DNA from: Cyclobacteriaceae bacterium
Lineage (GTDB): Bacteria > Bacteroidota > Bacteroidia > Cytophagales > Cyclobacteriaceae
Length of the DNA: 64,000 nt
Direction: 5' to 3'
NCBI GenBank assembly: GCA_029858965.1
Contig: JAOUDZ010000008.1
Span: 19,971 to 83,970, forward strand
Below the pieces are notes generated by a model that was not told the origin of the DNA, made no database searches, and saw only the letters and a list, made by a program, of their open reading frames with translations. The position numbers were made by a program, and so were the translations under genes. The stretch's first letter is position 1. Each line of letters starts with the position of its first letter. This document shows positions 1 through 64,000 of the stretch, in pieces.

Positions 1-1
1 G

Positions 2-232
2 CGCAATTTGATACTTGACTTTCTCAGTGATCTTAGATCGCAAGGAACAACCATCATCTATTCCTCCCATGTCCTGGAGGAAGCTGAAAGGCTCTGTTCG
101 CATGTAGGTATTATCAATGAAGGAAAATTGATGTCAGCCGGTACACTTTCGGCCGTAATGGGAAAACATCCTGATTGCCAGAACCTGGAACAGCTGTTCC
201 TGAAACTTACCGGTAAAAATATTCGTGATTGA
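2..232 (+). CDS. ABC transporter ATP-binding subunit, C-terminal part (begins before the window)
   Basis: H-loop context IIYSSHVLEEAERLC and C-terminal LEQLFLKLTG typical of ABC-2 exporter ATPases; frame is open to the window edge; stop overlaps the permease start. Confidence 0.9.
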   Translation, partial: RNLILDFLSDLRSQGTTIIYSSHVLEEAERLCSHVGIINEGKLMSAGTLSAVMGKHPDCQNLEQLFLKLTGKNIRD

Positions 233-1500
233 AAATTCTTGCTACCATATACAAAGAGTTTTTATTGCTGATTCGCGACCCTGGTGGAATGGCCTTAATC
301 TTTATCATGCCCCTGGCACTGGTCATCGTTATGGCGCTAGTTCAAGATGCTCCTTTTCGTGACTATCAGGAATTTAGAATCGATGTACTGTTGATTGACA
401 ACGACACCGATTCATTGAGCGCCAAGCTGAAGGAAGCTTTCAATGCCTCCCGGAATGTAAACCTTATTATTTTGAGCGATACCGTGGAAGCCACAGCATT
501 AGTGCGCTCAGGGAAATACAAAGCGGCTATTATCATTCCCAAGGACGCAAGTAATACCTTGCGGAAAAACACACGACAGCTAATCACATCTATTTTTTCA
601 AATTTTGGATTAGCAGCCGATCAAACAGATTCCGCTGAACTTCCCATCGTTACATTAGAAATTCTTCTTGATCCTGCCATAAAAGCCAACTTTCAGCAAA
701 CGCTTTCCGGCGCTATTGAAAAAATTATTGCCACCGTTCAAACCGGATGGGTTCTGGAAGAACTCCAGAATCAGCTGAGTGAAGGTAATGCAGAGGCTAA
801 GAAGATCGATTTTGATTTATCACAAATCATACAAGTGAGCCAGCGGTACGCATCTGAGAATAAATATCAGGGACTCGTACTTAATTCCGTTCAACATAAC
901 GTACCCGCGTGGACGATGTTCGCTATGTTCTTTATTCTTTACCCGCTGGCAGGGAACTTCATTAAAGAGCGTGAAGAAGGGAGCATGCTTCGGCTTCGCC
1001 TTATTTCGGGGTCCCAATTTCCCATAATCAGTGGCAAGTTTGCATTCTATTTCATCGTTTGCCTGGTGCAATTTCTGATGATGATTCTGGTAGGAATATT
1101 TGTGATGCCCTTCCTCGGACTTAGTAAATTGGTACTGGGCGAAGACGTAGTTCTTATTTTTATCACCGCTTCCTGTGTAGCAATGGCCGCTACGGGATAT
1201 GGTATCCTTATCGCGGTTTACTTCCGCACAGCACAACAAGCCCTTTCCTTTGGATCCATATCCGTCGTCATTCTTTCTGCCATTGGAGGTGTCTGGGTCC
1301 CAGTTTACGTAATGCCGGAAATTCTCCAAACCCTGAGCCAATTTTCTCCAATGAGTTGGGGGTTAGAATCCTTTAATGATCTATTTTTGCGACAGGCATC
1401 ATTCCAAACCATTTTGCCAAATTTATTAAGACTCGTGGGTTTTGCGCTGGTAACAGGAACTGCAAGCATAATCGTTAACAATGCAAGAACAGTTGAGTAA
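229..1500 (+). CDS. ABC-2 type exporter permease
   Basis: N-terminal KEFLLLIRD followed by a TM helix, a large extracytoplasmic loop, then ERE-G-RL and several TM helices; coupled to the ATPase. Confidence 0.9.
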   Translation: MKILATIYKEFLLLIRDPGGMALIFIMPLALVIVMALVQDAPFRDYQEFRIDVLLIDNDTDSLSAKLKEAFNASRNVNLIILSDTVEATALVRSGKYKAAIIIPKDASNTLRKNTRQLITSIFSNFGLAADQTDSAELPIVTLEILLDPAIKANFQQTLSGAIEKIIATVQTGWVLEELQNQLSEGNAEAKKIDFDLSQIIQVSQRYASENKYQGLVLNSVQHNVPAWTMFAMFFILYPLAGNFIKEREEGSMLRLRLISGSQFPIISGKFAFYFIVCLVQFLMMILVGIFVMPFLGLSKLVLGEDVVLIFITASCVAMAATGYGILIAVYFRTAQQALSFGSISVVILSAIGGVWVPVYVMPEILQTLSQFSPMSWGLESFNDLFLRQASFQTILPNLLRLVGFALVTGTASIIVNNARTVE

Positions 1501-1521
1501 TTGAACTGTAAAAATAAAGAC

Positions 1522-1794
1522 ATGCAACAATCAATAGAAGAGCTTACTGCGGAATTACGTGAACAACTGATCGAACAGCTAAATCTGGAGGATATCATTC
1601 CGGAATCTTTTGATGAAAACACACCGCTGTTTGGTGAAGGTCTGGGATTAGACTCTATTGACTCCCTTGAGCTGGTGGTACTACTGGATAGAAATTATGG
1701 CATCAAACTGAAAGATCCGAAAGAAGGGCGCGCTGTTTTTTACAGCATCCGTTCCATGGCAGAGTACATTCACAATAACAGAGCGCAAGCATGA
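1522..1794 (+). CDS. Acyl carrier protein (flexirubin/aryl-polyene type)
   Basis: LFGEGLGLDSIDSLEL phosphopantetheine motif; small and acidic. In-frame ATG at 1522 preferred over the TTG at 1501. Confidence 0.92.
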   Translation: MQQSIEELTAELREQLIEQLNLEDIIPESFDENTPLFGEGLGLDSIDSLELVVLLDRNYGIKLKDPKEGRAVFYSIRSMAEYIHNNRAQA

Positions 1795-2999
1795 GCCAAC
1801 GCGTATTCATCACGGGATACGGCATCATCACTTCCATAGGCAAAAACACACAAGAGAATTTTCAATCGCTTACACTCCGAAGATGTGGATTTGGTGAGCT
1901 AAGCATACTGGACACAATTCATCAAAAAGACCTGCCTGCTTGTGAAATTAAGCTTCACGATCAGGAACTGCGTGAAGCAGCCGGAATAAAAACAGAAAAA
2001 GGATATACGCGCACAGCCTTGTTGGGATTACTGGCACTCCAGGAGGCCATCCATTCGGCAGGACTTTCGCTTACAGACATTAGAAACTCCGGCTTAATTT
2101 CAGCCACAACAACGGGGGGAATTCGCGAATTTGAGAAGTTTTTCTATCAGATAACGGATCTTCAACAGCAAGGTGATTTTGATCAATTCACTGATACCGC
2201 AAACCCGGGAGAACACTGTGAGCGAATCGCAGATCATGTTGGTATAAGACAATGTATCGCAACCGTGAGCACGGCATGCTCTTCTTCTGCGAACGCGATA
2301 ATGCAGGGGGCCCAATTAATAAAAGCGAAAAAAATTGACCGTGTAATCTGTGGAGGTGCCGAAGCATTATCCAAATTCACGGTTAATGGTTTTAATTCAC
2401 TCATGATCGTGGATCCCGAGCATTGCAGACCTTTTGACAATACGCGCAAAGGGCTTAACCTGGGCGAGGGTGCTGCTTACCTCGTGCTGGAATCAGAAGC
2501 TTTGGTAAATCAAAAACGAAGAAAGCCGCTTGCCGAACTCAAAGGGTATGGTAATGCCAATGATTCATTTCACCTGACTGCATCGTCACCGGAAGGTACT
2601 GGCGCTTTTAATGCAATGAATTTAGCTTTATCCGTTGCAGGCTTCTCAGCAGCAGATGTTGACTATATCAATGCGCATGGTACAGCTACAGAAAATAACG
2701 ATCTTTCAGAAGGTATGGGAATACAGCGGCTTTTTCGAGAACAGGTTCCTTACTTCAGCTCTACAAAACCTTATACCGGTCATACACTGGCAGCAGCAGG
2801 GAGCATTGAAGCCGTCTTTTGCATGATGGCCCTTCAGCATCAAATTATCTGGCCAAACCTCAATTTTAGCAGCCAAATGCAGGAAATTACTATTTCACCC
2901 GTAAGAGAAATGATGCAAAACACAGTATTGAAGAATATTTTATCAAACTCATTCGGATTCGGAGGCAATACCTCCTCCCTACTCTTTTCATTGGTATAA
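1791..2999 (+). CDS. Beta-ketoacyl-ACP synthase (FabF/FabB-like, catalytic triad intact)
   Basis: STACSSS (Cys), INAHGT (His), KPYTGHTL (His), C-terminal SNSFGFGG. Confidence 0.93.
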   Translation: MSQRVFITGYGIITSIGKNTQENFQSLTLRRCGFGELSILDTIHQKDLPACEIKLHDQELREAAGIKTEKGYTRTALLGLLALQEAIHSAGLSLTDIRNSGLISATTTGGIREFEKFFYQITDLQQQGDFDQFTDTANPGEHCERIADHVGIRQCIATVSTACSSSANAIMQGAQLIKAKKIDRVICGGAEALSKFTVNGFNSLMIVDPEHCRPFDNTRKGLNLGEGAAYLVLESEALVNQKRRKPLAELKGYGNANDSFHLTASSPEGTGAFNAMNLALSVAGFSAADVDYINAHGTATENNDLSEGMGIQRLFREQVPYFSSTKPYTGHTLAAAGSIEAVFCMMALQHQIIWPNLNFSSQMQEITISPVREMMQNTVLKNILSNSFGFGGNTSSLLFSLV

Positions 3000-3003
3000 C
3001 ACT

Positions 3004-4083
3004 ATGGATGAAAGGCAGCACTACTACATCAATGGAATAGGGATAATTTCTCCACAAAAAACGTTTGAGCATGATCAATTCTTGCAAGAAATTTGTGCCT
3101 ATGAAAGCAATGTGCTCACTTGCATAATTCCCAGTTTCAAAACCTATATTAGTCCAGGCCAACTTCGAAGATTAAGCCGCATGCACCGCATTGGTTTAAC
3201 TGCAGCAACAATGTGCCTTCGCGATGCAAATGTTCAGGTTCCCGATGGGATTATCACAGCATCAGGATATGGTTTTCTGGAGGAAACTGAAAAGTTCTTA
3301 ACCGAGATGCTGGAACGGAACGAGAAGCAACTTACACCCACCTATTTCATACAAGGCACATACAATGCCCTGGCAGGATTGATTGCGCTATCCACAAAAT
3401 GCCTGGGGTACAACAACACCTATGTAAGCAAGGGGTTCGCTTTTGAAAATGCGCTTCACGATGTGATGTTGCAACTCTCCGAAAATAGCACATCCAACTT
3501 CCTGGTGGGGAGTTCCGATGAAGCTGCGAAAGTACTCTATGCAATTGGCATGCGTGCGCAATACTATAAGGTTGAAAACATTCCCAATTTGAAACTTTTT
3601 GACAGTCAAACTACGGGAACTATTCAAGGTGAAGGGTCTGCGTTCTTCATGGTATCTGGTGCCCCATCCGCCACAACGTGGTGTGCCATTAAAGATCTGC
3701 AAATGGTATATACGCCCCAGCATGAAGGGGAGTTTAACCTCGCACTGACTTCTTTCCTGGAAGTTAACAAGATCAAACTTTCAGAAATAGACGTGTGGGT
3801 AAGCGGGGCAAGTGGTAATATAGAACACGACCACTTACTACATCATTTGGAAAAAACGGTACTCCAGCAAACACCTCAGATACGCTTCAAACATTTATGC
3901 GGCGAGTATTGTACCGCCGTTTCATTTGGGCTTTGGATTGGAGCAAGTATTTTGAAGAAGCAATCAATCCCCGACATTCTCAAAGTCAGTACCCCTGAAT
4001 TTTCATTAGAAAAAATAGAGACGGTTCTGATTGTGAATCAGTACCTGAACAGAAACTATTCATTTGTATTGTTGAAGAAATAA
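3004..4083 (+). CDS. Ketosynthase-like partner lacking the catalytic Cys (chain-length-factor-like)
   Basis: KS-like motifs (LRRLSRMHRIG, PTYFIQGTYNA, FKHLCGEY) but no TAC(S) active-site motif; lies directly after the KS gene. Confidence 0.75.
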   Translation: MDERQHYYINGIGIISPQKTFEHDQFLQEICAYESNVLTCIIPSFKTYISPGQLRRLSRMHRIGLTAATMCLRDANVQVPDGIITASGYGFLEETEKFLTEMLERNEKQLTPTYFIQGTYNALAGLIALSTKCLGYNNTYVSKGFAFENALHDVMLQLSENSTSNFLVGSSDEAAKVLYAIGMRAQYYKVENIPNLKLFDSQTTGTIQGEGSAFFMVSGAPSATTWCAIKDLQMVYTPQHEGEFNLALTSFLEVNKIKLSEIDVWVSGASGNIEHDHLLHHLEKTVLQQTPQIRFKHLCGEYCTAVSFGLWIGASILKKQSIPDILKVSTPEFSLEKIETVLIVNQYLNRNYSFVLLKK

Positions 4084-4211
4084 CAAAATCGTTATCGGTA
4101 GTCAGCGCTTACCTAAATCTAAGTCCAGGCGTATACTGCGGAATAGGGACCGCAATGTGGAGGAAATTAATGAAAGAGGCTGAACATCACAGTAAGGCCT
4201 ACCCTAATTGA

Positions 4212-7200
4212 TCAGAATCCATCGTCACTTTCTTTCTTCTTCAGGTCAAATTTCTTGATAGCAGAGGTTCCATCGTAGAGATTATAGGGAACGTCATTCT
4301 CATAATATTGCTTGCGAAATCGGTTGATGAATTCTAGTGTCTCATCATCGCTTCCAGGAATAAATGCTACCTCGCCCATTTTAGCTTTTCCGGCGTTTGT
4401 TTTTTTGGAGATGATTGAATTAAATTCTGGATTTGAAGAGTGCACTAATAGTCTGTTATCCTCAAGGCCAAAATAGTACCATGCCTCTGGCGAAGCTTTG
4501 ATAAAGACATGAAATACCGGAGCCCCATCTTCACTTTCTTTGATTTCCATGAAGCCTTCAAAGGCACCGTTTATATCGTTTCTTGCTATGTTAGACATCC
4601 CAAGTTTTCCCTCACTAAAGAAACTTTTGTGTTTGGGCGACCACTTTAGATTTACATTAGAGAACACAAGTGGTTTCGTCAATGGTGCAATTGTACCCAG
4701 CGAAACATAAGCTTGCAGGCTTCGTTGTTCAAAATCCTTTACTGTGCGTTCACCAACGATATCAGCAATTTTATAGAGCAACTCAGTCTGATCACCCAGT
4801 CCTTCCTCGACACCTTCATTTTTTATTACATCTGTAATTTGCTTTGCCATGAGCTCAAAGGCCTGAATCGGGATATTTGAGTCTACCATCAGGAAGGTAT
4901 TCATTCTGATTTCGTTTGTTTCCAGGTCACCTTGTCCCAATGCCGAGGCTGTTATATCAAAATCCTTTGATCCGTTAATAAGGGTAACTGGTCCTTCAAA
5001 CCTTACCTGCATGGTTTCATCCTTATAGGAAAAAACCTTTCCGGAAAGCTTATTCCCTGCGGCTTTTTCCATGTCTTCAATTCTAAACTCACGTGAAGCT
5101 GTATCATAGTAGAGTTTTCCCTGCGGCACAAAGAAGTCTTCGTCGTATTCCGATTTTTTATCATTCAAAAAGGTGATGTAAAGATCATTATCACCACTTC
5201 CTACATGCAAGCCGGCATTGACACGTTTTCCCCCTTCCGTGACTGCGCTGTTGAAGTCAATGAGCACATCTGTTTCGTCTCCGGTTTGTTCATACGCTAT
5301 CCACGTATCATAATTCTTGATTTTCTTAATATCCAACTTCACATAGCCGGAAAGCTGCAGGGCAGGCCGCGTCGCATACATAATCATATCTCCTTTGTAA
5401 AACATACCGGCACCCAAAACAAGGTTTGCAGCATCTGAAACCGATCCTGTACCAACGGTTTGCATGGTAGCAAGTGACGTATTTCTGCGCGACGATCTCT
5501 TCGACTGTTCCAGTTGGGTTATAGGTTCCAGATGAAAATCAGTCATCTTAATGGCAAATGTGTCCTTCAGGAAGTTTACATATTGATAGGTAGCATATCC
5601 GGTAAACTCCTTCCGTGAAATAACATCGACGACCCCTTCGGTCAGACGGTGATATCCATTGAGTGTATCCAATACTATCGTTGTATTGCTTAGTGTTCCG
5701 ATTTTTGCATTCTCCAAAATCAATACCTCATTATTTTCCGGTGTAATTTTAGCGTCCGCAACAATGATGTAGGGAATTCCGCTCACTTTCAACTGTTGCG
5801 TTTTTAGATCATACTCTGCACTCTCCGCGTTGAAGTTCAGCGAGTCCAAGTCTTCACGGGTGGTGTAGAAATACGAGTTTTCCAGTGGCACATCGGGATC
5901 TTTGCTCATCGTAATCTTTTGTGCAGTAAGATCCCAGCGCATGGTGGGGATAGAAGTTTTGAATTGCGCAAAAGGAAAAGCAATTGCTGCCACACCTTTC
6001 ACTTCGGGACTTATATCGGCATAGTTTTGTTCAAGGTTGAATTTAAGGCGAATGTCGTCACCTTGGAGAAGTGGTTTTTCGGGATCTGGTGAATTGACTT
6101 TATACCGTGCATGCCGTGCTCCAAAATCTTTGGAACTAAAATTCATATTACGGGAAATTAATTCGGTGCCGCGGGTCTCCAATTTTCCTGCACCGGCTAC
6201 CCCTTCTTTGGATATGGTAACGGTGCCCCGCATTTGAGCCGACCCATTATAAAAACTAAAGGGATCATCCGTGTTCTTCATTTTCATCTCATCGCGCTTC
6301 GGATACCACTTCATCTCAAAGTCGGTAAGCTCGGCTTCCGGAAAGTTAACGGCACCAAATTGCTTTTCCGAAATACTCGCTTCTCTCCCCTTGGATATAA
6401 CAGAATCGGGATAAAAAATAAATTCATTTGCTTTAACGGTAGCGGCCAGATATTCAATGGTACCGGTGCCACGAAGTCCTCTGCTATTCATGGTAAGCCC
6501 GCCAGTTATCTTGCCGTCACCGTTGTACAATTGATAGCCGCTGCGTGGAATTGTGTGATCAAATCCCAATGATTTATCGGGTTGTGTATGTAATTTTTCC
6601 TTAAAACTTGGAAACATACCACTTGACACAAACGTCCCACCAAAGTTAATGGCGGCAGGGTCTGCATTATTCAAGCTGTCCAGCTGAAAAGGCGGAACTA
6701 CAAAAAACATCGAACGGTCATATACCCCACCCAATACTTCCTCGCGATCGAAATAGATCACTCCACCAGATGTTGCATCAAGCCTTGGATAATGCGCTAC
6801 CTTTTCCTTTCCGGATTTATTATTGGCTTTGCTAATAAACAACGTACCAGAAGATTGTGATTGGTTACCCAAACCACCCACTGCCGCAGTTGCTGAATCT
6901 GTAGCGACCATGGAATTATTTATCTTCCTTCGCGTAGATTGTCCTCTGGCATTTGTCTCTGTCACGAAAAAGTTAATAGAGTCAATATTCGTCAGGCTGA
7001 TAAAAAAGCTGTCGTACTTCAGCGTAAAACCCTTCCCACTGATCTCAAAGTTACCGGCATTGATCGTTCCATCGAACTGAATATCCCGATTCTGAAGTAT
7101 TGTAATAACACTGCTGTCCGGCTCAATGCGTACATTCAGTGAATCGCTTACCTTAAATTCCTCGACGCCGCGTACTATCATATATCGCTTCTGAAAATTC

Positions 7201-9011
7201 AAGCTGGCGTTAGGGAAACTGTCTATCACGGAATGAATCTTCAGGTTATCATAATCCATTTCGCCCCGATATGCTTTGTAAATCAAGATGGCCTTTTCTT
7301 TTACCTGGACAAGATCAGTCTTTTGAAAGTAGTTTACTAACCCCTTGTCATTCAGAAACTCCAGGGCGGCCTTGATATCGCGAATGTTCTTATTTGAAAA
7401 CAGTGCCAAATCGCCAGAATAGAATTCTCTCACGTTATACTTAATACAATAATTTGCAACCAATGCCACTGGGTGGAAGGAAAATCCCTGTCCGGAAAGT
7501 AACCTGAAATCATCGGGGTCGTAGAAGTCTATCGATTCAATAATCATAGGCACCGTATTGCGCCCACCATCTGTTAGAATATTCAAACTGTCAGAAAACA
7601 GATCCCACTTGATCACATCAGCTGCAAAATCAACATTAAAAAAGGTAGCAGAATAAGGTGTATGCTTCATTCCTCCCTTATCTTTTTGTAGCAAAAGCCT
7701 TTGAGTGCTATCATCTCCGAACGTGTATTTCATGCGCACCAGCGGGTGAGTTAAGGAATCATTCCCAATAGGAATAATGATGCTCGATTTTTGTGCTGAG
7801 ATGGTAGAGTCAGTAAATAAAAAATCCGTGGAGCGCGTAATAAATTTCTTTTCCCCATTATGATACACCACAATTGTCGCGGGGTCACCAGAAACAGATT
7901 CGCTTGAGATTTTATTCCCTGTAAGCGAGAAACCTCCCGTATACTCAACATTTTCATCGCCGATACCCTGAATAGAAAGCGTGCTTTGAAAAGATCTGAA
8001 TCGAGGATAACTTGAAGGAACAGAATCTTTCCGCGCAATAGACTTGAACTCAAATGTTCCCGGAATAAAGCCCGGTGTTTTACCGACATAGTTAAATTTC
8101 ACCAAATCAGACTTCAACTCAGGCTTTTTGATACTGAAACTGTATGTTGTAAAATTGCACATTACACTATCCGGACTCAGGCCGGCAGGTGACCAATCGA
8201 AAGTTCCCTCCTCACCAATAAATTGATTCAACCGAAACGACATTAACCCTTTTGTGTTTTTCAAAAAAACAGAGTCATACTTTGTTATGAAATTCAACGT
8301 TACACGACTGAAGCGAATCACAGCTCCCTCGGCAAAAGGTAATGGCGGAGGGTCCATATATAAAGGGGTATCAACATAAACTGAATCAAAAGGTTGGTCA
8401 TCAAAATCAGATTGGGCACCATCAAAACTTTCGGATTCCGTCGACTCGTCGACATCCTGTTCATCCACTGAAGGTGAGCTCGGTGCATCGTATAAATCAA
8501 CCACAGGTGCCGGCACTATATAATCAAAGGAATAGTCATCATCAACAGCATAAAGCCTAAAGAAATTCTCGTAATGGAGCGCATGATGTTGGAAAAAAGT
8601 CCTGCTTACCGACAGGAAATTAGATACCTGCGCTGTCGGCTCATTTTCCAGCACAAGTCCGGCGACCCGAAGAAACGCAGTGATTTTTCCGGGGTCTGCG
8701 TTTTCGATAGAAACAGCGTTGCTGATGGCGCCGAAATAATTGAGCATGTATGGGCGAAGCGGGAATTTCTTTTTCTTCATCAACCTGAGCTGCTGTTGAA
8801 CAACAATCTGCTGGTCTGCACCAAGGCTTCCCCATGCAGTAGCAAAGCCATTCCCAACTGCCACGGCATCAGCATTGCGCGTTTTTTCCAGCATCATCCT
8901 CACACTGTCGACAAAACTGGATGGAATGGGGGGTTCTTGTTTCTTTTGTGCACTAACCGCAACAGCTGAAAGAAGAAAAAGAATAAAAAAGTATGTTTTA
9001 ATGTCCTCCAC
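4212..9011 (-). CDS. Large hypothetical envelope protein, 1599 aa, with signal peptide
   Basis: Uninterrupted 4.8-kb ORF; hydrophobic N-terminus ending AVSA; beta-strand-rich composition; no motif I can assign to a named family. Confidence 0.8.
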   Translation of the reverse strand: MEDIKTYFFILFLLSAVAVSAQKKQEPPIPSSFVDSVRMMLEKTRNADAVAVGNGFATAWGSLGADQQIVVQQQLRLMKKKKFPLRPYMLNYFGAISNAVSIENADPGKITAFLRVAGLVLENEPTAQVSNFLSVSRTFFQHHALHYENFFRLYAVDDDYSFDYIVPAPVVDLYDAPSSPSVDEQDVDESTESESFDGAQSDFDDQPFDSVYVDTPLYMDPPPLPFAEGAVIRFSRVTLNFITKYDSVFLKNTKGLMSFRLNQFIGEEGTFDWSPAGLSPDSVMCNFTTYSFSIKKPELKSDLVKFNYVGKTPGFIPGTFEFKSIARKDSVPSSYPRFRSFQSTLSIQGIGDENVEYTGGFSLTGNKISSESVSGDPATIVVYHNGEKKFITRSTDFLFTDSTISAQKSSIIIPIGNDSLTHPLVRMKYTFGDDSTQRLLLQKDKGGMKHTPYSATFFNVDFAADVIKWDLFSDSLNILTDGGRNTVPMIIESIDFYDPDDFRLLSGQGFSFHPVALVANYCIKYNVREFYSGDLALFSNKNIRDIKAALEFLNDKGLVNYFQKTDLVQVKEKAILIYKAYRGEMDYDNLKIHSVIDSFPNASLNFQKRYMIVRGVEEFKVSDSLNVRIEPDSSVITILQNRDIQFDGTINAGNFEISGKGFTLKYDSFFISLTNIDSINFFVTETNARGQSTRRKINNSMVATDSATAAVGGLGNQSQSSGTLFISKANNKSGKEKVAHYPRLDATSGGVIYFDREEVLGGVYDRSMFFVVPPFQLDSLNNADPAAINFGGTFVSSGMFPSFKEKLHTQPDKSLGFDHTIPRSGYQLYNGDGKITGGLTMNSRGLRGTGTIEYLAATVKANEFIFYPDSVISKGREASISEKQFGAVNFPEAELTDFEMKWYPKRDEMKMKNTDDPFSFYNGSAQMRGTVTISKEGVAGAGKLETRGTELISRNMNFSSKDFGARHARYKVNSPDPEKPLLQGDDIRLKFNLEQNYADISPEVKGVAAIAFPFAQFKTSIPTMRWDLTAQKITMSKDPDVPLENSYFYTTREDLDSLNFNAESAEYDLKTQQLKVSGIPYIIVADAKITPENNEVLILENAKIGTLSNTTIVLDTLNGYHRLTEGVVDVISRKEFTGYATYQYVNFLKDTFAIKMTDFHLEPITQLEQSKRSSRRNTSLATMQTVGTGSVSDAANLVLGAGMFYKGDMIMYATRPALQLSGYVKLDIKKIKNYDTWIAYEQTGDETDVLIDFNSAVTEGGKRVNAGLHVGSGDNDLYITFLNDKKSEYDEDFFVPQGKLYYDTASREFRIEDMEKAAGNKLSGKVFSYKDETMQVRFEGPVTLINGSKDFDITASALGQGDLETNEIRMNTFLMVDSNIPIQAFELMAKQITDVIKNEGVEEGLGDQTELLYKIADIVGERTVKDFEQRSLQAYVSLGTIAPLTKPLVFSNVNLKWSPKHKSFFSEGKLGMSNIARNDINGAFEGFMEIKESEDGAPVFHVFIKASPEAWYYFGLEDNRLLVHSSNPEFNSIISKKTNAGKAKMGEVAFIPGSDDETLEFINRFRKQYYENDVPYNLYDGTSAIKKFDLKKKESDDGF

Positions 9012-9277
9012 AGAGTCTAAAAACTTGAAATTCGTAAATATTGTGTAAATAAACTAAATGAGGGTCCCATGACTCAACGGCCAGGCAAGAAAAATCTTGC
9101 AATGATTCAGGAAAAAGCTTCCTCCAGGGTCCAAAACTGGTCACACCAGTTCATCTTAAATACTATGAATAATGCGAAGGTAATCATTGGTGCGCTGGTT
9201 AGCCATTGTGAAGCTCGAAAAGTGAACTTCAGTCATATTAGGAGTAAAACCCCCGTGGTTATTCAGATCGCCACTCA

Positions 9278-10990
9278 CTATAGGTTGCCGGACTTACCCT
9301 GCTTCACGGCATAATCCACAGCGCGCGCCGTAAGGGCCATATAGGTCAAAGATGGATTTTGTGTACCCGTTGAAGTCATGCATGCACCATCAGTGACAAA
9401 AACATTCTTACAAGCATGCAACTGATTCCATTTATTGAGTATTGAAGTCTTTGGGTCGTTACCCATTCTGGCACCTCCCATTTCGTGTATATCCAAACCG
9501 GGAGCCTGTTTTGAATCACTTGTCTGAATATTCGTAAACCCTGCCTTAGTATACATTTCTGTGAACTGTTCGAAGAAATCATTAATCATCTTCTCATCAT
9601 TGTCATCATAGTCGATTGACACATTCAACAAAGGTATTCCCCACGCATCCTGTTGTTCCTTATGGAGTGAAACAAAGTTGCTTTCCTTGGGAATAGTCTC
9701 TCCCATCATTTGTGATCCTACACGCCAATTACCCAGTGTTGGATGCAAAAGACTGTTTTTCAGATCTTCACCTGAAGCATCTCTTGACTGGTTAACCCGG
9801 CGAGAGGCACCGAAGCCTGAAGCATATCCACGGAGAAAATCAGTCTCTTGCTTTCTCACGTTACGGAAACGAGGTATATAGCAACCGTTAGGCCGCTTAC
9901 CATACTTTGTAAATTCATCATACCCATCATACTCTGCGGAAATCCTTGCTCTGTAATTGTGAAAGGCAATAAACTTCCCAAGCAATCCATTGTCATTCCC
10001 CAAACCATCTGGGAATCGTGCAGAGGTTGAGTTTAGCAAAATAAGATTTGAATTCAATGCCGCCGCGTTCAGAAAAATAAGATTGGCAAAATATGCTGTG
10101 GATTCTTTCGTATTCGCATCAATTACCCTGACACCCTTTGCCTTTCCTTTTTGCTCATCGTATATAATGGAGTGAACTACTGAATGGGGACGTAGCGTGA
10201 GATTACCTGTCCGCTGCGCCCAGGGAATTGTGGAGGAATTGCTGCTAAAGTATCCGCCAAACGGGCAGCCGCGTTGGCATAAACTTCTGTATTGGCACGT
10301 TCCTCTTCCCTGTTCATTGAAAATAGGTTTCGATTCGGTTATGTGTGCGCACCTGCCAATGATAACATGGCGATTCTTATACGAAGAGGCCACATGATCA
10401 CTAAAATACTTTTCTACACATGTCATTTCCATAGGTGCCAGGAACTCACCATCGGGTAATTCAGGTATGCCATCCCGATTACCTGAAATTCCCACAAACC
10501 GCTCCACATGACTATACCAGGGATCAATATCTTTGTAGCGGATAGGCCAGTCGACAGCAAATCCATCCCTGGCAGGACCCGTAAAATCAAAGTCACTCCA
10601 GCGTTGCGTCATTCTCGCCCAGAGCAATGACTTCCCCCCAACCTGATATCCACGAATCCAGTCAAAGGGTTTTTCCTGGACATATGGATGCTCCTGATCC
10701 TTGACAAAAAAATGCTGGGCATCTTCGCGGAAAGCATAACAGCGACTTACGATCGGATTTGCTTTTTCAGTTTCGAGCGGAATTTGTCCCCTGTGCTCAA
10801 ATTCCCAGGGCTTCATGTTTGTAGTGGGATAATCCACCAGGTGCTTTACATCGCGACCCCGTTCCAACACAAGGGTTTTTAGTCCCTTTTCTGTTAATTC
10901 TTTTGCGGCCCATCCCCCACTCATGCCTGATCCAATGACGATGGCATCGAAGCTATTTCCACCTTCAGCATTATTATTTTGAAAACTCAT
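9278..10990 (-). CDS. GMC family FAD oxidoreductase (glucoside/aldose 3-dehydrogenase-like catalytic subunit)
   Basis: IVIGSGMSGGWAAKEL Rossmann motif, Cys cluster CQYRSLCQRGCP, IHEMGGARMG and NPSLTYMAL C-terminal motifs. Confidence 0.9.
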   Translation of the reverse strand: MSFQNNNAEGGNSFDAIVIGSGMSGGWAAKELTEKGLKTLVLERGRDVKHLVDYPTTNMKPWEFEHRGQIPLETEKANPIVSRCYAFREDAQHFFVKDQEHPYVQEKPFDWIRGYQVGGKSLLWARMTQRWSDFDFTGPARDGFAVDWPIRYKDIDPWYSHVERFVGISGNRDGIPELPDGEFLAPMEMTCVEKYFSDHVASSYKNRHVIIGRCAHITESKPIFNEQGRGTCQYRSLCQRGCPFGGYFSSNSSTIPWAQRTGNLTLRPHSVVHSIIYDEQKGKAKGVRVIDANTKESTAYFANLIFLNAAALNSNLILLNSTSARFPDGLGNDNGLLGKFIAFHNYRARISAEYDGYDEFTKYGKRPNGCYIPRFRNVRKQETDFLRGYASGFGASRRVNQSRDASGEDLKNSLLHPTLGNWRVGSQMMGETIPKESNFVSLHKEQQDAWGIPLLNVSIDYDDNDEKMINDFFEQFTEMYTKAGFTNIQTSDSKQAPGLDIHEMGGARMGNDPKTSILNKWNQLHACKNVFVTDGACMTSTGTQNPSLTYMALTARAVDYAVKQGKSGNL

Positions 10991-11562
10991 CCGATTACAT
11001 TTTGTATGTCGTTGTGATCCTTTATTTCAATACATCCATCAAATCTTCCTGGCACCATATTATATACCAATACGTTTGTCATAATGTATTCTGAATTAAG
11101 ATATCCCTGGATCGTATATCTTTTGGTAATGGTATACAAAGCAGGAAGTTGGCTTTCATGTTGGTCGCCAATTACCCCAGGCTCTTTCTTTTCTTCTAAT
11201 TCGGCAAACAGGGTCATTCTTTCCTCGGTTGTACAATCAGCAAAGGATTTCTCATATCGTCTGTTTATTGCCTCTTCCACCTGACCCAATCCGCTAACAA
11301 AATCTTGTTGATTTTCAGCATCCTGGCAATCGTCGACCATACGCAATACAAACTGATGTACATTGAGTTCCTTTGCGCCGGGCGTATCGGTTGCGGGTAT
11401 AATCGTGCCGACAATTTCAGCCAACAGTGCTTCCTGATCTCCCGTGATGACGATATTCTTTAAGGCTATTGAAACCTGCTTCGCCTCGCGGACGCACGCT
11501 GGTAACAACATTGCTCCAGCAGTCAAAAAACCCATTTGTTTCAATGCAATTCTCCTGTTCAT
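10987..11562 (-). CDS. Gluconate 2-dehydrogenase subunit 3 family protein (TAT partner of the GMC enzyme)
   Basis: Real start is likely the ATG at 11562 (MNRRIALK twin-arginine); IIPATDTPGA and TIQGYLNSE motifs; 4-nt overlap with the GMC gene. The ORF-track extension to 11682 overlaps the sulfatase gene. Confidence 0.85.
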   Translation of the reverse strand: MNRRIALKQMGFLTAGAMLLPACVREAKQVSIALKNIVITGDQEALLAEIVGTIIPATDTPGAKELNVHQFVLRMVDDCQDAENQQDFVSGLGQVEEAINRRYEKSFADCTTEERMTLFAELEEKKEPGVIGDQHESQLPALYTITKRYTIQGYLNSEYIMTNVLVYNMVPGRFDGCIEIKDHNDIQNVIG

Positions 11563-11591
11563 AAGTACCTGAAAAAGTATTCTTCCTGAAT

Positions 11592-13184
11592 TTAGTAAAT
11601 TCCCTGATTTCGATGGTCTCCACCGCGTTTCTTGACTGTTCGCTTTAAAGGGATCGTCATTCCCCCTGTCGCTTCGAGCCAATCGTAGATGTCACCGGTA
11701 AGCTCCTCGATTAATGCCTGGTGCTCAGGGCTGCCGATTAAGTTGTTCATCTCGTTTGGATCTTCCTGAAGGTCATAGAATTCATTCGTATCCCAAATTC
11801 CATGGTAGCGAATAAGCTTGTACCGATTTGTTCTTACGCCGTGCATCGTCGGTGTTTGTGGAAAATCGTACTCCCAATAGTACTCATAGAATACCTTATC
11901 ACGCCATGCGGCTCCGCCTTCTTCCAGCAAAGGGATAATGGATTTTCCATGCATCTGTGCAGGTTTCTGAACCCCGGCAACTTCCAGAATTGTAGGGGCC
12001 ACATCAATATTCTGAATCATAGCTTCCATTGTTTGGTTGCCTTTGAAGATTTCCGGACAACGAATAAGGAAAGGCACCTTTGCCGATTCCTCATAAAAGT
12101 GCCGCTTATCAATCAATCCATGTTCCCCAAAAGAGAATCCATTATCGCCCATATAAATAACAAGCGTCGATTCCGCCAAACCTTCCTTGTCAAGAAACGA
12201 CAGCAATGCCCCAACGCTCTCATCAACACCCAAAAGTGTTTCGCAATAGCGTTTGTAGAAGTCAGCGAAATCAATTCGCCCGTGGTACATATAATCCACT
12301 CCGTGCCAGCTTTCCCGCTGCATTTTCTGCCAGTCAGGCGTACGTCCTTTACCATAGTATTCTTCGCCAGAATAAGGCGTCTTGCGTGTGGCTTCCTGGT
12401 CTATGGAAAGATTAGTAGCACGCTTCCCGGTCACCTGCGAATCGGAAGTCCGGAACGAGGGTGGCAACGTAAGAGGTTCATTTTTGTAAGTACCTGCATG
12501 ACGCCGCGCTGGGTTGAATTCAGCGTGCACAGCCTTGTGCGACAGGTATAAAAAGAAAGGTTTATCCGCATCCCGTTTAGTCAGCCAATCCAACGCATGA
12601 TCCGTCAACAAATCCGTGATGTATGTTGAATCTTTATAGGCAACCTGCTTTCCATTAATATTCAAGGTGGGGTTATAATATTGCCCCTGCCCCTTAAAGC
12701 TCTCCCAATGATCAAAGCCGGGTCTGGGATCGTCACTATCCCCTCCCATGTGCCATTTTCCGAAGAAGCTAGTTTGGTAGCCGACTTTCCGCAGGTATTG
12801 CGGAAAAAAAATTAAATTGGGAGGATCCGGGGCCTGATTATCTACAACGGTATGCGTATGCGAATAAAGTCCAGTTAATATTGAGGCGCGACTTGGCGAA
12901 CAGAGCGATGTAGTGACAAAAGTATTCCTGAAATAAGCGCCTTCCTTAGCAAGTCGATCCATGTTCGGGGTTTTAAGCCAGGGAACCTTACCTGTAAATC
13001 CCATAAAATCAAATCGATGATCATCTGACAAAATAAAAATGACGTTCCGTGGTTTTACGCCCTCCATTTGCACAACCTCCAGATCCGGCTGACCCGTTTC
13101 CTCTGAAACAGAATTGGTTTTGCAACCAATCATACTGCAAGCCAATAGAACCGTGATGTGAATTCTTATCATAATGTGAAGCAA
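11592..13184 (-). CDS. Cys-type sulfatase (S1 family), probable lipoprotein
   Basis: NVIFILSDDHR, LCSPSRASILTG, GKWHMG, YMGDNG; signal ending SMIGC. Probable start is the ATG at 13172. Confidence 0.93.
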   Translation of the reverse strand: MLHIMIRIHITVLLACSMIGCKTNSVSEETGQPDLEVVQMEGVKPRNVIFILSDDHRFDFMGFTGKVPWLKTPNMDRLAKEGAYFRNTFVTTSLCSPSRASILTGLYSHTHTVVDNQAPDPPNLIFFPQYLRKVGYQTSFFGKWHMGGDSDDPRPGFDHWESFKGQGQYYNPTLNINGKQVAYKDSTYITDLLTDHALDWLTKRDADKPFFLYLSHKAVHAEFNPARRHAGTYKNEPLTLPPSFRTSDSQVTGKRATNLSIDQEATRKTPYSGEEYYGKGRTPDWQKMQRESWHGVDYMYHGRIDFADFYKRYCETLLGVDESVGALLSFLDKEGLAESTLVIYMGDNGFSFGEHGLIDKRHFYEESAKVPFLIRCPEIFKGNQTMEAMIQNIDVAPTILEVAGVQKPAQMHGKSIIPLLEEGGAAWRDKVFYEYYWEYDFPQTPTMHGVRTNRYKLIRYHGIWDTNEFYDLQEDPNEMNNLIGSPEHQALIEELTGDIYDWLEATGGMTIPLKRTVKKRGGDHRNQGIY

Positions 13185-13428
13185 AATTCAACAATAAAAA
13201 TGAGCATCTTGGTGTACAACCCTGAAAACTATTTTTTAACTGGCCCTATATTTTGTTTATCGGCACCCTTCATCCCTTGTATGCTGAAAGAAAATTACAA
13301 AAAATTTACAGACTGCTCATTGCTATATCAGTTTCCCTGGCATACCCAGGTCTCAAACAAATTGGTAACTTGGGAGACTCGCGAGGAAATTCCATGAATT
13401 GATAACTTTAAAATCATAATCCTGATCT

Positions 13429-14673
13429 ATGAAAAAGACATTATATCCCTTCCTACTTATGCTGCTTGTTGCTTGTAGCAATCGGGGAAGCAAGGAAACA
13501 GCGGTGCCTGAACAACCTTCAACAACTATGGATTACAGAATAGGGACATTTGGATACGACCTTAACTTTCTCAGACAGCACCACGAGGATGCAATATTGC
13601 TGCACGATGAAACCAATACAGCACAAATTATCGTTTTGCCCGCTTACCAGGCAAGGGTCATGACCAGTACTGCAAGGGGCAATGGCGGCGATAGTTTTGG
13701 CTGGCTCAACTATGACCTTATCGCTTCTCAAAAACCATCTGAACATATGCATGCTTTCGGTGGCGAAGAACGATTCTGGTTAGGCCCGGAAGGTGGTCAG
13801 TTTTCAATCTACTTCAAGAAAGGGGTAGCGTTTACTTTTGACAACTGGCTCGTACCCAAGGAAATCGACACCGAGCCCTTTACGCTTGTGGGCTCTTCTC
13901 AGGAAGAAGCAAAGTTTGAAAAAGAAATGCACTTTGAAAATTATTCGGGTACCCAATTCGATTTACTTGTTAACCGAAATATCCGGCTGCTGGGTAGAAG
14001 CAAAATTGAAAGCTTATTGAACATCACGGTGCCGGCAGATGTAGAGACCGTTGCCTTTGAATCCGAGAACATCCTCACCAACAAAGGGAAACAGGCGTGG
14101 AACAAGGAAACAGGAATGTTGTCTATTTGGATACTCAGCATGATGAATGCTTCAGACCAGACAACAGTTGCCATTCCATTTAAACAAGGAGATCAAAGCG
14201 TTCTTGGCAAGGTGGTCACGGACGATTATTTTGGCAAAGTACCCTCCGATCGTTTAGCCGTCCGGAATGGCGTAATTCTCTTTAAGGCTGACGGGAAACA
14301 CCGTAGTAAAATTGGCATTTCCCCACTACGGGCATTGCGGCTGGTGACAAGCTATGACGCTGTTAATACTGTGCTCACGATTGCGGAATTTACTTTGCCG
14401 GAAGGTGAAACTGATTACGTAAATTCTTTGTGGGAACTCCAGCAAGACCCTTTTAACGGAGATGCCATTAATGCATACAATGACGGCCCTGTGAATGGAA
14501 TCCAAATGGGAGACCTGTATGAAATTGAAAGTTCCTCACCTGCCGCAGCGTTATCATCGGAAGAAAGCTTAACCCACTACCACCGGACGATCCATTTAAA
14601 AGGATCCAAAGAAGGGCTGGATAAGATTGCACTCAAATTACTGGGAATTCATCTGGATGAAATTTCACTTTAA
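13429..14673 (+). CDS. DUF6786-like lipoprotein (function unknown)
   Basis: Lipobox LVAC; GGEERFWLGPEGGQFSIYF and YEIESSSPAA motifs that I recall for this Bacteroidota family. Confidence 0.65.
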   Translation: MKKTLYPFLLMLLVACSNRGSKETAVPEQPSTTMDYRIGTFGYDLNFLRQHHEDAILLHDETNTAQIIVLPAYQARVMTSTARGNGGDSFGWLNYDLIASQKPSEHMHAFGGEERFWLGPEGGQFSIYFKKGVAFTFDNWLVPKEIDTEPFTLVGSSQEEAKFEKEMHFENYSGTQFDLLVNRNIRLLGRSKIESLLNITVPADVETVAFESENILTNKGKQAWNKETGMLSIWILSMMNASDQTTVAIPFKQGDQSVLGKVVTDDYFGKVPSDRLAVRNGVILFKADGKHRSKIGISPLRALRLVTSYDAVNTVLTIAEFTLPEGETDYVNSLWELQQDPFNGDAINAYNDGPVNGIQMGDLYEIESSSPAAALSSEESLTHYHRTIHLKGSKEGLDKIALKLLGIHLDEISL

Positions 14674-14684
14674 CACGTAGGGCA

Positions 14685-15548
14685 CTATAAGCTCTTGAGG
14701 AACTTAATACTCTTCGGTACCTGGACGTTAACTGAACTACTTTCGTCTTCTATGTAATAGTATTTGATGGCAGATTTTTTGGCTGCAATGATTGCTTCCC
14801 TTACGTTAATCTGACCTGTTCCTAGTGCCACATCATTCTCTACGGAGGTAGATCCAGTAAAGTCCCCCTCAACACCCTTTCGAAGGTCCTTCACATGCAT
14901 AAGTTTAAATCGCTGACCATATTCTTCCAGGAGTTCGACGGGATCGGCGCCGCCATGAAAGGCCCAGAGAATATCCAATTCAAAACTCACAAAAGCCGGA
15001 TTTGTATTCGCGACAATAAAATCAAATAGCGTTCCGCTCTCATAAGGTGAGAATTCATATCCATGATTGTGATAGCAAAAAGTTAAAGCAAACGTCTCCT
15101 CCAATGTTTTACCGGCAGCATTAAAATCCTTAATTGCTTTCTGAGCAGTTTCAATCGTGAAAGGCCCATCGTGCGGTATCCACGCAACCCGAACAAACGA
15201 AGCCCCTAATGTTTTCGCATTTTGACCCACTTCATCCGTTTTATTAACAAGGTCCAGATAGCTCACACCGAAAGAAGTGCACCGCATCCCTCTCTCATCC
15301 AACATCTTTCTTATCTCAATTGCCGTCTTACCGAAAAGACTGGAAAATTCAATATTCGTAATGCCGAGGCCCTTTATCGTATCCAGTGTGGCAGCAATAT
15401 CCCTTTCGAAACTGTGCCGATAGGTATATGAAACTATTCCTGGTGTCTCCTTTAACGTTTTACCAAACCGCTGTGCTGTTGCCGTGAATGACAACGAACT
15501 CAGCAATACCAAATACAAACTGATTTTCAAACTTTTGCTGGTGAACAT
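14685..15548 (-). CDS. Sugar phosphate isomerase/epimerase family TIM-barrel (xylose isomerase-like) with signal peptide
   Basis: FCYHNHGYEF, FELDILWA, LMHVKD, YYIEDE metal-binding pattern. Confidence 0.88.
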   Translation of the reverse strand: MFTSKSLKISLYLVLLSSLSFTATAQRFGKTLKETPGIVSYTYRHSFERDIAATLDTIKGLGITNIEFSSLFGKTAIEIRKMLDERGMRCTSFGVSYLDLVNKTDEVGQNAKTLGASFVRVAWIPHDGPFTIETAQKAIKDFNAAGKTLEETFALTFCYHNHGYEFSPYESGTLFDFIVANTNPAFVSFELDILWAFHGGADPVELLEEYGQRFKLMHVKDLRKGVEGDFTGSTSVENDVALGTGQINVREAIIAAKKSAIKYYYIEDESSSVNVQVPKSIKFLKSL

Positions 15549-15576
15549 GTGCCATAATTTATAAACGGCTTCAATA

Positions 15577-15787
15577 TTAGTTAAATTTTGTCATTTGATT
15601 TTGCACCAGGCAGTTTCGCTGCAAAAAACACAAATTCGTACTACCAGATTGCTGAACCTGAGGCCGGTGAATTTCTCTGTAAATTTCTTGACCACCTCCA
15701 GCCTGCCCCCCATCCCTTTTACAGGAAAATGGCAATACCGCGAACATTAATAGCAAAATACTAAAGTGTCCCAATCGCAGAATTCAT
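15577..15787 (-). pseudogene. Truncated 5-prime remnant of a probable GH32 lipoprotein gene
   Basis: Signal peptide ending PFSC, then EIYREIHRPQ (the GH32 N-terminal Y-x-E-x-x-RPQ-FHF lead-in), after which similarity stops. The ATG at 15787 is one base out of frame. Confidence 0.55.
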
Positions 15788-15826
15788 ATTACTTAATACC
15801 CCCTCGATGAAAGTGAAATAAAATTT

Positions 15827-17566
15827 CTATTCATCAGGATTTCTTATCATAACCTCGCGAATCAATTCAATCGGAGGCATTCCATTATCCAACAGCGTGT
15901 CATGGAATTTCTGTAGGGAAAAATTTTCGCCTTCCTGCTCTTTATAATCCTCGCGCAACTGCAGAATTTGCAGCTTACCAAGCGTGTACGATAGGTACCC
16001 CGGATCAAAGGTACCACGCAGGGCCTCCTGGTAAGCTGGCTTGTAATCATAGTAGGCGTTTTCCTGGAAAAACTTCGTTGCGTCTGCAAGACTCATCCCT
16101 TCGCAGTGCGTTTTTACAGAAACACAAAGCCTGCATAGCCGCAGTAGCGATTCGTTTATCTGCGCCAAGTGGTACTTATCAGCTGTAAGGGGATCCGTCG
16201 CTCCAAACCCCTCCTCGATCATCATCTTTTCCGTGTAGTGCGCCCAGCCTTCTATGAACGCATAGCTGCCAAACACTTTTTCAATTTTCGTAGCCCCAGA
16301 CGCGTTCAAATGAAGAAACTGAACATAATGGCCCGGGTATGCTTCGTGAATAGAAACCATATCCGTCATGTAATAGTTAAACATAGAGAGCCATTCTTCC
16401 TGCTGTTTGTCAGTCCAGTCCTTCTCGACAGGAGTTATATAATAAAACGCCTGTGTGGCTTTCTTTTCAAATGGCCCTGGGGTATCCATTGATGCTGTGC
16501 TGGTTGAACGGGCAAATTGGGGAGTCTCCTGCAATGAAACGCGCACCTCGGATGGAAGTGAAATTATTTTATGATCAACCAGGTACTGGCGGATTGATTC
16601 AAGGTTTTTCTTTGCATCAGGAATCAGATTTTCGGCCGTTGGATGATTTTTCTTGAGAGATTCGAATACCTCAATTGGAGTACTTGCTGGATCTATCTTT
16701 TTGGCTACTTCGGCGAAAAGGTCCTGTTCCTTCTTTAGCTCATTCAGCCCCATAGCCAAAATGGCCTCAGGCGTTATGGTCAGCATCTCATTATACAGCA
16801 GCATCTTCTGGTAATTCTCTTTTCCGATAGCATAATGATTATGCGCCTTCGGTAGTTTTTCCCTTTCCAGGTAGACAGCAAAGTTTCTTAGTTCAGTTAT
16901 GGCCAATTCATTGCTGCGGGCAAATGAAGCCTGTAAAGAATCATCTTCAACCGACTGTAAAGCTATGGATATATCATTTTCAAGAAAATCAGCAGCTCCA
17001 CGCGCAATAAGGATTGCTGTTTCGATATATGGTTTTGCAAGTGAGTCTGCCAAATTTTCGCGGGCAGCACTGAAAATATCAGGTGCTTTTTCTTCCATAG
17101 TAATTATATATCCCATCCTGTCTTTTAGTGGAGCAAAGTCGCGTTGAACATATATATTAAGGTCAAGCACACCGGCATAGGTCATCGGGTTTTTAGTGTA
17201 CTTTTCGATGTCCTCAAATGAAAAAATTTCCTGGCGAATGGCGGATAACAAAATGCGGTAGTCAAAAAACATCCTCTGGCTTAAAGAAGCTGCAGGAAAT
17301 AAAACCAGTTTTTGTTCATAATCCTTAAGCCGGGCAAGCTCGGCAGCGAGAGCAGCTTTGCTATAATCCGTAATTTTTCCGTCATAAGCATGTAAGCCCA
17401 GGTATGTTCCCACTTGGGGGCGCGCTGCCAGATACCCATCCAAAAAATCATCGGATAGACTGACAAAAGCAGAGTCCGGACTATTCGCATTTATCGCTTT
17501 GTGTTTGCTCTGATTACATCCCGCAATGCAGGCGGCCAACAGAAAAAGGAATGGAATGAATTTCAT
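15827..17566 (-). CDS. DUF885 family lipoprotein
   Basis: Lipobox IAGC; HEAYPGHYVQ, EGWAHYTE, YLSYTLGKLQIL, FHDTLLDNG motifs. Confidence 0.9.
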   Translation of the reverse strand: MKFIPFLFLLAACIAGCNQSKHKAINANSPDSAFVSLSDDFLDGYLAARPQVGTYLGLHAYDGKITDYSKAALAAELARLKDYEQKLVLFPAASLSQRMFFDYRILLSAIRQEIFSFEDIEKYTKNPMTYAGVLDLNIYVQRDFAPLKDRMGYIITMEEKAPDIFSAARENLADSLAKPYIETAILIARGAADFLENDISIALQSVEDDSLQASFARSNELAITELRNFAVYLEREKLPKAHNHYAIGKENYQKMLLYNEMLTITPEAILAMGLNELKKEQDLFAEVAKKIDPASTPIEVFESLKKNHPTAENLIPDAKKNLESIRQYLVDHKIISLPSEVRVSLQETPQFARSTSTASMDTPGPFEKKATQAFYYITPVEKDWTDKQQEEWLSMFNYYMTDMVSIHEAYPGHYVQFLHLNASGATKIEKVFGSYAFIEGWAHYTEKMMIEEGFGATDPLTADKYHLAQINESLLRLCRLCVSVKTHCEGMSLADATKFFQENAYYDYKPAYQEALRGTFDPGYLSYTLGKLQILQLREDYKEQEGENFSLQKFHDTLLDNGMPPIELIREVMIRNPDE

Positions 17567-17661
17567 AGCATAACTATTTAAGATTACAAGAACATAATTT
17601 TAGGATTAACCATAGAAACTCATGCCCTGAAATCATTTTACCGACAGGCGTTCATGATTAA

Positions 17662-19458
17662 TCATTGCCGCCTTTCCAGCTCAATAGATTTTAATTCAGC
17701 CACTTCACTTTTACTGATGACTGGTGCGGAGATAACGATTCTGCTATTCCCGGCAGGTACCTCCAGGATCCCCATTTCCAGTCGCTTCCAAAGTTTTTCA
17801 TAGACTTCTTTTCTCTTGACGCGATCCGGACTTGGCATAAAATCGGGATTGTATGCATCTGTTATCTTTTGTACAATACTGCTATTGCCTATGGCGATCT
17901 TCACTTGAGACCCTACCTGCCCTTCGGGGCAGGTATAATTCAAGTAAATGGTAAACAACTGGTCTTTTGGTGACTCAACTTCCCAACTGATTGAATCACG
18001 GGTACTCGTCCAGTTCACCAGCCAATCATGTACCCAACCGTGCCCTTCTTTGTAGCGAAGGTTGCCGCCAAAGGTAGACTCATACGTTGGGAGCTCAATG
18101 ACCTTGCTCGCCGGACTGATGGGGATACGTGGAATGGGCTGCAACGATTGGCTTACTTCGGCGAACCAGGCTTGGTAATCCTCATACAGTTGATCTGCAA
18201 TATCTGGATTCTGTTGCCTGATATCAGTTTCCTGTGCAGGGTCAATTGCGATGTTGTACAATGCTTTCACCTCTGCCTGCACGATCAATGTAAAAGGATA
18301 CTTTCTTACAGAAGCCGGAAAAGCTTTGATGGGAAGTTGTGGTTGCGCTACATGGGAAAACAACTCCCTTTCCAACACCTGCTTTTCCCCTTTCAACGCT
18401 TGCGCCAAACTTACCCCATCGAGCGGCTTAGTTTCAATCATGCTCAGGCCACATAGGTCTACCAGCGTAGGCAAAATGTCAACATGTGCGCCTGGAAGAT
18501 TGATAGCGCCCGGTTTGATTATTCCAGGCCAACGCCAGAAGCAGGGGACTCTCACACCACCTTCATCTACGCTGCCTTTAATACCTTTCATGCCGCCGTT
18601 GTAGCGAACACCATTTGGTCCGTTGTCGGTCAGAAAAATTACAATAGTCTCTTTGTCGAGCCCCAAGGCATCGAGCTTCTTCAGCAGGCGACCCACATTT
18701 ACATCAATGTTATCGACCATCCCATAGATGCTGGCTAACTCGTCATCTAGCCCCTTTGCTTTGTATTTGTTAAAGTATTCATCCGGAACCTGATGCGGAC
18801 TATGGGGAGCGTTATAGGGCACATAACAAAAAAAGGAACTGTCCTTATTGTTTTCCATGAATGCCAGGGCCTTGTCTGTTAGGATATCAGTTATATATCC
18901 TTTCGTTTGAACTTTCTCGCCGTTGTGCTCAAGTTCCGTATCGAAATAATTTGACCAATGTCCGCCACAAAAACCAAAAAATTCATCGAAACCCTGACCC
19001 AATGGATGGTTTGGCATATGCTGACCGTTGTGCCATTTCCCAAAAATTCCCGTTTTATAACCGTTCGCCTTAAAAATTTCTGCCAGCGTAACTTCGCCGC
19101 TCTGCATAATTTCCATTCCTTTTGAAACAGATATTGTTCCGGTGCGCAAATGATACCTGCCGGTGAGCAGACTGGCGCGGGTTGGTGCACATAAGGGGCT
19201 TACATAAAACCGATCAAATTGCGCAGATTCATGTGCAAGTGAATCCAGGGTCGGGGTATTGATATCCGGGTTACCATGAATGCTAAGGTCACCATAGCCC
19301 TGATCGTCTGTCAGGATGATCAACACGTTAGGCTTCACACTTTGCTGCTGTACTTCTGCACGACGGCATTGTGACAGCATCAATAAACCTGCAATGACTG
19401 TAAAAAAGCGTGCGGTAAAGCTAAAACTCATATAAATGACTTTTGTTTCGACCATCAC
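17662..19458 (-). CDS. Cys-type arylsulfatase with C-terminal accessory beta domain
   Basis: PNVLIILTDDQGYGD, LCAPTRASLLTGRY, GKWHNG, LTDNG; start overlaps the cytochrome c stop. Confidence 0.92.
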   Translation of the reverse strand: MMVETKVIYMSFSFTARFFTVIAGLLMLSQCRRAEVQQQSVKPNVLIILTDDQGYGDLSIHGNPDINTPTLDSLAHESAQFDRFYVSPLCAPTRASLLTGRYHLRTGTISVSKGMEIMQSGEVTLAEIFKANGYKTGIFGKWHNGQHMPNHPLGQGFDEFFGFCGGHWSNYFDTELEHNGEKVQTKGYITDILTDKALAFMENNKDSSFFCYVPYNAPHSPHQVPDEYFNKYKAKGLDDELASIYGMVDNIDVNVGRLLKKLDALGLDKETIVIFLTDNGPNGVRYNGGMKGIKGSVDEGGVRVPCFWRWPGIIKPGAINLPGAHVDILPTLVDLCGLSMIETKPLDGVSLAQALKGEKQVLERELFSHVAQPQLPIKAFPASVRKYPFTLIVQAEVKALYNIAIDPAQETDIRQQNPDIADQLYEDYQAWFAEVSQSLQPIPRIPISPASKVIELPTYESTFGGNLRYKEGHGWVHDWLVNWTSTRDSISWEVESPKDQLFTIYLNYTCPEGQVGSQVKIAIGNSSIVQKITDAYNPDFMPSPDRVKRKEVYEKLWKRLEMGILEVPAGNSRIVISAPVISKSEVAELKSIELERRQ

Positions 19459-20138
19459 CTAATTTCCCTTCCCCCTCTCCTATTATCCATTACAAAACGA
19501 TCCCTGGCTGGCATTTCTATCGCTGGTAGCGTCTTCAAGTCCATCACTGCATCACTTGGTACAATTTCGTTCAGGTGAAGCAAGTAAGCTGAAAGTGCAT
19601 AAACTTCATCGGCTGTCAGTGAACCCGGTTCATTTTGGGGCATAGCTCTTCTGATGTAATCGAACAAGGTTGTTGCGTATGGCCAATAATTACCAATCGT
19701 TCTCATTGATGAATATTTATAGTCTTTGCCGAAAGGGAAATTGTTTCTGGGCTCTCTTCCTACCAACTTATCAAAAGGTCCTTCAATACCGGTTACCCCA
19801 TGACAGGCTGTACATTTATGCTTATATATAATACTACCTTCGGATACGGTCCCGCTACCGGCCGGAAGACCTGTGCCATCTGGCATGACGTCAATATCCC
19901 AAGCGCTAATCTCTTCCGCTAAGACCGTTCTTCCATAACCAAAAGATTCAGGCCAGTCCTTGGGAAAGCTAACCATTGAATCGGCAGGGTTTTGATAGTA
20001 AGTTGAATCATCTGGTAGTGAACCCATAACGGATTTTCTATCTTTCTCTATGCATGATGCCAAAAAGATAACAGTCGCCGATGTGATTGTTATCTTTCTA
20101 ACCAAACTAATCGATAGCAATTGATACCCTTTCATCAT
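19455..20138 (-). CDS. soxD: Monoheme cytochrome c, SoxD/SorB-like
   Basis: WDIDVMPDGTGLP, CTACH heme motif and TIGNYWPYATTLFDYIRRAMP, characteristic of SoxD N-terminal domains; lipoprotein-like signal. Confidence 0.8.
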   Translation of the reverse strand: MMKGYQLLSISLVRKITITSATVIFLASCIEKDRKSVMGSLPDDSTYYQNPADSMVSFPKDWPESFGYGRTVLAEEISAWDIDVMPDGTGLPAGSGTVSEGSIIYKHKCTACHGVTGIEGPFDKLVGREPRNNFPFGKDYKYSSMRTIGNYWPYATTLFDYIRRAMPQNEPGSLTADEVYALSAYLLHLNEIVPSDAVMDLKTLPAIEMPARDRFVMDNRRGGREIR

Positions 20139-21388
20139 GCCATTTCATTTAGACCCAGCAGTACCCGTCCATCCTGCTCTACCTTCCAGGCCCTTATGTG
20201 ATTGAAGTGGTAACTCGTACCCTTGCCGCGTACCTTCTCGAGTTGCGCATAGCTAGGTTGTATATATCCTGTTTCGTCTATCGCACGGCTCATCAAAATA
20301 GATTTTCTTCCATTCCAATTCCAGGGAATTCTAAATCGGGTTTGGCACTTTGATAATACGGGTTCCTGGAGCTCTGCACGATACCAATTTCGGCCACCGT
20401 CTGTACTCACCTCAACACGAATTATTTTACCCCTTCCGCTCCAGGCAAATCCCTGAATTTCCCACCAGCCCTTCTCAGGAAGCACATAGGGAAAGGATGG
20501 AAATGTGATGATTGACTTGGCATCCATCACAAAACTAAACAGCCGTGCGGTGCAGTCGGGCAATGGGTCAGAATACTTTGATGTCTCTTCTCGCGTCATG
20601 AATGGCTTATCGGAGAGTTCCAATCTTCGTATCCACTTCACCTGCGAATTCCCTTCCCAACCGGGCAACAGCAATCGGGCAGGATATCCCTGCTCCGGTC
20701 GTATCGCCTCCCCGTTTTGTCCAAAAACAATCATGGCATCATCCCAGGCTTTTTCAATCGGAATGCTACGCGTCATCACCGCTGCATCAGATCCTTCTGC
20801 CAGAAACCATTTCGCGCCGGGCTTTACACCAACCTCCCGAAATAACGTTGACAACATCATGCCTGTCCACTCACTCGTGCTTAAAAGCCCGTCTAGTCGT
20901 TGTGGGGATAGTTCCTCCGTTATACCCTGTTTATAATATCCGGAATACCCGTTTCCGGAACATTCAATGAAACAAATTCTTGATCGCTGCGGAAATCGTT
21001 TCAAGTCCGCTAACGTGAATTTCATAGGACGCTCAACCATCCCATGAATAAGTAATTCATAAGTCTCCGGCTCAATCGTGGGTATTCCACCGTGATGCCG
21101 TTCAAAATGAATGTCGGATGGCGTAATGATTCCGACCAGGTCCTGGATGGGGCACATTGATTCGCCTGAAGGTGTTGGCCGATTTACATAACGCGTAAGT
21201 TGCTCAACTGGCGCCCGTTTGCCAATCGCTGAGGAGCCACGGCCTATCGTCTTCGTTGGATCTGTTGGAGAAAACACAGTCATCGCATTGGCTGCCGTCT
21301 TCAAGATGACTCCACTAATTAAACCACCGGAAGCAGCCAGCAAGGTTCGTCGTGAAAGTAAGTGTTGATCTATCTTTTTCCATTCCAT
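20135..21388 (-). CDS. soxC: Molybdopterin sulfite dehydrogenase, SoxC-type, TAT-exported
   Basis: SRRTLL twin-arginine; FERHHGG, FIECSGNG (Mo-ligating Cys), PEQGYPARLLLPGWEG, REETSKY, RVEVSTDGG. Confidence 0.88.
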   Translation of the reverse strand: MEWKKIDQHLLSRRTLLAASGGLISGVILKTAANAMTVFSPTDPTKTIGRGSSAIGKRAPVEQLTRYVNRPTPSGESMCPIQDLVGIITPSDIHFERHHGGIPTIEPETYELLIHGMVERPMKFTLADLKRFPQRSRICFIECSGNGYSGYYKQGITEELSPQRLDGLLSTSEWTGMMLSTLFREVGVKPGAKWFLAEGSDAAVMTRSIPIEKAWDDAMIVFGQNGEAIRPEQGYPARLLLPGWEGNSQVKWIRRLELSDKPFMTREETSKYSDPLPDCTARLFSFVMDAKSIITFPSFPYVLPEKGWWEIQGFAWSGRGKIIRVEVSTDGGRNWYRAELQEPVLSKCQTRFRIPWNWNGRKSILMSRAIDETGYIQPSYAQLEKVRGKGTSYHFNHIRAWKVEQDGRVLLGLNEMA

Positions 21389-21440
21389 AACTGCGATACC
21401 TTTTTATTGACGGACTACATGATAATTAGAATGAAGGTAC

Positions 21441-21448
21441 CAAAATTA
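21441..21448 (-). promoter_or_regulatory. Bacteroidota -7 promoter box upstream of soxC
   Basis: Minus strand reads TAATTTTG (TAnnTTTG consensus), about 50 nt before the start; no clear -33 box. Confidence 0.45.
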
Positions 21449-21730
21449 AGCGCAATAGAATAGCGAGTCTTTGCATTAGCTACCTTTCGGTCCTCGTTTC
21501 CGGGAACCAATCAGGTTCGTACCAACTATGAAGGCGTCTGCTTACAATTGATGCGCTACAAGATTATGCATGGCCCTACAAATGCAGACTTACCAGCTCT
21601 AAGTTGAATAGATTATGGGAATGCTGCTGCGCAAGTAAAACTATGAATTGATCTGTGTCTTTTAAGCAATTAACTCTCAACGCCTGTTTTGCCTACAAGA
21701 AGGGCAAGAAATCGTAGTGACACATCTAAT

Positions 21731-22600
21731 TTACTTACCAGGTTCTATGTGAATTAATACCTGCCCCAAGCTTGGTATTTGATTTCGTAGGGTATCTTTC
21801 AGTTTATGCGCCAAATCGTGGCCCTCTTTGACCGAACGCTTCCCATTTACGATGGCATGCAAATCAACGTGGTACTTCATTCCTGCCTTTCGTATGAAGC
21901 ACTTTTCCGTTCCTAAAATTCCATCGACGCTAAGCGAAATCCGTCTTATATCATCAATCAAATCGTCATACAGATGTTCATCCATAATTTCTCCGAGCGC
22001 CGGCCGAAAAATTAAATAACTGTTGTACAGAATGAAGGCAGAGGCAAACAATGCAGCCCAATCATCCGCCGTTTCATATCCTTTTCCAAAAATCAGCGCA
22101 ATAGAAATGCCGATGAATGCTGTAATCGAGGTAATTGCGTCACTCCGGTGATGCCACGCATCAGCTCTCAGTGATGAACTCCTGGTTTCTATGCTCTTTT
22201 TGATCACGATGCGGTAGGATATTTCTTTCCACAGAATTATCAACCCAAGAACGAGTAATGTCCAGGGTTCCGGAATTTTATGTGGGGTCTGAATATGTAA
22301 AATACTCTGGTAGGCAATAACGGTTGCTGAAACGATCAGGAACCCGACCACAAAGAAAGTAACCAAAGGCTCTATTTTTCCGTGTCCATAGGGATGGTTT
22401 TTATCAGCGGGTAAATTCGCATACTTTATGCCCAGCAAAACAAGCAGAGAAGCAAAAATGTCTGTTGTGGATTCAATGGCATCAGCAATAAGCGCATACG
22501 AATTTCCGAGAAGGCCCGCAATCCCTTTGATTATCGCCAGGCATGTGTTGCCCACGATACTGAAATACGTTGTTCGGATGGCTTTTTGCTCATTTTCCAT
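21731..22600 (-). CDS. Cation diffusion facilitator (FieF-like) transporter
   Basis: ALIADAIES, HPYGHGKIE, ADAWHHRSD, C-terminal HVDLH and LIHIEP. Confidence 0.92.
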   Translation of the reverse strand: MENEQKAIRTTYFSIVGNTCLAIIKGIAGLLGNSYALIADAIESTTDIFASLLVLLGIKYANLPADKNHPYGHGKIEPLVTFFVVGFLIVSATVIAYQSILHIQTPHKIPEPWTLLVLGLIILWKEISYRIVIKKSIETRSSSLRADAWHHRSDAITSITAFIGISIALIFGKGYETADDWAALFASAFILYNSYLIFRPALGEIMDEHLYDDLIDDIRRISLSVDGILGTEKCFIRKAGMKYHVDLHAIVNGKRSVKEGHDLAHKLKDTLRNQIPSLGQVLIHIEPGK

Positions 22601-22701
22601 TGAAAGCCTCTAAAATTCTGATTCCAAGTAATTATATCCCTTGACAATATATCAAATAGTCAGCACGCCGACGTGCTTGTCATAAAGAGCACCCCGAAAG
22701 C

Positions 22702-23343
22702 CTACTCTTGGTTTTTCAGCTTAATCCGAAAGTACCACCTTACCATAATCCAGATCAACGGCGGAAGTCCGGCGCTCAGGCCAATTGCTACTGCCGGATG
22801 CGAAATGCCCGTTGACCCAACAAAGGCATACGTAAACCCCAATGGCAAGGAGCCGCAAAGCAACGCAACATGAAAATACCGTGCACGCATACGCGTTAAT
22901 CCTGCCATACATGAAATCACCTCGGGAAAAACAGGTAGCCAGCGCGATAAAACTACTACCCACCCGCCAATATCATTTGATAGATTTTTGCCGTGGGAGT
23001 AATCCTTTGCGCCGAGCAACCGAATTGCTGCTTTTTCTCCCAACGAACGACAAAGCCAATATCCCAAAGATCCAGCCATAAGCGATCCTGCCGCGCTTAT
23101 CAATCCTCCAATCACAGGGCCGTAAATATAACCCAGCGCAGACATTACCAGCGTTGCAGGGAGTGGCAACAACAGATCAGCCATCAACAACACAATGGCC
23201 GCAATCCATGCCCAGTCACCATACTGGCCTAACCATCCAATTGTTCCTTCCTGAGAAAATGTAGTCATCAGCGAATCACCCCAAACAAAAAAGATGGCCA
23301 GGACAATTGCGGCTAGAACCAAAAAAATTATCAGTAGTCGCAC
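22702..23343 (-). CDS. TVP38/TMEM64 (DedA/VTT domain) membrane protein
   Basis: DLLLPLPATLV, GSLAGYWLCR and SRWLPVFPEVISCMAG re-entrant helix motifs. Confidence 0.85.
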   Translation of the reverse strand: MRLLIIFLVLAAIVLAIFFVWGDSLMTTFSQEGTIGWLGQYGDWAWIAAIVLLMADLLLPLPATLVMSALGYIYGPVIGGLISAAGSLMAGSLGYWLCRSLGEKAAIRLLGAKDYSHGKNLSNDIGGWVVVLSRWLPVFPEVISCMAGLTRMRARYFHVALLCGSLPLGFTYAFVGSTGISHPAVAIGLSAGLPPLIWIMVRWYFRIKLKNQE

Positions 23344-23513
23344 AGAATTACAAAGTTTTTAAATTGAACAAGCCGTTCAGCCGTATCAAATGAAAAGAAT
23401 TATTTGTATTCCAACAATTTGAATGGCATCCCATTTTCATTCCGGTGGAATTAATTCGCTATTTTATTTAGCTTACCCTCTCAAATGATCCAACAAACGA
23501 ACGAATAGAAGTT

Positions 23514-23960
23514 ATGAGCAAGCCCGCTCCGAAAACTATTGATCCGAAAGAGATTCCCCAACGTGCCGCAGAAATAGTAAAGAAAGTCAGATTTCCAATG
23601 CTTGCCACAATGGATGGAAATCAGCCGCGCGTCCGACCAGTATCGCCGGTACGCACAGAAGGCTTCACTGTATATGTGGCCAACTTGAAAAGCTATGGTA
23701 AAACAGCAGAGATTGCATTGAACCCAAGTGTTGAATTGTGTTACCTTGACGAGGATCACAACCAGGTACGCATCACAGGAAAAGCAAAAATTGTTGATGA
23801 CCGAAACCTGCTTGAGGAAATCTGGAACGCTAATAGATTATTACAACACTATCTCGGTTCAGTGGATAATCCGGAACTTGTGGTGTACAGGATCAATCCC
23901 GAACGCGTGCGTTTCATGCTTGAGTGGGCGCTGCAGTATTATGAGGTTCCGCTAGAGTAG
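23514..23960 (+). CDS. Pyridoxamine 5-phosphate oxidase-like FMN-binding protein
   Basis: LATMDGNQPRVRP, K-x-x-EIALNPSVELC, VRITGKA split-barrel motifs. Confidence 0.85.
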   Translation: MSKPAPKTIDPKEIPQRAAEIVKKVRFPMLATMDGNQPRVRPVSPVRTEGFTVYVANLKSYGKTAEIALNPSVELCYLDEDHNQVRITGKAKIVDDRNLLEEIWNANRLLQHYLGSVDNPELVVYRINPERVRFMLEWALQYYEVPLE

Positions 23961-23970
23961 AGGCTAAAAA

Positions 23971-24900
23971 TTATTTCCGTGGAAGATGGGCGTGCACTTC
24001 ATCATGCATGGTATAGAGGCGGTAGTGCTCACCATCAGGTACCAAGATCGGACTGGATTTATTCTCACGCATAATAGGATTCTTATCGTATTTAACCCAA
24101 TGAACCAGGTCATCAGAAATGGCCACACAACTCGTCCATTCGTGCCAATCTTCAAATTCGGTCGCATGATAGTATGCGTAGTACTTATTTTTATGCTTAA
24201 TAATCTGGTTTACGGCAACACCATACTTGTCATATGTTTCAGGACCGATATTTATGACAGGCTCATCTTGCTTATTGGTCCAGACCTTGAGATCCGAAGA
24301 AGTGGCCAGCCAAATGCCCAGGTCTCCACGTTCATAAAATAGATACCATACACCATTCTCGCGCCAAACTGTTGGGGTTCCGTATGGTCCTTCGCTTATC
24401 GGCTCACCATTTTTGTTTCGGATATCCAATGGTCCCTTCTCCTTCCAGTGTATTCGATCCATAGAGGTTAGCATGTGTGCAATGTCGCCTCTACCTTCTG
24501 CAAACATATAATAGTTGTCACCCTCTTTTACAACCATCATATCCTCAACCCAGCCTGAATCAAAGATGGGATTGCCCGGATACCGGGTCCATATAAGACC
24601 ATCCGGTGATGTTGCATAACCGAGATGCATCTCCTGATCCGGTGCATCACGAAAGCCGGTATACCACATGTGGTATTCACCGTCTTCAACAAGGATGTAG
24701 CCCCTTTCGCGAATTTTTTGATCCCAGGTATCTGTTCCTGTGCCAGCAAAGACTGGATTGTTTTCAACAGGAATAAAATCAAGGACTTCCAGGGCAACGT
24801 TAGCAGTATCACCTTGCACAGCGTCTTCGGACGTGGCACCGGGTTTGGAGCATGCTGTCAGAAGAACACAAAATAGGGCAATGAGATTAACACTTTTCAT
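23971..24900 (-). CDS. Five-bladed beta-propeller glycosidase-like lipoprotein (GH43/32/130 superfamily)
   Basis: Lipobox LTAC; repeated blade motifs NPVF/NPIF/EPVI/NPIM, MWYTG, GYATSPDGLIW, ATSSDLKVW. Confidence 0.72.
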   Translation of the reverse strand: MKSVNLIALFCVLLTACSKPGATSEDAVQGDTANVALEVLDFIPVENNPVFAGTGTDTWDQKIRERGYILVEDGEYHMWYTGFRDAPDQEMHLGYATSPDGLIWTRYPGNPIFDSGWVEDMMVVKEGDNYYMFAEGRGDIAHMLTSMDRIHWKEKGPLDIRNKNGEPISEGPYGTPTVWRENGVWYLFYERGDLGIWLATSSDLKVWTNKQDEPVINIGPETYDKYGVAVNQIIKHKNKYYAYYHATEFEDWHEWTSCVAISDDLVHWVKYDKNPIMRENKSSPILVPDGEHYRLYTMHDEVHAHLPRK

Positions 24901-25012
24901 AATATTCCCTAAAATACTTTAATTTCTTAATGAATAAAGTACGTATGGCTGAATCATTAGCTTAAATAATCATCATATCTTATTTGATAAGTTTTCACTA
25001 ACTTTTAAAAAA

Positions 25013-26326
25013 ATGAAGAATAACCGCAGGACATTTCTAAAATTGACAGGGTTGGCGGGGCTTACAGTAGCCGGAAGCAGTGTTCTGCGGGGTTTTTCTC
25101 CACCAATAGAAAACCAAAGTAAAGTGAGCTCAATAAACTCAATGCAGGATACAAATGCTTTTGCAGCCGCAAATGTAAATGAAGGAAATGTCAGCATCAT
25201 TGGTCAATATGGGCAATGGGCAACTTCACTAACCTCAGGGCGGCTCCCAACGCTGTCCTTCCGAAACAAGGAATGGTCAGATGTGGAGGCATGGCGAACC
25301 CTGGCTAAAAAAAGGCTAAGCGAGCGATTGGCTATTCCGAAAATTGGCGGACTTCCACCGGTACAGGTAAATAAAGAGTACACTTTTGAAGGGCTCCAAA
25401 TCGAAGAAATAAGTTGGCAACTGCCTTATGGTCGACCAACGACAGGCATCATTTTAAAACCGCAAAATGCCAAAGGACGGCTGCCTGGGATCCTTGCCTT
25501 TCACGACCATGGTGGAAACAAATACTTTGGTACGCGAAAGATCACACGAACCGGCGATCAGCAGCATCCCGCAATGGCAACCCATCAGCAGGAATATTAC
25601 AGTGGTAAAGCCTGGGCAAATGAAATTGCCAAAAGAGGGTATGTGGTTTTGGTCGCAGATGCTTTTACATTTGCCAGTCGGCGTGTTATGTTGCAGGATG
25701 TGCCCGCGCATTTGCGCAACGGACTGAACGACCAGGATCCGGAAAATCCCACAAACATTGAAGCTTACAACGATTGGGCTGGTCAACACGAGCATATTAT
25801 GGCCAAATCATTGTTCAGCGCGGGAACTACCTGGCCTGGCGTATTCTTTGCAGAAGACCAGAAAGCGCTTGACATTTTGTGTGCACGAAAAGATGTGGAT
25901 GCCACTCGCATTGGATGTGGTGGACTGTCCGGTGGTGGAATTCGGACTGTATTCATGGGTGGGATGGATGAAAGAATTAAATGTGCTGTATGCGTTGGTT
26001 TTATGACTACATGGAAAGATTTTGTTATGGAAAAATCGTTTACCCATACCTGGATGACGTACGTCCCCATCCTTCCCAACGAGCTGGAGTTTCCTGAAAT
26101 TCTTGGCTTGCGCACGCCACTTCCCGCCCTCGTACTGAATGACAACGATGATTCACTATATACGCTCCCCGAAATGAAGGAAGCCGACAAAATTCTTCAG
26201 GATGTATATAAAAAGGCAAATGCATCAGATCATTACCAATGTTCCTATTACCCCGGTCCGCATAAGTTTGACGCAAAAATGCAAACCGAAGCTTTTGGCT
26301 GGTTTGATCGGTGGTTGCAACTATAA
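25013..26326 (+). CDS. TAT-exported alpha/beta hydrolase (dienelactone hydrolase/esterase-like)
   Basis: NRRTFLK signal; LAFHDHGG, GCGGLSGGG nucleophile elbow, C-terminal PGPHKF. Confidence 0.8.
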   Translation: MKNNRRTFLKLTGLAGLTVAGSSVLRGFSPPIENQSKVSSINSMQDTNAFAAANVNEGNVSIIGQYGQWATSLTSGRLPTLSFRNKEWSDVEAWRTLAKKRLSERLAIPKIGGLPPVQVNKEYTFEGLQIEEISWQLPYGRPTTGIILKPQNAKGRLPGILAFHDHGGNKYFGTRKITRTGDQQHPAMATHQQEYYSGKAWANEIAKRGYVVLVADAFTFASRRVMLQDVPAHLRNGLNDQDPENPTNIEAYNDWAGQHEHIMAKSLFSAGTTWPGVFFAEDQKALDILCARKDVDATRIGCGGLSGGGIRTVFMGGMDERIKCAVCVGFMTTWKDFVMEKSFTHTWMTYVPILPNELEFPEILGLRTPLPALVLNDNDDSLYTLPEMKEADKILQDVYKKANASDHYQCSYYPGPHKFDAKMQTEAFGWFDRWLQL

Positions 26327-26387
26327 AAATGCGCTTTTTGTAACAGATTGCTTACGGTAGTCTTACGATGATATAAACAGATATACT

Positions 26388-27740
26388 ATGAAAACCTTAC
26401 CTGACTCCCGCCGACAGTTCCTAAAGAAAGCAATTGCAGGAACCGCAGCCGTATCACTCGGCGGCGTACTTCCGAAATTCAGTCCCAAAAGTTACGCCAA
26501 TATTCTTGGCGCGAATGAGCGTGTCCGTGTGGGCATGATGGGCGTCAACAGTCGGGGTTTAGCCTTATCTTCTACGTTTGCCCTTCAGTCCAATTGCGAA
26601 ATAATTTCGATCTCAGATGTTGACGCAATAGCCCTGGAACGGTGTATGACGGAAGTAAAAGGCCTGCAGAAAACAACACCAAAAGGATACCAGGATTTCA
26701 GAAAAGCCTTGGAGGATAAAGACATGGATGCACTTGTTATCGCTGCACCCGATCACTGGCATGCGCCAGCTGCAATTCTTGCCTCAAAGGCAGGAAAACA
26801 TGTTTACCTTGAAAAGCCATGCAGCCATAACCCCCATGAAGGTGAGTTATTGTTATCTGTTGCAAAAAAATATAAGAACACTATCCAAATGGGAAATCAA
26901 CGAAGGTCGTGGCCGAATGTGATCGCCGCGATTCAGGAAGTAAAAACCGGCACTATTGGTCGCCCGTATTTTGCGAAAGGATGGTACACAAACAACCGGG
27001 AATCCATCGGTATTGGCAAAAAAACTGCGGTGCCAGCAAGTTTAGATTATGATCTGTGGCAGGGTCCAGCACCACGTCTTCCCTATAAAGACAATCTCAT
27101 CCATTACAACTGGCATTGGCATTGGAACTGGGGGACAGGTGAAGCACTTAATAACGGTACACATATGCTGGACTTAATGCGATGGGGCCTTGGCGTAGAG
27201 TATCCGACACGTGTAACCTCATCGGGTGGACGTTATCGGTATAAGGATGACTGGGAAACACCCGACACGCAAGTTATTAACCTGGAGTTTGCAAACAACA
27301 CCTTCATGTCGTGGGAAGGAAGGAGCTGCAATGGACGTACCATTGAGGGAACTCCGGTTGGCGTAATGTTTTATGGCGAACTGGGATCTGTCTTAATTGA
27401 GTCCGGAAACGCCTACAAAGTTTACGATCTCGACAACAAGCTTATAAAAGATGTTGTAAATGACCTGGAGATTAATCCCCTGGATCGTATGAATCCTTCT
27501 CAGGCACTTGACAGCATTCACATTCAGAATTTCTTCGACGGCATTAATAAAGGAACAACGCTTAATTCTGATATATTGGGTGGCCACCAGAGCACATTGC
27601 TCTGCCAGCTAGGTAATATTGCCCTCAGGTCAGATAGTTCGCTTGAAATTGATCCGTTAAATGGGCATATCAAAAACAACCTGGCGGCCGAGAAGTATTG
27701 GACAAGAGCGTATCAACCAGGATGGGAACCAACAGCATGA
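26388..27740 (+). CDS. TAT-exported Gfo/Idh/MocA oxidoreductase
   Basis: SRRQFLK; VRVGMMG, APDHWH, VYLEKP, GNQRRS, NNGTHMLD. Confidence 0.92.
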   Translation: MKTLPDSRRQFLKKAIAGTAAVSLGGVLPKFSPKSYANILGANERVRVGMMGVNSRGLALSSTFALQSNCEIISISDVDAIALERCMTEVKGLQKTTPKGYQDFRKALEDKDMDALVIAAPDHWHAPAAILASKAGKHVYLEKPCSHNPHEGELLLSVAKKYKNTIQMGNQRRSWPNVIAAIQEVKTGTIGRPYFAKGWYTNNRESIGIGKKTAVPASLDYDLWQGPAPRLPYKDNLIHYNWHWHWNWGTGEALNNGTHMLDLMRWGLGVEYPTRVTSSGGRYRYKDDWETPDTQVINLEFANNTFMSWEGRSCNGRTIEGTPVGVMFYGELGSVLIESGNAYKVYDLDNKLIKDVVNDLEINPLDRMNPSQALDSIHIQNFFDGINKGTTLNSDILGGHQSTLLCQLGNIALRSDSSLEIDPLNGHIKNNLAAEKYWTRAYQPGWEPTA

Positions 27741-27811
27741 AACATGGCGGACCATAGTTCATATTTCATTAATAAAAATTCAGGTGTAACTGAAAACAAA
27801 ATGCAGACTAT

Positions 27812-29230
27812 ATGAAAAGCAATCGTAGAGATTTTTTGAGACTTTCCGGACTCGCTGGATTAGGCCTTGCGGGGGCCAATATGATAGACGGAAACGCGGC
27901 GATTCCAGATTCACCAAAAATTGATAACCGGCTGAACAGGCAGGATGGCAAACGATTTAATATGAGCGGGTTTGCTGCACCTAAGTTGGAAACCGTACGA
28001 ATCGGTTTCATTGGACTTGGCAACCGCGGACCAGCCGCTGTAGACCGGATGCGCAAAATTGAAGGCGTAGAGATCAAAGCTTTGTGTGATCTGCGACCGG
28101 AAAAAGCCGCCCATGCAAATGAGCTTTTGAAAAATACATCTCATCATCCTGACCTTTATACGGGAAATGAAAACGAATGGAAGAAAGTTTGTGAGCGGAG
28201 TGATATCGACCTGATCTACATAGCAACCCCATGGGCCCTTCATACCACAATGGCGGTTTATGCCATGGAGCACGGTAAACATGCGGCGAGTGAGGTTCCC
28301 GCAGCTGTGACGCTGGAACAATGCTGGCAACTGGTAGAGACTTCAGAAAAAATGAAAAAGCATTGCATGATCCTGGAGAACTGCTGCTACGACTTCTTTG
28401 AGTTGCTCACGCTCAACATGGCAAGGCAGGGGTGGTTTGGGGAAATTATCCATGCTGAAGGAGCCTACATTCACCATCTGCTTGAAGACAATTTTTCTAA
28501 AACCAAGTATTACGACATGTGGCGCCTGAAGGAGAATTTCAGGAATGGAAGTCTATATCCAACGCATGGGCTAGGCCCGATTGCACAAGTGTTGGACATC
28601 AATCGAGGGGACCGAATGGATTATCTGGTCTCGGTTTCCACGAATGACTTCATGATGGGAAACCTTGCCAGGGAGCTGGCCTCAACGGACAGCTTTTACA
28701 AGCCCTATGAGAACAAAAGCTTCCGTGGTAACATGAACACAACAACCATCCGAACCATTAAGGGAAAGACGATGATGATTCAACACGATGTAACCTCTCC
28801 TCGTCCTTATTCTCGCATACACCTCGTAAGCGGCACGAAAGGCACTGCGCTAAAATATCCAGAACCAGGCCGCATCTCTAACAGCCATGAAGGATGGTTA
28901 AACGAAGCAGAATTCAAAGTACTGGAGGAAAAATATGCGCCTCCCATTGTGAAGAAAGTTGGCGAACTCGCGAAGCAAATCGGTGGACATGGCGGCATGG
29001 ACTTTCTAATGGATTGGCGACTAATTGATTGTTTGCGAAATGGCTTACCCCTGGACATTGATGTATATGATGCTGCTGCATGGAGTTCCATTGGGCCGCT
29101 GAGTGAAAAATCTGTTGCCAGCCGATCTAACACCATCGATATACCCGATTTTACAAATGGCTTTTGGAAAACAAATGTACCTGTTGATGTCTTTCTGCAA
29201 AAAGGAGGGAACACCAATGTGAAAATATAG
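27812..29230 (+). CDS. GH109 NAD-dependent alpha-N-acetylgalactosaminidase-like protein, TAT-exported
   Basis: NRRDFLR; RIGFIGLGNRG, ATPWALH, ENCCY, YPTHGLGP, GHGGMDFLMD motifs of GH109. Confidence 0.85.
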   Translation: MKSNRRDFLRLSGLAGLGLAGANMIDGNAAIPDSPKIDNRLNRQDGKRFNMSGFAAPKLETVRIGFIGLGNRGPAAVDRMRKIEGVEIKALCDLRPEKAAHANELLKNTSHHPDLYTGNENEWKKVCERSDIDLIYIATPWALHTTMAVYAMEHGKHAASEVPAAVTLEQCWQLVETSEKMKKHCMILENCCYDFFELLTLNMARQGWFGEIIHAEGAYIHHLLEDNFSKTKYYDMWRLKENFRNGSLYPTHGLGPIAQVLDINRGDRMDYLVSVSTNDFMMGNLARELASTDSFYKPYENKSFRGNMNTTTIRTIKGKTMMIQHDVTSPRPYSRIHLVSGTKGTALKYPEPGRISNSHEGWLNEAEFKVLEEKYAPPIVKKVGELAKQIGGHGGMDFLMDWRLIDCLRNGLPLDIDVYDAAAWSSIGPLSEKSVASRSNTIDIPDFTNGFWKTNVPVDVFLQKGGNTNVKI

Positions 29231-29342
29231 GTTAACAGGATTGTCTATGGTCCTTATCAAACCATGGACCTAATGAATACGAGCGCTCAGGAAATCTCGT
29301 GCATAAACAAGTCGCTCACTAAAACGCTTCCCATAAATCAAA

Positions 29343-31691
29343 ATGGTACGAACTGCTTATTTAATATTGATAATAAGTTGTATCCTAGCCGGATGCCTGC
29401 AGCCGCCAGCAATAGCTCAATCAAGCAATTCAAAACGGGAAAAAATTCTTCAAGATATTTTGAAGATCGTTGACACTACTTACTTCCTTAAGAATACATA
29501 TTCATGGCGCGCTACCCTCGAAGACAGCACCTGGATGGATTGGCTGAAGCGTACGGGTGAATTGCCCCCTGATTTTGAGCAGATGCCATCTTCGCCCTTT
29601 TTACCAGAGCCATTGCTGCTTAATAAACGAGGTATCGATATGCCAATAGTTACCGAGGCGCAGTGGCAGGAAAAAAGGGCATGGATTAAAAATGAATTCC
29701 AACATTGGGTCTCAGGGATCGCCCCACCTCCCCCGGAAAGGTTTGAGACATCCATACTTTCAGACAAGATGGAAGGCGGATCGCGCATCCAAATGATTGA
29801 GTTGAAATTTGGGCCCCAAAATAAAGCGCGCATGACGCTTGAGTTGATGATCCCGGAAGGAAAAGGTCCTTACCCGGTTTATCTCACACAGTGGAATCAT
29901 CGCAACTGGGCTCAGCTGGCTGTCAGGCGCGGGTACATTGGGTGTGTATATGCAGCGGCAGATGCTAAAGATGATACACAGGCCTATCAGGCTTTGTACC
30001 CTGCCTATGATTTTACCGCCTTAATGCGACGTGCGTGGGGGGCGTCCCGCGTGGTTGATTATCTACTTACCCGTAAAGAGGTTAATCGCGATCAGATAGC
30101 CGTCGCCGGTCATTCCAGAAATGGAAAACAATCTTTGTGGGCGGCAGCTTTTGATGAACGTATTTCAGCTGTAATATCTAGCAGCAGCGGAACGGGCGGA
30201 GTTGCACCCTGGCGATATGGTGACCCTCAGTACGACAGCGAAACGCTGGATATCGTTACAGGCTTTAACCCGCAGTGGTTTCACCCGCGCCTCCGCTTTT
30301 TCTTTGGACGAGAAGATAAACTTCCTATCGACCAGAACTTATTACTGGCTTTGATAGCCCCCAGGATCGCACTGTACCATTACTCTACAGTCGAACAAGA
30401 ACTCAACCCTTGGGCAAATGAGCAGTGCTACCAGTCCGTAAAAAAAGTATACAACTTTTTGGGCGCTGAGGAAAACCTCGGCGTATTACCAAGGATGGGG
30501 GAGCATGAAGTGGCCTCGCGCGATCTGGAACGTTGCATCGACTTCCTCGACATCCGTTTTAATAGAAAAAAGATACCCTGGGAAAACAAACTGTATTTTG
30601 ATTATTCATACGCCAACTGGGCCCGTGACCACAAAGCAGACAGCATCGCGTCACGAAAAATAAAAATGGCTAGGCTTCAGGTGCAATATGCCGATACGAT
30701 ACAGTATAACACTCAGCGGAAAATGATTCTCGCCAACTTACGATGGCTTCTTGGAGAAGAGCCATCCGGCGTCAAACATGCCGGCAAGATCGCAGGGACT
30801 GAAGGCGACTGGATTGACAAAATTACCGGTCGTCCGAATGTAACCGGAGCCGGCATAACCTACATCGGACCGCATTCTTCTATTGGGGATAATTTGAAGG
30901 GTATGTTATATTTTCCCGTTGATGCCGCTGGAAACAAAGTGCTGAAATTCGGCGCGAAAATTCCTGTGGTTGTCTTTCTACATCAATATTCACATGGCCA
31001 TGGTTTTGCAAAAGGATATAGCCTTGAGCTTGGTCGCGGAAATGATCTTTTTTTTCAGGTACTGATTGACAAAGGTTTTGCTATTCTGGCCATCGATATG
31101 TTCGGCTTTGGCACAAGGATGGAGGAAGCCCAGTATTTTTACCAGCGCTTTCCAACCTGGTCAAAGATGGGGAAAATGGTAAGTGATGTTGCTGCCTGTA
31201 CAGATGCACTGCAAGAGTTTGACTTCATTGACAGTAGACATATTTTCTTGCTGGGAAATACAATTGGTGGAAGTGTTGCGCTGATGGCAGCAGCACAGGA
31301 TAAAAGGATAGCTGGTGTGGCCGTAGTATCAGCTTTCTCTCCATGGCGAGCCAGTAACAAAACACATGAAAGCCTGAGAACCTACTCCCACCTCCATGGA
31401 TTCCTTCCCAGGCTAGGATCATTCGCTGAAAACCCAGCGGATTTACCACTTGATTTTGGAGAGATTATTTCATGCATTGCGCCAAGGCCACTGTTCGTTA
31501 TATCGCCTGAGCTGGATCGCTATACAGACCTCGATGAGGTAAGAAATACAATGAATTCCGTTACAAATGTTTACGGTTTATATGGAAAACCGAATCATCT
31601 GCTATTTCAGACTCCGGTTGAAATTAACCGAATAACACCGAGGATGGAGAAAGAGATAGTGGATTTCTATTCCGGTATTTTGAACGAGTAG
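29343..31691 (+). CDS. Two-domain alpha/beta hydrolase: CE15 glucuronoyl-esterase-like domain plus a second hydrolase domain
   Basis: AWGASRVVDYL and GHSRNGK (CE15 motif) at 30108-30128; the second domain has a GNTIGG elbow at 31254-31271; lipoprotein-like signal LAGC. Confidence 0.7.
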   Translation: MVRTAYLILIISCILAGCLQPPAIAQSSNSKREKILQDILKIVDTTYFLKNTYSWRATLEDSTWMDWLKRTGELPPDFEQMPSSPFLPEPLLLNKRGIDMPIVTEAQWQEKRAWIKNEFQHWVSGIAPPPPERFETSILSDKMEGGSRIQMIELKFGPQNKARMTLELMIPEGKGPYPVYLTQWNHRNWAQLAVRRGYIGCVYAAADAKDDTQAYQALYPAYDFTALMRRAWGASRVVDYLLTRKEVNRDQIAVAGHSRNGKQSLWAAAFDERISAVISSSSGTGGVAPWRYGDPQYDSETLDIVTGFNPQWFHPRLRFFFGREDKLPIDQNLLLALIAPRIALYHYSTVEQELNPWANEQCYQSVKKVYNFLGAEENLGVLPRMGEHEVASRDLERCIDFLDIRFNRKKIPWENKLYFDYSYANWARDHKADSIASRKIKMARLQVQYADTIQYNTQRKMILANLRWLLGEEPSGVKHAGKIAGTEGDWIDKITGRPNVTGAGITYIGPHSSIGDNLKGMLYFPVDAAGNKVLKFGAKIPVVVFLHQYSHGHGFAKGYSLELGRGNDLFFQVLIDKGFAILAIDMFGFGTRMEEAQYFYQRFPTWSKMGKMVSDVAACTDALQEFDFIDSRHIFLLGNTIGGSVALMAAAQDKRIAGVAVVSAFSPWRASNKTHESLRTYSHLHGFLPRLGSFAENPADLPLDFGEIISCIAPRPLFVISPELDRYTDLDEVRNTMNSVTNVYGLYGKPNHLLFQTPVEINRITPRMEKEIVDFYSGILNE

Positions 31692-31810
31692 TCACGATAG
31701 CAATGACACATTCGATAAACTCATGATTTTTAGATCTTCCTGAGCGATTCGGTGGTGCGCGACAAAGCCAAAAAGATTGTATAATTGCTAAACTGAAGTA
31801 AATTTTTAAA

Positions 31811-32563
31811 ATGAATATAATAATTAGTCAGGATCAGTCTGAAATGGGTAAGGTTGCCGGCGCCCGTGCTGGAGATATTATTCGTACCGCAATAGCTGAA
31901 AAGGGAAGCGCGAATATTATTTTGGCGACGGGCACCAGTCAATTTGAAACATTAAATCAACTTGTCAGTGAGCCGGATGTCGATTGGCGTAAAGTAGTTA
32001 TGTTTCATCTTGATGAATACATTGGATTATCCATTACACATCCGGCAAGTTTCAGGAAATACCTAATGGAAAGATTTCTGTCGAAGGTCCCTCCGTTAAA
32101 AGCAGCACATCTTATCAACGGTGAGGTTGATCCCGTCGCAGAATGCGAACGTCTTAGTGAGTTAATTTCGAAACACCACATTGATGTCGCCCTCGTCGGC
32201 ATTGGTGAGAATGGTCACCTGGCATTTAATGATCCACCAGCTGATTTTGAGATTGCGCAACCCTATATTGTTGTGGCACTGGATGACACTTGCGTTCAAC
32301 AACAGTTTGGTGAGGGCTGGTTTCCAAGAATTGAGGATGTGCCACGGCGTGCGATCAGCATGTCTATAAAGCAAATCTTGAAATCAAAAGAAATAATTTG
32401 TTCGGTGCCGGATAGCAGAAAAGCAAAGGCAGTAAAGAATTGTTTGGAACAACAAGTAAGCAATCTTTTTCCCGCTAGTATTCTGCAAATGCATCCGCGT
32501 TGCACAATATATTTGGACACAGCTTCGGCTTCGTTACTTACTCCTGAAATCGGTGCAAAGTGA
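31811..32563 (+). CDS. nagB: Glucosamine/galactosamine-6-phosphate deaminase-isomerase family
   Basis: ILATGTSQ, FHLDEYIG, VGIGENGHLAFNDPP, AISMSIKQI. Confidence 0.82.
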   Translation: MNIIISQDQSEMGKVAGARAGDIIRTAIAEKGSANIILATGTSQFETLNQLVSEPDVDWRKVVMFHLDEYIGLSITHPASFRKYLMERFLSKVPPLKAAHLINGEVDPVAECERLSELISKHHIDVALVGIGENGHLAFNDPPADFEIAQPYIVVALDDTCVQQQFGEGWFPRIEDVPRRAISMSIKQILKSKEIICSVPDSRKAKAVKNCLEQQVSNLFPASILQMHPRCTIYLDTASASLLTPEIGAK

Positions 32564-32608
32564 GGCGTCAAATTATTAATTCATTTTTTCAATCAGAGGT
32601 ATTTAAAC

Positions 32609-33955
32609 ATGCGTAAATCTGTATCCACTGCAATAGATGTTAGTTCATTAACAAAGCGAGACACCATTATTTCGATTCTTATTATCGGCCTCTTGTTTTT
32701 TATTTTCGGTTTTGTTTCCTGGGTAAACGCTATTCTCATTCCCTATTTTAAGATTGCATGTGAGCTCACCAATTTTCAATCCTACCTTGTTGCTTTTGCG
32801 TTCTACATTTCTTATTTCATCATGTCTGTCCCATCATCCTACCTATTAATGAAAGTTGGGTTTAAAAAGGGTATGATGATTGGATTCTGGACAATGGCAT
32901 TAGGCGCCTTCATCTTTGTGCCTGCGGCATATATGCGAACATATGAAGTGTTCCTATTGGGCTTGTTCACGATAGGAATAGGCCTTGCTATACTGCAAAC
33001 CGCGGCCAACCCATACATAACTGTTTTGGGTCCGAAAGAAAGAGCGGCGCAGCGCATCAGTATCATGGGCATTTGTAATAAAGGCGCAGGTATTTTGGCG
33101 CCACTGCTCTTTGCCGCCGTTATTTTAAGAGCTACGGATACCGAACTCTTCCAAACGCTGGCAACGATGACCGAAGTAGAAAAGAATGCGGCGCTGGATG
33201 AATTGATTAGAAGAGTGATTTTTCCATATGCATGTGTTGGTACCGTATTATTTGCGCTGGGGTTAATGATTCGGTATTCTCCCCTTCCCGAAATCAATAC
33301 TGAACATGAAAGTGCGGAGGTTGCAACAGCCAATCTATCCAAGAAAAGCATATTTGAGTTCCCTCACTTGATTCTTGGCGCCATTGCCATTTTTCTCCAT
33401 GTTGGCACGCAGGTCATCGCCATTGATACCATCATTGGATATGCAAGTTCCATGAAGATTAATCTGCTTGAAGCCAAAGTGTTCCCGTCCTACACGCTTT
33501 TCGCAACAATTTGTGGATATATCCTGGGCATTATATGCATACCAAAATTTATCAGTCAGGTGAATACACTGCGCTTTTGCACCATGCTGGGTACAATACT
33601 TACGTTGCTCATCATCAACGTAAGTGGAACAGTAACCTTTTTAGGTCACACTGCAGACATATCCATCTGGTTTGTCGTCCTATTGGGATTTGCAAACTCG
33701 CTGGTTTGGGCAGGAATATGGCCGTTGGCGCTGGATGGCTTGGGTAGATTCACGAAGGTTGGTGCTTCTGTAATGATCATGGGGTTGTGTGGCAATGCAA
33801 TTATGCCGTTATTCTATGGATACTTTGCAGATTTACACAATGTGCGCTTTGCCTATTGGGTCTTGTTTCCTTGTTATATTTTCCTTGTATTCTATGCTAT
33901 TTATGGGCATCGTATTCGAAGCTGGACAAGAACAAGCGTAAGCGCAAAGGCGTAG
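32609..33955 (+). CDS. MFS sugar transporter, FucP/GluP family
   Basis: FFIFGFVSWVNAILIP, LQTAANPYITVLG and HVG-Q motifs; about 12 TM helices. Confidence 0.9.
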   Translation: MRKSVSTAIDVSSLTKRDTIISILIIGLLFFIFGFVSWVNAILIPYFKIACELTNFQSYLVAFAFYISYFIMSVPSSYLLMKVGFKKGMMIGFWTMALGAFIFVPAAYMRTYEVFLLGLFTIGIGLAILQTAANPYITVLGPKERAAQRISIMGICNKGAGILAPLLFAAVILRATDTELFQTLATMTEVEKNAALDELIRRVIFPYACVGTVLFALGLMIRYSPLPEINTEHESAEVATANLSKKSIFEFPHLILGAIAIFLHVGTQVIAIDTIIGYASSMKINLLEAKVFPSYTLFATICGYILGIICIPKFISQVNTLRFCTMLGTILTLLIINVSGTVTFLGHTADISIWFVVLLGFANSLVWAGIWPLALDGLGRFTKVGASVMIMGLCGNAIMPLFYGYFADLHNVRFAYWVLFPCYIFLVFYAIYGHRIRSWTRTSVSAKA

Positions 33956-34000
33956 TCCTACAGGGGAAAAATTATGCTTAACCATTTGACTATTTTCTAA

Positions 34001-35206
34001 ATGAACCAGGCAAGACTAAAAATATTTAATGGAAAGGTCATCACGCCATACAGGATAATTCCTGCAGGAACTGTGCTTATCACAGGAAACAAGGTTACTG
34101 CGGTAAGCGACAGAAATGAAACATTTGACAATGCTGTTGAAATTGATGCAAAAGGAAAATACATAGCACCTGGCTTTGTTGACATCCATGTGCACGGCGG
34201 CGGGGGGCATGATTTTATGGATGGTACGGAGACCGCCTTTCTGAAAATTGCTGCCTTGCACGCGAAATATGGAACCACCTCCATGTTGCCAACAACACTT
34301 TCCGCAAGTCCGGAAGAGTTGATCCAAACGTTACATGCGTATGAAAAGGCCAATGAAAAGAATGCAGACGGCGCACAGTTTATAGGGATGCACCTGGAGG
34401 GTCCCTACTTTGCCATGGCGCAGCGGGGTGCGCAGGATCCCCGATATATCCGCGATCCTGATCCCGTCGAATATGCAGAAATACTATCGCGTTTTTCTTC
34501 TATTAAGCGCTGGAGCGCAGCGCCCGAACTAAAAGGTGCGATAGAATTTGGCCGCTACATGAAATCACATGGTGTCCTGCCCGCAGTTGCGCATACCGAT
34601 GCAATTTATGAGGATGTATTGTTGGCTTTTGAAAACGGATTTACACTGGCTACTCATTTGTATTCCGGTATGTCCGGCGTGACGCGAAAGAATGCCTTCC
34701 GGTACGCAGGTGTAATTGAAAGTGCATTCATCATTGATGAAATGGACGTAGAGATCATAGCGGATGGTATTCATCTACCCCCACCGTTACTAAAACTGGT
34801 CTACAAAATTAAAGGGGCAGACCGAACAGCATTGATTACCGATGCAATGCGGGCGGCCGGTATGCCTCCGGGAGAGAGTATGCTGGGGAGTTTGCACAAC
34901 GGGCTGAAAGTAATTGTGGAAGATGGTGTGGCAAAGTTGCCTGACCGTGGTTCTTTTGCCGGTAGCGTAGCGACTGCAGACCGGCTGATCAGGAGCATGG
35001 TGTTCGCAGCGGACGTACCCCTGCTGGATGCTATCAAGATGATCACCAGTACACCCGCACGCATTCTTGGGGTATCCGACAGGAAGGGATCACTCGTTGC
35101 CGGGAAAGATGCGGATATCGTGATTTTTGATGACAACATCAATATCGAAATGACGATCATCGCAGGGAAGATAGTGCATACCAGACAAGAAGAGCTTTCT
35201 CGGTAG
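34001..35206 (+). CDS. nagA: N-acetylglucosamine-6-phosphate deacetylase
   Basis: PGFVDIHVHG, HLEGPY, AHT, THLYSGM, IADGIH, ITDAM, AGSVAT, GKDADIV. Confidence 0.93.
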   Translation: MNQARLKIFNGKVITPYRIIPAGTVLITGNKVTAVSDRNETFDNAVEIDAKGKYIAPGFVDIHVHGGGGHDFMDGTETAFLKIAALHAKYGTTSMLPTTLSASPEELIQTLHAYEKANEKNADGAQFIGMHLEGPYFAMAQRGAQDPRYIRDPDPVEYAEILSRFSSIKRWSAAPELKGAIEFGRYMKSHGVLPAVAHTDAIYEDVLLAFENGFTLATHLYSGMSGVTRKNAFRYAGVIESAFIIDEMDVEIIADGIHLPPPLLKLVYKIKGADRTALITDAMRAAGMPPGESMLGSLHNGLKVIVEDGVAKLPDRGSFAGSVATADRLIRSMVFAADVPLLDAIKMITSTPARILGVSDRKGSLVAGKDADIVIFDDNINIEMTIIAGKIVHTRQEELSR

Positions 35207-35254
35207 GCGTGGTCTTTGATCTTCTAAATATTCAAACGACAAACATCATAAATC

Positions 35255-37075
35255 ATGATAATCAGAAGCTGTTCAATTTTCTGCGTTATTTTTTTTCAAA
35301 GCCTGCTGGCATTTGCACAAAACACAGCCTACACGTGGTGGAATCCTGCAAAGAATGCATACCCGGTAATTGAAGGGCAGGCCTGGCCGAAAGAGGTTCA
35401 AAACCCTTATGACCGCTTTCCGGCGAGAGCAGAAAAAACTGTCAGGGAAGATGTTTGGAATTTGTCACATCACTCTGCGGGACTGATGCTGCGGTTCAAG
35501 TCTGATACCGATCAGATTATTGTGCGCTACAAAGTGACTGGGCCGCAAGCCATGCCGCACATGCCTGCCACCGGCGTTACCGGTGTTGATCTATACGCCA
35601 TAAATGCTGATGGGAAATGGTTATGGTGCGCAGCAAAATATGCGATGGGCGATACAATCGAATACCGGTTCAGCGGCCTGGAACCAAATGATACCTACCA
35701 CAAGCAAGGACGTGAATACCGATTGTATTTTCCACTTTACAACAGCATTGTGTGGATGGAAATCGGCGTACCCACAGGAAAGCAATTCAACCCTTTGCCC
35801 ATACGTTCGGAAAAACCGATTGTGGTATATGGTACGTCCATTGCACAAGGGGGCTGCGCCTCTCGTCCTGGAATGGCCTGGCCAACTATTGTAGGTCGCG
35901 CACTTGATCGTCCATTGATTAACCTTGGTTTTTCTGGCAACGGAAGATTGGAAAAAGAGGTCATTGAGTTGCTGCGAGAGATCGATGCCAAATTGTATAT
36001 TCTGGATTGCCTGCCAAATCTGGATTGCCTGCCAAATCTGGATGCATCAAATCCGCTTGCCGCCCAGGAAGTTCGTGACAGGGTTCTACAGTCTGTCAGA
36101 TTACTCCGCGAAAAAAGAAAGACGACGCCAATCCTGTTGGTAGAACATTGCGGCTTCAGCGATGAAGCGATTAACCCTAATAAGCGTAGACTATATATGG
36201 CCCTTAACCAGGCTCAGCGTGAAGCATTCGAGCGCCTGAAATCGGAAGGTGAAACCAACATTTACCTGCTATCCAAGGAAGATATCGGACTGCCGCTCGA
36301 CGGGACGGTAGACGGAATTCACCCCAACGACCTTGGTATGCAAGCATATGCCAATGCCTACGAAAAGATAACTCGGCAGATCTTGATGGAACCAATTGGT
36401 GTGTACCCCACAACGCAACCAGTTATTCAAAGCCGAGACGCAAAAGTATATGATTGGGACCGCCGGCACCAGGAGATATTATCGCTTAATAGAACCAATC
36501 CACCGCGGATAATTTTCATGGGTAATTCCATTACCCATTTCTGGGGAGGAGAACCCAAGACATCCATTGCAAACGGTGTTGATTCCTGGCATAAATTTTT
36601 TGAGCCGTTAGGGGTCCGGAATTTTGGGTACGGGTGGGATCGAATTGAAAACGTGTTGTGGAGAGTGTACCACGATGAATTGTCCGGTTATGAAGCCGAT
36701 CAAATTATCATACTCATTGGCACGAATAACATATCGATTAATCCTGATATCGAAATTCTTGAGGGATTAAAGTTCCTGACTGAAGCGATCAAGGTCCACC
36801 AGCCGCACGCTGACGTTCTGTTGTTGGGTATCTATCCCCGTAGAAATGATGAGGACAAAATTACTGAATTGAATCAAGGGATCGTAGCAGTTTCAGGTTT
36901 AATGAACGTCCGTTACCTGGACGCAGGAAGAGTGCTGCTTGGAGAAGATGGAAAGATCAATGAAGCATTATTTACAGACGGGTTGCATCCAAATGCGGAA
37001 GGATACAGAAAATTGGCTGAACTGATTACAGCTTACATAAAGCCTATTAACAACCAGTCTAAGGTTAAGAAATAG
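35255..37075 (+). CDS. Tandem SGNH/GDSL esterase (GxDLY N-terminal domain plus two SGNH domains)
   Basis: GVDLY, YGTSIAQG, DGIHP (domain 1); MGNSITHFW, GTNN, DGLHP (domain 2). Confidence 0.88.
   Translation: MIIRSCSIFCVIFFQSLLAFAQNTAYTWWNPAKNAYPVIEGQAWPKEVQNPYDRFPARAEKTVREDVWNLSHHSAGLMLRFKSDTDQIIVRYKVTGPQAMPHMPATGVTGVDLYAINADGKWLWCAAKYAMGDTIEYRFSGLEPNDTYHKQGREYRLYFPLYNSIVWMEIGVPTGKQFNPLPIRSEKPIVVYGTSIAQGGCASRPGMAWPTIVGRALDRPLINLGFSGNGRLEKEVIELLREIDAKLYILDCLPNLDCLPNLDASNPLAAQEVRDRVLQSVRLLREKRKTTPILLVEHCGFSDEAINPNKRRLYMALNQAQREAFERLKSEGETNIYLLSKEDIGLPLDGTVDGIHPNDLGMQAYANAYEKITRQILMEPIGVYPTTQPVIQSRDAKVYDWDRRHQEILSLNRTNPPRIIFMGNSITHFWGGEPKTSIANGVDSWHKFFEPLGVRNFGYGWDRIENVLWRVYHDELSGYEADQIIILIGTNNISINPDIEILEGLKFLTEAIKVHQPHADVLLLGIYPRRNDEDKITELNQGIVAVSGLMNVRYLDAGRVLLGEDGKINEALFTDGLHPNAEGYRKLAELITAYIKPINNQSKVKK
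36001..36043 (+). repeat. In-frame 18-bp tandem duplication (about 2.4 copies)
   Basis: TCTGGATTGCCTGCCAAA twice plus TCTGGAT, giving LDCLPN-LDCLPN-LD. Confidence 0.95.
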
Positions 37076-37122
37076 ATAATTTATTTTCCATCGGTTGGCA
37101 GCTATAGCCAGTAAGCAAAGCC

Positions 37123-38568
37123 CTAGACTGACGTCGGGTTGATCAATAAATCCTTAATCGCTTCACCTTTGCCATCCGGTGTGGTGAAAAAAGGACGCTC
37201 CTCAATTTCATATTGGGTGTCCGGAGGTATGCCCAGGGCATGGTATATCGTTTGGTGGATCTGGTCAATCTTTACAGGATTTTCAACGGACTTGCATGGT
37301 CTCTCATCAGCCGTTTTGCCGTACACAAAACCTTTTTTGATTCCGCCACCAAACATCAGAATGGAGCAACCGTCCGTGAAGTGGCGGTGCATACCGTAAA
37401 ATTTTAATTCGGACAAGACATCGGGTTGATTTACCTGTTCCAATACTGTTGCGCCGGGTCTACCTTCCACCATCATATCCCGGCTGAATTCGCTCGCCAG
37501 GATAACTAACGTGCGGTCTAGTCTACCGCTCTGATCCAAATCTTTAATCAATTGTGCAATGGGAGCATCAATCATTTTCTTCATATCCACCATACGCGTG
37601 TGCCCATTTTCATGGGTATCAAACCCCATAAAAGGAACGTATTCCGTAGTGACGCTGATAAATCTTGCCCCATGTTCCGTGAGCCGTCGGGCAAGAAGAC
37701 ATCCCAATCCAAACCTGCCGGTATTGTAGGTATCATAAACTTCCTTTGGTTCCTGACTAAGGTCGAATGCTTTTGCTTCCGGCGAATTGAGCAACATGTA
37801 GGCTTGCTCCATGGATCGTTTCAACGATTCCTTTTGATAATCAGTACCAAATTCAGCCACAGGGCTTTTGCTTATGAGGTCATTGTACAACTGATTGCGA
37901 CGCTCAAATCGTGTAGCATCCATACCCACGGGAGGTCGTACACTTTCCAATCCCTGGCTTGGATCAGGTATAAAGAAAGGTCCATATTCATTGCCCAGGA
38001 AACCAGCGGTATGAAAAGCTTTTAACTCTTCCGCCTCACCCACGTCAAAGCGCTGTCCAATATCAATAAAGGCAGGTATCACCGGATTTTTCGGCCCCAA
38101 TTCCTTAGCAATCCATGAACCGATATGCGGAGCGGCTACGGTTTGGGGTGGTTCATAGCATGTGTGCCAATGATACTGGTGCCTGGAGTGCAGGATGTGT
38201 CCCATATCTGCCGCCACATAGGACCGTATTAAGGTGCCTTTGTCCATTACGCTGCCAATAGACTGCAATCCCTCAGAAAACTGTATGCCATCCAACGCCG
38301 TAGGAAAAGAATTGAACGTGCTCAATACCCTGTTTCCTTCCATCCCTTTTTCAAAGGGTGTGTATTGCTTTGGGTCAAAGGTTTCCGTATGCGCCATGCC
38401 GCCAGCCATCCATAACAGTATAACCGTATCTGCAGTTGATTGGCGGATCGGAGATTTCGAAATGCATCCATTCAGCAAACTCGCCACAGGCGAACTTGCT
38501 GCCAATGCCGCAAGCGTTGCTGCACTTGAGGTCCTTATAAATTCCCTTCTATTCCAATCTGCCTTCAT
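37123..38568 (-). CDS. DUF1501 family protein, TAT-exported
   Basis: NRREFIR; LLWMAGGMAHTETFDPK, CLLARRL, FDTH, SEFSR, GGGIKKG, IHQTIYHALGI. Confidence 0.9.
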   Translation of the reverse strand: MKADWNRREFIRTSSAATLAALAASSPVASLLNGCISKSPIRQSTADTVILLWMAGGMAHTETFDPKQYTPFEKGMEGNRVLSTFNSFPTALDGIQFSEGLQSIGSVMDKGTLIRSYVAADMGHILHSRHQYHWHTCYEPPQTVAAPHIGSWIAKELGPKNPVIPAFIDIGQRFDVGEAEELKAFHTAGFLGNEYGPFFIPDPSQGLESVRPPVGMDATRFERRNQLYNDLISKSPVAEFGTDYQKESLKRSMEQAYMLLNSPEAKAFDLSQEPKEVYDTYNTGRFGLGCLLARRLTEHGARFISVTTEYVPFMGFDTHENGHTRMVDMKKMIDAPIAQLIKDLDQSGRLDRTLVILASEFSRDMMVEGRPGATVLEQVNQPDVLSELKFYGMHRHFTDGCSILMFGGGIKKGFVYGKTADERPCKSVENPVKIDQIHQTIYHALGIPPDTQYEIEERPFFTTPDGKGEAIKDLLINPTSV

Positions 38569-38609
38569 GATATACTAAATTTACGCAATTCGTCGGTTTC
38601 TGCCAGTCG

Positions 38610-41138
38610 TTAATATATCAACTGAAATTCTGGATGGAGGGCCATTGCCCAAATGAAGTCCTCCACAGCCCCTTCTGAAGGAGATTGCCCCAATGTTTTT
38701 AGGGCTATCGCTTCTTCTTCGGAAACGGGGAATCTGCCAAGCGTATTTCTATAAACCTCCTGTATGAGTTTATTCACATCCGGATATCTTTTACGCCACA
38801 CTTCAGCAGCTCTTTTTATTGCCTCATTAAATTGGGTACCATTAGTAAGTTCAAGTGCCTGAAGCAGGTTAGCCTGTGAATTCCTGCTGGTGGAGACTGT
38901 TTCCCGGTTGGGTCTGCCCAGTGCCGTTTGAAACCGATCATTTTTCACCAGTGCGGCGCGTGCAAACGGAATATTAGTTTTGATTGATTTTGGTAGCAAC
39001 GCATATACCATGAGACTATCAGGATATACAGGCTGCAATGACTGGCTTACTGCATCCACGAATTGCTCTGCTGTCAACCTCCTTCGCAACATTCCCGCAA
39101 ACACATAATCTGGCGCAGTGATAAACGCCTCTTCCTTTATGCCAACAGAGGGCAGTTGATAGGTATCGGAAGTAAGAATCTTAAAGATGAGGATTTTAAG
39201 ATCATATCCGGAATCCACAAAATCTGATGCAAGCCAGTCCAGCAGATCCTGGCTCCATGGTTCGTTGTCCATAACATCGACAGGTTCCACTATTCCCCGG
39301 CCCATTAACTGGCCCCATATACGGTTGACCACGGTCCGATACAGGCGCCCGTCTTTAGGTTGAATCAGAAAATCAGCCAATTGTTTCAACCGCTCTTCAG
39401 TTACTGCCCCCGAATCAATTTCGCCTAATTCCTGATATAAAATTCTTATACCAGCCTTTCTTCCGGTTGGCTTATCACATCTGTTTATTTCAAGCGTGGT
39501 ATCCGCAAATATATTGGCAAAAGCATAAGCATCATCAAGTTTCCAGTCGCTGATAAAACTATCGTGACAAGAGGCGCATTTGATGTTCAGGCCAAGAAAC
39601 ACCTGCGCAACATTTTGTGCTGCCTGCATTTCAGTTCTCTGGCTGGCATTTATTGTACCCCTCCACTTAATACCACGAATGAAGCCTTCGGATTTCTTAT
39701 TCGGGCTTATCAATTCCTTTACAAAAAGATTATAGGTCATATTATTTCGCAACGCGCTATATAACCATTCCGTTATGTCTGACCTTCCTCCTGTGATGTA
39801 ACCTGTACCAGTGTAATCATTGCGCAAAGCATCATTCCAAAAAGTAAGCCAATGTTGTGCGTACGCATCGTTTCTATTCAACAACCTGCCCACCAGTTGT
39901 TCCCGCTTGTCTGCGTGGGGATCATCCATAAATGAAGTGATGGAATCCGGAGGCGGCAACAAACCAATAATATCAAGATATACTCTTCTGATATAGGTGC
40001 GATCGTCCACAGGACGGCCCCATTCTATTTTGTTCTTTTCAAAATATTCATTTACGAACCTATCCACCGGGCGTGTTCGCTTGCCGTTTGCGTCTGGCAG
40101 GATAGGCATTCGAGGTTCAAGTGCTGCTACACGGTACACACTTTTCTCGGGTCCGGTCGGCCACGGAGCGCCTTGCATAATCCAGAATTTAAGCAACGCA
40201 ATCTCATCTTTAGAAAGACCTTTCCCTTTTTCCGGCATAGCATCCTTATGGCTCCGCGGCAATGAGATACGCCTGATCAACTCACTGTTATCAGGATTTC
40301 CGGGCACTATTACTGCACCATCTTCTCCGCCCTTCATGATAGATTCTTGGGAATCCAAACGCAGCTCTCCTTTTACCTTGGCCCTTCCATGGCACTTGTA
40401 ACAATGGTGTGCAAAAATAGTGCGCACCTGCAGGTTAAGTTCCTGGATTTGATTTTCATTCAATTGACCATCACGCACTGCAACCTGAAAATCAATTTGA
40501 CTAATATTCTGATCAGATTCATTGGATGGCAAGGCACTTGTCAGATAGTCTTCACCGTGCGTTAACATTGCACCATAGTGCCCTGCAAGCGTAACTGTAA
40601 TTACCGTGACGGCAAGAAAAATCCTCTTTGCGTGAAAAGTATCTCTAAAATAAGATAGTGTCGTTAGGGAAGCCAGGACCATCGTTGCGATCCCGGTCCA
40701 TTGATGCACAGGAAACAGTTCACTTCCATACTCCTCACTGTTCGACAACAGTAGCCCCAACACAACAGCCACAACGGCGGACAAGGCTCCAAGAAGAACC
40801 AATAGTTTTATCGCCGCATGAAAATCATCCCCTTTTCTTTTCCAACTTATGATTTCCAGAAGAAATGCCACCAAAAGTAAACTGATGGGGAAGTGAACGA
40901 TCATCGGGTGTAATCTTCCCAGGAAGGTCCATAACCAAAAACTATTGCTATCAAGATCTTGTGCCCCCTGGGCGAGAACAGGAGTTACGGTGACCAATAG
41001 AAAAACCAGCAAGGAAGCGACCGGAATTTTCAATAGAAATATGATTTCGCAAAGATTTCCAAAAGCGCTGCTGCTCAACAAATTTCTTAGGGCCAGGTAC
41101 TTTATTTTCGAAATCATGTTAGGTCGACATCTGCCCAT
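38610..41138 (-). CDS. DUF2231-like membrane domain + planctomycete-type cytochrome c + DUF1549/DUF1553 (PSD1)
   Basis: GRLHPMIVHFPI; CYKCH and LRLDS heme domain; YIRRVYLDIIG; CASCH; VNRIWGQLMGRGIV; RRLTAEQFVD. The start may be the ATG at 41117. Confidence 0.88.
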   Translation of the reverse strand: MGRCRPNMISKIKYLALRNLLSSSAFGNLCEIIFLLKIPVASLLVFLLVTVTPVLAQGAQDLDSNSFWLWTFLGRLHPMIVHFPISLLLVAFLLEIISWKRKGDDFHAAIKLLVLLGALSAVVAVVLGLLLSNSEEYGSELFPVHQWTGIATMVLASLTTLSYFRDTFHAKRIFLAVTVITVTLAGHYGAMLTHGEDYLTSALPSNESDQNISQIDFQVAVRDGQLNENQIQELNLQVRTIFAHHCYKCHGRAKVKGELRLDSQESIMKGGEDGAVIVPGNPDNSELIRRISLPRSHKDAMPEKGKGLSKDEIALLKFWIMQGAPWPTGPEKSVYRVAALEPRMPILPDANGKRTRPVDRFVNEYFEKNKIEWGRPVDDRTYIRRVYLDIIGLLPPPDSITSFMDDPHADKREQLVGRLLNRNDAYAQHWLTFWNDALRNDYTGTGYITGGRSDITEWLYSALRNNMTYNLFVKELISPNKKSEGFIRGIKWRGTINASQRTEMQAAQNVAQVFLGLNIKCASCHDSFISDWKLDDAYAFANIFADTTLEINRCDKPTGRKAGIRILYQELGEIDSGAVTEERLKQLADFLIQPKDGRLYRTVVNRIWGQLMGRGIVEPVDVMDNEPWSQDLLDWLASDFVDSGYDLKILIFKILTSDTYQLPSVGIKEEAFITAPDYVFAGMLRRRLTAEQFVDAVSQSLQPVYPDSLMVYALLPKSIKTNIPFARAALVKNDRFQTALGRPNRETVSTSRNSQANLLQALELTNGTQFNEAIKRAAEVWRKRYPDVNKLIQEVYRNTLGRFPVSEEEAIALKTLGQSPSEGAVEDFIWAMALHPEFQLIY

Positions 41139-41727
41139 ATACGGTATTCAGTGCACATAGATAATGAGTATGCGTTAGAAAATGCAGGGAAAAGTTACAG
41201 TATTTCGTTTCTCAAAAAAAGAGCTAATTTCATTTGATCAAACCAAGGGCTAAGATCCTCCTTTGAGCAGTGGTTAAGAGGATACTCCTTACAACAGGCA
41301 CGTATATAATCGGCTATCTGGTTAGGCCAAAGTCTTTACATTCTTGATGGTATTGGCATCACAATGATGGGCAAATGTCTTTTTCGGGAAATGAACTGTC
41401 TTTCAAAAGGTCTAAAATTTCCCAAAACCATTCTCTATCCCCTTCCAACATCAAGTAGCGTTGTTAGCTGACCCGTTTCCACCAATTCTTTTATCCGTTT
41501 AAAAATCAAGTTTCAGCTACGAATCGGTTACTTTATCGAAGCCGGCTTTTGGCATTGGTGGAAACAGTCAATCTTTAACCATTGGTTATAGCTGAGTCTT
41601 TAATTTTTTATTTTGGCAGCGTAGGAGGATCGTGATTTGCTTTTCCACACGGGGAGTGAGTATAAATTAAGCACTCAACCAATCCCCACATTTAAGGTCT
41701 TACGATTTCCCTTTGGTCTGCCGCAGT

Positions 41728-41742
41728 TTGACACTTTGTCAA
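41728..41742. promoter_or_regulatory. Palindromic operator-like site TTGACA-N3-TGTCAA
   Basis: Perfect 6-bp inverted repeat about 33 nt upstream of the probable start at 41775; regulator unknown. Confidence 0.35.
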
Positions 41743-41774
41743 GCGTCGAACTAGATTCAAATCAAAAATTAAAA

Positions 41775-44700
41775 ATGATGAGGCGGACACTTGCTTTACT
41801 TCTGTTTGTAGTTTGCTTTTATGGTACATTCGCTACGGCTTACTATGTGGGTGGGCCTGGCGCATCGGACAACAATCCAGGTACGGCGTCACTACCATTT
41901 GCGACCATCCAAAAGGCTGCCAATGTGGCGGTAGCGGGCGATGTTGTAAATATACGTTCAGGCACCTACCGGGAAACTGTTGTGCCGGCAAATTCCGGAA
42001 CCCAAGCAAACCCGATAATTTACCAAGCTGACAATGGCGCCCGCGTGATCATCAGTGGGCTTGAACCCATCAGTGAAACAGGATGGACTGTTCATAATGG
42101 CAGTATATATAAGAAGGCCATTACACTACCAGTAGACGGTTTTAATAAGGACACCTTCAGCAATACACAAATTCTGGCTAATCAGTTATTCAAAGACGGC
42201 GAACCTCAGATCGAAGCACGATGGCCGAAGATGAATAACTTTTCAGATATGCTTGATCGCTCTTCCTACAGAAGTATTACAAATTCTACCAGCAACACAA
42301 TAACGGACGCCTCTATACCCCCAAACGTAACAGGTGCGCTTTGTTGGGTAGGAGGATGGTATGTAGCGCTCACCGGATATGTAACTGGTCAGGCAGGTAG
42401 CACCATAACTTGGAATCAACCACAACCCGATATTGCTAAAAGAAAGCGATTTTTTCTTACCGGAAAACTGAATTTACTTACTCAACAAAAGGAATTTCAT
42501 TACGAAGCTGGAACCCTATACTTTTGGCAACAAGGAGGAGGATCCCCAACGGGGTTAGAGTACAAAGCGCGTAATTATGGATTTAATCTTAGAGCGAATT
42601 CATACATCACAGTAAACGGATTAGAGTTCATTGGATGCGATCCCGTGGTTGCTAGTACATCAAGCAATACTATAGTAATTGATAACATACGAGCATCATA
42701 TCTTAATCATGCAATAAGGGTTAATTGGACTAACAGCGCAGAACTCTACGACGGATTGGCTTTAGTTTACTGGAATGCCCGACAAACTGGTATACGACTG
42801 CTTGGCCCTAATAGCATAATAAGAAATAGCGAACTAAACTGGGGAATACAAGCGGTATGGTTAGGTCAAAACGGTATAATGGACAACTGTCTCGCACAGG
42901 GATTTGGTATGGATGGAAACTATGGTTGCGGAGTTACACTATGGGATCACTCTTCTAATCAAAAGATACTGAACAATACCATGTACAACATGGGCAGGAG
43001 TTGTATGGATTGGGGTGCTTTGCTTCACGACAATAAATTCAATGTAGAAGTAGCGTACAACGATTGGTATGATTTTGAACGGCTTAGTGCTGATGCAGGA
43101 GCCTCGTATGCCGGAGGATATCAGAATACGGATGGTTCGGTGATGCACCACAACTGGATACACGACAGTAAAAATCTATGGTCAGGTACAGGCGAGCCCG
43201 AAGAAGGCGTAAATGCGGGAATCTATTGGGACATGGGTTCTGGATGGAGTACACTGCACCATAACGTAATCTGGAATTGTAATGGTAATGCGGTTTTTAG
43301 TAACCCCTGTTATGAAGGAATGAACCATGCCAAGTCAAATTTGTATAATAATACGTTTGTCGATAATTACAGTTCTGGAGGATTTTATGGCCCCGGAGGC
43401 AACCATTATATGCAGTCATACAAGAATGTATGTTCGTCGCCGCTGGATAAGATGAGAAATAATATATACGGAGATGAGATAATGGCTGCACAAAACTCAG
43501 TTCAGGTAGACAATGCTAACTCGGTCATGGAAAATACTAATCCTTCATATCTACAGTCCGGAACTGGAGGGTTACGCTACCGTATTTCCGCGTCATCCCC
43601 TGCTCGAAATCTAGGCGTACATATCCCGGGAATTACTGATGGATACCTGGAAAACGCCCCGGACGCTGGCGCTTATGAGTTTGGAGATCCAAATCCGTGG
43701 GTTCCGGGATACACCCCAGTGCCCGTTACAACCACACCTAATATTCCTCCCGTTGTGAGTATCACTAGTCCGGCCAACAATTCGTCGTTTACCGCAGGAA
43801 CACCCATTACCATTTCAGCAAATGCCTCCGACGCGGATGGCTCGGTCTACAAGGTGGAATTCTTCTATGGAACTACAAAAGTGGGAGAAGATCTCAGCAG
43901 CCCATACAGTATTGTGTGGAACAATCCCCCAATAGGAACGAATCCTTTAACGGCCAAAGCTACTGACAACCAAAACCGCGTAACAACGTCTTCCCCTGTT
44001 ACGATTACCGTAAACGGGAACGCTGCGCCTACTGCATCGATAACCGGTCCATCAAATAACGCTCAATTTACTGCCGGAATTCCCATAACCATTACAGCTA
44101 CGGCCTCCGATGCCAATGGCTCTGTGACTAAAGTTGAATTCTTTAATGGCACAACTAAATTGGGAGAGGATCTCACCAGTCCGTACAATTTTGTTTGGAA
44201 TAATGCTCCTGTTGGAACTCTTGCCTTGACTGTAAAAGCAACGGATAACGAAAACAGTGCGACGACTTCTGCTATCGTTACGATTAAAGTAAATGCGAAA
44301 ACCCCACCCACGGTAGCGATAACAGGCCCATCAAACAATGCCCAATTCATATCTGGAACATCCGTTACCATTACAGCCACCGCCTCCGACGCAAATGGTT
44401 CCGTTACGAAAGTTGAATTCTTCAATGGCACAACCAAGCTGGGACAGGACCTTACTAGCCCATACAGTTTTGTATGGAATAATGCTCCAACCGGAACGCA
44501 TGCCTTAACGGCCAAAGCTACCGACAACGAAAGCAATGCGACTACTTCTGCGATCGTTACAATAATTGTAAATGCAAACACCCCACCGACAGTAGCGATA
44601 ACAGGTCCATCTAACAACTCCCAATTTATCACGGGGACTCCAGTTACCATCGCAGCTTCTGCCTCCGATCAGAATGGCTCCGTGACCAAAGTTGAATTCT

Positions 44701-45965
44701 TCAATGGAACAATTAAATTGGGGGAGGATCTTACTGCCCCATACAGTTTTGTATGGAAAAATGCTCCAGCTGGAAAGTATGCCATTACTGCTAAAGCTAC
44801 TGACAACTTGAACACTGTTGCTGTATCAAAGCCAGCTACGATTACAATCGTGGTGAATACAGCACCAACAGTAACAATAACGGGACCTTCAGACAATGCC
44901 CAATTTACAGCCGGTGCCGCTATTACAATTGCGGCGACTGCTTCCGATGCAAATGGCTCCGTAACTAAAGTTGAATTCTTCAATGGAACAGCTAAGCTGG
45001 GAGAAGATCCTACTAGTCCCTATGGCTTCCTGTGGAACAATGTTCCAGTGGGAGATTATTCTATCACGGCGAAGGCAACCGATAATTTAGGGGCTGTTGG
45101 TACTTCGGCCGCCGTTTCAATACATGTAATTGCCGCCAATACTCCTCCTGTCGTAAGCATTACCAGTCCTTCCAATAATACTTCTTTTCTCGCTGGATCA
45201 TCCATCACCATCAAGGCGAACGCTTCGGATCCCAATGGAGCGGTAAGCAAAGTGGAATTCTTCAGTGGCTCCACAAAATTAGGCGAAGACTTAACTAGCC
45301 CCTATCGTTTTGTCTGGAATAACGTCCCCGAAGGAAATTACTCCATCAAGGTAAAGGCAACTGATAATCTCAATGCAGTCACAAGTTCTAAATCTGTAAG
45401 CATTTCTATTGTAAGCCCCATTTCTCCAACTGCTTTTGCAGGTCCGGACGAGACGCTTTTGCTACCTGAAAATGAAGTTACCTTGCAGGGTTCAGGTACG
45501 GCTGCAGACGGTTCAACTGTCACCTATGAATGGGTCCAGTTATCTGGTCCCGATGTGGCAACGTTATCAAACACTGCTGCCCCCGAAGTTACGCTAACCA
45601 ACCTGATAGCGGGTAAGTACGAATTTGAACTTACCGTTACGGACCAGAACGGGCTCACCGGTAAAGATCAAATACAAATTTCAGTAGTTGCCGAAGAAAT
45701 CGCGATGAGCGAGATACCGCGCTACTTTTCCCCGAATGATGATGGCATCAATGATTTCTGGGAATGGCCGCAATCTGAAGTTTTCGACAATTCCTTATTA
45801 ATGATCTTTAACCGGTTTGGTCAACAAATCTATGAGGCCATATCATATAAGAACAACTGGGACGGAAAAATGAACGGCAAAGCCTTACAGGAAGATGCTT
45901 ATTACTATGTCATTAGGCTGCTTAATAACACAGACATAAAAGGTGCTGTTCGGATTATTCGTTGA
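41775..45965 (+). CDS. T9SS-secreted protein: right-handed beta-helix domain, six Ig-like (Big) repeats, PKD-like domain, gliding-motility (type B) CTD
   Basis: Signal MMRRTLALLL; YYVG...PFATIQKAA...GTYRE beta-helix lead-in; repeats with VEFFNG and TAKATDN; C-terminal FSPNDDGIND, IFNRFG, WDG, YYYVI. ATG 41775 preferred over TTG 41637. Confidence 0.88.
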   Translation: MMRRTLALLLFVVCFYGTFATAYYVGGPGASDNNPGTASLPFATIQKAANVAVAGDVVNIRSGTYRETVVPANSGTQANPIIYQADNGARVIISGLEPISETGWTVHNGSIYKKAITLPVDGFNKDTFSNTQILANQLFKDGEPQIEARWPKMNNFSDMLDRSSYRSITNSTSNTITDASIPPNVTGALCWVGGWYVALTGYVTGQAGSTITWNQPQPDIAKRKRFFLTGKLNLLTQQKEFHYEAGTLYFWQQGGGSPTGLEYKARNYGFNLRANSYITVNGLEFIGCDPVVASTSSNTIVIDNIRASYLNHAIRVNWTNSAELYDGLALVYWNARQTGIRLLGPNSIIRNSELNWGIQAVWLGQNGIMDNCLAQGFGMDGNYGCGVTLWDHSSNQKILNNTMYNMGRSCMDWGALLHDNKFNVEVAYNDWYDFERLSADAGASYAGGYQNTDGSVMHHNWIHDSKNLWSGTGEPEEGVNAGIYWDMGSGWSTLHHNVIWNCNGNAVFSNPCYEGMNHAKSNLYNNTFVDNYSSGGFYGPGGNHYMQSYKNVCSSPLDKMRNNIYGDEIMAAQNSVQVDNANSVMENTNPSYLQSGTGGLRYRISASSPARNLGVHIPGITDGYLENAPDAGAYEFGDPNPWVPGYTPVPVTTTPNIPPVVSITSPANNSSFTAGTPITISANASDADGSVYKVEFFYGTTKVGEDLSSPYSIVWNNPPIGTNPLTAKATDNQNRVTTSSPVTITVNGNAAPTASITGPSNNAQFTAGIPITITATASDANGSVTKVEFFNGTTKLGEDLTSPYNFVWNNAPVGTLALTVKATDNENSATTSAIVTIKVNAKTPPTVAITGPSNNAQFISGTSVTITATASDANGSVTKVEFFNGTTKLGQDLTSPYSFVWNNAPTGTHALTAKATDNESNATTSAIVTIIVNANTPPTVAITGPSNNSQFITGTPVTIAASASDQNGSVTKVEFFNGTIKLGEDLTAPYSFVWKNAPAGKYAITAKATDNLNTVAVSKPATITIVVNTAPTVTITGPSDNAQFTAGAAITIAATASDANGSVTKVEFFNGTAKLGEDPTSPYGFLWNNVPVGDYSITAKATDNLGAVGTSAAVSIHVIAANTPPVVSITSPSNNTSFLAGSSITIKANASDPNGAVSKVEFFSGSTKLGEDLTSPYRFVWNNVPEGNYSIKVKATDNLNAVTSSKSVSISIVSPISPTAFAGPDETLLLPENEVTLQGSGTAADGSTVTYEWVQLSGPDVATLSNTAAPEVTLTNLIAGKYEFELTVTDQNGLTGKDQIQISVVAEEIAMSEIPRYFSPNDDGINDFWEWPQSEVFDNSLLMIFNRFGQQIYEAISYKNNWDGKMNGKALQEDAYYYVIRLLNNTDIKGAVRIIR
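43740..45414 (+). repeat. Six tandem Ig-like domain repeats of about 93 aa
   Basis: Recurring P-x-V-x-IT-x-P-x-NN...A-x-ASD-x-x-G-x-V-x-KVEFF...GED...PY...W-x-N...A-x-ATDN, also visible at DNA level. Confidence 0.92.
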
Positions 45966-45981
45966 TCACTTAAAATCCTTC

Positions 45982-48900
45982 TCACTTCCCGGGCATCATG
46001 AAATCCTCCTTCAATACCAATTCCGTTGCTTCAAGCAGGTAGTCCGCCTGCGAGTGAGTAAAAACGATAGGAGGCTTCACTTTTATTACATTATTATAAG
46101 GGCCATCTGTGCTCATTAGAATTCCTTTGTCGCGCATACGGTTTGCGAAATATGAAGCTTCCTCCGTCGCCGGTCCTTTCGTTTCTCTATTCTTAACAAA
46201 TTCGAATCCTATGAATAGACCGGGGCCCCGCACATCACCGATTACTTCATATTCTTTCATCAAATTTCGTAATCCTGATTTCAGGTAGTCTCCGATGATT
46301 TTTGCATTATGTTGCAGACCTTCATCTTTAATTACGCTTAGGACCTCCAGTCCGATAGCACAGGAAACCGGATTTCCGCCAAAAGTGTTAAAATATTCCA
46401 TTCCATTCACAAAGGCATCTGCCACAGATTGCGTTGTTACAACAACACCCAATGGATGACCGTTTCCAATGGGCTTTCCAATCGTAACAATATCAGGAAC
46501 TACCCCGTGTTCCATAAATGCCCAGAAGAAATCTCCCGCACGCCCACAGCCTGTCTGTACTTCATCTGCGATGCATACGCCTCCGGCCTTTCTGACATGC
46601 TGATAAGCTTCTTTTAAAAAATCCTTTGGCAACTCAACTTGCCCACCGCAGCTAATAACAGATTCAAATATCAAGGCAGCAGGTTTACGTCCAAGCTGAT
46701 GAATGGAAGTGACCGCTCCCTGAACGTGCGATGCATATCTACTGCTTGCTTTTGGATCGTCATCGCGATACCTTCCGCGGTATACATCCGGAATTGGCAC
46801 AACATGAACGCTGGGTGATACTCCTTTTCCGCCGACTCCATCAAACTTATAGGAACTGATTTCGATGCAGGCATTTGTGTTTCCATGATAACCGACTTCT
46901 GAAACGATCATATCCTTTTGGCCGGTATAATTTTTTGCGAGCCGCAAAGCCAATTCGTTTGCCTCACTTCCAGAGTTAACGATGTAGGCCACATTTAAGC
47001 CGGAGGGCATGGTTTCCAGAATGGCCTCAACAAACTTCACAATGTTCTCATGCAAATAACGCGTGTTGGTATTGAGTACGGCCATTTGACGCTGACCTGC
47101 ACAAACAACACGCGGATGTTCATGCCCTACGTGCGCAACATTGTTAACCGTATCCAAATATCTGCGCCCGGTATCGTCCAGCATATAAGCACCGTGACCT
47201 CTCACCATCTTGATCGGATCGCGGTAGGAAATGCTCATGTTTTTTCCCAGGTGCTTTTTTCGATAGTCTACAATCTCTTCTTTCGACAACGAAGGTTGTT
47301 GCGCTGAACGCTTACCGGTCAAGAGTAGCCATGGATCCGGAGAAATGCTTTTCCATAATCCCCGCTCGTTTGCGCTGGCTACACCAGGAAAATCGCCGAC
47401 CTTACCAAGCATATCCAGCACGATCTGGAAATGAAGATGCGGTGGCCAATTTCCATTTTCACTTCTATTTCCAATCCGCCCTATCACCTCTCCTTTTTTG
47501 AATGACTGGCCAACCGTAAATGACAAAAGCGAGTCGGTGGTAAGATGACCATATAGGGTATAAAAAATAAAATCGTTAGAAATCTTATGCTCCAGAATCA
47601 GGGTTGGACCATAGTCCCGATCAGCGTCATTATTTTTGGCGCTGTATAATGTTCCATCCAAGACAGCGACGACAGCTGTCTTTGGGGAGGCAAAAAAATC
47701 CATACCAATATGCACTGTTCGCCACGCTTGAGCATCGTTGCCAGGGAATGCAAAGGCATCAGTGCTGTAAAAAGCCCGAGGTTCGTCGTACCGGCCGATC
47801 GCTACGGAATCTCCTGTGTCTGCCATCAGCTGTGAGACTTTACGGTCAAACAAATTGGGGTCAAGTAAATTATTCATCGTGCCTGCATCCAGGCTTCCCA
47901 CGCTAAGGTCAAGAAAGCGCGCATTTTCCGCACCTTCGACAGGGAAGGTTGCTTCATTGTGATTGGCAAGAACCCACGAAGTAAATTTCTGATTGTTGGG
48001 ACAAGGTATAAGGCCACATGCATTTCGAAATGCATAATGCATCAGGTCCGAAGGGATGGCTCTAAGTTTATTAAGCAAATCCCATGCAGGCCCATCGCTT
48101 ACTTGAAGGTAGATGTTTTCCGGATGCTCCTCAAGATTGAGTGCCGAGCAAGTTACGCTTATCAACAACCGTGCTGTAATCATGGGAAACAACACGGCTA
48201 ACGCTTGCTCTTCGATCGGAAACTGATCGTGGTAACCTTTGACCACAGGAAGTGCTGCTTCCAACGGATTGTTCTTGTGCATCATCGCATATGCCAGGGC
48301 AATAGCCAATTCATTGATGGTGTTGGTATACACCGCATCGCCAAAGTCAATTACGCCTTCTACTGAAACGGTGTTTCCAATGCCACTTACAAGGACATTG
48401 TAATCGTTGATGTCATTATGATTTATGCCGTACCGTGTGGATGACAAAGCAGGCATAGCTTTTTCAAAAAGTGCGTAGAAGTAATCAAAGACTTCCCTTT
48501 TTTCACCCTTGAATTTTTCGGCGTGGTCATTTATCCAGGCAGCGCTTGAAGGATCCCACTTGATAAACCGGCGCGCCGCCTCATGGTCGAAGCCTGAAAG
48601 ACCTCTGCTTACCTTACCACACATTTCACCAAGTCTATAGAGTAACGTCGGGGAATGTGGGTTTACTGTTGCCAACACCCTTCCGTCAATCCACGTGAGC
48701 AGGCGCATAAAGCGTGTGCTTCCGTCAATACTTAAGGTTACGATTTCTGCACCATCATGAGCGGGTACAAGGTTCTGGGTTTTCAGTCCGGCAGACGCCG
48801 AACGCAACCTTTTCATAATACTGTTTTGTAATTCCAACTGCGCCAGACTCTCTTGCGGATTAGCGATCTTCAAAATGTACGCTTTGCCGGCAGAATCTTG

Positions 48901-49008
48901 CAAATAAAAATTAAGATCAATTTCTCCATGCAATTTCTTCACTGATGCCTTGACGCCATAGTATTCCTTTGCAAGTTGTTCAGCATCTTTCTCTGCTATT
49001 TTCAGCAT
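45982..49008 (-). CDS. Fusion of phosphotransferase (hydroxylysine kinase-like), M23 peptidase and class III PLP aminotransferase/phospho-lyase
   Basis: HNDINDYN and IDFGD (APH kinase); HIGMD and PPHLHFQ (M23); [16 protein letters not shown] and TIGKPIGNG (AT-III). ATG at 49008 preferred. Confidence 0.88.
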
Positions 49009-49057
49009 GCTTTTTTTATTATGATACAATATTCCTTAGCGGAATATTTGATAAAAT

Positions 49058-50233
49058 TTATCTCAAATCTATTGCAGTGAATACGAGTTGCGAATACCCA
49101 TCCCGCTCGTACAAAATGCCAATCTTACTTTTACTTATTTTAATGATATCAGAATATGCCGTATAATCATTTCTATTTCCATCAGTCGACTTGTCAACAG
49201 GAATCCTTTTTTCCCAGCTTCTGCCTTCATCAAAACTAATGTAAAGCGTAAGATTATCTCTTCGTGCTGCATCGGCCGCGTTACAGAACGCCAGCACATT
49301 CTTCCCCTTCCATTTTCCAAGTGAAAGAATACTGGCCTGGCAAACCGGATCAGGCAGGCTACTATCAAAGTAGGATGTATCCCATTGAACGCCCCCGCTG
49401 TTGCTAATAGAAACGATACGCGCCCGAATATCGCCTCGCTGATTCCGGGAGTTCATCATAAGTCTGCCCTCCGAAAGTTCCGTTGCCATAGATTCATTTG
49501 ACCCGGGGATTTCCACACTTTCTCCAAGATGAAAAGTTCTTCCATGATCATCTGTAAAATATCCATGGGCTGCATAATCCCTATATTCCGGTTGCGGGTC
49601 CCCCGCGGAATGATTAGCGGCAACAAATATCCTTCCGCGGAACTTGCCAGACTCAAACTGCATGGCATGTCCCGGCGTATTGGCATAGCTTCGCCAGTCT
49701 TCTGAAAAGCGATATTCGGAATTTATTTGAGGCTGATTTGGGCGGTGAACCTGTGCCGTTATATTTACCGGATCTGACCAGGAAAGGCCATTGTCGGTTG
49801 ATGTCTTGTACCATACCTCACGAAGGCCAATTCCTTTTCTTATTTCATTTTCATGATTATTGCCAGTATTGTAAAATAAAAAAATTCTTCCGCCTGGGTA
49901 ATTCGGATCAGCCTGATCGACTACGGGCGCAGGATTGCCCGCCTGCAGGGAGTCGTAATCCACTATGGTTTGTAGCAAACTCCAGGTGTTTCCATCGTCT
50001 GCGCTGCTTTTCATGACGATATTAATGTCACCAAAATCGCTACCACCGCTGACACGGCCCTCACAAAAGGCAAGCAAAATCCCATTGGACAACTTGATCA
50101 TAGCCGGGATACGGTAAACTTTATGACCTTCGGTTCCGGAGGCAAAAACAATTGTCCTGTTTTGTGCGATCGAGAAGTCCAAAGGCCAGAAAATTACAAG
50201 CAGTATTAGTCCGACAGTCTTCATTGAATACAT
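49058..50233 (-). CDS. Sialidase family protein (GH33, BNR/Asp-box)
   Basis: YRIPA, FCEGR, Asp boxes SADDGNTW / STDNGLSW / TDDHGRTF / SFDEGRSW, AYSD, LYE. Confidence 0.88.
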   Translation of the reverse strand: MYSMKTVGLILLVIFWPLDFSIAQNRTIVFASGTEGHKVYRIPAMIKLSNGILLAFCEGRVSGGSDFGDINIVMKSSADDGNTWSLLQTIVDYDSLQAGNPAPVVDQADPNYPGGRIFLFYNTGNNHENEIRKGIGLREVWYKTSTDNGLSWSDPVNITAQVHRPNQPQINSEYRFSEDWRSYANTPGHAMQFESGKFRGRIFVAANHSAGDPQPEYRDYAAHGYFTDDHGRTFHLGESVEIPGSNESMATELSEGRLMMNSRNQRGDIRARIVSISNSGGVQWDTSYFDSSLPDPVCQASILSLGKWKGKNVLAFCNAADAARRDNLTLYISFDEGRSWEKRIPVDKSTDGNRNDYTAYSDIIKISKSKIGILYERDGYSQLVFTAIDLR

Positions 50234-50460
50234 TATTGAATTTTCTCTGCCAGATGGGTACTACTCAGGTCAAATGATGTGAAAACCGGGCATCATCGCC
50301 TCCCCTATGGAAAACATCCAAGTCGAAAAGAAACGCGTTAAGTGGTCTACAAAAATGAATGCTCTTGCTATTCAACGAAGTTAGCAATGATGACCAGCTT
50401 TGCAAAAGCCCTCGAGAACAGATGGCGGTTAACGATAACATTTTTCTTGATGCCGCATGC

Positions 50461-52113
50461 TTATAATATTGATTTAGGGACAACACCCCTTAGCCACACT
50501 TTGAATCCTTTGCGCCATCCAGCTTCCTTATCCGGGTTAAAGGACAAAGTCGTATTCCATGCATTTTCAGGTTTCATATCTTGTTCCATAGCGCTGAACA
50601 ATGCCCCTGCAATTTTTGCATCGTAAATTACAGCCACACATTCTGTATTTAGATTGGCACTGCGCGGGTCTAAATTAAAAGTGCCGATGACTGCAATTTC
50701 CTTATCGATAACCATGGACTTGGCATGCAGGCCGAAGATTGGAGCATAGTCTATTTCCTTTTGAAGTGCTCCTGTCATCACTTTATAACGAATGGCTGCA
50801 TTGGGTTTAAATTCATAAATGTTTACGCCGATATTCAGCAGCGCTTCTCGCTCGCGCCGGTAACCACTGAAGGCCTCCAAATTGTCTGTGGATGCCAAAC
50901 TGTTAGTTAAAATCTTAACCATAACACCCTTTCTTACTGCTTCACTAAAAAGGAGCCTACTGCTGTCCGTGGTAATTAAATAGGGGGACTGAATGCATAT
51001 GGACACTTTGGCATTTCTAATGAGGCTAATAAGTGCATCCGTACAAACGCCTCCACCAGCAAGACCTTCTTCACCATCATTCTTACCCGGAATATCTGAG
51101 ATAAACGAAACACTATCCACCCATACCAAATCTCCTGAGGCTTGAATCCGGTCAAAAGCAATGGGAACCGATCTAATCTTATCACGCACCTGAGGCCAAA
51201 AATTACTGGGATTGCATGCATACTGATGAACGTATTCGAATTTCTTTTCTGTTTCAGATTCAAGCTGCTCAGTACGGACAATACTGGCAATAGGAACACT
51301 TAGCGAACTGTTCCAAAATCGATTGAATGAGTTCTCAACTTCCTTCGAAGCCTTCCCGATAAGCAGAACGTCTCTGTCTCTGAAGTTATATTCATGGTCG
51401 TAATCGAAATATTCATCGGCTATATTCCTCCCTCCGGTAATGACAACCTTACCATCAACAATACACGTTTTATTGTGCATGCGTTGATTGAAACCCCGAA
51501 AATTGGTAGCCACACTATACAGTTTTTCAGGCAGATTCTTGCCAATATTGGCCGTAGGATTATAGATCCTTATAGACAAATTGGGATGTGCATCAAGGGC
51601 TAACAACTCATCGGCGTCAGCTTCAACCATGACATCGTCTATCAGAATACGAACCTTTACACCTCTTTCAGCTGCGCGAAGCAAATAATCCACTGCTATC
51701 AAACCAACGTTATCAGGTGAAAATATGAAATATTGAATATCTATTGTTTCTTCAGCCGACTCGCAGAGCCATGCCCGGGCGATCATGGCGTTGTCACCTT
51801 CCTCCAACGAATAGACTCCGGTTTTGGACGTGGAGAGATCCGAAAACGGTGCCAATTGGTCCGCAAGTCCGTGGGGACCATCAAAATGTATCTGGGCACA
51901 AAAGTCCTCGTCTATGGGTGGATACACACTCTCCTTTGATGAACAGGTGGACTCAAACATGACCAATGTTATCAGCGCCCATCGTAGCATCAAACGATTT
52001 CCACACAGAATCTTTTTGTCGTATGCATTGACTTTTGCCACTTCCCTGTTAGTCATAGCGCTCACAATTATTTGACCAAAACTTCTCTTTGTAAAAAGCC
52101 TTACAAAGTACAA
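50461..52113 (-). CDS. Phospholipase D family protein (cardiolipin synthase ClsC-like)
   Basis: Two HKD motifs: RMHNKTCIVDG...GGRNIADEYF and LHAKSMVID...GTFNLDPRS. The true start is probably downstream of 52113. Confidence 0.88.
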   Translation of the reverse strand: MYFVRLFTKRSFGQIIVSAMTNREVAKVNAYDKKILCGNRLMLRWALITLVMFESTCSSKESVYPPIDEDFCAQIHFDGPHGLADQLAPFSDLSTSKTGVYSLEEGDNAMIARAWLCESAEETIDIQYFIFSPDNVGLIAVDYLLRAAERGVKVRILIDDVMVEADADELLALDAHPNLSIRIYNPTANIGKNLPEKLYSVATNFRGFNQRMHNKTCIVDGKVVITGGRNIADEYFDYDHEYNFRDRDVLLIGKASKEVENSFNRFWNSSLSVPIASIVRTEQLESETEKKFEYVHQYACNPSNFWPQVRDKIRSVPIAFDRIQASGDLVWVDSVSFISDIPGKNDGEEGLAGGGVCTDALISLIRNAKVSICIQSPYLITTDSSRLLFSEAVRKGVMVKILTNSLASTDNLEAFSGYRREREALLNIGVNIYEFKPNAAIRYKVMTGALQKEIDYAPIFGLHAKSMVIDKEIAVIGTFNLDPRSANLNTECVAVIYDAKIAGALFSAMEQDMKPENAWNTTLSFNPDKEAGWRKGFKVWLRGVVPKSIL

Positions 52114-52610
52114 AATAAAAGTCGAAGATGCCCGCGGCGTATACTCTGAGGTACGGACAGGAGTATGAGAAATAAGACCAGACCGAATGTCAATGCATTA
52201 AGATCTCACAAGTAGAATGCTATGCACCGTGTAGCCTCGCAAAAAATACTGCGATGGGCCAGACACGTCCAGGATGTATATATTTGAAATATCACAGCCG
52301 AAGGCTCCCCAGACCGCAGGCCTATAGAACATTCTGCCATAATAAATCCGAAGCGCTAGTACTTACAGCTTTAATCCAAGTGGCTATGCAAATTGTACTG
52401 ATGCGCAAAGACTTGGACCGAGAAGAAAAGATGAATGGAGGCATAAGAGTGCATAATCTTGGAAAACAAACCTTTGGGCGAGTATTAAATTAATTCACCG
52501 ATTTTACTGAAAAGCAGAATCTCTTTTGTAATTTAGTCATCAATGGAGAATGTAACCATGAGCTGCCTGGACGAATTGAGACTTAATAGTAGACTCAAAA
52601 CAGTTATCCA

Positions 52611-52985
52611 ATGAAACTTCTAGTAGAAAACCGCGACGATGGTCTTTACTTATTCTTCTGGCGAAACAATTTTATTAAGGTGGATGAAGTTAGTCAGGAT
52701 GAAATTATCAAAGCCATTAAGTCAACATACAATACCTCCGTTATTGAGCCTTACCACTACTACGTCATAAAATTTGATGGTCTTGTCAGAGTTAAGTATG
52801 AGTATCACAACTTGTATATTAAGAATGACAAACTAAATGAGGAATGGATTGTGGACACAAAAGAGCAGTGGGATAAGCGCATTTTGACCAGCAGGAAAAG
52901 AAAGCTGGCTGTATTGATCCCGTCTGTTACCTCCAGTGCCCAGGACAACTACGCGAAGTTGAGCCCCCAGTACATTTCAAAGTAG
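52611..52985 (+). CDS. Hypothetical protein, 124 aa
   Basis: ATG start in an otherwise gene-free region; AT-rich; globular-looking composition; no recognised motif. Confidence 0.55.
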   Translation: MKLLVENRDDGLYLFFWRNNFIKVDEVSQDEIIKAIKSTYNTSVIEPYHYYVIKFDGLVRVKYEYHNLYIKNDKLNEEWIVDTKEQWDKRILTSRKRKLAVLIPSVTSSAQDNYAKLSPQYISK

Positions 52986-53203
52986 TACCCGATTACAAAC
53001 TACAGTAAAGTAACACTTCGGTAGCGAAGAACCGGTAAAGACCCTAATTCTCCTGGTCAACACCTCACAGATACTATCGAATTCAGACGCAAATGCGCCA
53101 ATAAATGGAAATGCAAAGTCCACTATACGGCAGCCTCCGCCACAATGGACCTAGGAAGATTGTACATGCATTTTTAGTCGTTGGGTGGTTTACCCAATAT
53201 TTT

Positions 53204-53211
53204 TATCTTTG
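53204..53211 (+). promoter_or_regulatory. Bacteroidota -7 promoter box of the tRNA
   Basis: TATCTTTG 13 nt before the tRNA, with a TTG about 20 nt upstream as a possible -33 element. Confidence 0.7.
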
Positions 53212-53224
53212 CGACCATTATTTT

Positions 53225-53296
53225 GGTCCCGTAGTTCAATGGATAGAATAGGAGTTTCCTAAACTTTTGATGCAGGTTCGATTCCTGTCGGGACTA
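53225..53296 (+). tRNA. tRNA-Arg, anticodon CCT (CCA not encoded)
   Basis: Cloverleaf: acceptor GGTCCCG/CGGGACT, D arm GTTC-AATGGATA-GAAT, anticodon arm GGAGT-TTCCTAA-ACTTT, T arm GCAGG-TTCGATT-CCTGT. Confidence 0.95.
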
Positions 53297-53396
53297 CTCA
53301 CAGCAAATTAATTATCAAACGCCTAGATTCAGCCATGAGCTTGACTGGCTGGGCCACATCCAGTTTCTAAAACAAACCCGGTTTGGCGTCGCCACA

Positions 53397-53434
53397 GCAA
53401 AAAAAAACCAACTCAAAAAAGTTGGTTTTTTTGC
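53397..53434. terminator. Bidirectional intrinsic terminator
   Basis: AAAAAAACCAACT-caaaa-AGTTGGTTTTTTT, a 13-bp stem with A/T tracts on both sides, between the convergent tRNA and DUF4399 gene. Confidence 0.8.
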
Positions 53435-53447
53435 AGGTAATATCCGG

Positions 53448-53924
53448 CTACAGATCCCCTTCCACAGTTACAGAGATAGATTTACTCCAATCTTTACCAT
53501 AGGATGCATGCACCCCATTGGCAAACTGCAATGTAAGGGTATGCTCACCAGGACTTAGCGCGAGAGTATCTGCCGTTTGTCCTTTTCCAAAATGGATATG
53601 TGTTGCGTCGGCAGGCACGGTCTCACCTTCCGCTACATAACTACCATCAATAATAAGGTGATGATGACCCTTGCCTTCATTGACTGCGCCGGCTGGTTCT
53701 ATCTCCATCCCGCTTACACCCATGTTGATAATAACTGGCGACTTTACAACGTCGCCGTCCTTAAGGTCCACAAAGTAAACACCGGAATTAGTCTCTGGCG
53801 CAAGGGCCGTTGCTGACTCATCGGTTACAGCATCACTAGAGTCCTCGCTAGCCTCCTTGTTGGAAGGCGAACAGGATATCATTAAAATCAATGCCAGGAA
53901 GATGGTGAAATTTCTCAAGTTCAT
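53448..53924 (-). CDS. DUF4399 family lipoprotein
   Basis: Start at ATG 53924 (MNLRNFTIFLALILMISC lipobox); GHHHLIID, HIHFGKGQT, LTLQFANGVH. Confidence 0.87.
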   Translation of the reverse strand: MNLRNFTIFLALILMISCSPSNKEASEDSSDAVTDESATALAPETNSGVYFVDLKDGDVVKSPVIINMGVSGMEIEPAGAVNEGKGHHHLIIDGSYVAEGETVPADATHIHFGKGQTADTLALSPGEHTLTLQFANGVHASYGKDWSKSISVTVEGDL

Positions 53925-54250
53925 GTTTGTTGTATTTAAAGTTGAATTGTGTGGGTATGGTGTCGGCCAAATAACCTCGATTCGGAATTGATTATCACTA
54001 TCCCAATGGGTATCCGGATTCTTACGAAGAGGCAAACGCCTAAATTCTGACGAAATATACGACAAATATGATCCACGCATAGAGACTATGATTGGCAAAA
54101 GGTGATGAGCATGGATGGGTGGTGGATTTGTAACATCAAATAATCCCAATCCGCGACATTGATATCCACTATTCCGGGTGGGTTGTATGGTCATCCTGAG
54201 TACCGGGACCAGTTATACTTTAGCTTTCAATTCACACTCGCATGCACTGC

Positions 54251-55921
54251 CTATGCTTCTTTCAGCGGTTCTCGATGACCAACCCAGGTAAATCGCCTGC
54301 TTACAAATTCCGGATTCGTGAAGGATGCATTCCCGGCAGGATTTCCGCCTGTTACATGAAAATCAGAAAATGCCGCGTTTTGATTCATATAAATACTTCC
54401 AGTCAGGTTAAAGGATACCGGTGTGCATGCCAACGCCATGGCATCGGCAATCTGTTCGCGAACTGAATGATCAGTTGTATACGCCCCGCATGATATCGCC
54501 CCGCGACTTATCGCCAACGCTTGTGCCAAAGCCAGCGATTCGGCAGTATTTTTTGTTTTAATGAGCAGTGCAATAGGCCCGAAAAGTTCTGCTCCAAATA
54601 ATTCCTCTTTTGAGGCATCAATTTCCAATACGACAGGCGTAGCGAGGCGGGCATTCTTAAACATGGGATTATCAAACACCCGTGACTTAAGCCATACTTT
54701 TGCTTGAAGCTTTTCAACGTCCACGATGCGATCGCACGTTTTTTTGTTCTGAATGGCGCCCAATACGTAAGGTCCCGCTTTCGGATTGTCTACAAGGCTG
54801 TTGATATTATCCACTAACTTCTGTGCAAATTCGTCAAACGTGATGATGCCCGATGGGGTCTTAATACCAGCTTCGGGGATGTAAAAATTTTGAGGTGCCG
54901 TGCACATCTGGCCACTGTAAAGGTTGATGGAGAATGCCAGATTGGCTGCCACTTTATCTGCATCTTCCACGGAGTCCAGGATAACGGAGTTCACACCAGT
55001 CTTCTCCGTGAAAACAGTTTTACCAGGAATCGATTCAAGATAATTTCCAAAAGCAGCATTGCCTGTAAAGTCAATCAACTTCACAACTGGATGTTCTGCA
55101 AGTTCTTTCGTGATCATATTCTCCGCAGTATCAGCTGCAAGCTGGCATGCATCCGGATCAAGTTGGTTTTCGCTCAAAACCTTTCGGATTTCAGAAACAT
55201 ATACGGCAATCGGTAAAATCGCACCCGGGTGTGGTTTGACAATCACAGAATTTCCGGTGATCAGACTTCCATAAATCGCCGCTGTTGAATTCCAGGTGGG
55301 AAAAGTAGAGCAACCTATGACTACTGAAATGCCTTTTGGTACAGGAAGCCATTGTTTGCCCAGCTTAATAGTGTACTTCCCCATAGGTTTTTCCCATACC
55401 GCTTTTGCGGGGAATCGTTGTAACTCTTCGTACCCTGCCGCGATAGCTTCCAGCGCCCGGTCTGCCGCATGGGGACCTGAAGCCTGAAAGGCCATCATAT
55501 AACCCTGGCCAGTGGTGTGCATCGTGGCATATGCGATTTCAAAGAATCTGCCCTTTATGCGTTCCAGTGATTCCATCAAAATACCGGCACGTGCCTTCAG
55601 TCCAATTTTACGCCAGCCATGAAAGGCCTTGCCAGATCGTGCGATCAGTATTTCAGCCGAAAGCGATGGATAACTTACCCCAAGCGCATCCTGCGTATAC
55701 GGACTTTCCTCCCGACCTATCCAATGCTCCGCACCTGCCTGATTCAGTTCGTCAAATCTTTTGCCTAGCAACGCCTGGAATTTTTCCTTTCCATCGCTGT
55801 CAGCTGATTCACCATAAACGGCAGGTGATGGGTTTTCGGGAAAAGCTGCATAAAATGTTCGCGCATGCAATGCGGCTATCGCGTCATTGATTGTCGCTTC
55901 ATGTTTTTCGAAAAGGCTCAT
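54251..55921 (-). CDS. paaN: Phenylacetate catabolism aldehyde dehydrogenase PaaN-like
   Basis: ESPYT, FQASGPHAADRALEA, GCSTFPTWN, YSGQMCTAPQN (catalytic Cys), AAFSDFHVTGGNPAGNAS. Confidence 0.82.
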   Translation of the reverse strand: MSLFEKHEATINDAIAALHARTFYAAFPENPSPAVYGESADSDGKEKFQALLGKRFDELNQAGAEHWIGREESPYTQDALGVSYPSLSAEILIARSGKAFHGWRKIGLKARAGILMESLERIKGRFFEIAYATMHTTGQGYMMAFQASGPHAADRALEAIAAGYEELQRFPAKAVWEKPMGKYTIKLGKQWLPVPKGISVVIGCSTFPTWNSTAAIYGSLITGNSVIVKPHPGAILPIAVYVSEIRKVLSENQLDPDACQLAADTAENMITKELAEHPVVKLIDFTGNAAFGNYLESIPGKTVFTEKTGVNSVILDSVEDADKVAANLAFSINLYSGQMCTAPQNFYIPEAGIKTPSGIITFDEFAQKLVDNINSLVDNPKAGPYVLGAIQNKKTCDRIVDVEKLQAKVWLKSRVFDNPMFKNARLATPVVLEIDASKEELFGAELFGPIALLIKTKNTAESLALAQALAISRGAISCGAYTTDHSVREQIADAMALACTPVSFNLTGSIYMNQNAAFSDFHVTGGNPAGNASFTNPEFVSRRFTWVGHREPLKEA

Positions 55922-56007
55922 GGTGGACTTTGTTTTAATGATAGTATGTAACCGCTGCAGCTTTAGCCTGCAAGCAATGGGCTTGAACCTTGCGGCTTAA
56001 TGCCTTT

Positions 56008-56724
56008 TTAATTCTGCGCGCCGAAAACCTTCTTCAACAGTTCAGTAGTCCGCGCCAGGGGATCCTGCCGGATATTCCTTTCTTCTTTTGCTATCATGGT
56101 GAATAATCCCTCGATGGCTTTATCCGTAGCGTAATCATCCAGATTTGGATTTACATCATCCACCAGCGGAATCTTATTGTAAGTATTCACAATATCGCCA
56201 TAGTATCTTGTGGCGTTTACTTTCTTCAGCGAGTTTTGAATGACCGGTTGAAATTTCTCTTTCAGTTGAGCTGATGTTGTACGCTTGAGATATTGTGTCG
56301 CCGCATCCGGTTGTCCCTTTAGAATTCCCCAGGCATCCTGAATGGTCATTGATTTAATGGCTGTAATAAAGATTGGCTTGGCTTCCTTGGCCGCGTCTTC
56401 TGCACCACGATTAAGTGTCATTACAAACTTATCAACCTCATTACCAAGCCCTATTTGCCGAAGCTTATCCTCGACCTTCTTCACTTCCGGGGGAAAAGGT
56501 ATTTTGATTTCCGGGTTCATGAAGTAACCATCAACTTGCGAGGCCAGATCGGAGCCTGTAGAGATGCCTTTTATCAGGGCTTCTTTCAGACCCTCGGCAA
56601 CTTCGGCTGTCGTCAACGGGCCTTCTGCGCCCAGCGCTTTGTTGACATCACCCATAGTCTGATTAATTTGGGCTGTAGTGCACGCTCCCAATACGGCAGC
56701 AAGCGCTAGAATAATATTCCTCAT
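56008..56724 (-). CDS. DUF4197 family lipoprotein
   Basis: Lipobox LGAC; GLKEAL, LNRGAEDAA, ILKG-x-x-DAATQYL, GLFTMIAKEE-x-x-IR. Confidence 0.9.
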   Translation of the reverse strand: MRNIILALAAVLGACTTAQINQTMGDVNKALGAEGPLTTAEVAEGLKEALIKGISTGSDLASQVDGYFMNPEIKIPFPPEVKKVEDKLRQIGLGNEVDKFVMTLNRGAEDAAKEAKPIFITAIKSMTIQDAWGILKGQPDAATQYLKRTTSAQLKEKFQPVIQNSLKKVNATRYYGDIVNTYNKIPLVDDVNPNLDDYATDKAIEGLFTMIAKEERNIRQDPLARTTELLKKVFGAQN

Positions 56725-56744
56725 GGCTATTCTTGTCTAGGTAC

Positions 56745-56752
56745 CAAAGGTA
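56745..56752 (-). promoter_or_regulatory. Bacteroidota -7 promoter box upstream of the DUF4197 gene
   Basis: Minus strand reads TACCTTTG, 21 nt before the ATG. Confidence 0.6.
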
Positions 56753-56817
56753 TAAAAAACTCTGAAGGCAAATTTCCATCACGTCGCGTAATAATCGGCA
56801 ATGCGAGGCGCAACGTA

Positions 56818-58083
56818 CTATATTTTGGTGACCATTTCGGCGGTTATTTCACCAATATTTTTACACCCTGCGAGAGCCATCGTCAGTTCAAATTCAGTCA
56901 TAAAGTTACTAATCACTTCACTCACGCCCTGCTGGCCTGCTATCGCCAAACCATAAACATACGGTCTGCCTATACACACCGCTTTGGCTCCCAGCGCCAA
57001 GGCCTTAAATGCATCAGCCCCGCCACGAACTCCACTATCCAATATAACGGGAACCTTTCCCCCTACTGCATCAACAATAGGTGGTAATGCTTCAAAAGAG
57101 GAAATCGAACCATCCACCTGACGACCACCATGATTGGAAACATAAATCCCATCCATGCCCGCATCCAGTGCCCTGCGGGCGTCGTCCGGATGCAAAATTC
57201 CTTTTAGAACAATAGGTAGTTTCGTTTGCGCCCGAAGGAATTTCAAATCTCCCCACGTTGTGCGCGGATTCGTATACGTTGACACAAATTTACGAACCGC
57301 ACTTATGGGCCTTCCCGATTTCAACTTCTTTAAAAATCCTTTCCCGGGATAATTGTTTATGATTGAGATCAACCCCCTGATGGTTTTGATGTTTACGCCT
57401 GAATTGGCAACCGAAAGTTGATCAGGCTCATCCATCATTTTTTGAAAAACAGGATCTGATGTGTATTGCGCGATCCCTTTACCCTCCAAAAAGGGCAGGT
57501 AAGCGAGGTCCAAATCACGCGGCCTCCAACCCAGCAGGGGAGTGTCTAACGTAACGGCAATTGCTGAGCAACCGCACTGTTCTGCACGATGTATAAAACT
57601 GGCTACCAATTCATTCGATTTACTCCAATACAGCTGAAACCAGCGTGGACTATCGCCCATCACTTCTGCACATGCCTCCATTGGATAAGAAGCTTGATTT
57701 GAAAAAATGTAAGGAACACCACATGCTGCCGCAGCTCGCGCTACAGCTACATCTGCCTCTGGATTGGCCATTTTCAATACACCGACCGGGGCGAGGAGAA
57801 ACGGAGAAGGTAACTTCTGACCAAATAAATCTACTTGTGTATCACACACCCCTACATCACAAAGCATGCGCGGAACTATTTTGCATTTTTCAAACGCTTC
57901 CCGGTTCGCGCGAACGGTGCTTTCATTGCCTGCCCCTCCGGCGATATAGGCAAAAGCCTGCTGGTTTATGTGCGCGCCCGCCAAAGCTTCAAGTTTGGGA
58001 AAATCAATTTTCGTTGCCGGTCGAATTCCAGCAAAGCCTTTAGCGTATATACTACGTTGCCAGTCGGTTGGTGAGAAATTCAT
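56818..58083 (-). CDS. FMN-dependent alpha-hydroxy acid oxidase (lactate 2-monooxygenase-like)
   Basis: YIAGGAG, LAPVG, WFQLY, VTLD, LKGILH, SNHGGRQ, LDSGVRGGAD, GRPYVYGLA. Confidence 0.9.
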   Translation of the reverse strand: MNFSPTDWQRSIYAKGFAGIRPATKIDFPKLEALAGAHINQQAFAYIAGGAGNESTVRANREAFEKCKIVPRMLCDVGVCDTQVDLFGQKLPSPFLLAPVGVLKMANPEADVAVARAAAACGVPYIFSNQASYPMEACAEVMGDSPRWFQLYWSKSNELVASFIHRAEQCGCSAIAVTLDTPLLGWRPRDLDLAYLPFLEGKGIAQYTSDPVFQKMMDEPDQLSVANSGVNIKTIRGLISIINNYPGKGFLKKLKSGRPISAVRKFVSTYTNPRTTWGDLKFLRAQTKLPIVLKGILHPDDARRALDAGMDGIYVSNHGGRQVDGSISSFEALPPIVDAVGGKVPVILDSGVRGGADAFKALALGAKAVCIGRPYVYGLAIAGQQGVSEVISNFMTEFELTMALAGCKNIGEITAEMVTKI

Positions 58084-58236
58084 ATCACTATATTTCCCCT
58101 AAAGTAAGCCAAATCAAATGCATCAAAAAACACAAACGCATCAAAAGCTGCAACGATTCTGCAGTTGACACATATCCATCGTTCTAATAAGAAATTTCCG
58201 TTTAGAAAATATAGAGAGAATCTCAATCTTCCTGGA

Positions 58237-58244
58237 TACTTTTG
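58237..58244 (+). promoter_or_regulatory. Bacteroidota -7 promoter box upstream of cinA
   Basis: TACTTTTG about 70 nt before the start. Confidence 0.5.
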
Positions 58245-58314
58245 TGGTCAGCGACTTCCTGAAAGAAGCCTTATCGGAATATTGTATAACAATCAACTAG
58301 TCTAATACCTTAAC

Positions 58315-59592
58315 ATGAGAGCGGTCACTGCAGAACTATTGACAATAGGAGACGAAATTCTTTACGGTCAAATCATAGATACAAATTCGCAATGGATGGG
58401 CGTCAACCTGAGTGATGCCGGGATCAGGGTAATCCGGAAAACCGCCGTTGGCGATGTAGAGGAAGATATTCTGAATGCTTTTTCAGAGGCGGAGAGTCGG
58501 GCGGATATTGTGCTCATCACGGGTGGGCTTGGCCCCACAAACGACGACCTTACAAAACCATGTTTGGTAAAATACTTCAATTGCGCTTTAAAAATTAACG
58601 AAGAAGCATTATCTGAAGTAACTGCATTTTTCAAAAGCCGCGGAAGGGAATTGACGGAAATAAACCGACAACAAGCTGCATTGCCAACGTGCTGTGAGAA
58701 AATCACCAATGCAGTCGGCACCGCTCCGGGTATGTGGTTCCATCGCCATGGAAAGGTCTTTGTGTCTATGCCTGGCGTACCGCACGAAATGAAGCGCATG
58801 ATGAGTGACCTGGTTCTGCCTAAACTGAAGGCAACATTCAATACGCCTGTGATCCATCATAAAGTGATCAGGACCATAGGTATCGGTGAATCCTTTTTAG
58901 CGGACAAGATTGCAGATTGGGAGCGTTCGTTGCCCGGGCATATCAAGTTGGCGTATTTACCCAGCCTGGGTGAGGTGAAATTAAGGTTAACGGCACACGG
59001 AGATTCAAAGGAAATACTCGAAGTCGAAACAAATGATCAGGTAATAAAACTTGAGTCAATTGTTGGCGAATATATTTATGGACACGGTAATGGACCAATG
59101 GAAGTTGTCATTGGAAAAACCCTTCTCGAAAAAAATCTTACCCTTTCGATAGCAGAAAGCTGTACTGGAGGATACCTTTCTCATCTGATTACCAGCGTAC
59201 CCGGAAGCTCTGGATATTTTATGGGAAGCATTATTCCCTATGCCAATGAAATGAAGGTGCGGCAACTGGGTGTCAGACCCGAAATATTGGATCAATTTGG
59301 CGCAGTCAGCAAAGAGACAATTATCGAAATGGCCAATCTGGTGCGCTCCAAATTCAATACTGATATTGGCGTCGCCACCAGTGGAATTGCCGGGCCGGGA
59401 GGCGCAACACTGGAAAAACCTGTCGGCACCGTTTGGATTGCATACGCCGATAGGCATCAAACTGTAACGAAGAAACTTCAACTTTCAACCGATCGGTCGA
59501 TCAATATTAAATTGGCTTCCATTTCCGCATTGAATTTGATACGGTTGAGTTTACCAAAGGATGCGGTGTTGACCTCTTCAAGCATGGCCTGA
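58315..59592 (+). CDS. cinA: Competence/damage-inducible protein A (MoeA-like domain + NMN deamidase)
   Basis: IGDEILYGQIIDTN, TGGLGPTNDDLT, GTAPG, PGVPHEM, AESCTGG, SGIAGPGG. Confidence 0.95.
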   Translation: MRAVTAELLTIGDEILYGQIIDTNSQWMGVNLSDAGIRVIRKTAVGDVEEDILNAFSEAESRADIVLITGGLGPTNDDLTKPCLVKYFNCALKINEEALSEVTAFFKSRGRELTEINRQQAALPTCCEKITNAVGTAPGMWFHRHGKVFVSMPGVPHEMKRMMSDLVLPKLKATFNTPVIHHKVIRTIGIGESFLADKIADWERSLPGHIKLAYLPSLGEVKLRLTAHGDSKEILEVETNDQVIKLESIVGEYIYGHGNGPMEVVIGKTLLEKNLTLSIAESCTGGYLSHLITSVPGSSGYFMGSIIPYANEMKVRQLGVRPEILDQFGAVSKETIIEMANLVRSKFNTDIGVATSGIAGPGGATLEKPVGTVWIAYADRHQTVTKKLQLSTDRSINIKLASISALNLIRLSLPKDAVLTSSSMA

Positions 59593-59822
59593 TTGAAATA
59601 TCCTCACTGCAAAGCGATTGAACTCAATGGCAAAGCACACGTCGAGCACAATTAAAATCCCCTGTAGACAAATTGCCCGGGCCAAAGTAAATTAAACATT
59701 GGGCAATTGTATCATCTGGGTTCAGCGGCCTATTCTGACATCATGGGCCTGTATTTCTTGCCTTTCCAACGTTAGCGTAACGCATTAAAAATATTACCTT
59801 TACATGTTGAAAATAATTTCGC

Positions 59823-61133
59823 ATGGCGCTAGTTGAAGTAATCATGCCCAAAATGGGCGAAAGCATCGTTGAAGCTACTATTTTATCATGGCTGAAAAAG
59901 CCAGGAGATAAAATTGAGCTCGAAGAGTCTTTGTTGGAAGTTGCTACGGACAAAGTTGACACAGAGATACCTTCTCCGCATGCCGGCGTGTTAAAAGAAA
60001 TTTTAGCCAAAGATGGTGAACTCATAAAAGTTGGCGCACCCATCGCCATACTTGAAGCGGAGGCTGAAGCTGTAATATTACCGTCAGAACCTGACGCGAA
60101 ATCAAAATCAGGCAATGACAACTTGACCACTCATGAAAAAGACAAGACAATTAACCAGACAAACGGACAAGATCTTGCGGTCATGGATTTCAAGTCAACT
60201 TCCAAGTTCTATTCCCCACTGGTAAAAAACATTGCGAAGGAAGAGCGTATTACAGTAGCTGAACTAGAAACTATTACAGGCTCTGGCGCCGAAGGACGTG
60301 TTACCAAAAAAGACATTCTACAATTTGTCACAGATCGGAACCAGGGATCAACAATCCAGGCTGACCAGCCCGCGAAAAGATCAGCGGGTTCCGTAACTCC
60401 CCTGGTTTCAGCCTCCATTCAGGCAGGTGATGAGATCATTCAAATGGATCGGATGCGGAAAATGATCGCCGAACGGATGGTTGATTCAAAACGCATTGCT
60501 CCTCACGTAACTTCTTTTGTTGAGGCCGACGTCAGTAATATAGTGTCCTGGAGAAACAAAGTGAAGAACGAATTCCAGAAACGTGAAGGTGATGCGCTGA
60601 CATTTACGCCCATCTTTGTTGAAGCCGTCGCCTTATCAATCAGGGACTACCCAATGGTAAATATCCAGGTAGACGGTGATAAGATTATCAGGAAAAAAGA
60701 TATCAATATTGGCATCGCTGTCGCGCTGCCAAGTGGCAACCTTATCGTTCCCGTTATCCGGAATGCTGATCAGCTAAACATTGGCGGACTTGCCAAAATG
60801 GTGAACGACCTGGTAAAACGGGCGCGCAATAACAAACTCAAACCTGATGACCTGGCGGGGGGAACTTTTACCATCTCCAACGTTGGTACTTTCGGCAATG
60901 TTATGGGGACGCCGATTATTATGCAACCACAGGTAGGTATTATTGCCATCGGCGCCATTCAGAAGAAACCATCTGTTATTGAAACTCCCCAGGGTGATGC
61001 GATTGCTATCCGCCATAAAATGTTCCTCTCCCACTCGTATGATCATCGCGTTGTTGATGGCGCATTGGGTGGTAGCTTGATCCGAAGAGTTGCGGATTAT
61101 CTGGAGAAGTTTGATGTGAGCAGGGGAATTTAG
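59823..61133 (+). CDS. 2-oxoacid dehydrogenase E2 (dihydrolipoamide acyltransferase; branched-chain type likely)
   Basis: Lipoyl motif VATDKVDTEIP, E3-binding GSGAEGRVTKKDI, catalytic DHRVVDG. Confidence 0.92.
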   Translation: MALVEVIMPKMGESIVEATILSWLKKPGDKIELEESLLEVATDKVDTEIPSPHAGVLKEILAKDGELIKVGAPIAILEAEAEAVILPSEPDAKSKSGNDNLTTHEKDKTINQTNGQDLAVMDFKSTSKFYSPLVKNIAKEERITVAELETITGSGAEGRVTKKDILQFVTDRNQGSTIQADQPAKRSAGSVTPLVSASIQAGDEIIQMDRMRKMIAERMVDSKRIAPHVTSFVEADVSNIVSWRNKVKNEFQKREGDALTFTPIFVEAVALSIRDYPMVNIQVDGDKIIRKKDINIGIAVALPSGNLIVPVIRNADQLNIGGLAKMVNDLVKRARNNKLKPDDLAGGTFTISNVGTFGNVMGTPIIMQPQVGIIAIGAIQKKPSVIETPQGDAIAIRHKMFLSHSYDHRVVDGALGGSLIRRVADYLEKFDVSRGI

Positions 61134-61282
61134 TATTGCTTTCGATAACTTCTTAAAACCGCGGGTTTTTCTATTCTTGCGGATGTCACGGATTATGTCA
61201 TTCAGCTGACCCCTTAAAACAACCAGCAAAATCAAGTAATGAAAAAATAGAGGCAATACGAAAGTTTCGGAATTCCCGACAA

Positions 61283-62746
61283 CTATTTGAAAATCTTATC
61301 CAAAATTTTAGCTGAATTCAGACACATCGGAATGCCCGCACCCGGGTGAACGCTTCCGCCCACAAAATAAAGCCCTTTAACCTGTCTGCTGAAATTCGGA
61401 TGTCTCAAAAAGGCGGACATTTTGCTATTCGAACTATTGCCAAATACTGCTCCAAACGCGCTCCAATAACGCGTACGGACATCCGGTGGCGTCATAATTT
61501 CCTCTGTAAGAATTCTTCCATCGAGTGAAATTGAAAGCATTCGATTAATTTTGGCTAGCACATTCTTTCGCGTGCGCTTTACGATCTCTTCCCAGTCCTG
61601 CCCCTGTTCGTTGGGCGCCGTGACGAGTATGAACCAATTTTCGCAGCCTTCCGGCGCATCCCCGGGTACTTGCTTTGAAGTTATGCAAATGTATACGGAA
61701 GGGTCATCACAAATTGTATTGCCGCTGAAAACTGCGTCATATTCTTCCCGCTCATTTTTCGCAAAGAGCATATTGTGCATACCCAACTGAGGATGTACAC
61801 CCTGTACACCCCAATAAAAGCTTATGATGGAACTGGATTTTGGCTGATTTAACAGTCTTTTGGGTTTCTTAACACCGGGCAAAAGTTTATCGTATGTATA
61901 GTACACATCCATATTGCTTACTATCCGGTCATAGTTAATTTCTCTTCCTTTCACACGTACGCCAATGGCATTCTTATCCTTCATCAGAATTTCTTCAACA
62001 AACGAATTGAAGTGAAAAGTCACACCCATATCTTCAGCCAACTTCACCAAGGCTTTTACAATGGCATACATACCGTGCTCGGCTACATACGTCCCGTTTT
62101 TTACAACCAGATGTGGAATTAAGTTCAGCGTTGCAGGGGCGACCAGTGGGTTTGACCCAACATAAAGTGCGTATTTATTAAATAATTGGAGTAACCGTGG
62201 GTCGCGGAAGAATTTTCTGTTCCCCTCCTCCATCGTTTTAAATGCGTCGATCTTATTGAAATTGGCGAGACCAACTGCTACCCGTCTGGTGAAATAGTTC
62301 CGCACCAGATGAAGCGAATTCTCAATGAAGACTTCATTTATCAGGTTGTATTTATCTTCAACATCCCGCAAGAACCTGTAAAAATCGTCTTTAGAATCAA
62401 TAGTTTTTTCTTCTACCTCTTGGGCAAACCGCTCAACATCAGAATACAGATGGATACACGTTCTGTCTTCAAAGAAATATTTGAAGGCCGTATCAAGGCG
62501 AGAATACTGAAAGTAATCGCGGGGGTTTTTTCCGGACAAGGTAAACAATTCATCAATCAGGTGCGGCATGGTGAACACAGATGGGCCTGTATCAAAACGA
62601 AACCCGCCTGAATAGCTCTCCCGAAGTTTGCCCCCTGGATAAGTATTCGTTTCAAATACATCGACCTTTAGTCCCTTTGCAGCCAACCGGATGGCTGCGG
62701 CTAACCCTCCAATACCAGAGCCAATAACTGCACACGTTTTCAACAT
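61283..62746 (-). CDS. crtD: Carotenoid desaturase, 1-hydroxycarotenoid 3,4-desaturase-like
   Basis: IGSGIGG, YPGGKL, FRFDTGPSVFTMP, FLRHPNFS, GGSVHPGAGIPMCL; the FLRHPNFS tail fits Bacteroidota CrtD better than CrtI. Confidence 0.72.
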   Translation of the reverse strand: MLKTCAVIGSGIGGLAAAIRLAAKGLKVDVFETNTYPGGKLRESYSGGFRFDTGPSVFTMPHLIDELFTLSGKNPRDYFQYSRLDTAFKYFFEDRTCIHLYSDVERFAQEVEEKTIDSKDDFYRFLRDVEDKYNLINEVFIENSLHLVRNYFTRRVAVGLANFNKIDAFKTMEEGNRKFFRDPRLLQLFNKYALYVGSNPLVAPATLNLIPHLVVKNGTYVAEHGMYAIVKALVKLAEDMGVTFHFNSFVEEILMKDKNAIGVRVKGREINYDRIVSNMDVYYTYDKLLPGVKKPKRLLNQPKSSSIISFYWGVQGVHPQLGMHNMLFAKNEREEYDAVFSGNTICDDPSVYICITSKQVPGDAPEGCENWFILVTAPNEQGQDWEEIVKRTRKNVLAKINRMLSISLDGRILTEEIMTPPDVRTRYWSAFGAVFGNSSNSKMSAFLRHPNFSRQVKGLYFVGGSVHPGAGIPMCLNSAKILDKIFK

Positions 62747-62935
62747 TACAAACTTATTTCGCGAGCGCTAAGCATTAAAACTTACAGTGTTTTGAATTCG
62801 CCTCACCTTACCAAGTGCATAAATAAAGCACTAAAGAATAGTGATACCAAATTCAAACTGACTTTATCTCGCAATCACATCTACATTCCTTATTATTACT
62901 TTATTTTGACGACCTTAAATCCCGATTTATCCTAT

Positions 62936-63193
62936 ATGAATATACCGGAGAAAGCCGATATCAACCAAGCACTGCTGGCATTTTTGAAGACCACTATCGT
63001 GGAAAAGGATGTTGAAATATTGGCCCAAACACCCTTTAGGCAACTGGGTGTCGACTCGCTATCCATCATTGAACTGGTGCTCTTTATAGAACGGAGGTTT
63101 CAGGTGGTAATACCGGAAGATGAATTGACACCCGAAAACCTTAATTCTGTGGAATCTCTAACAGCTTGCACAGTTAGACACCTCCCGAAATGA
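62936..63193 (+). CDS. Stand-alone acyl/aminoacyl carrier protein
   Basis: GVDSLSIIELV phosphopantetheine Ser motif and ELTPENLNSV tail; ATG 62936 preferred over 62792. Confidence 0.88.
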   Translation: MNIPEKADINQALLAFLKTTIVEKDVEILAQTPFRQLGVDSLSIIELVLFIERRFQVVIPEDELTPENLNSVESLTACTVRHLPK

Positions 63194-64000
63194 CAGCCCA
63201 AAACGAAAAAGTATACCTGACGGAAGGCGACTGTTTTATGCTGGCGCTTGAAAAAAAGCATATGCATCAAACCGGCATCTCCAATAATACATGCCGGTAT
63301 TTGCTCACTGTTGACGGATATATAGCGCATGAGGAATTCCGGAAGAAGATCAACAACAACCATGACCTTACCTGGCTGGCTTCTTTGGTTCCGGAAAAAA
63401 GATTTCCCCTTTCGCTGCCACGATGGAAGGTATCGGCCCAAACCGCCGTTGTGCCGGTATGGATACATGAAAGCGAAGAATTTTTGCCCGCTGCCATCGT
63501 AGCGCGGAAGATTTCAATCGATGCCCCTCCCAGCCTCACGTTCGACATCATCTATCGGTCAAATGGTGACTCCACTTTGTTATTTTCCTGGCATCATTTA
63601 CTCATGGACGGGCATGGTGCCATCCTTCTACTTAAGCAAATCGCAAAAGACATCGCCACCACATCACCCTATTTGTACGATCACGACAAACGCGCCCTTC
63701 TTGGATTGCGATCTTTCTGGCAAGCTGCTCGCGCTAAATTTTTTGTCGACCGGGTGTCAAAAAAACCGCTCAGCGGAATCATGGATCTCAACAGAAAGAT
63801 CAACAAAACCCAAAAGATAAAGATTCTGAATTTCAGCAAAGACGAAACCATAAAAATGGATGAAATAGCACCCCGATTGGGTGCACAATTTGGAAGAAGT
63901 CCCTTTTACCTGGCCTGTGCAGCACGAACCGTCTGCGCTATACTAAAAAAAAGAGATATCAAGGTCCATGATTTCTGGATCCCTGTGCCCCGTAACCAAC
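63190..64000 (+). CDS. Condensation-domain/CoA-dependent acyltransferase-like protein, partial (continues past the window)
   Basis: Hand translation from ATG 63190 gives 270 stop-free codons to the edge; WHHLLMDGHG with HHxxxDG at 63592-63612; ATGA overlap with the carrier protein stop. Absent from the ORF track because there is no stop codon in the window. Confidence 0.8.
   Translation, partial: MTAQNEKVYLTEGDCFMLALEKKHMHQTGISNNTCRYLLTVDGYIAHEEFRKKINNNHDLTWLASLVPEKRFPLSLPRWKVSAQTAVVPVWIHESEEFLPAAIVARKISIDAPPSLTFDIIYRSNGDSTLLFSWHHLLMDGHGAILLLKQIAKDIATTSPYLYDHDKRALLGLRSFWQAARAKFFVDRVSKKPLSGIMDLNRKINKTQKIKILNFSKDETIKMDEIAPRLGAQFGRSPFYLACAARTVCAILKKRDIKVHDFWIPVPRNQ

Follow-up and report, generated by a model that had tools for sequence, protein, structure and literature searches.

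What might a member of the Bacteroidota make with a stand-alone carrier protein whose gene is divergent from a CrtD-like carotenoid desaturase gene and is followed at once by the gene for a free condensation-like enzyme? This question is raised by the right-hand end of the window, by which we mean the whole stretch of 64,000 nucleotides from a Cyclobacteriaceae contig that was analysed (Table 1). The original prediction had seen here the start of a dissociated thiotemplate operon, a reading which the DNA beyond the window edge supports, since a flavoprotein and an AMP-binding ligase follow downstream in overlapping genes. The two window genes are the 5′ end of a conserved, uncharacterised Bacteroidota cluster, most likely one for the tailoring of pigment lipids; no paper describing this cluster was found in the literature searched.

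Table 1. Positions of the features discussed, in window coordinates except for the ligase
Feature	Coordinates	Strand	Basis or remark
CrtD-like CrtI-family desaturase, cluster-linked clade	61283..62746	-	NF042421
Divergent intergenic region, 189 bp	62747..62935	.	between CrtD-like and carrier genes
Stand-alone acyl/peptidyl carrier protein	62936..63193	+	85 aa, LGVDSLS, PF00550
Condensation-fold acyltransferase (predicted), first 270 codons	63190..64000	+	AF2 fold, motif
ANL ligase	G000:C151:85704-87134		PF00501 + PF13193

The carrier and its free-standing partner

The carrier frame, as read from the sequence, runs from ATG 62936 through 85 codons to a TGA at 63191–63193, and its product matches the PP-binding family PF00550 (E 2.5e-9; 37.7 bits, where the cut-off is 20.8). 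The listed ORF begins instead at a TTG (62792), which would give a carrier of 133 aa; because the orthologues measure 81–88 aa, ATG 62936 is the likely start. The proposed overlap between the carrier stop and the next ATG was confirmed as a 4-nt ATGA, the following ORF beginning at 63190, and through it the two genes are translationally coupled. In 35 loci an orthologue of the carrier lies directly upstream of the condensation-like (C-like) gene. On its other side, the spacer that separates the carrier from the desaturase gene presumably holds the promoters of both transcription units; an alignment of 16 loci revealed no operator or other element in it that is conserved across orders. Base composition gives no signal of recent horizontal transfer (GC 0.439 in the cluster, 0.440 on average in the genome).

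The second ORF, as originally described, runs without a stop through 270 codons up to the window edge and includes WHHLLMDG, here within S133-W-H-H-L-L-M-D-G141; it is a real gene: a word-indexed search matched 151 homologues down to E 1e-87, and an exhaustive one, at E ≤ 1e-30, 298 representatives. Nor is it truncated just past the window, an outcome raised in advance as fatal: the gene is complete at 436 aa (G000:C151:83160-84470) and would end at window position 64500. The condensation-like enzyme that had been proposed is borne out by the AF2 model of the full protein (pLDDT 87, pTM 0.88; Foldseek E 5e-19), which is predicted to adopt the complete two-lobe, V-shaped C-domain fold. Its VIA matches, with Z 24–30 over about 390–400 residues, include AzeD, CDA-C1 and the fuscachelin C domain, and those to PapA5, SgcC5 and WS/DGAT reach Z about 23–25 (24.9 for the PapA5 structure 1q9j; 23–24 for the WS/DGAT structures 6chj and 7nxg). 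The family and structure comparison suggested at the outset thus succeeded for the fold but not for Pfam Condensation (PF00668), which remains below threshold (16.3 bits against a gathering threshold of 30.6) and covers only residues 105–153. An NCBIfam search returned no match; PF03007 and PF06974 (WS/DGAT) gave none, whether with the full protein (E ≤ 0.01) or with residues 1–270 alone (E ≤ 1); and 1q9j is absent from both the sequence matches (E ≤ 10) and the profile matches (E ≤ 1), the best profile match in the PDB being bacitracin synthase 3 (E 3.5e-6). The C-like protein is a very divergent, CAT-like subfamily of the NRPS condensation-domain superfamily. It is free-standing and has a carrier protein and an adenylating ligase as its partners, and in this arrangement, as in fold, it resembles the Pap-type polyketide-associated acyltransferases.

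Within the motif, W134, H136 and D140 are invariant in an alignment of 22 sequences (A1); across 44 homologues, every motif variant retains H136 and D140 and a single one lacks W134, while Asn frequently takes the place of the first His, and Ser or Ala occasionally that of the Gly. This invariant His-Asp pair, typical of transferases, bears on a different role for the protein, in which it would modify a carrier-bound substrate by dehydration, epimerisation or cyclisation and leave release of the product to another enzyme. Such a role would fit the top structural match, the dehydratase AzeD (Z 29.9), and the nearly equal scores of heterocyclisation and epimerisation domains; against it stand the catalytic pair, the matches at Z 24–25 to PapA5, SgcC5 and WS/DGAT, which are free-standing and ester-forming, and the finding that the cluster conserves neither a thioesterase nor any other enzyme for product release, and we regard it as highly improbable. 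With a dehydratase as the best structural match, acyl transfer by the C-like protein is spoken of here as predicted chemistry.

Downstream genes and their conservation

Beyond the C-like gene, the operon continues with a PF12831 flavoprotein (227 bits) and an ANL acid-AMP ligase (AMP-binding, 167 bits), with overlaps of 14 nt at the C-like/flavoprotein junction and 4 nt at the flavoprotein/ligase junction. Reading downstream, as had been proposed, therefore yielded the expected ligase but not the MBOAT, SGNH or glycosyltransferase genes, none of which is present in the cluster; MBOAT and DltD families are likewise absent from the annotated locus of this genome, from L003 and L004, and from the gene clusters common to the 49 loci. 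The likeness to Dlt systems was accordingly rejected, as it fails mechanistically in the absence of those three kinds of gene and of DltD, and as the ligase does not belong with the amino-acid-specific ones. The A10 Lys of the ligase is present (GSGKIKR) and the A4 Asp, which binds the alpha-amino group, is missing; at the FDxS position of amino-acid A domains it carries PMAYH, whose aligned counterparts are FDGS in LgrA and LFHVHG in oxalyl-CoA synthetase. Its nearest solved relatives are acyl/aryl-CoA synthetases, and by its motifs it is assigned to the ANL acyl/aryl-acid type rather than to the amino-acid A domains. In Foldseek and VIA comparisons the flavoprotein resembles generic two-dinucleotide-binding flavoenzymes (TM about 0.5, no close solved relative), its fold being about equally like ene-reductases, geranylgeranyl reductase, aromatic hydroxylases and halogenases, and an Atlas search returned unnamed PF12831 clusters only.

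Convergent on the ligase gene, with overlapping stop codons, lies the gene for an Stf-type PAPS sulfotransferase, and a gene for a DUF5686 outer-membrane protein is found there as well. The sulfotransferase matches PF13469 (Sulfotransfer_3; 110 bits against a cut-off of 27) and has two motifs that are conserved across 26 orthologues, KSPxNTxR and GHxRSGTT, the latter being the 5′-phosphosulfate-binding loop and retained at 95% or more; in the PDB, only 2z6v and 2zq5 were matched by sequence. Several orthologues bear the JGI label omega-hydroxy-beta-dihydromenaquinone-9 sulfotransferase (Stf3), an automatic annotation and not an assay, and APS kinase is encoded in the same genome. The DUF5686 protein (DUF5686, 153 bits, plus CarbopepD_reg_2) has a signal-peptide-like N-terminus when counted from M31; neither the Atlas search nor the literature searched yielded a function for this family.

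Across about 47 Bacteroidota loci the conserved set comprises a CrtZ-like protein, the CrtD-like desaturase, an ABC-2 exporter, the carrier, the C-like enzyme, the flavoprotein, the ligase, the sulfotransferase and the DUF5686 protein. Among 49 loci, including that of this genome, we counted the carrier and the ligase in 35 each, the flavoprotein in 30, the CrtD-like gene in 28, the sulfotransferase in 27, DUF5686 in 26, ABC-2 genes in 21/20 and the CrtZ-like gene in 19, all of these co-occurrence counts being inflated by shared ancestry. The flavoprotein always accompanies the ligase, and the most tightly linked partners of the C-like gene are the sulfotransferase and DUF5686: the pair adjoins it in loci without flavoprotein and ligase (L019, L021, L023, L026, L038, L044 and L050) and in L037, where those two lie some kilobases off, and when split from the cluster the pair is still found together elsewhere in the genome. 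The locus described here has neither an adjacent ABC-2 exporter nor an adjacent CrtZ-like gene; a possible candidate for the missing exporter is the ABC-2 pair at the start of the window, with 31–36% identity as compared with 37–96% among cluster-linked permeases. The C-like gene is rare, occurring in one of 401 sampled Bacteroidota genomes and being absent from the aryl-polyene/flexirubin clusters of the other 400, so that a phylum-wide correlation of presence and absence is not possible.

Distant cassettes of four genes (carrier, C-like enzyme, flavoprotein and ligase) also lie inside aryl-polyene-type clusters (L116–L119) and constitute an independent second association with polyene pigments; C-like genes in such clusters are not described in the literature searched. 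Of the cassette proteins, the ligase is the most similar between the two cluster types (40–43% identity, against 25–29% for the C-like protein), and no other ligase is visible beside the aromatic ammonia-lyase of L116. Both observations would suit an aromatic donor of the 4-hydroxybenzoate/4-coumarate type, as in starter activation for aryl polyenes and flexirubins, in which case the flavoprotein would hydroxylate the carrier-bound ring or decorate it in some other way, the C-like enzyme esterify the pigment and the sulfotransferase sulfate the phenol; the first Foldseek matches of the flavoprotein, which include class A aromatic hydroxylases and the carrier-protein-dependent halogenases CndH, Bmp2 and PltA, point the same way. 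These matches are, however, weak and generic, the halogenase WxWxIP motif is missing (GTWPIEEW stands at that position), the carotenoid-type clusters share no gene for making an aryl acid, and the ligase is by sequence equally near to oxalyl-, malonyl- and fatty-acyl-CoA synthetases and to aryl-acid ligases; we consider this scheme as a whole decidedly unlikely.

A probable carotenoid connection

The desaturase exceeds the cut-off of NCBIfam NF042421 (CrtD; 529 bits against 500), and an orthologue with 53–66% identity is adjacent in 28 of the 41 informative loci, meaning those with enough upstream DNA. The 28 cluster-linked sequences form a clade with support of 100/100 that contains cluster-bearing genomes only, and the second CrtD of this genome (C71, 777 bits) falls in the CruF-adjacent CrtD clade. 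The divergent crtD of the original prediction thus holds good in its orientation and in the conservation of its adjacency, but not in its identity as canonical CrtD, which we rejected on account of the separate clade and the canonical copy elsewhere in the genome. This genome, Wandonia and L115 each have CruF; no match to a carotenoid 1,2-hydratase (PF04240/PF07143) was obtained in G001–G003, where the cluster-linked protein is the only CrtD. In a Ferruginibacter-type variant the cassette lies inside a complete crt cluster, which in L115 comes with a MerR/B12-binding regulator, and the adjacent 160-aa genes of other loci retain the CrtZ-type His boxes, HDGLIH included.

It must nonetheless be asked whether the product is a sulfated acyl outer-membrane lipid without any carotenoid, for example one built on a hydroxy-fatty acid or an amino alcohol, with crt neighbours reflecting co-regulation, such as under light or oxidative stress. 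Unusual sulfur-containing lipids and amino lipids abound in Bacteroidota, the L115 regulator indicates a light-regulated context, the inseparable core consists of the C-like gene, the sulfotransferase and DUF5686 rather than CrtD, and about a third of the informative loci (13 of 41; Crocinitomicaceae, Fluviicola, Wandonia, Reichenbachiella and others) have no crt gene within 8 kb. Carotenoid genes upstream in Fluviicola-type loci were considered and rejected: the genes there encode CoaD, a nitroreductase, an OMP and an S9 peptidase, and in L048, one such locus, the scanned neighbours are of the housekeeping kind. Set against this, the CrtD-like clade has been co-inherited with the cluster over at least four orders and is retained here beside the CrtD that the genome already possesses; the gene content of all 10 of the other cluster genomes examined marks them as carotenoid producers, with CrtI and a CrtD above the cut-off, against 19 of 151 in a phylum sample; and no gene for a non-isoprenoid acceptor, such as a serine palmitoyltransferase-like enzyme or a glycosyltransferase, is conserved in the cluster. 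We judge a carotenoid-free lipid to be unlikely.

A predicted pathway and its relatives

From the observed gene order, families and conservation we infer a chemistry that we hold to be somewhat better than an even bet: carrier-protein-dependent acyl transfer to, and sulfation of, a polyene pigment, probably a hydroxy-carotenoid, followed by export, with donor, acceptor and product all putative. The ligase would adenylate a carboxylic acid lacking an alpha-amino group, fatty or aryl, and load it as a thioester onto the carrier phosphopantetheine, and the flavoprotein may oxidise, reduce or hydroxylate the acid or the tethered acyl group. The C-like enzyme, with the second His of xHxxxD(G/S/A) as presumptive general base, would then move the acyl group to a hydroxyl (less probably an amine) of a membrane acceptor, the likeliest candidate being a hydroxylated carotenoid shaped by the CrtD-like desaturase and, elsewhere, also by an adjacent CrtZ-like hydroxylase. 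The sulfotransferase might sulfate a second hydroxyl, located on either the pigment or the acyl group, and the ABC-2 exporter, adjacent in most other genomes, together with the DUF5686 protein could deliver the amphiphilic product to the outer membrane. More tentatively, and with less than even confidence, we suggest that the product is a sulfated carotenoid ester for the outer membrane, that the cassette is a portable one common to carotenoid and aryl-polyene pathways, and that the CrtD-like enzyme takes something else than a 1-hydroxy end group as its substrate.

A close parallel is mycobacterial: as in the sulfolipid-1 pathway (Stf0, PapA1/PapA2, FadD23, Pks2, MmpL8) and with PapA5 of PDIM, a free-standing HHxxxDG acyltransferase would take an acyl group from a ligase-loaded carrier to an envelope-lipid hydroxyl, with export to the outer envelope, and sulfolipid-1 likewise involves a PF13469-type sulfotransferase. 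Unlike sulfolipid-1, the cluster has no PKS and no trehalose-related gene, has a flavoprotein in addition, would export through ABC-2 and DUF5686 proteins instead of MmpL, and differs in phylum and in its presumed acceptor, a carotenoid. The CruD and CrtO systems (salinixanthin, staphyloxanthin and myxobacton esters) also place a fatty-acid ester on a carotenoid derivative. CruD and CrtO, however, are sugar-acylating membrane enzymes with other folds and are not known to use a dedicated carrier protein, whereas the cluster lacks a glycosyltransferase and has a condensation-fold enzyme; to our knowledge, carotenoid esterification has so far been attributed to unrelated membrane acyltransferases. 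Aryl-polyene and flexirubin clusters, with their ApeH-type ligase and ApeE-type carrier, contain homologous cassettes and make outer-membrane polyene pigment lipids, but the cluster has none of their ketosynthases, dehydratases or LolA/MMPL genes.

For sulfation there are two precedents. Sulfomenaquinone (S881) is an isoprenoid alcohol sulfated by Stf3 after the action of the Cyp128 hydroxylase, as summarised in a passage of PMC7404182 citing Sogi et al. 2016; the predicted route resembles it in leading through a hydroxylase and an Stf-type PAPS sulfotransferase to an envelope lipid, but has no P450, its candidate hydroxylase being CrtZ-like. The sulfates of caloxanthin, nostoxanthin and zeaxanthin in Erythrobacter, in which a cell-extract activity sulfates the ring hydroxyl, are of the product type predicted here, although they come from Alphaproteobacteria and are not acylated; marine bacteria were recognised decades ago as a source of carotenoid sulfates, and the genes are a matter that "remains unexplored" (PMC6627997). 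The literature searched contained neither a carotenoid sulfotransferase or acyltransferase from Bacteroidota nor an acylated or sulfated Bacteroidota carotenoid.

If the product is indeed a sulfated carotenoid ester, genes would for the first time be at hand both for the sulfation of carotenoids and for their acylation from a carrier protein. If the predicted pathway is correct, a condensation-fold enzyme with its own carrier, ligase and flavoprotein would represent a new way of decorating membrane pigments, which the aryl-polyene cassettes suggest to be a general pigment-tailoring module. The pathway would, moreover, give meaning to a group of "hypothetical" genes that several Bacteroidota orders have in common, and through DUF5686, an uncharacterised family, it would connect the chemistry of pigments with export to the outer membrane. 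Metatranscriptome contigs, of low depth and possibly DNA carry-over, touch the crtD-like gene, the carrier/C-like pair, the C-like/flavoprotein junction, the ligase, the sulfotransferase and DUF5686, and give a weak sign that the cluster is expressed. Reichenbachiella agariperforans DSM 26134, R. agarivorans and Wandonia haliotis JCM 16083 are cultured carriers of the cluster, which makes the idea directly testable.

A carrier-led operon at the window edge

An 85-codon frame begins with the ATG at 62936, and its TGA (63191-63193) overlaps the ATG of the following frame at 63190; the carrier product matches PF00550 (E 2.5e-9) and contains LGVDSLS, while the second frame, with SWHHLLMDG at residues 133-141, stays open as far as the window edge. 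These are the two genes that the original prediction had placed, divergent from crtD, at the start of a thiotemplate operon; all that it observed is confirmed, and the rest of the contig both supports and extends that reading (see the table): the free-standing condensation-fold (C-like) protein (P0001) is complete at 436 aa, which settles whether the frame was truncated just past the window, and the ligase sought downstream lies in the same operon, accompanied by a flavoprotein and followed by a sulfotransferase and a DUF5686 gene. With overlaps of 4, 14, and 4 nt between them, the carrier, C-like, flavoprotein, and ligase genes, all on the plus strand, form one translationally coupled operon.

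Features of the gene cluster, in coordinates of the locus L002 (G000:C151:82906-97442)
Feature	Position	Strand	Remark
ACP	1-258	+	
C-like protein	255-1565	+	
PF12831 FAD oxidoreductase	1552-2802	+	
AMP-binding ligase	2799-4229	+	
Sulfotransfer_3	4226-5350	-	convergent, stop codons overlapping
CarbopepD_reg_2 + DUF5686 protein	5477-8083	+	probable start M31, signal-peptide-like

The stop-codon overlap of ligase and sulfotransferase (G000:C151:87131-87134) leaves no space for a terminator. The genome (5.1 Mb, 233 contigs), of which the window covers G000:C151:19971-83970, derives from metagenomes of sediment or estuary samples, and the GC content of the cluster equals its mean. It also encodes a distant sulfotransferase paralogue (31% identity, G000:C10:138-1118) and a distant DUF5686 paralogue (29%, G000:C212:11000-13510); a second DUF5686 paralogue is also carried by all three other cluster genomes searched. 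Short near-identical contigs (depth 2-7) from three estuary metatranscriptome runs cover crtD-like, ACP/C, the C/FAD junction, FAD, AMP, sulfotransferase, and DUF5686, and weakly suggest expression, because DNA carry-over is possible in such runs.

Families and predicted activities of the encoded enzymes

All enzymes of the cluster belong to known superfamilies, although the C-like protein is scarcely visible to sequence methods: it scores 16 bits against Pfam Condensation (cut-off 30.6), has no NCBIfam match, and finds nothing significant in the PDB with phmmer, where a 22-sequence profile reaches bacitracin synthase 3 at an E-value of only 3.5e-6. Its AlphaFold2 model (pLDDT 87, pTM 0.88) is a complete two-lobe condensation domain that matches AzeD (VIA Z 29.9), the CDA starter C domain (27-28), fuscachelin PCP-C (27), PapA5 (24.9), SgcC5 (24.2), and WS/DGAT (23-24), and a choice among condensation subfamilies is not possible from this modelled fold alone. 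Three residues, W134, H136, and D140, do not vary in the 22-sequence alignment; in a set of 44 homologues, every motif variant retains H136 and D140 and all but one retain W134, with the first His often replaced by Asn and the Gly sometimes by Ser or Ala, the pattern expected if the second His were the catalytic base. An exhaustive profile search returned 298 representatives at E<=1e-30, and those with names are all labelled "hypothetical" or "NRPS condensation-like uncharacterized protein".

The ligase is an ANL enzyme whose closest solved relatives are oxalyl-CoA, feruloyl-CoA, malonyl-CoA, and o-succinylbenzoate-CoA synthetases together with luciferases. It retains the A10 lysine and, as in acyl-CoA synthetases, carries PMAYH in place of the FDxS of amino-acid A domains (FDGS in LgrA), which argues that it would activate an acid lacking an alpha-amino group, with a fatty or aromatic acid as the predicted substrate. 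The flavoprotein (model pLDDT 90) has no close solved relative among its structure-search matches (TM ~0.5, Z 18-20), which include geranylgeranyl reductase-like proteins, urocanate/fumarate reductase, FixC, Thi4, class A hydroxylases, and carrier-dependent halogenases; the halogenase motif WxWxIP is replaced by GTWPIEEW. In the sulfotransferase, GHxRSGTT and KSPxNTxR are kept in 26 orthologues, and its sole PDB sequence matches are 2z6v and 2zq5. At JGI, several orthologues bear the name omega-hydroxy-beta-dihydromenaquinone-9 sulfotransferase, the name of Stf3, by which a hydroxylated isoprenoid side chain is sulfated (PMC7404182). PAPS is available, since the genome encodes an APS kinase.

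Distribution of the cluster and its link to carotenoid genes

Scanning a single genome of each species with a degenerate pattern yielded ~46 related loci, all in Bacteroidota except a few spurious ones, from Chryseolinea, Cyclobacteriaceae, Roseivirgaceae, Reichenbachiella, Chitinophagales, Sphingobacteriales, Saprospiraceae, Crocinitomicaceae, Fluviicola, and Wandonia. The cluster is rare: it is present in one of 401 sampled Bacteroidota genomes (this one), and 12 genomes from its family all lack it. Using tblastn with the six own proteins and all-against-all ORF clustering, we compared 49 loci, our own included, and obtained the recurrent order CrtZ-like> CrtD-like< ABC-ATPase> ABC-2 permease> ACP> C> FAD> AMP> sulfotransferase< DUF5686>, with the ACP and ligase each in 35 loci, the FAD oxidoreductase in 30, CrtD-like in 28, the sulfotransferase in 27, DUF5686 in 26, the ABC-2 ATPase and permease in 21 and 20, and CrtZ-like in 19. 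The FAD and AMP genes are always found together. The sulfotransferase-DUF5686 pair adjoins the C-like gene without them at seven loci (L019, L021, L023, L026, L038, L044, and L050) and with them some kb distant at L037; it is adjacent in Reichenbachiella agariperforans, intact but 435 kb off in Chryseolinea, and divided in Wandonia, where DUF5686 lies 7 kb downstream and the sulfotransferase on a different contig. At the start of our window (1-1434; G000:C151:19468-21404) lies the pair of ABC ATPase and ABC-2 permease genes that, in this genome, best matches the exporter linked to the cluster; its permease is 31-36% identical to the cluster-linked ones, against 37-96% among these, and the pair is only a candidate exporter for the cluster.

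As to the proposed carotenoid link, the divergent gene (61283-62746) reaches 529 bits with NF042421, the CrtD model (cut-off 500), and maximum-likelihood trees group the CrtD-like proteins linked to the cluster in one clade of 28 rows (100/100 support), all from cluster-bearing genomes and including unlinked Wandonia and Reichenbachiella copies; all CrtDs of 150 randomly sampled genomes fall outside it, as does a CruF-adjacent clade. The latter holds the canonical CrtD (777 bits) that, with CruF, lies on contig C71 of this genome, whose two CrtD paralogues thus belong to different clades; crtI, crtB, idi, and a cyclase on C152 complete a standard crt set. On C71 the canonical gene (16773-18230; L055 5774-7237) has CruF immediately after it and a divergent CrtZ-like gene before it. 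The cluster-linked CrtZ-like genes keep four His boxes, including HDGLIH. CrtD above cut-off and CrtI occur together in all 10 other cluster genomes tested against 19 of 151 in a phylum sample, a contrast inflated by relatedness. In a Ferruginibacter-type locus (L115; C-like protein 29% identical to ours), the cassette of ACP, C-like, FAD, and AMP genes sits between a CrtD-like gene, near the clade though not robustly within it, and a complete crt cluster (cyclase, CrtZ-like, CruF, idi, crtB, crtI, an ECF sigma factor, and a MerR/B12-binding regulator of light-sensor type); no sulfotransferase is visible in its 19 kb. The L115 cassette is accompanied by its ABC-2 exporter. Evidence against the link comes from 13 of the 41 informative loci, in which crt genes are absent within 8 kb, and from the one Fluviicola-type locus scanned (L048), whose upstream genes are housekeeping genes.

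CruF (PF04240) and CrtC (PF07143) were undetected in a Chryseolinea genome, a Saprospiraceae MAG, and a Roseivirgaceae MAG, whose only CrtD is the CrtD-like enzyme, and the substrate there may therefore not be a 1-hydroxy end group; CruF is present in this genome, Wandonia, and L115, thus its absence is not universal.

A possible pathway and the wider cassette

From enzyme families and gene linkage we infer a donor, an acceptor, and a product as follows: the ligase would load an acid onto the carrier protein, the flavoprotein would modify it, the C-like enzyme would transfer it onto a hydroxyl group of a membrane pigment, the sulfotransferase would sulfate a second hydroxyl, and ABC-2 and DUF5686 would export the product. 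The nearest pathways already worked out are those for mycobacterial sulfolipid-1/PDIM (Stf0, PapA, FadD, carrier) and for sulfomenaquinone (Cyp128, Stf3). Erythrobacter is known to make carotenoid sulfates, but their genes "remain unexplored" (PMC6627997), and the phrase "carotenoid sulfotransferase" was not found in the literature searched. Undescribed so far are the cluster and its predicted product, the distinct clade of CrtD-like proteins, and the sharing of the cassette with aryl-polyene clusters.

This sharing appears in four distant C-like members (200-300 bits; metagenome contigs L116-L119), which lie in the same ACP-C-(radical SAM)-FAD-AMP cassette. L119 is too short to show more, and in L116-L118 the cassette is surrounded by genes of aryl-polyene or flexirubin type: KS/CLF pairs, ApeP-like, ApeI-like, 4HBT thioesterase, LolA, lipid A-type acyltransferase, aromatic ammonia-lyase, and B12-radical SAM enzymes. 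Each of the four proteins of the cassette is a homologue of ours (C 25-29% identical, FAD 31-33%, AMP 31-43%; ACP 38-43% in the four loci with a tblastn match, none in L117); conservation is highest in the ligase and lowest in the C-like protein, which would fit a common donor and different acceptors. In some of the distant cassettes a B12-radical SAM gene is inserted.
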